Source: Eledone cirrhosa (taxonomy: Eukaryota). From it: a stretch of 64,000 bases of DNA. The position numbers and the translations under genes are program-made. The DNA lies in NCBI GenBank assembly GCA_964016885.1, contig OZ024744.1, forward strand, positions 106,578,001 through 106,642,000. Direction: 5' to 3'. How positions within the stretch are numbered: position 1 is the stretch's first letter; each line of letters begins with the position of its first letter. Under the pieces are notes generated by a model. It ran no database searches, was not told where the DNA came from, and saw nothing but the letters and a program-made list of their open reading frames with translations. Positions 1 through 64,000 of this stretch are shown in pieces.

Positions 1-104
1 CACCACCATATATAGCCTGATTGATGATGCGTGATATATATATATAAACGGAAAAAATGAAACGAAATTTCATTTCCCACTCTTATATACTTATATATTC
101 ATAT

Positions 105-570
105 ATATATATGAATGCATATATAGTGTATTTTGCAATACACTGTATGCTTAATTAAAATCATTTTGAAGACCTTACGCTATTGTTTTAAAGTAGCGAC
201 AATGTCACTTACTTCAATTTTCAGCAAACAGGGGAGATAAGCTAACAGAGTTCTGTTTCGTACTTGTTGGTAATTCTAATTTTCAATCTTTGCTGGACCG
301 GCAACCGCTCTGTATAATCAGTTCCTGATTATTACTGGAATTCTATAAGAATCCAGCATTCATAATTTTCGGCAAACAGGAGGAGTAGTGAGCTTTGATA
401 AGTACCAACAAGTATGAAACAGAGCTCTGTCAGCTTATCTCCCCTGTTTGCTGAAAATTGAAGTAAGTGACATTGTCGCTACTTTAAAACAATAGCGTAA
501 GGTCTTCAAAATGCTTTTAATTAAGCATACAGTGTATTGAAAAATACACTATATATACATTCATATATAT
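105..570. repeat. long inverted repeat, arms ~105-272 and 403-570
   Basis: Arms are reverse complements with a few substitutions; flanked by TA tracts. Confidence 0.92.
389..437 (+). ncRNA. degenerate type-I hammerhead ribozyme
   Basis: agct-TTGATAA-gtac.caacaa.gtat-GAAA-CAGAGCTCTG(palindrome)-TC-agct; two core substitutions. Confidence 0.6.
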
Positions 571-601
571 TTCGCTATTTCAGAGCACCAATTCTAATTT
601 T

Positions 602-634
<33 letters not shown>

Positions 635-676
635 ATATATATTCGTGAGTGAATAATTATATATTATAATAACACT

Positions 677-1135
677 TGAACCTCTCTAAGACAATGACAA
701 AAGATCAAGATCTTTGGCGCTATGCAGTAATACAGAGGTCTCGACTTCCCTTGCGCACGGACTTAAACTTATACTCTGTAGGCACCTCTTAATCCAATAT
801 ACCAGCCATACACCCTACACCACCCTCCCACTTCTGTTGACACCACCCTTTCTCTGTAAAGTTATATTGGTACCACAAAACATCCAGCCCACACTCTAAA
901 GTGGTCATGTATGTCTCATGACAAAAAGCACCCAGCCCACACTGTAAAGTGGTCATGTAGGAGACATAGCAAAAAGCACCCAGCACACACTGTGGTTGGT
1001 GTTAGGAAGGGCATCCAGCCAGAAACAGTCCTATATGAGCGAGACACAGTCACCCAACCTGACTTGCCTCAAATGGGACAAACTCATCTAACCCATGCTA
1101 GCATGGAAAATAGACTTTAAACGATGATGATGATG
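677..1135 (+). mobile_element. RTE 3' end/3'UTR remnant (similar remnants ~5675-5935, 13268-13455, 51210-51335, 52540-52690, 58688-58855)
   Basis: Homology to the 3' ends of the larger RTE copies. Confidence 0.75.
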
Positions 1136-1140
1136 TGTGT

Positions 1141-1175
1141 GCTTGTCATGTTTCTGCACCCTTCGTCAGCACATC
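1141..1175 (-). ncRNA. degenerate minimal hammerhead at the Penelope-like 3' end
   Basis: CTGACGA-agggtgca-GAAA-CATG-AC; cleavage triplet and stems decayed. Confidence 0.5.
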
Positions 1176-2430
1176 TAATCTTATAGACTACATTTCAGGG
1201 GTTTTCCTTATTGCATGTCCTACTGATCAGTGATTTTATGTAACTTTCTGGCTTTTCTTCTATTTTAAGTCTTAGATTCAGTTTATCTAAGGCTTTTCTA
1301 AAAAAAAATACGTTATAAACATAGAGTCAACAAACAAGAGACTGGTATTTTTGATTGTCATACCATCTTCATATGCTATTCCATGATTTGATCCTGTATA
1401 GCAAGCAAATTCCATTCATGTCATTCTCTATGTTGGTCTTGAATTTTGTCATGGCTCCTTTGTACATCCTGAGTCTGTCTCTTTGACTGTATCCAGAGAA
1501 ATGCATGCAGTGGATGGAATGTTGTATATGTCTCTTATGGTATGACATGGCATTTCTTAGTTCCATTGGTGTATGTTTGGGACTTCTCAAGTATATGCCA
1601 TTTTATGTGGGACTCCTTTATCATTTAACTGCCAGACTCTTTTTGCTAAGGCCATACTGGTCTTCATGTCAGCATGCCTAAATGAGTGGAGATGCAAGTA
1701 GAATCGTTGTTTAAAACAATCTTACCATACCCACATATCTTTCACTGTTCTCTGTATTGTCTGTAGTGGTGTGTATAATATGTGTAGTGGTGTCTTATAT
1801 ATACAATAGATTTTATATTACACTTCTGTTGCAAGGGGCAATCTTCCTTAATCCTACAAGAGCATCCTGTATTTACATCAAGTTTGTTCTCCACAATCAA
1901 TTTTGATCTCATAGCTAAGCCATAGGAATAGGGTATCTTTATGGAACTCCAGTTGACTATTTTACTTTACCTATGTTGTTGGGAGAGTGTTTCTAAATTA
2001 GATCTAAGAACTTCTTACCTACATTTGTTATAATGTTAAGAGAATATGTTAGGGACAAACCCGATAATTTTCTATTTCTGTTATTATTCCTAGTCTGGGT
2101 GCAATGGGGTTGATAGGATGTGTACTTAATCTTGTCTTTGAAGCCACTATCTAGGAGGGCCTTGTTGTACTATGGTGCAGCCTTATCAAATATCTCCTTA
2201 GATGCTGATATGTTTAAGACCCTACAACTGGTTTTAGAGACTAGGTTTTTTAAACTGTGGGTGTGATGAGTGGGTAGGATCCTCTGTTAATATATTTCAA
2301 TTTTTCATTAGATTTCTGGTATAGCTTCAGTTTATCTATATTTTCAACATTTATACAGTAATATTATAGATTTAGTTAAAGTATAAACATGATAATATTA
2401 ATAACAAACTGATGTTGGGTTATTATTTAA
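1141..2430 (-). mobile_element. decayed Penelope-like retroelement (RT thumb/linker + Cys motif + GIY-YIG endonuclease), 5'-truncated
   Basis: Minus-strand manual translation with stops/frameshifts: KLYQKSNEKLKYINRGS..., EIFDKAAP*YNKALLDSGF, TNVGKKFLDLI*KHSP, CSCRIKEDCPLQQKCNIKSIVY, RYVGM..FKQRFYLH, IKWHILEK; degenerate hammerhead at its 3' end. Confidence 0.85.
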
Positions 2431-2437
2431 TGAGTAA

Positions 2438-2624
2438 GGGCGGTGGATTGGCAGTATCGGTAGAGGGTTGGACGCCATGCTTTCCAGCATAGTTACGTCC
2501 CTTTACGATCTGAGTTCAAATCCTGCCGAGGTTGACTTTGCCTTTTATCCTTACGGGGTTGATAAAATAAAGTACCAGTAATGCACTGGGATAATTGCTG
2601 GCCTTGTGCCTAAAGTAGAAACAA
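2438..2624 (+). mobile_element. tRNA-derived SINE family A, with 15-bp TSD
   Basis: A/B-box-like head (tggcagtatcgg, gagttcaaatcc), body gactttgccttt..ggggt.gataaaataaagtaccag, TSD ttatttaatgagtaa. Confidence 0.88.
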
Positions 2625-4269
2625 TTATTTAATGAGTAATGAACATTGACAGATGTAAGCAAGAAAGGTCTATTCCTAAATTCCAGTCATATTGCAATGC
2701 AAGCGGGGAAAAGTTGCTGCTAACCAGTTCAATACCAAGTCTGCAGTAAATGAACAGTCAATAGTTCATCCTTTCTAATCTCACAGGTAATTTTCCCCCT
2801 CAAAACTATTGTTATTAGAACCAATAAGGTGTTTTTACCACTCGTCCTTTGCATGAAGTTAATTGGTTCTTTGATATACCTGTTCATTGTCAGGAGTCAA
2901 TGTGACTTATCTTGGATGACCTCAGTTTAGTGGTTGAGCTACTCGAAAGGGACTGTCCATGTTGAGATGGACTAGCTTCAATCTATCAATGGAAACCATG
3001 TCTTCCAATCAAGAGTTGAAATGATGTCTCCTGGATGAATCACTTCATATGGTTCATCATACAGTGACTAAAAGGGTTTATGCTGTGCATCATGACAAAG
3101 GAACACAGACTTTGCTTTTTGAAAATCATGTGGAATAGAGAACTTTGGTGTACAGTGTGTTGACATTGGGGCTGGACACTTAAATGGGCAGCCAGCAGTT
3201 CCCTGTTGAAAGCACAACATTTCTGTTCTGTTGAAGAAAGATTGAGGTTGTCACTGACCATTGATGTATTGTTCCAAAACACCACCAACAGCTGTATCAG
3301 AGGCATCCACTGTGTGTACAGTTTATTCTGACATACGAGGATGGGAAACTATGGTTACTTTAGCAAGAGCTTCTTTTGTGGATTCAAAGGCTGAGGTCAT
3401 TGCACTGCTCCACTCCACAAGTTTTTAAAAACTTTTTTCTGATAGTGCTTTCTACAGCAGTCTCATCAATCTTGCCACAGAGAGAATGAAACAATGATAA
3501 CAATTTACCATACCTACAAATTGGTGTAGAGCCTCGCTTGTGGTGGAGTGAGGAAAGGATAAGTTAGCTTTCCCCTTTTCCCCTTCCAGTACCTATGATT
3601 TGATGTCTGAGAAAGTCAGTTTCTTTAACATCAAAGACAAACTTGGCAGGGTTAACTACCAAACCATATTGTTCAAGCCTATCAAAAAGAACCAACAGGT
3701 ACTTCTTGTGGTATTCTCCACACTTTGACTTGCAATAAGGATGTCATCCTGGTATACAAAATCAAAGTTTAGACCTTTAGTGAATTGGTCACAGGGTTAT
3801 TTACTTTGGTAAACACCACTGCAGGCCAACCACTAATTTAATTTGATACAGATATAATAAGGTTAACCAACTCACTCGTGAGTCAACTGTCTGAGAGCCG
3901 GTCGCCAAATAAACCAAGATGTCTCTTTTCTCCCTCCTTTATAATCCCTAGACCAGAAGTTCAAGGAATCTTCTAGAATTCAACGGGAAGTAACTCCAAT
4001 TAGTTTTTTCTCCCCGGGCAAGGTGGCGCTAGTCGCTACAAGGCTCCCCTCCAGACGCTAGTTGATAATAACCGTAAGGTCATTGTAGCGAGGAGCCGTA
4101 GAATAAGGAGCAAGCAAAACAAAAGGTACATAAATTACAATGGTTTGTAACAGAAGCAAAGTATGACAATAAACATGCAGAAAAATGTAACTGGAACAAT
4201 ACAATTCAAAACAGTACAAGGGAGCAAGGAAAATAGTGCTCAAAATAAATTCAAAATTTTTCAAAGTCA

Positions 4270-4603
4270 AATAGTCTGGTCTTTGATATCCTGTAGTTGT
4301 TGTTGCAGTTTCTGTATATCCCTGGATAAATCTCTAGAGCCATTGTTCATGACACCAATTGGTTGCGGAATTGGTGGGGGGTTGCCACCACAACAAACAA
4401 TGAAAGGAACAGTTTTCTCGATCTGTGTTCTACACTGGACACATTTCTTCATTAAGGCGGCACAGCCATCACAAGCACACATGTGACCATAGGGTTTGAA
4501 AAGGATGGAAGCCTTTTTGTCAGAGCAAACCACACATTCTTCAATCTTTGTACGAGACTGTACTGGTTCTTGAACACAAAGAACAGGTTGCAATGTGGAC
4601 ACA
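4270..4603 (-). pseudogene. MIB1: captured mind bomb E3 ligase (MIB1-like) C-terminal RING fragment
   Basis: [11 protein letters not shown] / [48 protein letters not shown]...[16 protein letters not shown] closely matches the MIB1 RING1-RING2-coiled coil; has a frameshifting deletion and a Cys>Tyr change at a Zn ligand. Confidence 0.9.
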
Positions 4604-4687
4604 TCGAATTAAATTAGTGGTTGTATCGAATTAAATTAGTGGTTGGCCTGCAGTGGTGTTTACCAAAGTAAATAACCCTGTGACATA

Positions 4688-4705
4688 ATCACGTCGGGGT
4701 CACCA
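4688..4705 (-). other. primer-binding site complementary to tRNA-Trp 3' end
   Basis: TGGTGACCCCGACGTGAT on the minus strand, 1 nt after the LTR end; matches the metazoan tRNA-Trp(CCA) 3' 18 nt from memory. Confidence 0.85.
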
Positions 4706-6252
4706 CTTTAGTGAATTGGTCACAAGGTGGCGCTAGTCGCTACAGACCCATGCTCACAGTCTCCATCAAGTTGAAAGGACTGTGCTGTGTTTATTAACCT
4801 GAAAGGTGTACATAAAAATTCATATAGTCCCAAGGGAGTGATAACAGCAGTCTTGGGAATATCGTCATCTTGTACAGGTATTTGTTGATAACCTTGGATG
4901 AGGTTGATTTTTGAGAAAATTGAGCAACCAGCTAACTGATCTGAGAAATCTTGTAAATGTGGAATGGTATACTGCTTGTGTTGATATGGCGATAATCCCT
5001 GCAAGGTCGCCAACCTCCATTGTGTTTTTGGTACCATACTTAGAGGTGAGGTGACGACCAGGAACTGTTTGATTGATAAATGATGCCGAAAGCTTCCATT
5101 TTGTCAATCTCAGCCTTCACACTGACAAATTTGTCCAATGGTAGATGATGCATGCAGCTGTGTACTGGAGGGATGGTGGGTAGAATGTGATGTTTTACTC
5201 TGTGGAGAGTTGTGGGTTGAGAGAATGCCAGGAAGAGAGAATGCAGTATCCATACACCTTGATTGTAGAACCTTTGGTGGCTGCCAAAGTTTGACCATGC
5301 TCTCACCAATGCTGGGATGATGTTCACTTTTGCTCATGTGTCACTTAGGATGTTTTATCTAGAGGTTCGATGGTGGATATACAGGAGCAATTGATTATGT
5401 TTGCTGGGCACCAGGGTTTTTAACAGTGGCTGGCCCTGGAGTTTCCTGGTATCAATAATGAGGAACTCTTGAAGTTGTTTATATCTGGTAGCTCTTATCT
5501 TACTCCGAACTTCTTGTGATAGAACACAAATCATCCCATGTGACCTCACCATGGCTTGTGGCTGACCTCATGGCATTGATTATAACACCTGTAAACAAAA
5601 ACATGTTTGTCTGATGCTAACTCCCATAAGTCCTTCATCTCAGTTTGAGTTACTAGAGCATACACCCAGTGAAGCCTTCAGCCCACACTGGAAAGTGGTC
5701 GTGTAGTTGTCATGACAAAAAGCACCCAGTCCACACTGTAAAGTGGTCATGTAAGTGTCACGACAAAAAAGCACCCAGTACTCACTGTTAACGTGCTTGG
5801 CATTAGGAAGGGTATCCACCTGTAGAAACCAAGCCAAAAATGGTTCTGTACAAACAAGATTTGGTCACCTGACCTGACATTGCTCATAACAGGATAACTC
5901 ATTTTGCAGCGTGGATAAATGGATGTGAAACAGAGATCATCACCATTTAACGTCTATTTTTTTCACTCTTGCATGGGTTAGATGGGTTGTCCATATTATG
6001 AGACATGTTTGGCCAGCCCATTGCCATCTTCAGGATGACCTCCATTACCAACACAAACAGTATAGTTGAGATTATACAGCCCATTGCTATGTCAACCTTG
6101 AAATTGATCCAGACTATTATGTACTCTTTGGTGGAGAATCACATTCTTTTGATGAGTGTTTGTTGAAAAGAATAATGCCCTGATCGAGTTGTTAACAACG
6201 TTTATTTTATAACAACAATATTCACTTTGAACATCGAGTAATAATATTTATG

Positions 6253-6640
6253 ACATGGCTTAGTGGTTAGAGCATTGGGTTTGTAATCGAAAGGTTGTGA
6301 GTTCAATTCTCAGACCGGGTGATGTGTTGTTTCCTTGAGCAAGACACTTTATTTCACATTGCTCCAGTATACTCAGCTGTAGAAATGAGATGATAGGACT
6401 GGGGTCCCTATCGTTCCACTGCATAGTGGTCGTGGAGGTGCCATGGCAAAAAAGCACCCAGCCCACACTATAAAGTGGATGTGTAGGTGCCACGAAAAAA
6501 AGCACCCAGCACTCACTGTAAATGAGGTTGGTGTTAGGAAGGGCATCCAACTGTAGAATTCAAGCCAGAATCAGTTCCCGTCCCACCCTTGCAAGTAGGG
6601 AAAAAGCAGACGTAAAATGAAATGATGATGATGATGATGA
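6253..6640 (+). mobile_element. tRNA-derived SINE family B with RTE-like tail and (GAT)n end
   Basis: A box tggcttagtgg, B box gagttcaattc, ccttgagcaagacacttt body, ggtgttaggaagggcatcc tail. Confidence 0.88.
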
Positions 6641-7665
6641 ATTATCCCTACATTATTTAGTTGACTAACTTCTACGAGTTAGAAGCTGTGTTGTATCTTA
6701 TAGATACAATATGTCAGGAAGAATAGAATGAGCGTCGAATGTAAACAAATAAAACTTACTATATGTGTGTGTATGTGTGTGTGTGTTCTTAAGGACTGCT
6801 ACTTCATGTCTGACTGAGGCCGATAGGGTGAGAGCCAGTAAGGGCCAGGAAAGAGAAAGGGTAAAAGTCTGCTGATGCCTACATGATTATCTCTCACTGA
6901 CTACTGTTTCGGGTCTGTCTGTAGCCAAGAAGGTGACAACCAGTAAGGGCCAGGAGAGAGAGAGTAAAAGGTCTGCTACATCGTGAACCTTACCACGGGG
7001 ACTGCTCGCTTTGGTCTCTCTGACCTATTTAGATACCTTAACTTCTTGTATTTATAATAGTGCTATAGTTAGAAGGGTGTGTATATGAGGTTGATTTACG
7101 ATCAGCCATGTGGATATTGTCTCCCAGGAAGCTGGGATCAGAGGTCAAGTGGAATGTACGTGTATCACCGCTGTCTTGACACGACAATGTTGGGAACTTT
7201 CCAATAATGGGCGGTCCCAGAGACGAGAAACCTCAGATTCGGTTTCGAATCTTCGCCAGTAAAATATAGTATTTCGTTATACTATGAAGGGTCTTTGGAG
7301 TAACATTACTCGATAAAGTGCGTAGCTTGTAGATCAGAGTCACTCCAGGTAGAACTGCTACTCCTCCGAATTGAGAGATCACAGCTCCAATAATCTAATC
7401 AGCTGTGTACCTCTGAGAATTCTATGTATTCTCAGCAGTTCCAACAGGTAACAGTAACGAGGAGATATACAGTCTTGAAACTATTGTCGACTATTTTCTC
7501 TCTGCAACCGCTGGAAAAGGATGACGTCAGTCAACTAGAAAAAAACATATGGTGTTATGAGGCTTTTCTTGCAAACGAACCGAATATTAATATTATATTA
7601 TTATTATCACGAATACATACTACACACAAACACATACATTTATATATATATATATATATATTTTA

Positions 7666-7716
<51 letters not shown>

Positions 7717-7935
7717 AAAGTTAAACAAGGTTCAATGAATAAATCAAAGAATGAGTTTTACAATAGATTGGAAGCACTCAACAGTTACGGTTTTCCAGAG
7801 TTATTAATATTAATTCAAAATATTAACAAAATATACTTGATCACAAGAATATCTATTTTGTTAATATTTTGAATTAATATATATATATAAATGAAAGGTA
7901 TAGAAAGTATTGTAGCAAGAAGCCAACAGTATTTC

Positions 7936-8068
<133 letters not shown>

Positions 8069-8094
8069 GACCAATTACATTCACACAGGTACAT

Positions 8095-8280
8095 CATTTC
8101 ATCCACTTAACATAAATGCTGAACGTTAGGTTTCGGGGTCCAGATATGGCTATCACTGTAGAGAGGAGGAGTCGTTCTAAAACTGGTCTCTCTCGTCAGG
8201 TGCAAGGACAAACTTACTCCACTCTACAGTGGTGGTCATAACTGGACCCCCGAGTCGAGAGTATATGTTAAATGTATGAA
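8095..8280. repeat. diverged inverted repeat (MITE-like hairpin)
   Basis: ggggtccagatatggctatcactgtagag vs ctctacagtggtggtcataactggacccc, plus weaker outer pairing. Confidence 0.6.
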
Positions 8281-8780
8281 CACTAATGAAAGCTAAATAA
8301 GGACTCTTGTACTGAACTGATCATTTTCCCCTCGTCTTTTTATCTACGGATATTCTGCATATATATATTATACAGTTATATATATATATATATATATAAA
8401 TACCGACGATGATGAGAAAAAAAAACATAGTGATAGATAGGTATGGTTGTGACTGGATTGTAAAGCTAATCTTTTTATGTAATCGATGGACGAGCCAACG
8501 TCTACATGGTCAGTTGACCTGCTAGAAATAGCAGCCAAATTGATGTTACTCATACCACTAAAACATTTTATTTTTCAGTTTTAATTAAATTAAAGGAAGA
8601 AAACATTGGACAAAGACCTAGATATACAAAAACGATAGAATGGTCACTGTTGGAATGTTTTTGAGGTTCGGCCTGTTAAATGCTGACTAATCTCGATCTA
8701 TAAACTCTAATTTCATGAAACTCATTGTCATATGACTAGGGACTATTTTTCCAGTTGTTGTTAGAAACACTCATTCTCTT

Positions 8781-9170
8781 CCTTGTTACTTCCCACTCTT
8801 ATCTTTTATTCCTTCTCTCCCTTGTTGCTCCCCACTCTTATCTTTTACTCCTTCTCTCCCTTGTTGCTCCCCACTCTTATCTTTTACTCCTTCTCTTCCT
8901 TGTTGCTCCCCACTCTTATCTTTTATTCCTTCTCTCCCTTGTTGCTCCCCACTCTTATCTTTTACTCCTTCTCTTCCTTGTTGCTCACCACTCTTATCTT
9001 TTATTCCTTCTCTCCTTTGTTGCTCCCCACTCTTATCTTTTACTCCTTCTCTTCCTTGCTGCCCCCCCCATTCACTTCTTTTACTCCTTCTCTTCTTTGC
9101 TGCTCCCCCCCACTCACTTCTTTTACTCCTTCTCTTCCTTGCCCCCCCATTCACTTCTTTTACTCCTCTC
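8781..9170. repeat. 39-bp pyrimidine-rich minisatellite, ~10 units decaying 3'
   Basis: Unit ccttgttgctccccactcttatcttttactccttctctc. Confidence 0.93.
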
Positions 9171-9454
9171 TTCTACATCCCTCTCCCCTTCACTATATTT
9201 TATTTATATTGCTTGAAGCTGATTAAAATAAAATAACATTCTCTTAATATATGTATGTGTTTACATTCTCGCATATGTCTCTCTCTCTCCCCCTTCTCTC
9301 TCTCTATATATATTATTTATTTATATATATATATATACTTATACATTACATAAATATATAATCTCTCCCCCTCTCTCTCTCTATATATATATATAGAGAT
9401 AGATAGATAGAGAGAGAGAAAGAGAGATTATATATTTATATATATATATATATA

Positions 9455-10017
9455 ATTGTTTCTACTTTTAGCACAAGGCCAGCAATAACCTAGTGTATTA
9501 CTGGTACTTTATTCTATCGACCCCGTAAGGATGAAAGGCAAAGTTAACCTCGGCGGGATTTGAACTATATATAATGTTTACATCCGTGAGAAAATAAATA
9601 AATAAATAAAGACAAGAACTACTACAGCTGCAACGATAACAATATGTGGCAACCATATTACATATCATCATCATCATAATAATTTACATTCGCAGTTGAA
9701 ATCACGTCGAGGTCAACTCACGATCTTCCGGGATCGATAAAATAAAATACCAGTCAAGTACTGAGATCAATATAATTGATTTGCGCCTTCCTCTCAAATT
9801 GCTGGCCTTGTGCCTAAAGTAGAAATTATTTTTATTACTATATATTATTATATTATCAAGGGGCGGTGGATTGGCAGTATCGGTAGAGAGTCGGACGCCA
9901 TTCTTTGACGCATAGAGCTCCTGCCATTCTGAGTTCAAATCATCCTTACGGGGTCGATAAAATAAAGTACCAGTAATACACTGAATAATTGCTGGCCTTG
10001 TGCCTAAAATAGAAACA
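9455..10017. mobile_element. cluster of three family-A SINEs upstream of GABARAP (9455-9566 -, ~9705-9830 mixed, 9861-10017 + with 17-bp TSD)
   Basis: Similarity to the 2438 copy; TSD attattatattatcaag at 9844-9860/10018-10034. Confidence 0.82.
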
Positions 10018-10049
10018 ATTATTATATTATCAAGATTGTGTATTATCAT

Positions 10050-10429
10050 ATCATTATATATACCATTGTTGTTGAACCTAGCAAGGTGGTGAAGGGAGAG
10101 GGGGGGATAAAGAGTGCAGTACATTAATCATTATTATTATTACTGTAATTACTATTTATTATATTATAAACATTACTATGTATCATCGTCATATTATTGT
10201 TTACTGTTGCTGTTGTTGTTGTTGTTCGAAAGCTGCCAAGTGGGGGATGGTTTGAGGAAGGGGAGGTGAGGAAGGGGAGTGCGTTCTTTGTTGTTGTGTT
10301 GTGGCGTATGAATACAATGTTTACAGCCTGTTGAAAATAGCAGCGGAAGGAGAGAAGCGTCATCACTCCAATAAGTCATCTAAGTCTAAATATTCTTATA
10401 ATTGTGTTTTGGTATAGTGAATGTCTTAA
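10050..10429 (+). promoter_or_regulatory. GABARAP proximal promoter/5'UTR region
   Basis: Locally G-rich; TTGTTTAC (10197-10204) and TGTTTAC (10318-10324) forkhead/FOXO motifs; CRE/ATF-like GCGTCATCA from 10357. TSS cannot be determined from sequence. Confidence 0.5.
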
Positions 10430-10606
<177 letters not shown>

Positions 10607-10715
10607 TGAAAAAAAATCAGCCTAGTCATAACCATTGTTTGTGTATTTGTATATATATATATATTGATGTCTTCCAAACATAATGAAGCAAGAATTATGG
10701 TATGTTTAATGTAAA

Positions 10716-10915
10716 GGCGATGGATTGGCAGAATCGTTAGAGCAACGAGCTAAATACCTTGCGGTATTTAGTTAGAATTCTTTACGTTCTGAGTTCACAT
10801 CCCGCCGAAGTCAGCTTTGTTTTTCAGCGATCAGAGGTCAGTAAAATAAAATATCAGTGAAGTACTGGTTGGGGGGATGGATTGATCCAAATTGTTGGTC
10901 TTGTGCCTAAAAATA
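10716..10915 (+). mobile_element. diverged family-A SINE
   Basis: ggcgatggattggcagaatcgttagagc...gagttcacatcccgccga...ttgtgcctaaaa. Confidence 0.78.
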
Positions 10916-11689
10916 GATATGATCTACCTTTTGTTGAGACGTATATCAGATATGACTGGCTTGGCTGCCATTTCTAGCGCCACAACTGGCTTTTTAGCGA
11001 GTTAATTAGTTAATGGCTTTTATTAATTTTAATATTTAAATCTTTTCGAAGTCTTCCTCATATATTCCCGTTGCCAGCTTTCTTCATCAATATATGTATA
11101 ATAACCAAGATGGAAGGCAGAAGGAACCTGTTCTATACAAATTAAACTTTATATATCCTATCTTTATGGCATTGTAAATAAAGAAATGAAGCTGATATTT
11201 GGAACATACCTTAACAAAGGTTCTTACATTAAATTATGTTTGAAGGTTTTTTTAGTCAAATATAAATTCAGAGTTGTATAAATAACATTACAAATTGTTT
11301 ATAATTCTTTCACAATTAATATATAAACAGGACAACTATTTCGTCAACATTTTTGTTTGCTGTAAATAAATACCATTTTTTTTTTTTGAGTTTTTAAAAT
11401 AACTAAATCGTTTGTCCACCATGTAATTTTGGTATTTTGCTATTTAAAAAATTATTTTAAATGTCCACAAATTTTAGGCTTATTAATCAACAAGCAAATT
11501 TTGTGCAGTAAATTATATAATTGTTTCTACTTTAGGCACAAGGCCAGCAAATACCAGTGCATTACTGGTAAAACTAAAAAGTCAGAAAAAAGATAAACAA
11601 GACAATTAATTACAACAGGAAATGTTGGTGGTTGCCTCTTAATTCGTCCATAAGCCAATAGTCATATTTAAATTAATTTCATTATATAC

Positions 11690-11730
11690 ACATAATATAT
11701 ATAATGTATATATATATATATATTGTGTGT

Positions 11731-11791
<61 letters not shown>

Positions 11792-11896
11792 GTGGATATA
11801 TATATATATATATTGTGTGTGTGTGTATATATATAAATATATATATATATATAAATATATATAAATATATATATATATATAAATATATATAAATAT

Positions 11897-11961
<65 letters not shown>

Positions 11962-11987
11962 GTATATATAAATATAATGCCTCTGTG

Positions 11988-12031
<44 letters not shown>

Positions 12032-12050
12032 GTATATATAAATATAATGC

Positions 12051-12103
<53 letters not shown>

Positions 12104-12192
12104 GTATATATAATGTATATATAAATATAATGCCTCTCTGTATATATATATAAATATATATATATAATGTATATATAAATATAATGCCTCTG

Positions 12193-12224
<32 letters not shown>

Positions 12225-12323
12225 GAGGCAATTATATATATATATATATTGCAAGAGTGTGCACCCGTAGCTGACTGATAAGTCCAAATCGTGCCCGAAT
12301 ATATATATAAATTAAATATAACC

Positions 12324-12391
<68 letters not shown>

Positions 12392-12407
12392 GAGGTTATA
12401 TTTAATT
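11690..12407. repeat. TA tract with tandem unit aatgtatatataaatataatgcctctg (x4) and an inverted terminus
   Basis: Unit at ~11959, 12029, 12112 and 12166; aattaaatataacctctg-(TA)n-cagaggttatatttaatt at ~12310-12407. Confidence 0.8.
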
Positions 12408-12511
12408 TGTTGGGATTCAACAAGCTTAACATTTTTTTATCCAGGAAGCTCCAACCGTTAGGGTTTTCTTTTTTTCCGGGTATGTCAATATTTATTTATA
12501 AAACAAATCTG

Positions 12512-12577
12512 TATTTTATCTGATGAAAGCGCACCATAACTTGCCTTGGTGGCCCTTGAAATATGTATAATAAAATA
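12512..12577 (+). ncRNA. minimal type-I hammerhead ribozyme
   Basis: tattttat-CTGATGA-aag..cacca..tggtg..ctt-GAAA-TATGTA-TA-ataaaata; perfect 8-bp stem I that extends further (tttataaaac/gttttataaa). Confidence 0.8.
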
Positions 12578-12621
12578 AATATGGTTTTATAAATATAGTT
12601 TCCCTTTATTAATATATTGTA

Positions 12622-12672
<51 letters not shown>

Positions 12673-13207
12673 TTTGTAACAATTTAAAATATATTATGCC
12701 TGTATAAAAATAAATTAGTGTTGCGTGTGTATATATATATATATATATATCCTGTCGAGTCTACTATCCCCAAAACTTGGCTGACTAAATAGCCTTACTA
12801 CTTTAAAAATGGTAAAATCTCTCTCTCTCTCCATCTATCTATCTATCTATATATATGAAGTACTCAATATATGTTATAAGCCATACGTATCTCTCATTTT
12901 CAGTGCGTATATGTATGTATGTATGTATGTATGTGTGTGTGTATATATATAAAGGCGTGTTTTAATAATGTATGAATGTATCATTCACATATACCTGCCT
13001 GACAATGTTGGGCAAGTGGCTTCGCCATAGCCACAGTCCCATCCAGTCCTTCGACTATATACTGATTCTGCCTGTAAATTACGTCCCGGGGATAAATGTC
13101 TGTGAACTACACAGCCACAGTCACTTTCACTATAATACAATGAGTTGACATTTTAGATGATTACAACACACATATACACTCCCTTATGTGTGTGTATGTC
13201 TTTGATG

Positions 13208-13247
<40 letters not shown>

Positions 13248-13687
13248 ACTATATATATATATATATATCATCTCATCGTTTAACGTCCATCTTCCACGCT
13301 AGAATGGGTAGGACGGGCTGTCCGTTTGTGTGAGACCATATTAGTGGACCGTGTTTCGCTCACACTGAACTGATTTTGCCATGGTTTCTACAGCTGGATG
13401 CCCTTCCTAATGCCAACAACATTGACAATGTGAGCTGGGTGCTTTTTGTCGTGTTTGTGTGTATATGGACACCATCCTCATATCACGTCCTCCGTTTCCC
13501 TGTCTGTATAGGTTAGGCGGGTCCTTTCCATTTGAGTCTCATGCAATGTCCAATCTTCCTTTATGTATATGTATGTGTGTGTGTGTGTGTGTGTGTTTGT
13601 ATATATGTATGTGTGTATATAAGTATGTGTTTGTGTGTATGTATGTATATGTATATATATATATATGTGTATGTATATAGATATATA

Positions 13688-13925
13688 CTCTTTTAACTCT
13701 TCCAGCCATCTGGCTGAGGCCATGCTGGAGGACCACCCTGGCCATTGGAGTAAGAGGGACTTCGTTGGTGCTGCCCTTAGGTTACCTTCGTAGCGTGGTG
13801 TGGCCTCATCCGGGATCCTGAATAGCAGAGTGTCAAGGTGTTTCTTCAAAACATCCAGGTCCACAAAAAATTCCATGGCAGCTTATTAAAGAGTTGAGGG
13901 CCTTTGAACCCCAGGCTATTGCAAT
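13688..13925 (-). mobile_element. CR1-like LINE 3' fragment
   Basis: [31 protein letters not shown] resembles CR1-clade ORF2 C-termini. Confidence 0.65.
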
Positions 13926-13998
13926 AATCTGCTCCTTACTCTCCATTTGATATGTCTGTATGTGTGTGGGTTTGTGTATATATGTGTGTATATATATG

Positions 13999-14041
<43 letters not shown>

Positions 14042-15605
14042 CTATATATATATATATATATGAGTATGTATATATATATATATATGAGTATGTATATATA
14101 TATGAGTATGTATATATATATGTGTATATGTATATACATACACATATATATATGTATATGTATACACATATGTATATATATAAGTATATACGTGTGAATA
14201 TATATATATAAGTATAAATATGTGTGTATATATATGTGTATATATCTATATATATGTGTATATATTTATGAATATGTATATATATGTGTGTATGTATATG
14301 TATATATATATAAGGTATGTATATATATATATATATATATATAAGGTATGTATATATATATATAAGGTATGTATATATATGTGTGTATATGTGTATGTAT
14401 ATATATGAGTATGTATATATGCATGTATATATATACATGTATATATATATGTGTATATATGCATCTATGTATATGTATGTATGTATATATGCATGTATGT
14501 ATAAATATATGTGTATATATATATGTGTGTGTGTGTATATATGTGTTGGGTCACTCTTGAGTGCTACTGGTGACATGTGAACCAGTACAACCTGTCGCAT
14601 GGTCGGGTCGTCGGCAACTAAACCAACAACCCCACCAAGTTTACTTGGTGAGGAGGGTGATTTTGGGCACACTGCAGGACAAAAAACAAAGTCTGACAAA
14701 GGGCGGAAGAACTCATAAGAGTCAACGGCCATCCAAAAGTCTGTAAATATGTGTATACACATGTACCGTGCGGTTAAACCACTGGGAGTGAAGGACCCCT
14801 AGCCTTTGTCAGGGCATTCTTCTAGGAGAAAGCAACTCAGGAAACTGGGATAACTCCGATATAAAACCTGCGGCTCAGTAGTTACCGATGATGTTGATCT
14901 TTTCTTCTTTTCGGGTTATAGCTACTGTCGCTCAGAGAGTGGGATTGGCTCAGTGCACAGTCTTTCCTCATTGTAAAAAAATATCTTCACGCACAGGCAT
15001 TGGACAATAAAATTAATTAATAATTATTAATAATGGTATATCGTGCAATGGCCATACTCGATAAAGTATCAGTAATGTACTGGAATAATTGCTGGCCTTG
15101 TACCAAAAGTAGAAACAATTATACTTCTTTTTTATACAACTGTAAATAACATGCTTATGTATGTATATATACGTATGTATATATACGTATATATACGTGC
15201 TGTAATAAAATGTACAAATTAAACTGCCTCTTATTTATGATACTAACACTATATATATATATATATCACACACACTATATATATATACACACATACAGAA
15301 TGGTTTTCGTAATGCAGACATACAGACAGATATCATAAGGGCGCAACGTTATAACTATGTATCTATCTAAAAAGACAGACTAAGAAAGAGAGAGATCGCT
15401 AACCGGAAGTGTTGACATTTGAAAATTTTAAAGAAGTGAATATTTAAATAAACAATAAAATATCTTTAATCTTTTAACCAAATTTAGTAGACAAAAATAC
15501 CCTCACTTTCTTATTTGGAAAAAGTTACATCTATGGTGCTGTTTGGTTCAGCTGTTTGGCGAAAAGTTTGTTACATACATACGGCCGTCAGCTTTATAAT
15601 ATAAA

Positions 15606-15696
<91 letters not shown>

Positions 15697-15952
15697 TACA
15701 TTGAGTTGGAAACTCAAAATAGTCTTTTTTTACAGTTAAATAGCTCAATGAAGGGAATCTTTCCGAGCCGTGTAATATAATTGAATATATGAAAGACATG
15801 AACACAGATACAAGTATACATGTGTTCCACTTGCAAAGGACAAAAGATAGCTAGGTTGAAAAAATACTAACTTAAAACTTAATGGTTTGCCTAACTAGAT
15901 TTAAAGTAATAAATCATTAAAAATAACAAACCTACGTCGGGCAACAGCCTTT

Positions 15953-16031
15953 GATACCAAGACAGATCTAAATCTGTTTCGCAAGAATTATTAAGTTAAA
16001 GCCACCATTCCTGGGCTCTTCAGTAGGTATC
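15953..16031 (-). ncRNA. type-I hammerhead ribozyme with full stem III
   Basis: gataccta-CTGAAGA-gc..gaat..attc..gc-GAAA-CAGAT.ttag.ATCTG-TC-ttggtatc; GUC cleavage site. Confidence 0.85.
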
Positions 16032-16065
16032 CAGAAATTTGTACCTTTCACTTCATGTATATACA

Positions 16066-16339
16066 CTGGGTGATGTGTTGTTTCCTTGAGCAAGACACTT
16101 TATTTCACAGTGCTCCAGTTTACTCAGCTGTAGAAATGAGATGATAGGGACAGGGGTCCCTATCATTCCACTGCAAAGTGGTCGTGGAGGTGCCACGGCA
16201 AAAAGCACCCAGCACTCACTGTAAATGAGGTTGGTGTTAGGAAGGGCATCCAGCTGTAGAAATCAAGCCAGAATCAGTTCCTGTCCCACCCTTGCAAGCA
16301 GGGAAAACGGAGGTAAAATGATGATCTGATGATGATGAT
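16066..16339 (+). mobile_element. 5'-truncated family-B SINE
   Basis: Near-identical to the 6253 and 55121 copies. Confidence 0.85.
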
Positions 16340-16394
16340 ATATGTACATATGTATGTATATGTATATATATATGTATATATATGTATATATATA

Positions 16395-17435
16395 TCATCA
16401 TCATCATCATCATCAACGTTTAACGTCCGTGTTCCACGCTTGCATGGGTTTGGACGGGGGTAGTCCCACTTGAGGCAAGAGTGATTGTCTTGCTCGCATA
16501 GGACTGTCTGGCAGGTTTTCTACAGTTGGATGCCCTTCCTAACACCAACCACATTTACAGTGTGGGTCTGGGAGGTTTTTACCGTGTTGCCTACACGGCC
16601 ACATTACAGCGTGGACTGTGTGTTTTTTTGTCGTGACACCTACACGATCTCATTTGTTTCGGCCTGGATGGCGCGGCACCAACATAACTTTACATAGAAC
16701 GGGGTGGTGTGGATGGGGTGGGGGTGGCGGCGGGAGGGGTGTATTTTGTTAGAGATGCCTACTGGCAAGGCGGGTCTTCTCTGTTACTGAGTACCGCCAA
16801 AGGTCACGGTCCAGTGACATTGTCTTGGAGAGGTGTAAGTGTGTGAGGTCGGAGTTTATCAGCTCATCCCATGTTTTTCTAGGTCTGCCTATTCCGTGGC
16901 TACCGTCTATCTTTATTGCCCTGCACTTTGTAATACAGCTATCGACTTTCATGCGCATCACGTGTCCATACCAACGCAGCCTTCTCTCGAGTAAACAACA
17001 TCTGATCCCTCTTATCTCTAATTTTTTCCTTAGTTCGTTTATGCTTTGCCGTTCACGTATATTACTGTTACACATCCAGCGGAGCATGCAAGCTTCGTTC
17101 CTCTCTAGTCTGCGTATATCCTCTGCACACAATGCCCAGGTCTCACTACCATGCAACATTGCTGTTCGTATGCAGGCATCGTACAACCTGCCTTTCATTT
17201 TTAGGGAGAACCCTTTAGCAGCTAATAGTGGTATAAGCTCTCTGAACTTTTTCCAACCAGTTCTGACTCTAGCTACAGTACTTTCAGAGCACCCTCCCCC
17301 ACTGCTGATTTTATCGCCCAGGTAACGGAAGCTGTCCACTATTTCTATAAAACCCTCTGCGCAATTGAAAGAGCTAGTATTTTGTGGGCACTTGCTGCTA
17401 CTTATTGCACCAGAACACCGGCCACATGTAAAGTC
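16395..17435 (-). mobile_element. RTE-clade LINE 3' fragment (RT C-terminus + 3'UTR + (GAT)n)
   Basis: [60 protein letters not shown]. Confidence 0.93.
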
Positions 17436-20997
<3,562 letters not shown>

Positions 20998-21068
20998 AAA
21001 ACAAATAACGAAACGAAATTAAATTTTGTTTCGTTTGTAACTCACTTTTGTATGACTGACGCTTAAAC

Positions 21069-21471
21069 AATTAAGTTAAAAATGTACATCTACATATGCA
21101 TACTGAAATACTAGTGTGTATATGAATACACACGTATCCATATGTAGGTGTACCAAGTCTTTCACTGGTCGCTTTACAGTGAGCGGCCCAGCTATTCTGT
21201 ATGTAAACACACAGACAAACCGGTTTTTAGATTCATAACTGGTTTTTGGGAATAGTCTGGCTTTCTGGAGAATAGGGGGAAGGTGTTCCCCAAAAACCAG
21301 TATGACTCTAAAAACCGGTTTGTCTGTGTGTTTACATACAGAATAGCTGGGCCGCTCACTGTAAAGCGACCAGTGAAAGACTTGTACACCTACATATGTA
21401 TACGTGTGTGTATTCATATACACACTAGTATTTCAGTATGCATATGTAGATGTACATTTTTTAACTTAATT
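21069..21471. repeat. long inverted repeat, ~185-bp arms, ~33-bp spacer
   Basis: Direct comparison of arms; embedded in TA microsatellite. Confidence 0.92.
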
Positions 21472-21744
21472 ATATATATGTATATATATATATATATGTG
21501 TGTATGTATATATATATATGTATGTATATATATGTGTATGTATATATATGTGTATGTATATATATGTGTATGTATATATATGTGTGTATGTATATATATG
21601 TGTGTATGTATATATATGTGTGTATGTATATATATGTGTGTATGTATATATATGTGTATGTATATATATATGTGTATGTGTATATATATGTGTATGTATA
21701 TATATATGTGTATATATGTATATATATGTATGTATATATATATG

Positions 21745-22470
21745 TGAGCTTGCATGCTCCGCTGGATGTGTAATAGCAATATACGTGAACGGCAAAGCAT
21801 AAACGAACTAAGGGAAAAATTAGAAATAAGAGGGATCAGATGTTGTTTACTCGAGAGAAGGCTACGTTGGTATGGTCATGTGATGCGCATGAAAGACGAT
21901 AGCTGTATAACAAAGTGCAGGGCAATAAAGATAGACGGTAGCCACGGAGTAGGCAGACCCATAAAAACCTGGGACGACTTGATAAATTCAGACCTCATAC
22001 ACTTACACCTCTCCAAGACAATGTCACTGGACCAAGAGCTTTGGCGCTACACAGTAATAGAGAAGACCCGCCTTACCTAAGTACAAAGTGAAACCTACTA
22101 CAGTCAGTAGGCACCTCTAACAAAATACACCCCTGTCCCACTACCCCCACCTCATCCACACCACCCCTTTCAATGTAAAGTTATGTTGGTACCACAACAT
22201 CCAGGCCGAAACAAATGAGGTTGTGTAGGTGTCACGACCAAAAAACACACAGTCCACGCTGTAATGTGGCCGTGTAGGTAACACGGTAAAAACCTCCCAG
22301 TTCTACACTGTAAATGTGGTTGGTGTTAGGAAGGGCATCCAGCCGTAGAAAACCCGCTAGACAGTCCTATGCGAGCAAGACAACCACTCTTGCCTCAAGT
22401 GGGAAAACTCCTGTCCAAACCCATGCAAGCGTGGAATATGGACGTTAAACGATGATGATGATGATGATGA
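21745..22470 (+). mobile_element. RTE-clade LINE 3' fragment
   Basis: ORF 21754-22080 nearly identical to the 16395 copy; same 3'UTR and (GAT)n tail. Confidence 0.93.
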
Positions 22471-22916
22471 TATATATGTATGTGTATATGTATATATATA
22501 TGTATGTATATATGTATATATATATATGTATATATATATGTATATATATATGTATATATATATGTATATATATATGTATGTATATATGTATGTATATATG
22601 TGTATATATATAATATATGTATGTATATATTATGTATGTATGTATGTATGTATGTATGTATGTATGTATATATGTATGTATATATGTATGTATATATGTA
22701 TGTATATATGTATGTATATATGTATGTATATATGTATGTATATATATATGTATGTATGTATGTATGTATATATGTATATATATATGTATATATATATATA
22801 TATGTATGTATGTATATATGTATATATATATATATGTATGTATGTATATATGTATATATATATATATGTATGTATGTATATATGTATATATATATATATG
22901 TATGTATGTATATATG

Positions 22917-22947
<31 letters not shown>

Positions 22948-23068
22948 GTATGTATGTATATATGTATATATATATATATGTATGTATGTATATATGTATA
23001 TATATATATATGTATATATGTATGTATGTATATATGTATATATATATATATGTATGTATGTATATATG

Positions 23069-23107
<39 letters not shown>

Positions 23108-23358
23108 GTATGTATGTATATATGTATATATATATATGTATGTATGTATATATGTATATATGTGTATATATATGTATATATATATATGCATATATATATA
23201 TGTATGTATATGTGTCTATATATATGTGTCTATATATATGGATATATATATATGTATATATATATGTATGTATGTATATATATGTATATATATATGTATG
23301 TATGTATATGTATATATATATATGTATATGTATGTATGTATGTATATATATATGTATG

Positions 23359-23408
<50 letters not shown>

Positions 23409-23440
23409 TGTATGTATGTATATATATTTATATATGTATG

Positions 23441-24046
23441 TCAGGTCACCAGTTGGTGCTACTGGTAACATGTATCCCAGTACAACCTGTCTCATGGTCG
23501 GGTCGTTGGCGACTAAACTGGCAACCCCACCAAGGTTTCTTGGTGAGGAGGGTGACTTTGGACATCCTGCAGGACTAAAAACAAAACCTGTCAAAGGGCA
23601 AGGGAGCTCTTAAGAGTCAATAGCCATCCAAAATCACCGGGAGAGATGACCCCTTAGCCTTTGTCAAGGCAGAATTCTAGGAGAAGGAAAACTCTGATAT
23701 AACACCTGCAATCCTGATGGTATCCAATGATGTTGACCTGTTCTTCTTTTTGGTAAATATCATCTTGGTTAAGAGAGTGGGACTGGCTTTGTGCAGTGCC
23801 TTTGCTCACTATAAAAGCTTCACAGCACAGGCATTGCTTTATATCTGGAGATCTCTCTGCACTTGTCATCACATGGTACCATGGGCCCTGCACTATGTGT
23901 CAATAATGGTCACAAGTGTAGTCTTTGTACCAGAGTTTTCAAGTCGCTGGCTGGACTAAAGTCACATTCGTTCAGCGCATCGGTAGGGGTTCTCCTACAT
24001 GGATATAAAGTAGTGGCCGTACTCGAAAACGAGTTGGCAGCCACCA
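23441..24046 (+). mobile_element. bipartite non-autonomous RTE derivative (leader + zinc-finger 3' end); related copies 14545-15005 and 27795-28157
   Basis: Shared blocks among three copies; 3' part encodes [19 protein letters not shown] and ends gagttggcagccaccat like the 49470 element. Confidence 0.7.
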
Positions 24047-24871
24047 TATATGTATGTATGTATATATGTATATATATATATATGTATGTATGTATATATG
24101 TATATATATATATATGTATGTATGTATATATGTATATATATATATATGTATGTATGTATATATGTATATATATATATATATGTATGTATGTATATATGTA
24201 TATATATATATATGTATGTATGTATATATGTATATATATATATATGTATGTATGTATATATGTATATATATATATATGTATGTATGTATATATATATATA
24301 TGTATGTATGTATATATGTATATATATATATATGTATGTATGTATATATGTATATATATATATATGTATGTATGTATATATGTATATATATATGTATGTA
24401 TGTATATATGTATATATATATATGTATGTATGTATATATGTATGTATGTATATATGTGTGTTATATATATGTATATATATATATGCATATATATATATGT
24501 ATGTATATGTGTCTATATATATATGGATATATATATATGTATATATGTATGTATATATATATATATGTATATATATATGTATGTATTTATATGTATATGT
24601 ATATATATATATGTATATGTATGTATGTATATATGTATTGTATATATATATATGTATGTATATATATATGTATGTATATATATATGTATTATATATATAT
24701 GTATGTATATATATATATATGTATGTATATATATATGTATGTATGTATGTATGTATATATATATGTATGTATGTATGTATGTATATATGTATGTATGTAT
24801 ATATGTATGTATGTATGTATGTAATTGTATGTATGTATGTATGTATGTATGTATATATGTATGTATGTATG

Positions 24872-24905
<34 letters not shown>

Positions 24906-25229
24906 TATATGTATGTATGTATATATATATGTATGTATGTATATATATATGTATGTATATATATATATGTATGTATATATATATATGTATGTATATATAT
25001 ATATGTATGTATATATATATGTATGTATATATATATATGTATGTATATATATATGTATGTATATATATATATGTATGTATATATATATATGTATGTATAT
25101 ATATATATGTATGTATATATATATATGTATGTATATATATATGTATGTATATATATATATGTATGTATATATATATGTATGTATATATATATATGTATGT
25201 ATATGTATATATGTATGTATGTATGTATG

Positions 25230-25260
<31 letters not shown>

Positions 25261-25481
25261 ATATGTATGTATGTATGTATATATGTATGTATGTATATAT
25301 ATATCTATGTATATATGTATGTATGTATATATATATCTATGTATATATGTATGTATGTATATATATATCTATGTATATATGTATGTATGCATATATATAT
25401 CTATGTATATATGTATGTATGCATATATATATCTATGTATATATATATGTATGTATATATATATCTATGTATATATATATG

Positions 25482-25557
<76 letters not shown>

Positions 25558-25658
25558 TGTATGTATATATATGTATATATATGTATGTATATATATATGT
25601 ATATATATATATATATATATGTATGTATATATATATGTATGTATATATATATGTATAT

Positions 25659-25894
25659 AGTATAAAAGAGAAAACACATGTAAGCATTAAGAGAAGGATT
25701 TTATCCAGGTATTTACGACCGTTTCATTGGTAAGTGTAACCTTATATTGCTATTTGGACTGTGAACAACAATTATAATTGAGTGGCTGCTATTTGCAGTA
25801 TAGCAATATAAGGTTGCACTTACCAATGAAACGGTCGTAAATACCTGGATAAAATCCTTCTCTCAATGCTTACCTGTGTTTTCTCTTTTATACT
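25659..25894. repeat. inverted repeat, ~95-bp arms; single-arm copy at ~58197-58335
   Basis: Arms 25659-25753 and 25800-25894; spacer plus right arm recur near 58.2 kb. Confidence 0.92.
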
Positions 25895-26026
25895 TTATAC
25901 TCCAAGACTGAACGGAATTCTTACCAACTTGTGGAGTTACCCCTAACCGTACGTTGAAACCATCCATGAAACTGGCTTTCTTAACCAAGAACTGGATCAC
26001 AATAAGCAATTCCCTGCTTCCCTAAC

Positions 26027-26111
<85 letters not shown>

Positions 26112-26115
26112 ATAT

Positions 26116-26175
<60 letters not shown>

Positions 26176-26178
26176 GTA

Positions 26179-26231
<53 letters not shown>

Positions 26232-26349
26232 ATATATATATGTATATATATATATATGTGTATATATATATGTATGTATATATATATATATATGTATATG
26301 TATATATATGTATGTATATATATATATGTATATATATGTATGTATATGT

Positions 26350-26403
<54 letters not shown>

Positions 26404-27082
26404 ATATATATTTGTATATATATATATATATGTGTATATATATATGTATGTATATATATATATGTGTATATATATATGTATGTATATATATATATGTGTA
26501 TATATATGTATATATATATATGTGTATATATATGTATATATATATATGTGTATATATATGTATATATATATATGTGTATATATATGTATATATATATGTG
26601 TATATATATGTATATATATATATATGTGTATATATATGTATATATATATATGTGTATATATATGTATATATATATATATGTGTATATGTATATATATATA
26701 TGTGTATATGTATATATATATATATATATCTGTATGTATGTATATATATATATGTGTATATGTATGTACATGTATATATGTATGTGTATGTACATGTATA
26801 TATGTATGTGTATGTATGTATATATATATGTGTATGTATGTATATATATATGTATGTATATATATGTGTATGTATGTATATATATATGTATGTGTGTATG
26901 TATGTATATATATGTGTATGTATGTATATATATATGTATGTATGTGTATGTATGTATGTATATATATATGTATGTATATATATATGTATGTATATATATA
27001 TGTATGTATATATGTATGTATATATATATGTATGTATATATATATGTATGTATATATATATGTATGTATATATATATGTATG

Positions 27083-27115
<33 letters not shown>

Positions 27116-27152
27116 GTATGTATATATATATGTATGTATATATATATGTATG

Positions 27153-27199
<47 letters not shown>

Positions 27200-27576
27200 G
27201 TATGTATATATATATGTATGTATATATATATATGTATATATATATGTATGTATATATATATGTATATATATATGTATGTATATATATATGTATGTATATA
27301 TATATGTATGTATATATATATATATGTATGTATATATATATGTATGTAAATATGTATGTATATATATATGTATGTATGTATATATATATGTATGTATGTA
27401 TATATATATATATGTATGTATGTATATATGTATGTATATATGTATGTATGTATATATGTATGTATATATATATGTATGTATGTATATATATATGTATGTA
27501 TATATATATATGTATGTATATATATATATGTATGTATATATATATATGTATATATATGTATGTATATATATATATG

Positions 27577-27614
<38 letters not shown>

Positions 27615-27616
27615 TG

Positions 27617-27654
<38 letters not shown>

Positions 27655-27663
27655 TATGTATGT

Positions 27664-27704
<41 letters not shown>

Positions 27705-28238
27705 TATGTATGTATATATATATATATATATATGTATGTATATATGTATGTATATATATATGTATGTATATATATGTTATGTATATATATGTATGGAGAA
27801 GGAAAACTCTGATATAACACCTGCAACCCTGATGGTATCCAATGATGTTGACTTGTTCTTCTTTTTGGTACTTGGTTAAGAGAGTGGGACTGGCTTTGTG
27901 CAGTGCCTTTGCTCACTATAAAAGGTTCACGGCACAGGCATTGTTTTATATCTGGAGATCTCTCTGCACTTGTCGTCACATGGTACCATTGGCCCAGCAC
28001 TATGTGTCAATAATTGTCAAAAGTGTAGTGTTTGTACCAGAGTTTTCAAGTCGCTGGCTGCACTAAAAAGTCACACTCGTTCAGCGCATCGGTAGGGGTT
28101 TCTCCTACATGGATATAAAGTAGTGGCCGTACTCAAAAACGAGTTGGCAGCCACCATGTATATATATATATGTATATATGTATATATATATATGTATGTA
28201 TATATATATATGTATGTATATATATATATATATGTATG

Positions 28239-28271
<33 letters not shown>

Positions 28272-28272
28272 G

Positions 28273-28311
<39 letters not shown>

Positions 28312-28342
28312 GTATATATATATATGTATGTATATATATATG

Positions 28343-28390
<48 letters not shown>

Positions 28391-28436
28391 ATATATATAT
28401 ATATATTGTATGTATATATATATATATATATGTATG

Positions 28437-28471
<35 letters not shown>

Positions 28472-28633
28472 GTATATATATATATGTATGTATATATATA
28501 TATGTATGTATATATATATGTATGTATATATATATATATGTATGTATATATATATATATGTATGTATATATATATATGTATGTATATATATATATGTATG
28601 TATATATATATATGTATGTATATATATATGTAT

Positions 28634-28675
<42 letters not shown>

Positions 28676-28887
28676 TATATATATATATGTATATTATGTA
28701 TGTATATATGTATGTATATATGTATGTATATATATATGTATATTGTATATTTATATATGTATGTATATATGTATATATATATTGTTGTATATATGTATAT
28801 ATATATGTATGTATATATATTATATATGTGTATATATATGTGTATAATATATATGGTATATATATATGTATATATATTATATATATG

Positions 28888-29002
<115 letters not shown>

Positions 29003-29112
29003 GTATATATGTATGTATATATATATGTATGTATATATATATGTATATATATATATGTATATATTGTATGTATATATATATGTATATATATGTATGTATA
29101 TATATGTATATA

Positions 29113-29143
<31 letters not shown>

Positions 29144-29168
29144 GTGTATATATATAAACATATATATA

Positions 29169-29199
<31 letters not shown>

Positions 29200-29260
29200 G
29201 TGTATATATATATATATAAATATATATATATGTATATATATATATGTATATAAATATATA

Positions 29261-29331
<71 letters not shown>

Positions 29332-29383
29332 GTATATAAATATATATACATATGTATATATATATATGTATATATATATATAT

Positions 29384-29472
<89 letters not shown>

Positions 29473-29495
29473 GTATATATATTTATATATATATG

Positions 29496-29526
<31 letters not shown>

Positions 29527-29529
29527 GTC

Positions 29530-29588
<59 letters not shown>

Positions 29589-29688
29589 GTATATATATAT
29601 ATATGTATATGTATATATATATGTATATGTATATATATATGTATATGTTATATATATATATATATGTATATATATATGTATATATATG

Positions 29689-29876
<188 letters not shown>

Positions 29877-29896
29877 AATATGTATATATATATATA

Positions 29897-29938
<42 letters not shown>

Positions 29939-29946
29939 AATATGTC

Positions 29947-29979
<33 letters not shown>

Positions 29980-30032
29980 GTGTATATATATATATATATG
30001 TATATATATGTATATATATATGTATATATATG

Positions 30033-30065
<33 letters not shown>

Positions 30066-30086
30066 GTATATATATATATGTATATA

Positions 30087-30319
<233 letters not shown>

Positions 30320-30363
30320 GTATATGTATATATATATATTTATATATATATATTATATATATG

Positions 30364-30431
<68 letters not shown>

Positions 30432-30434
30432 TGT

Positions 30435-30585
<151 letters not shown>

Positions 30586-30602
30586 ATATATATATATATA
30601 TG

Positions 30603-30637
<35 letters not shown>

Positions 30638-30744
30638 TGTATATATATATATATATATGTATGTATATATATATATATATATATTATGTAAGTATATATA
30701 TATATATATATATGCATATATATATATATATATATTATATATGC

Positions 30745-30852
<108 letters not shown>

Positions 30853-30886
30853 GTATATATATATATTATATATAGTATATATATAG

Positions 30887-30920
<34 letters not shown>

Positions 30921-30942
30921 TGTATATTATATATATATATAG

Positions 30943-30994
<52 letters not shown>

Positions 30995-31047
30995 ATTATA
31001 TATGTATTATATATAGTATTATATATATGTATATATATGTATATATG

Positions 31048-31080
<33 letters not shown>

Positions 31081-31133
31081 GTATATATGTATATATATAT
31101 GTATATATATATATGTATATATGTATATATATG

Positions 31134-31184
<51 letters not shown>

Positions 31185-31195
31185 GTATATATATG

Positions 31196-31257
<62 letters not shown>

Positions 31258-31261
31258 CATG

Positions 31262-31323
<62 letters not shown>

Positions 31324-31327
31324 CATG

Positions 31328-31410
<83 letters not shown>

Positions 31411-31435
31411 GTGTATATATATGTATATATATATG

Positions 31436-31501
<66 letters not shown>

Positions 31502-31505
31502 TGTG

Positions 31506-31561
<56 letters not shown>

Positions 31562-31572
31562 TAGTATGTATG

Positions 31573-31608
<36 letters not shown>

Positions 31609-31613
31609 TGTAG

Positions 31614-31798
<185 letters not shown>

Positions 31799-31844
31799 GT
31801 ATTATATATATATGTATATATATATATATATATGTATATATATG

Positions 31845-31923
<79 letters not shown>

Positions 31924-31924
31924 G

Positions 31925-31969
<45 letters not shown>

Positions 31970-32137
31970 ATTATATATGTATATATATATGTGTATATAT
32001 AATTATATATGTATATATATATGTGTATATATAATTATATATGTATATATAATTATATATGTATATATATATGTGTATATATAATTATATATGTATATAT
32101 ATATGTGTATATATAATTATATATGTATATATATATG

Positions 32138-32197
<60 letters not shown>

Positions 32198-32233
32198 TAT
32201 ATGTGTATATATATGTATGTATATATATATATG

Positions 32234-32282
<49 letters not shown>

Positions 32283-32345
32283 GTATATATATGTATATAT
32301 ATATATATATATGTATGTATATATATGTATATATATGTATATATG

Positions 32346-32376
<31 letters not shown>

Positions 32377-32421
32377 GTATATATGTATATATATGTATAT
32401 ATGTATATATGTATATATATG

Positions 32422-32459
<38 letters not shown>

Positions 32460-32471
32460 TGTATATATATG

Positions 32472-32535
<64 letters not shown>

Positions 32536-32571
32536 TGTATATATATATATATATAATATATGTATATATAT

Positions 32572-32624
<53 letters not shown>

Positions 32625-32628
32625 TATG

Positions 32629-32786
<158 letters not shown>

Positions 32787-32816
32787 GTAAATATATATAT
32801 TATATATGTATGTATG

Positions 32817-32849
<33 letters not shown>

Positions 32850-32850
32850 G

Positions 32851-33035
<185 letters not shown>

Positions 33036-33036
33036 G

Positions 33037-33067
<31 letters not shown>

Positions 33068-33082
33068 GTATATATATATTTG

Positions 33083-33135
<53 letters not shown>

Positions 33136-33136
33136 G

Positions 33137-33287
<151 letters not shown>

Positions 33288-51135: not shown

Positions 51136-52946
51136 GTTTGTGTTAATATAGAGTATGGGGTTAACCGAACAGAGATGTGCGGATCACATTATGTTAATAT
51201 ATATATATAAATGTGGTTGGTGTTAGGAAGGGCATCCAGACGTAGGCAGTTCTGTACGAGCGAGACACGGTCTCCCGACCAATCTCCTCTCAAGTGGGTC
51301 AAAACCGTCTAACCCATGCTAAACGATCGTGATGATATATATATATGTATAGATATATACACAGTTCAAGAGTAACCAATCTTAAAGAGAGAGATGGAGA
51401 TATGAGAGAGATTGGTGAGTTAGTTAGAAGCCAAAGCGTAAAGGCATGTGCTCAATGTGCAATATGCAGTGGAAGGCAGCTAGGTGGCTGGGTTCATGCA
51501 GAGGTTAGGTGCACAGAGCTGGAAATATTCATTAGTTAAGCAAAACAAGACCACAAATTTCACAAGGAAGACATTATTAAAAGATTGTCAACATATTTTA
51601 GTTTGATGTAAGGAATGTAGAGAATAATAATAATTGTTTCTACTTTTGGCACAAGGCCAGCAAAATACCCAGTGTATTACTGGTACTTTATTTTATTGAC
51701 CCCGTAAGGGTGAAAGGCAAAGTTAACCTCGGCGGAATTTAATAATAATAATGTCCGTTTACAATTGTTTCGCTATTCCATATAATATTTCTGGATCAAA
51801 TGATTATATTTCATTATTGATCTGGTTCAGTTGAAAATAATTAACATAGGTAAAAATAGAGCAGCTCATCGGAACTTCAAAAGGAATATAAATTAAAATA
51901 AGGAAAGAATGTTACATAAATGTAATGTTCCATATGTTGGTATTTCACTATGGTGTCCTGGGTATATCAATTGTCTGCCATAGTCGAGCAGTATTCTTCT
52001 TTCGAGGCTGCATTGTGTGAGATCTGCCTATGGGTAACAAGATGGCCGCCAATATATGTATATATATATATATATGGTCACGAATGTTCATGGATGTTAC
52101 ACCCTCGTCCCATGACTGGGCAACCCCTCAGTTGCTCTTGCATATCAACTGTCATATCACTGGTGCCAAGCTGTATCAGACTATTGGATAACATTGGTGG
52201 CATGGATAAAGGAGACTGATTCTATGTTGTAACAACATAGAAGCAGTCTCTTTTAACCACCAATCTAATCCAATAGAAAGCCAAGTCTGATACAGACTGG
52301 TACCAGTGATATGACAGCTGATTTCTTCAGTTCGGTGAACTGGAGCAATGTCAAATAAAGTGTCTTGCTCAAGGAAACAACGCATTGCTCACTTCAGGAA
52401 TCAAACTTACATCATCACAATTGTAAATCCAACTCTGTTACCTCTCAGCCATGCACCTTCACAGGTGTGTGTGTGTATATATATCCTGATGATTTCTCCT
52501 GAATGAAACAGTTCTAGTCCTGTTGTAGAAGCCATTTCTAACGTCCACTTTTCCATGCTAGCATGGGTTAGATGAGACAAATCTAATCAGATGACCATGT
52601 CATGCTCATACAGAACTTTCATTCTTGGTTTCTATGGCTGGATGCTCTTCCTAATGCCAACCACATTTACAGTGTGGACTGCATGCTTTATGTATGTATA
52701 TGAATATATGTATTTATGTATATCATCATTTAACAACGTCCAGTTTCCTGCTAGCAAGGGTTGGAGAGTTCTTCATAAATTGAGTCAATACTCAAGTGCT
52801 GGTGCAGGCCATTCAGTTGGATCGGGGAGTCTCCACTTTCCCAACAAATGATCTTGTGCTTTATTATGGCACCAGCTTTAGGGAGGTTATAACTTTAACC
52901 CAAGTGTAAAGTCCCCTCTGCGTGGATATATAATTATTTGTGTATA

Positions 52947-52980
<34 letters not shown>

Positions 52981-53082
52981 CGTGAAAAGTCATTGTGGGA
53001 AAAACAATACATGAGAACAATACAGTTCAATAGTAGAATGATATATATATTAATTTAACGCTTGATATAATAGGAAAAGTGA

Positions 53083-53116
53083 CTTAACGTTTCAGACGGT
53101 AATCCTTCATCAGAGG
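53083..53116 (-). ncRNA. minimal hammerhead ribozyme
   Basis: cct-CTGATGA-aggat.tacc.gtct-GAAA-CG-TT-aag; weak stem I. Confidence 0.55.
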
Positions 53117-53258
53117 ATGTGTGTGTGTGTTTATACACACACATATGTATGTATGTTCAATATTATTGGGACAAACGAGGAAATTGTGTGTGTTTATTTA
53201 TTTATAAGAGCCAATATTCGGCTGTAAAACATTGAAACAACCATATTGTCAGGGCTAT

Positions 53259-53538
53259 CAGGGCCGGATTTAGGGGGGGGGGGGGCAATTGCCCTGGGCC
53301 CCACCAGCGACAGCCGTAGCAATTTATTTGTGCCCTCAGCTGGACTTTTTAGTTTTAGGATGATTAGAATTTTTTTATTTAATGCCTGTATGTATAACTT
53401 TTAGATTCCAATTACTTGCGCCAAGTTAACTTTGATATGTAAAATGGGTGGGTGGGTATATTCTAATTTTTTTGTGAGTATGAAGGCCCTCCCAAACCTG
53501 TAGTATCCCTGGCCCCCTAAAGTCTAAATCCAGCCCCG
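53259..53538. mobile_element. MITE with hAT-like terminal inverted repeats
   Basis: cagggccggatttag ... ctaaatccagccccg; no clear TSD. Confidence 0.6.
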
Positions 53539-53929
53539 ATATATATATATATATATATGTGTATATGAGAGAGAGCGTGAGGGTGTAATTGAAAATAATA
53601 TTTTAGCACATATTTTTTATGTAATTTCAAAATGCTTGTCTGCCTTATTTTCTTCTTTCTCTCTCTCTCTCTTCCTGGATGCTCATACTCAAATTGACGT
53701 GTTAATATATTTGAATGTCCAAGAAGAAAGTGGTAGATGCTTGTTTTTAGCTGGTCATTTATATACCTTATTAAAAGGGTGAAATTGATTGTTATTTTTC
53801 AAATGCTACTAAACGCTACTGCGCCTGCGTCATTAAAACTATATATACATCATTCTACGCGCTCACTTAACTATGTATATATATATTTTCCCATTTTGAC
53901 GCTATAGTCACTTATATAATTATGGAATA

Positions 53930-54442
53930 TATATAAGTATGTATACAGACGTACAGTAGTATGTATATATATATATATACATACATGCACACACATATAT
54001 ATATATATGTACGTATGGATTCACCAAACATTTATTATTATGCTCGGTGTGTTTGTAAACAAACATCCCGTATTAAGCCGCAGTATCTAGCAACCATCGT
54101 TGCTCGTTTGTTCAACACTGACAAAGGAACGCTGTACTAGTTTCAAGCTTGTTAGCTATTGTCAGCAACGTATACCTTCCTGCCAGATTGTTGAACGTCC
54201 GAAAGTATATACTTTCCTTATGCATACGATAGCTAACAAGCTTGAAACTAGTACAGCGTTCCTTTGTCAGTGTTGAACGAACGAGCAACGGTGGTTGCTA
54301 GACACTACGGCTTAATTCGGGATGTTTGTTTACAAACACACCGAGCATTATAATAAATATTCGGTGAATCCATACGTACATATATATATATATACTACTG
54401 TACATCTGTATACATATATGTATGTACGTATACATACTTATA
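53930..54442. repeat. long inverted repeat (core arms ~53997-54160 and ~54228-54393)
   Basis: Direct comparison; outer segments (gtatacagacgtacagtagt / actactgtacatctgtatac) also pair. Confidence 0.9.
54129..54171 (-). ncRNA. minimal type-I hammerhead ribozyme in palindrome arm
   Basis: acgttg-CTGACAA-tagct.aaca.agctt-GAAA-CTAG-TA-cagcgt; the opposite arm retains ACGA, so the consensus core is CTGACGA. Confidence 0.75.
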
Positions 54443-54518
54443 TTTAAGTAACAGCCGTACTAAGAGTGGGAAATGAAATTTCGTTTCATTTTTTCCGTCT
54501 ATATAATATATATATTTA

Positions 54519-54742
54519 TTATTAGAAATGTAAGCTATCGCCGTATTTTGACTAAAGAAATTAAAGAAATTATTTAGCCTGATAAGAACCCTCGGAGTAA
54601 TGGAAAAAGATGAGTATTGACGTATGTACGTCAATACTCATCTTTTTCCATTTATCCGAGGGTTCTTAACTCCACTATCAGGCTAAATAATTTCTTTAAT
54701 TTCTTTAGTCAAAATACGGCGATAGCTTACATTTTCTAATAA
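54519..54742. repeat. palindrome centred near 54625, ~105-bp arms
   Basis: ...gagtattgacgta-tg-tacgtcaatactc...; one small insertion in the right arm. Confidence 0.9.
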
Positions 54743-54780
54743 TTTTAAACCCACTCGCTGTTTCGAAAATATTCTTACTT

Positions 54781-54827
<47 letters not shown>

Positions 54828-55120
54828 ATTTTTGTTGCATTTTTTAAGGGTATGTCAATATTTATTTATTTATAAAACTAACCTATATTATATTTTATCT
54901 GATGAAAGCGCACCATAGTTTACCTTATAGTTTATAAATATAGTTTCCATTTGTTAATATATTGTATATACATATATATATATATATATAAACATATATA
55001 TATACATATATACATATATATATATATACATTTATATATATCACTTCTATGACCTTTTCTGTTTTCAACGGAAATTTCAATACATATATATATACATATA
55101 TATATATATAAACATATATA

Positions 55121-55898
55121 TCATCATCATCATCATCATCATTTCATTTTACGTCCACTTTTCCCTGCTTGCAAGGGTGGGACGGGAACTGATTCTGGCT
55201 TGATTTCTACAGCTGGATGCCCTTCCTAACACCAACCTCATTTACAGTGAGTGCTGGGTGCTTTTTTGCCGTGGCACCTCCACGACCACTTTGCAGTGGA
55301 ATGATATGGACCCCAGTCCCTATCATCTCATTTCTACAGCTGAGTAAACTGGAGCAATGTGAAATAAAGTGTCTTGCTCAAGGAAACAACACATCGCCCG
55401 GTCTGAGAATTGAACTCACAACCTTTCGATTGTAAGGCCAATGCTCTAACCACTAAGCCATGTGCCTCCATTATAACAATCAATATATATATATATATAT
55501 ATGTGTATGTATGTATATATGTATGTGTATGTATGTATATATGTATCATCATCATCATCATCATCATCATTTCATTTTACGTCCGCTTTTTCCCTGCTTG
55601 CAAGGGTGGGACGGGAACTGATTCTGGCTTGATTTCTACAGCTGGATGCCCTTCCTAACACCAACCTCATTTACAGTGAGTGCTGGGTGCTTTTTTGCCG
55701 TGGCACCTCCACGACCACTTTGCAGTGGAATGATATGGACCCCAGTCCCTATCATCTCATTTCTACAGCTGAGTAAACTGGAGCAATGTGAAATAAAGTC
55801 TCTTGCTCAAGGAAACAACACATCACCCGGTCTGAGAATTGAACTCACAACCTTTCGATTGCAGGGCCAATGCTCTAACCACTAAGCCATGTGCCTCC
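55121..55898 (-). mobile_element. two near-identical full-length family-B SINEs in tandem (55121-55469, 55545-55898)
   Basis: Direct comparison; separated by a short TA tract. Confidence 0.9.
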
Positions 55899-56153
55899 AT
55901 GTATGTATATATATATATATGTATGTATATATATATATATATATGTATGTATATATATATATATATGTATGTGTATGTATATATATATATGTATGTATAT
56001 ATATATGTGTATATATATATGTATGTATATATGTATGTATATATGTATGTATATATGTATGTATATATATATGTATGTATATATATATGTATGTATGTAT
56101 ATATGTATGTATATATATATATATATATAAAATATAAAGATTTACATAAACAT

Positions 56154-56763
56154 ACTCGAGAGAAGGCTACGTTGGTATGGTAACGTGATGCGCATGAAAG
56201 ACGACAGCTGTATAAAAAAGTGCAGGGCAATAAAAATAGACAGTAGCCACGGAGTAGGCAGACCCAGAAAAACCTGGGATAACTTGATAAATTCCGACCT
56301 CACACACTTACACCTCTCCAAGACAATGTCACTGGACCGAGAGCTTTGGCGCTACACAGTAATAGAGAAGACCCGCCTTACCTAAGTACAAAGTGAAACC
56401 TACTACAGTCAGTAGGCACCTCTAACAAAATAACCCCCCCACCCCGTCCACACACACCCCTTTCAATGTAAAGTTATGTTGGTGCCACAACATCCAGCCC
56501 GAAACAAATGAGGTCGTGTAGGTGTCACGACAAAAAAACACAGTCCACGCTGTAATGTGGCCGTGTAGGTAACACGGTAAAAACCTCCCAGTTCCACACT
56601 GTAAATGTGGTTGGTGTTAGGAAGGGTATCCAACCTTAGAAAACCCGCCAGACAGTCCTATGCGAGCAAGACAACCACTCTTGCCTCAAGTGGGAAAACA
56701 CCCGTCCAAACCCATGCAAGCGTGGAATATGGACGTTAAACGATGATGATGATGATGATGATG
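56154..56763 (+). mobile_element. RTE-clade LINE 3' fragment inserted into hammerhead element
   Basis: Near-identical to the 21745 copy; its flanks rejoin to match the empty site at ~57400-57440. Confidence 0.9.
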
Positions 56764-57133
56764 ATAAAGTCATAGATATATGTGTTTTGCAACCGGTCAG
56801 GTTGTGGCTCAATGAAGAATTAATAAATTAAATAATCAGAGCAATATATCATAAATCATGTCTTTAGAATTATTAGATAAAATATATACCATTTCCTCTC
56901 CTAATTAGCATAATTAACCTTATAAAAAATCAATTAGACCAAGCTATAAGAATAAAGGCTCCTATGAAGAAATTTCCGACAAATAACCGAAAGCGGCCTC
57001 TTCGCGGTGGCCCCGATAGAGTGTTTATCCAACATTTCAACAGCATGTAGAAATTGACTAAATATACCGTCAACCATACACAATTAGGTGTATATTCAAA
57101 CTTAGAAGAAATGTGTACATACCGTAATTATAT

Positions 57134-57207
57134 CTCTACCATGGTTTCGTCCGTATTTTTAGACATCCAATAACAGGATACGTCCAGAGTATCGAACTCA
57201 TCAGGAG
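57134..57207 (-). ncRNA. minimal type-I hammerhead ribozyme (left arm copy)
   Basis: ctc-CTGATGA-gttcg...cggac-GAAA-CCATGG-TA-gag. Confidence 0.8.
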
Positions 57208-57691
57208 TGAACTCAAAATTAGACATTTAATTTTCCAAAGTGATTGCGCCAAAAATAGATTAAAAAATGGCTAAGAATCGTGACGTGGCAGTGGTCAAGT
57301 TAGAAAGAATGTGATTAGTTGCTTACGGCAGGTAGGCTTGTTGCTAGAAAGCGCAGCCCAATATCGCCCAATTGTATCTCAACCTAACGGGAGATTATTA
57401 AATATAAAGATTTACATATACATAAACATAAAGTCATAGATATATATGTATTTTGCAGCCGGTCATGTTGTGGCTCAATGAAGATTAATAAATTAAATAA
57501 TCAGAGCAATATATCATAAATCATGTCTTTAGAATTATTAGATAAAATATATACCATTTCCGCTCCCAATAGCATAATTAACCATATAAAAAATCAAAAC
57601 TTGACCACTGCCACGTCACGATTCTTAGCCATTTTTTAATCTATTTTTGGCGCAATCACTTTGGAAAATTAAATGTCTAATTTTGAGTTCA

Positions 57692-57765
57692 CTCCTGATG
57701 AGTCCGATACTCTGGACGTATCCTGTTATTGGATGTCTAAAAATACGGATGAAACCATGGTAGAG
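57692..57765 (+). ncRNA. minimal type-I hammerhead ribozyme (right arm copy)
   Basis: ctc-CTGATGA-gtccg...cggat-GAAA-CCATGG-TA-gag. The two stem II differences from the left copy both keep pairing through G-U. Confidence 0.8.
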
Positions 57766-58327
57766 ATATAATTACGGTATGTACACATTTCTTCTAAGTT
57801 TGAATTTACACCTAATTGTGTATGGTTGACGGTATATTTAGTCAATTTCTACATGCTGTTGAAATGTTGGATAAACACTCTATCGGGGCCACCGCGAAGA
57901 GGCCGCTTTCGGTTATTTGTCGGAAATTTCTTCATAGAGGCCTTTATTCTTATAGCTTGGTCTAATTGATTTTTTATATGGTTAATTATGCTAATTGGGA
58001 GAGGAAATGGTATATATTTTATCTAATAATTCTAAAGACATGATTTATGATAGATATGTATATATATATATAGTATATCTCTATACTATTCCATTTGTCC
58101 CCTCACCTTCTATACTAGTAAATACAATTCCAAATAAATGTTTTTCCCTATATATTAAGAATTATTTCAAGAGTAATTTACTCACTATTTTGAAAATTTG
58201 GACTGTGAACAACAATTATAATTGAGTGCCTGCTATTTGCAGTATAGCAATATAAGGTTGCACTTACCAATGAAACGGTCGTAAATACCTGGATAAAATC
58301 CTTCTCTTAATGCTTACCTGTGTTTTC

Positions 58328-58373
<46 letters not shown>

Positions 58374-58491
58374 GAATATTGAATATGCATGCCAATTCTA
58401 ACACATATATATCCTAGAAACGATCGTTAAATAATGAACTTTTTTTGTTTAATATAAGGAACTGTTTCATTGTTTATTCATTATTTGTTTA

Positions 58492-58522
<31 letters not shown>

Positions 58523-58657
58523 CAGTTCCCGTCCCACCCTTGCAAGCAAAGAAAAAGCGGATGTAAAATGATGATGATGATATATATATATATATTGTTG
58601 TGTAACCACGTCTAGACATATATATATGTATATATATATGTATTGTTGTGTAACCAC

Positions 58658-58694
<37 letters not shown>

Positions 58695-58904
58695 GGGCGG
58701 AGGTGGTGAGAACAGACCTCAGATCATTGAAGCTCACGGTGGAGATGACGAGGGACCGTGACGAGTGGAGAGATGCTGTGCTGAATAAGACCCGTCCCAC
58801 CCTTGCAAGCAGGGAAAAGCGGACGTAAAATGATGATGATGATGATGATGATGATATATATAAGGATTAGAATACAAAGGATTCTTTGTTTTACTCTCTT
58901 AATA

Positions 58905-59215
58905 TATATATATATTGTTGTGTAACCACTTCTATATATATATATATATATTGTTGTGTAACCACTTCTATATATATATATATTGTTGTGTAACCACTTT
59001 ATATATATAGAAGTGGTTACACAACAGTTAGTTCACCACACCGAGAGCAGTTGTTTCACCTTAGCGAATCCTCAGCTCGGAATGGGCCCATTCCGAGCTG
59101 AGAATTCGCTAAGGTGAAACAATTGTTCTCGGAATGGTGAACTAACTGTTGTGTAACCACTTCTATATATATAAAGTGGTTACACAACAATATATATATA
59201 TATAGAAGTGGTTAC

Positions 59216-59235
<20 letters not shown>
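58905..59235. repeat. nested palindrome centred on tgggccca (59083-59090) with reiterated terminal unit tattgttgtgtaaccacttcta
   Basis: The terminal ~22-mer occurs repeatedly in both orientations, also at ~58593-58662. Confidence 0.88.
59041..59134. ncRNA. back-to-back pair of degenerate minimal hammerheads
   Basis: + strand: ttccgag-CTGAGAA-ttcgctaaggt-GAAA-CAATTG-TT-ctcggaa (59091-59134). - strand: ttccgag-CTGAGGA-...-GAAA-CAACTG-CT-ctcgg (59041-59082). Confidence 0.6.
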
Positions 59236-59286
<51 letters not shown>

Positions 59287-59371
59287 GAGAGTTTCGACGG
59301 CTAATTCTGGACTAAGTATTGAGTACTTTGGTCCGTTATGGTCCACCTGGTTCCTTACCACATTTCCTTTG

Positions 59372-60089
<718 letters not shown>

Positions 60090-60112
60090 GAGGGTGTTAA
60101 AGTTTGCTTGTG

Positions 60113-60378
60113 TAAAATATGTAGTTTAGAAAGCCACAACAATGCAGATGGGAAATCTCGAGGTAAGAAGTGAGTGAGAAATAGGAGAAAAGTGAAAATG
60201 AAAACAAAACAAAGGTAGAAGGGTTACCGTAGTGGAGATTTAATGGATTAAATCTCCACTACGGTAACCCTTCTACCTTTGTTTTGTTTTCATTTTCACT
60301 TTTCTCCTATTTCTCACTCACTTCTTACCTCGAGATTTCCCATCTGCATTGTTGTGGCTTTCTAAACTACATATTTTA
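60113..60378. repeat. perfect palindrome, 132-bp arms, 2-nt spacer; single-arm relative at ~41387-41507
   Basis: Centre ...gagatttaat-gg-attaaatctc...; I saw no mismatch between the arms. Confidence 0.93.
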
Positions 60379-60626
60379 TATATATGAATAAAGTTAGTCC
60401 TTCATCATTAATCTTCCAACCATCATTGGTATTTCATCGCTTTAAAGACCATATACCTCCGGTTGGTGCGAGCAACGGCTAAAAAAAAGTCGTTGGGACA
60501 CGTAAATAAAGGGGACACGAGAGTGTAAACAAACAAAGATGGTGAAGCAACGAAAAGTATATTTATGTATATATATATATGTATGAATGTTTTTAAAATC
60601 CAAATTCAATAAACAGACCAGGATTT

Positions 60627-60686
60627 TTTCATTCTGATGATTGAAAGCAAAATCTTTTGCTTTTAAGAAACCACTGGTAAATGGAA
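60627..60686 (+). ncRNA. minimal type-I hammerhead ribozyme, intact
   Basis: tttcatt-CTGATGA-ttgaaagcaaa.atct.tttgcttttaa-GAAA-CCACTGG-TA-aatggaa; 7-bp stem I, 11-bp stem II, GUA site. Confidence 0.88.
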
Positions 60687-60880
60687 TAATTGCCTTATGT
60701 TGTTTATTACATAATTATATATATATATACATACATAAATATATATATATATATATAAATATATATATACTTATATATATATACATATAAATATATATAT
60801 ACTTATATATATATATACATATAAATATATATATACTTATATATATATACATATAAATATATATATACATATATATATAA

Positions 60881-60919
<39 letters not shown>

Positions 60920-60929
60920 TATATATATA

Positions 60930-60965
<36 letters not shown>

Positions 60966-61426
60966 ATATTACACAAGTGTGAGATTACTATAAGGTTGTA
61001 CGCGCATGCATATATATATATATATATTTTTTTTTTTTTAATAATTATGAAAAAATTATATATAAATAGGCGATAGTCAATATATATATATTGTGTGTAT
61101 ACAGATATGATTGTAGATTAGCATTTAATTTAAGCAAGGAATGCTGCGTAATATGTCTGTCAGCAAGCCAGCTTGTTTATTTATTATATGAGCAATGTCC
61201 TTTAAGCAGACAGTGGAAAATAGTAATAATAAATAAAAAAATAAGGCCAAGGTTAAAGTGTTTTCGTCTGAAAAATGTAATTAACATCCATTTGGACATG
61301 CTTAGCTTTCCCAATAACATTTGTTTTCTAAGTAGATTAAGCATCTACGTATTAACTACCTACATCTGTTTGGTTTTTTTTCTTGGATATAAAATCTATT
61401 CCTAAATGTACAGATACAGACCTTGT

Positions 61427-61488
<62 letters not shown>

Positions 61489-62039
61489 ATATATATATAT
61501 GTTTATTTCCACCCATCTAGCCAGCCATCTATTTTACTCTATATCTATCTATCATATATATTTGTATTTATTGAAAACTTAATTACGCACTCACAAGTAA
61601 ATAAATAAATATGTGCGACTTTCTACGCCTATTTTTATTTAGCTGTATATTTTTATTTATCTGTATATTGTCAATCTAATTAAAAAAATTGGAATCAATA
61701 TCTTGATTACCAGGTACATTAAATGGGAGGTTTTATCAACATTATATATACTTGCTGTTAAATTAACATAGGTTTTGTTTAAACCAGTGATTGTCTTTTT
61801 CTACACATAAAACAACGAACATATTTTTATAACTAGTTATAGATATATTGTGTTAATAACTTCAACTTAAAATTACTCGTTGGAATAAGGAAATAAGGCC
61901 CTTAAATAATTGTTTATGATTTAGGCACAAGGCCAGCAATTTGAGGGGGAGGGGAAAGTCGATTAAATCCACCCCAGTGCGTTGTCTTTGAATTTTCAAA
62001 AGACGTACATATTATGTTTATTTTAATATATGACGAAAG

Positions 62040-62185
62040 CCTCTCTCTCTCTCTCTCTCTAATATCCCAATAGACTTTATAAAGTCTTTTATTATTTTAT
62101 AAAAATCTATTACTCTCTCTCTCTCTCTCTCTCATATCCTAATAGACTTTATAAAGTCTTTTATTATTTTATAAAAATCTATTAT
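62040..62185. repeat. tandem duplication of ~70-bp unit with (CT)n head
   Basis: aatagactttataaagtcttttattattttataaaaatctatta occurs twice. Confidence 0.85.
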
Positions 62186-62660
62186 TTTTCCCACTAGTAA
62201 ACATATGTGTTATTGTTGTATTTGGTAAATTGTGTCACCTCATATTTATGTACTATGTACATGTATCTATTTCTAGCTATGATGTATATGTCACTCACCT
62301 TCCCCACTATTTCCGTTTGTTTATTTTTTTAATGAAATTAATTTATTCATTAAGAAATATCACTCCTTCTTGTATGTCGCCAATCGTATAGTCACCCCAT
62401 TTTTAAACATTTGTAGCATTATAACAAATTTGTGTAATTATATATAAGAGCTATTTTAGTTTCTTTGGTGGGTGATAGTCTATTTGCTTTTACAAGCATC
62501 TTGTATGAATTGGTTGACATCTTATAACCTGGAACGATGGAGAGGAAGGTAGTCGTTGCCAGATATTAGCACAACCGAATCAACACAGATTTTTAAAATC
62601 TCATATTGCTAATAATAAAAATTTGTTTTTTATTTTGTAGATATGTTGACTTTTTTTTAC

Positions 62661-62695
<35 letters not shown>

Positions 62696-62762
62696 GAAAG
62701 ACTGATTTCAATGGGAAATCATTTTTTTTTTTCCGTGTGCCATCAATTAAACTTATCTCCTG

Positions 62763-62923
62763 ATATGCTACGAAGGTGTGTGTGTGTGAGGGGGGGGGGG
62801 GGGGGGGCTTTCACTCCCCCCGGGATTAGGATTAGAGGATAAAGAAAACTCTGAGATGGTGGCAGGTTCGAGGGTCCCCCCCCCCCTTGTTTTCCCGGGG
62901 GTAAAGACTCCTTTGTAGCATGT
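62763..62923. mobile_element. small GC-rich MITE-like element
   Basis: atatgctacgaagg / cctttgtagcatgt termini, plus inner ccccccggg / cccggggg pairing. Confidence 0.45.
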
Positions 62924-63370
62924 TCGTATGTAATTAGTAGGTAGTCCACAAAAAAAAAAAAAAAAAACGAGGGAAAATGAACCCTGGAAAAAAGTCCTTA
63001 GGACCATATTAGGTGACAAGTTTGATAGCAAAAACTATTTCCCCACTAAAATCGATGGTGGTATTTTTCTAGTTGCTTATTTACGTTTTGTGTAGTTTAA
63101 TATTTAGTTCAGTCCCTCAACATATTCAAAACTCTACATTATGTTTATGCCAATTCAATCCCTCTACACACACAGAACTCTACATACACATAACTCTACA
63201 TATACAGAACTCTACATTACGTTTATGTTGATGTTTGCCTTTCATATTCCATAAAGTAATCCCAGTCATACATTTGAATGGATTTAAACTGTCTCTGTTT
63301 ACCCTATTAACTTTTTGAGGCCGTTGTTTTTTTTTAATGTTGAATATATGTTGTTTGCTTTTATGTTTAG

Positions 63371-63586
<216 letters not shown>

Positions 63587-63759
63587 TAACTTTGAATGTC
63601 TATAATAAAATACATTTTCAAATGTCTATAATTTCTAATGGTAAATTTCAACCGTTTTAAGCCAGTTCCATTTTTAGTATCGTAGAATGTACTATTTAAC
63701 ATGTGCTGTTTTTTGTGTATATTTTCTTATCTTTTTCTTTTTTGTTTTAATTTCTACAG

Positions 63760-63825
63760 GAACACCATGAAGAAGATTTCTTCCTGTATATAGCATATAG
63801 TGATGAAAGTGTCTATGGACAGTAA
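63760..63825 (+). CDS. GABARAP: GABARAP/ATG8 coding exon 3 (EHHEEDFFLYIAYSDESVYGQ*)
   Basis: T-rich tract plus CAG acceptor ending 63759; 21 codons plus TAA; conserved Gly116 (ATG4 cleavage/lipidation site) followed by one residue. Confidence 0.98.
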   Translation, partial: EHHEEDFFLYIAYSDESVYGQ

Positions 63826-63990
63826 TTTGACATTTTTTTTAAATATTCAATGTTGTTATTTATATTATCTACTACATTTTTGTGAGTTGTTGGTTGCTTA
63901 AATCGCAGCTGATATGTAAATATAAAGCTATGTGTGATAGTAACTAAACTATCACATTGAACCATTATCAGTGTATGTGGATATGTTATG

Positions 63991-63996
63991 AATAAA
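63991..63996 (+). terminator. candidate polyadenylation signal AATAAA of GABARAP
   Basis: AATAAA about 165 nt after the stop codon; the downstream context is outside the window. Confidence 0.4.
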
Positions 63997-64000
63997 CTAC

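What the first reader, a model, noticed from the sequence alone, without database searches (positions are those of the whole stretch)
3776..4744. LTR mini-element that captured a mind bomb (MIB1) mRNA fragment
Seen: TSD-LTR-PBS(Trp)-[MIB1 RING region, ~330 bp, uninterrupted]-Gypsy-like 3' segment-PPT-LTR-TSD. The intact GACC TSD shows the whole chimera was integrated as one unit. Established: LTR-mediated retroposition by template switching onto co-packaged mRNA is documented in plants, insects and some chordates. Inference: this is a cargo-carrying non-autonomous element that may have amplified Notch-pathway E3 ligase fragments and could be a source of antisense or small RNAs against MIB1.
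Basis: partly seen in the sequence, partly recalled or inferred. Interest (0 to 1): 0.78.

Follow-up and report, generated by a model that had tools for sequence, protein, structure and literature searches.

The report
Dead-end retrotransposon copy carrying spliced MIB1
A jumping-gene copy in an octopus-type genome holds a 329-base intron-free piece of the host mind bomb gene; it is a single broken copy, likely made in one faulty round of reverse transcription whose leftover tRNA tail recurs in sister copies.

Summary
On the minus strand (4744-3776) a Gypsy copy with a 4-bp TSD holds 329 nt of MIB1 joined across three GT-AG introns of the parent gene, so it comes from spliced mRNA. It is single-copy, frameshifted, and its 5' LTR is a 38-nt remnant of 265 nt without the TATA-like box. 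Long family copies match tRNA-Trp over 11 nt; this copy matches over 19. The extra bases likely come from the tRNA primer, which dates the 5' junction to reverse transcription. All 14 family elements found with such a tail are rearranged right behind it: fold-backs, inversions, and one more traced host capture. Best reading: a minus-strand switch onto MIB1 mRNA, closed by a failed plus-strand transfer rather than a switch back. Known process (LTR-mediated retroposition; tRNA-tailed deletions in HIV), new variant. Nothing supports amplification, and small RNAs were not testable.

The parts
3772..3775 (.). Target-site duplication GACC, left copy
   Evidence: identical at 4745-4748; 4-bp TSDs in 7 of 8 two-LTR relatives checked, 1 with a mismatch
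3776..4040 (-). Complete 3' LTR, 265 nt; TATA-like box at 3943-3938
   Evidence: 92-96% to family LTRs; pattern only
4041..4052 (-). Polypurine tract
   Evidence: sequence; same in relatives
4053..4275 (-). 3' untranslated end of the Gypsy family, downstream of the pol stop codon
   Evidence: 95% to copy L050
4273..4275 (-). ACT microhomology shared by the element and the first bases of the next MIB1 exon
4276..4604 (-). Spliced MIB1 cDNA, 329 nt, sense to the element: exon pieces 4604-4546, 4545-4467, 4466-4380, 4379-4276; 29-nt deletion between 4572 and 4571; 3 substitutions; residues about 871-990 of MIB1
   Evidence: parent at G000:C4:84.2915-84.2937 Mb
4603..4645 (.). Tandem duplication, two 21-nt copies 22 nt apart, of inverted U5 sequence
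   Evidence: D7
4622..4684 (+). Inverted copy of the element's own U5 (matches 3850-3788), 1 mismatch in 63
   Evidence: (I1)
4687..4705 (-). PBS plus tRNA-derived tail: 19 nt complementary to the tRNA-Trp 3' end, against 11 nt in long family copies
4707..4744 (-). 5' LTR remnant, 38 nt (LTR positions 1-22 and 250-265; 227 nt deleted at a 2-nt microhomology)
4745..4748 (.). Target-site duplication GACC, right copy
4749..5300 (-). Older, broken Gypsy-type reverse-transcriptase sequence that the element interrupts (continues left of 3772)
   Evidence: translation; weak RVT_1 match E 0.0011, below the curated cut-off

Best explanation
This is a single, broken Gypsy LTR retrocopy of spliced MIB1 mRNA, likely made in one faulty round of reverse transcription and likely inert since. 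Shown: structure, loss of introns, single copy, tRNA tail, inverted U5, TSD. Inferred order: (1) minus-strand DNA copied the element's 3' end, then switched at a 3-nt match (ACT) onto a co-packaged MIB1 mRNA and copied about 360 nt, slipping 29 nt; it never returned to element RNA, so it had no PBS to receive the plus strand. (2) Plus-strand strong-stop DNA, which copies the tRNA primer beyond the family's 11-nt PBS, folded back on its own U5, extended 63 nt, slipped once (22-nt duplication) and annealed to the MIB1 cDNA end at a 2-nt match (4 of 5 bases). (3) One arm of the resulting hairpin, most of the 5' LTR, was deleted, during fill-in or after insertion (timing unknown). (4) Integrase inserted the product through the two intact outer ends.
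For: Three GT-AG introns (540, 474, 766 nt) missing at exact boundaries. MIB1 sense to the element, as a minus-strand switch predicts. Long copies with an unchanged PBS match tRNA-Trp over 11 nt (5 copies; 3 more differ by a point change); the window copy over 19. Of 23 genome matches to U5 + tRNA tail, 15 belong to this LTR family (14 elements; two matches are ends of one); none continues into the normal sequence behind the PBS; 10 of 14 hold an inverted piece; tails run 15-50 nt, and the longer ones carry A or G opposite tRNA position 58 (L093, L094, L099, L103, L109, L111), where the m1A modification is expected (established knowledge). Pure fold-back products with 4-bp TSDs exist (L093 GATA, L111 AGTC). 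In the window the inverted arm is in register with a hairpin pairing the tail end with U5. The same delayed second-strand transfer with tRNA inserts of 7-54 nt at deletion junctions is described for HIV-1 (PMC12657518, passages read).
Against: Junction matches are short (2-3 nt) and weak alone. The fold-back hairpin is not a stable fold by itself (z -1.2, and the predicted structure is a different one). One near-full-length copy (L066) keeps a 7-nt tail remnant and then normal sequence, and L063 is ambiguous, so a tail does not always mean gross rearrangement. The 14 elements were selected by the tail pattern. The 227-nt and 29-nt deletions cannot be dated to reverse transcription. Read support is thin: two contigs cross the left TSD and one exon junction with no differences but by only 28 and 30 letters, under the tool's 31-letter rule, and may come from the assembled sample.
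Confidence: 0.72

Rival explanations
1. Two rounds: an earlier tailed fold-back copy was transcribed, and a classical double minus-strand switch (element, MIB1 mRNA, back onto RNA of that copy) made the chimera.
For: Fold-back copies with intact 5' LTRs exist (L093, L139); another LTR family has fixed a tRNA read-through and spread (L080-L086); double switching is the published model (PMC5131818, sections 5, 6, 10 read).
Against: No copy shares this junction; needs three RNAs in one particle; inverted arm differs from the element's own 3' LTR by only 1 of 63 nt.
Confidence: 0.11
2. Patch after insertion: an element already in place broke, and end-joining repair used MIB1 cDNA and nearby LTR sequence as templates.
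For: Deletions at microhomologies, a short duplication and an inverted templated piece are typical end-joining scars (established knowledge); unequal LTRs are not the normal product of reverse transcription; the TSD cannot exclude it.
Against: The 8 extra tRNA-matching bases are not in the family's PBS, so repair of an ordinary copy could not supply them; breakpoints sit at the tail in all 14 tailed elements.
Confidence: 0.12
3. One reading: a mobile non-autonomous mini-element that spreads MIB1 fragments and yields silencing RNAs against MIB1.
For: PBS, PPT, one complete LTR and both integrase ends are present; secondary retroposition of such chimeras is reported in flies (PMC5131818, section 5).
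Against: Single copy; 5' LTR lacks 227 nt including the TATA-like box and the R region needed for the first transfer (inference); no host exon evident in the window to supply read-through (ORF inspection only).
Confidence: 0.03
4. Assembly artefact joining cDNA-like and repeat sequence.
For: Repeat-rich region; no listed contig spans the element.
Against: TSD splits an older RT sequence cleanly; three private substitutions and a deletion against the parent; contigs cross the left end and an exon junction without differences (weak).
Confidence: 0.02

Closest known systems
LTR-mediated retroposition in animals (Tan et al. 2016, PMC5131818; abstract and sections 5, 6, 10 read)
   Same: Partial, intron-free, sense-strand mRNA piece replacing the internal ORFs of an LTR element; no poly(A); microsimilarity at junctions; both LTR ends present.
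   Different: Their model needs a second switch back to element RNA; here the 5' side is closed by tRNA-tailed, folded-back plus-strand DNA. The promoter LTR is mostly deleted, so co-transcription and secondary spread are unlikely. Species surveyed there were insects and vertebrates; this host is an octopod by protein similarity.
Aberrant (delayed) second-strand transfer in HIV-1 proviruses (PMC12657518; passages read)
   Same: tRNA primer sequence beyond the PBS marks the deletion junction; inserts 7-54 nt there, tails 15-50 nt here; read-through of position 58.
   Different: Here germ-line fixed Gypsy copies with a PBS of only 11 nt, frequent inversions and fold-backs, and host sequence captured at or near the junction; the passages read report deletions only.
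TRIM (terminal-repeat retrotransposon in miniature; definition from PMC10886601, passages read)
   Same: Under 1 kb, non-coding, PBS, PPT, 4-bp TSD, Gypsy-type ends.
   Different: Not a family: one copy, unequal LTRs, unique junctions.
Maize Bs1 (as summarised in PMC5131818 section 10)
   Same: LTR element carrying spliced host gene pieces.
   Different: Bs1 has 1-5 copies sharing switch points; this has one.
Asymmetric-LTR HIV-1 proviruses (PMC9278108; passages read)
   Same: One LTR partly deleted, proposed to arise in reverse transcription.
   Different: Mostly 3' LTR deletions; their two 5' LTR deletions are under 100 nt.

Membership tests
LTR-mediated retrocopy | Insert lacks the parent's introns | tested here: met
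   3 GT-AG introns removed exactly
LTR-mediated retrocopy | Insert replaces internal element sequence, flanked by discontinuous LTR-element parts | tested here: met
   relatives about 4.75 kb with gag-like, RT, RNase H, integrase zinc-finger pieces; window keeps only the PBS and last 235 internal nt
LTR-mediated retrocopy | Microsimilarity at switch points | tested here: inconclusive
   3 nt at the 3' junction, 2 nt (4 of 5) at the 5' junction: present but short
LTR-mediated retrocopy | No poly(A) tail or LINE-type TSD around the insert; outer LTR ends with TSD | tested here: met
LTR-mediated retrocopy (double-switch model) | Second switch back onto element RNA | tested here: not met
   5' of MIB1 lies inverted U5 and a tRNA tail, not normal internal sequence
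LTR-mediated retrocopy | Co-transcribed from the flanking LTR | not testable with these tools
   no RNA holder listed
TRIM / non-autonomous LTR family | Under 1 kb, non-coding, PBS and PPT | tested here: met
   969 nt
TRIM / non-autonomous LTR family | Two complete LTRs | tested here: not met
   38 nt against 265 nt
TRIM / non-autonomous LTR family | Multiple dispersed copies sharing the internal structure | tested here: not met
Gypsy (Ty3/Gypsy) parent family | RT-RNase H-integrase order, tRNA PBS, short TSD | tested here: met
   Pfam RVT_1, RT_RNaseH, Integrase_H2C2 in that order in one broken copy, 4 of 6 pieces matched; no phylogeny was run
Aberrant second-strand-transfer product | Primer-tRNA sequence beyond the genomic PBS at the junction | tested here: met
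   19 nt against 11 nt
Functional MIB1 retrogene | Intact reading frame with start and complete RING | tested here: not met
   frameshift, a Cys-to-Tyr change in the RING motif, no start codon ahead of the RING

The most novel reading that the evidence does not exclude
[quoted passage not shown] It closes single-switch captures of host RNA and primes on host transcripts directly, so failed plus-strand transfer is a second, recurrent route to LTR gene capture and to miniature elements, and the genome keeps fossil cDNAs of modified tRNA-Trp as its signature.
Probability: 0.45. Interest if true: 0.58.

Novelty: new variant of a known kind. Interest (0 to 1): 0.4.

Why it matters
The MIB1 copy itself is almost certainly without function. 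Its value is forensic: it keeps the intermediates of reverse transcription in order, and so gives a test (tRNA match longer than the family PBS) for telling capture during reverse transcription from later repair. The family offers at least 14 such products, which suggests that LTR gene capture need not wait for a second switch back to element RNA. It also extends LTR retroposition to a cephalopod; my searches found no such report, within a library that lacks most subscription journals.

Tried and rejected
Amplification of the MIB1 cargo: not found. The apparent cargo in L045 is an inverted piece of the element itself. Sequence behind the tail in L103 matches only an old repeat family at 78-86% and no second LTR end lies within 9.4 kb; the same lack of a second end holds for L112, whose sequence was not searched: neither is counted as capture. 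One search was mis-aimed (mostly LTR) and uninformative. Folding did not support a stable fold-back hairpin. The Fisher test is circular and is not used. The bacterial promoter scan does not apply. Solved-structure hits were IAP-type RINGs only. No RNA holder listed, so expression is untested. Contig depth on the flank is about half that on the parent exon; not a copy-number measure, noted only. Earlier scan findings: none. Two Ty1 papers on strong-stop transfer were not held; I saw only their titles. Literature searches for tRNA-tailed genomic LTR-retrotransposon copies or fold-back capture returned nothing relevant; Pulsinelli and Temin's work on PBS-end deletions in retroviral vectors is recalled, not read.

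Full report
Anatomy. The element reads on the minus strand from 4744 to 3776 (969 nt) between two GACC copies. In order: a 38-nt 5' LTR remnant (first 22 and last 16 nt of the 265-nt LTR); a PBS; 63 nt of the element's own U5 inverted (1 mismatch against its 3' LTR) with a 22-nt-period tandem duplication; 329 nt of MIB1; 235 nt of family 3' sequence with the purine tract; a full 3' LTR. It interrupts an older broken RT-like sequence (weak Pfam match). The rest of the window is 53% tandem repeat, with LINE-like pieces and no evident host exon.

The cargo is spliced MIB1. The translated piece has a RING domain; nearly all named hits among the 120 listed of 363 are MIB1 or RING proteins with MIB1 domain content, the closest from octopods and cuttlefish at 93-96%. 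A genome search found 5 matches, all 5 candidates scored: the window and four pieces at G000:C4:84.29 Mb. These are consecutive exons separated by GT-AG introns of 540, 474 and 766 nt, joined exactly in the window. A full-length MIB1 maps further exons up- and downstream at the same locus. The copy covers residues about 871-990, has a 29-nt deletion and 3 substitutions in 329 nt, one a Cys-to-Tyr change in the RING motif. It ends at an exon end; the next exon begins ACT, the same three bases at which family sequence resumes.

It did not spread. No other place holds the MIB1 piece or the 5' junction (40 of 382 candidates scored, only the window matches end to end). The deleted part of the 5' LTR includes the TATA-like box (pattern only).

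The parent family. The LTR and 3' segment have many relatives (765 candidates, 40 scored). I extended 20 of the first 30 loci. Long copies reach about 4.75 kb; pieces of one broken copy match a gag-region DUF, RT, RNase H and the integrase zinc finger in Gypsy order. LTR pairs of 8 relatives differ at 5-19 of about 265 sites; the window copy differs at 3 of 329 from MIB1 and 1 of 63 in the inverted arm, so it looks young, without a calibrated date.

The tRNA tail. ARAGORN confirms tRNA-Trp(CCA) genes in 2 of 6 stretches scanned. Long copies match the tRNA 3' end over 11 nt and then diverge (14 genome matches to this form). The window copy matches over 19. A search for U5 plus the long match gave 23 places; 15 have this LTR at 90% or more, forming 14 elements; I set aside 8 from more distant families. 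None of the 14 continues into normal sequence: 10 hold inverted pieces, 2 are simple deletions, 2 run into unrelated sequence with no second end found. Several tails run 39-50 nt into the tRNA, with A or G opposite position 58 and, in L093, a mismatch opposite position 37; both are commonly methylated positions (own knowledge). L093 is LTR, 49 nt of tRNA, inverted LTR; L111 is LTR, 47 nt of tRNA, inverted LTR tip; both have 4-bp TSDs. L108 holds about 290 nt from a locus on C21 between two head-to-head LTRs, the tail resembling a SINE in the donor: a second traced host capture. L109 holds a satellite in the same position, donor not traced. Against the pattern: L066 keeps a short tail remnant in a near-full-length copy and L063 is ambiguous.

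Mechanism. Plus-strand strong-stop DNA copies the tRNA primer (established; HIV passages in PMC12657518). With an 11-nt PBS the rest of that copy cannot pair (inference). Here the minus strand had likely left element RNA for MIB1 mRNA and carried no PBS at all, so the plus strand folded back on U5, slipped, and caught the MIB1 cDNA end. The 5' LTR deletion removes one arm of the resulting inverted repeat; whether this happened before or after insertion is unknown. The tail, not the TSD, is what ties the 5' junction to reverse transcription. Confidence 0.72; a two-round origin (0.11) and a later repair patch (0.12) remain open.

Reads. Four runs from one study hold parts of the stretch, none on record as RNA. 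On 3300-4500, one contig crosses the left TSD and one crosses the exon junction at 4380 without differences, by 28 and 30 letters, under the tool's 31-letter rule. This is weak support against an artefact. The 5' junctions were not checked in reads.

Literature. Tan et al. 2016 (abstract, sections 5, 6, 10) establishes LTR-mediated retroposition in insects and vertebrates by a double switch. PMC12657518 (passages) describes tRNA inserts at HIV-1 deletion junctions. PMC9278108, PMC10886601, PMC6894440 (passages) gave asymmetric LTRs, the TRIM definition and the reverse-transcription scheme; PMC5371799 gave only reference titles. Supplements were not read and may list retrocopies with tRNA tails. 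Searches for cephalopod cases or tRNA-tailed genomic copies found none.

Verdict. A genuine LTR-made retrocopy of MIB1, single and broken; known process, new variant in how the 5' side was closed, shared with sister copies. Interest 0.4.

Noticed in passing
L080-L086 (e.g. G000:C28:42698780, C1:2169296): Another LTR family carries about 34 nt of tRNA-Trp read-through, mostly with A opposite position 58, followed in 6 of 7 loci viewed by a second PBS-like sequence; the pattern has 253 genome matches, true tRNA genes included. Looks like the same error fixed and amplified.
   Followed up: partly
L108 / L118 (G000:C4:370.9125-370.9132 Mb): LTR, tRNA tail, about 290 nt copied from G000:C21:2.054 Mb (SINE piece, simple repeat, unique end), then a complete inverted LTR, inserted in an AAT microsatellite.
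   Followed up: yes
L093, L111, L139: Fold-back products: LTR, 30-49 nt of tRNA-Trp, inverted LTR or LTR tip; 4-bp TSDs seen in L093 and L111.
   Followed up: yes
L109 (G000:C11:23.419 Mb): LTR, 50 nt of tRNA, about 370 nt of a 41-nt satellite, partial inverted LTR; donor not traced.
   Followed up: partly
L121 (G000:C6:44.166-44.169 Mb): Composite product with three LTRs, two tRNA tails and an inverted internal segment.
   Followed up: partly
L013, L014, L023, L054, L059, L061, L067: Copies whose partial 5' LTR (10-229 nt) is fused to internal sequence, most with matching 4-bp TSDs; resembles premature second-strand transfer.
   Followed up: partly
L089, L090, L091: Partial tRNA-Trp copies that ARAGORN does not call; two abut LTR-end-like sequence and may be further tailed products.
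   Followed up: no
window 16752-17435, 21748-22077, 48729-49010, 49473-49922; N gap 34792-34991: LINE-like RT fragments by eye from translations; window is 53% tandem repeat.
   Followed up: no
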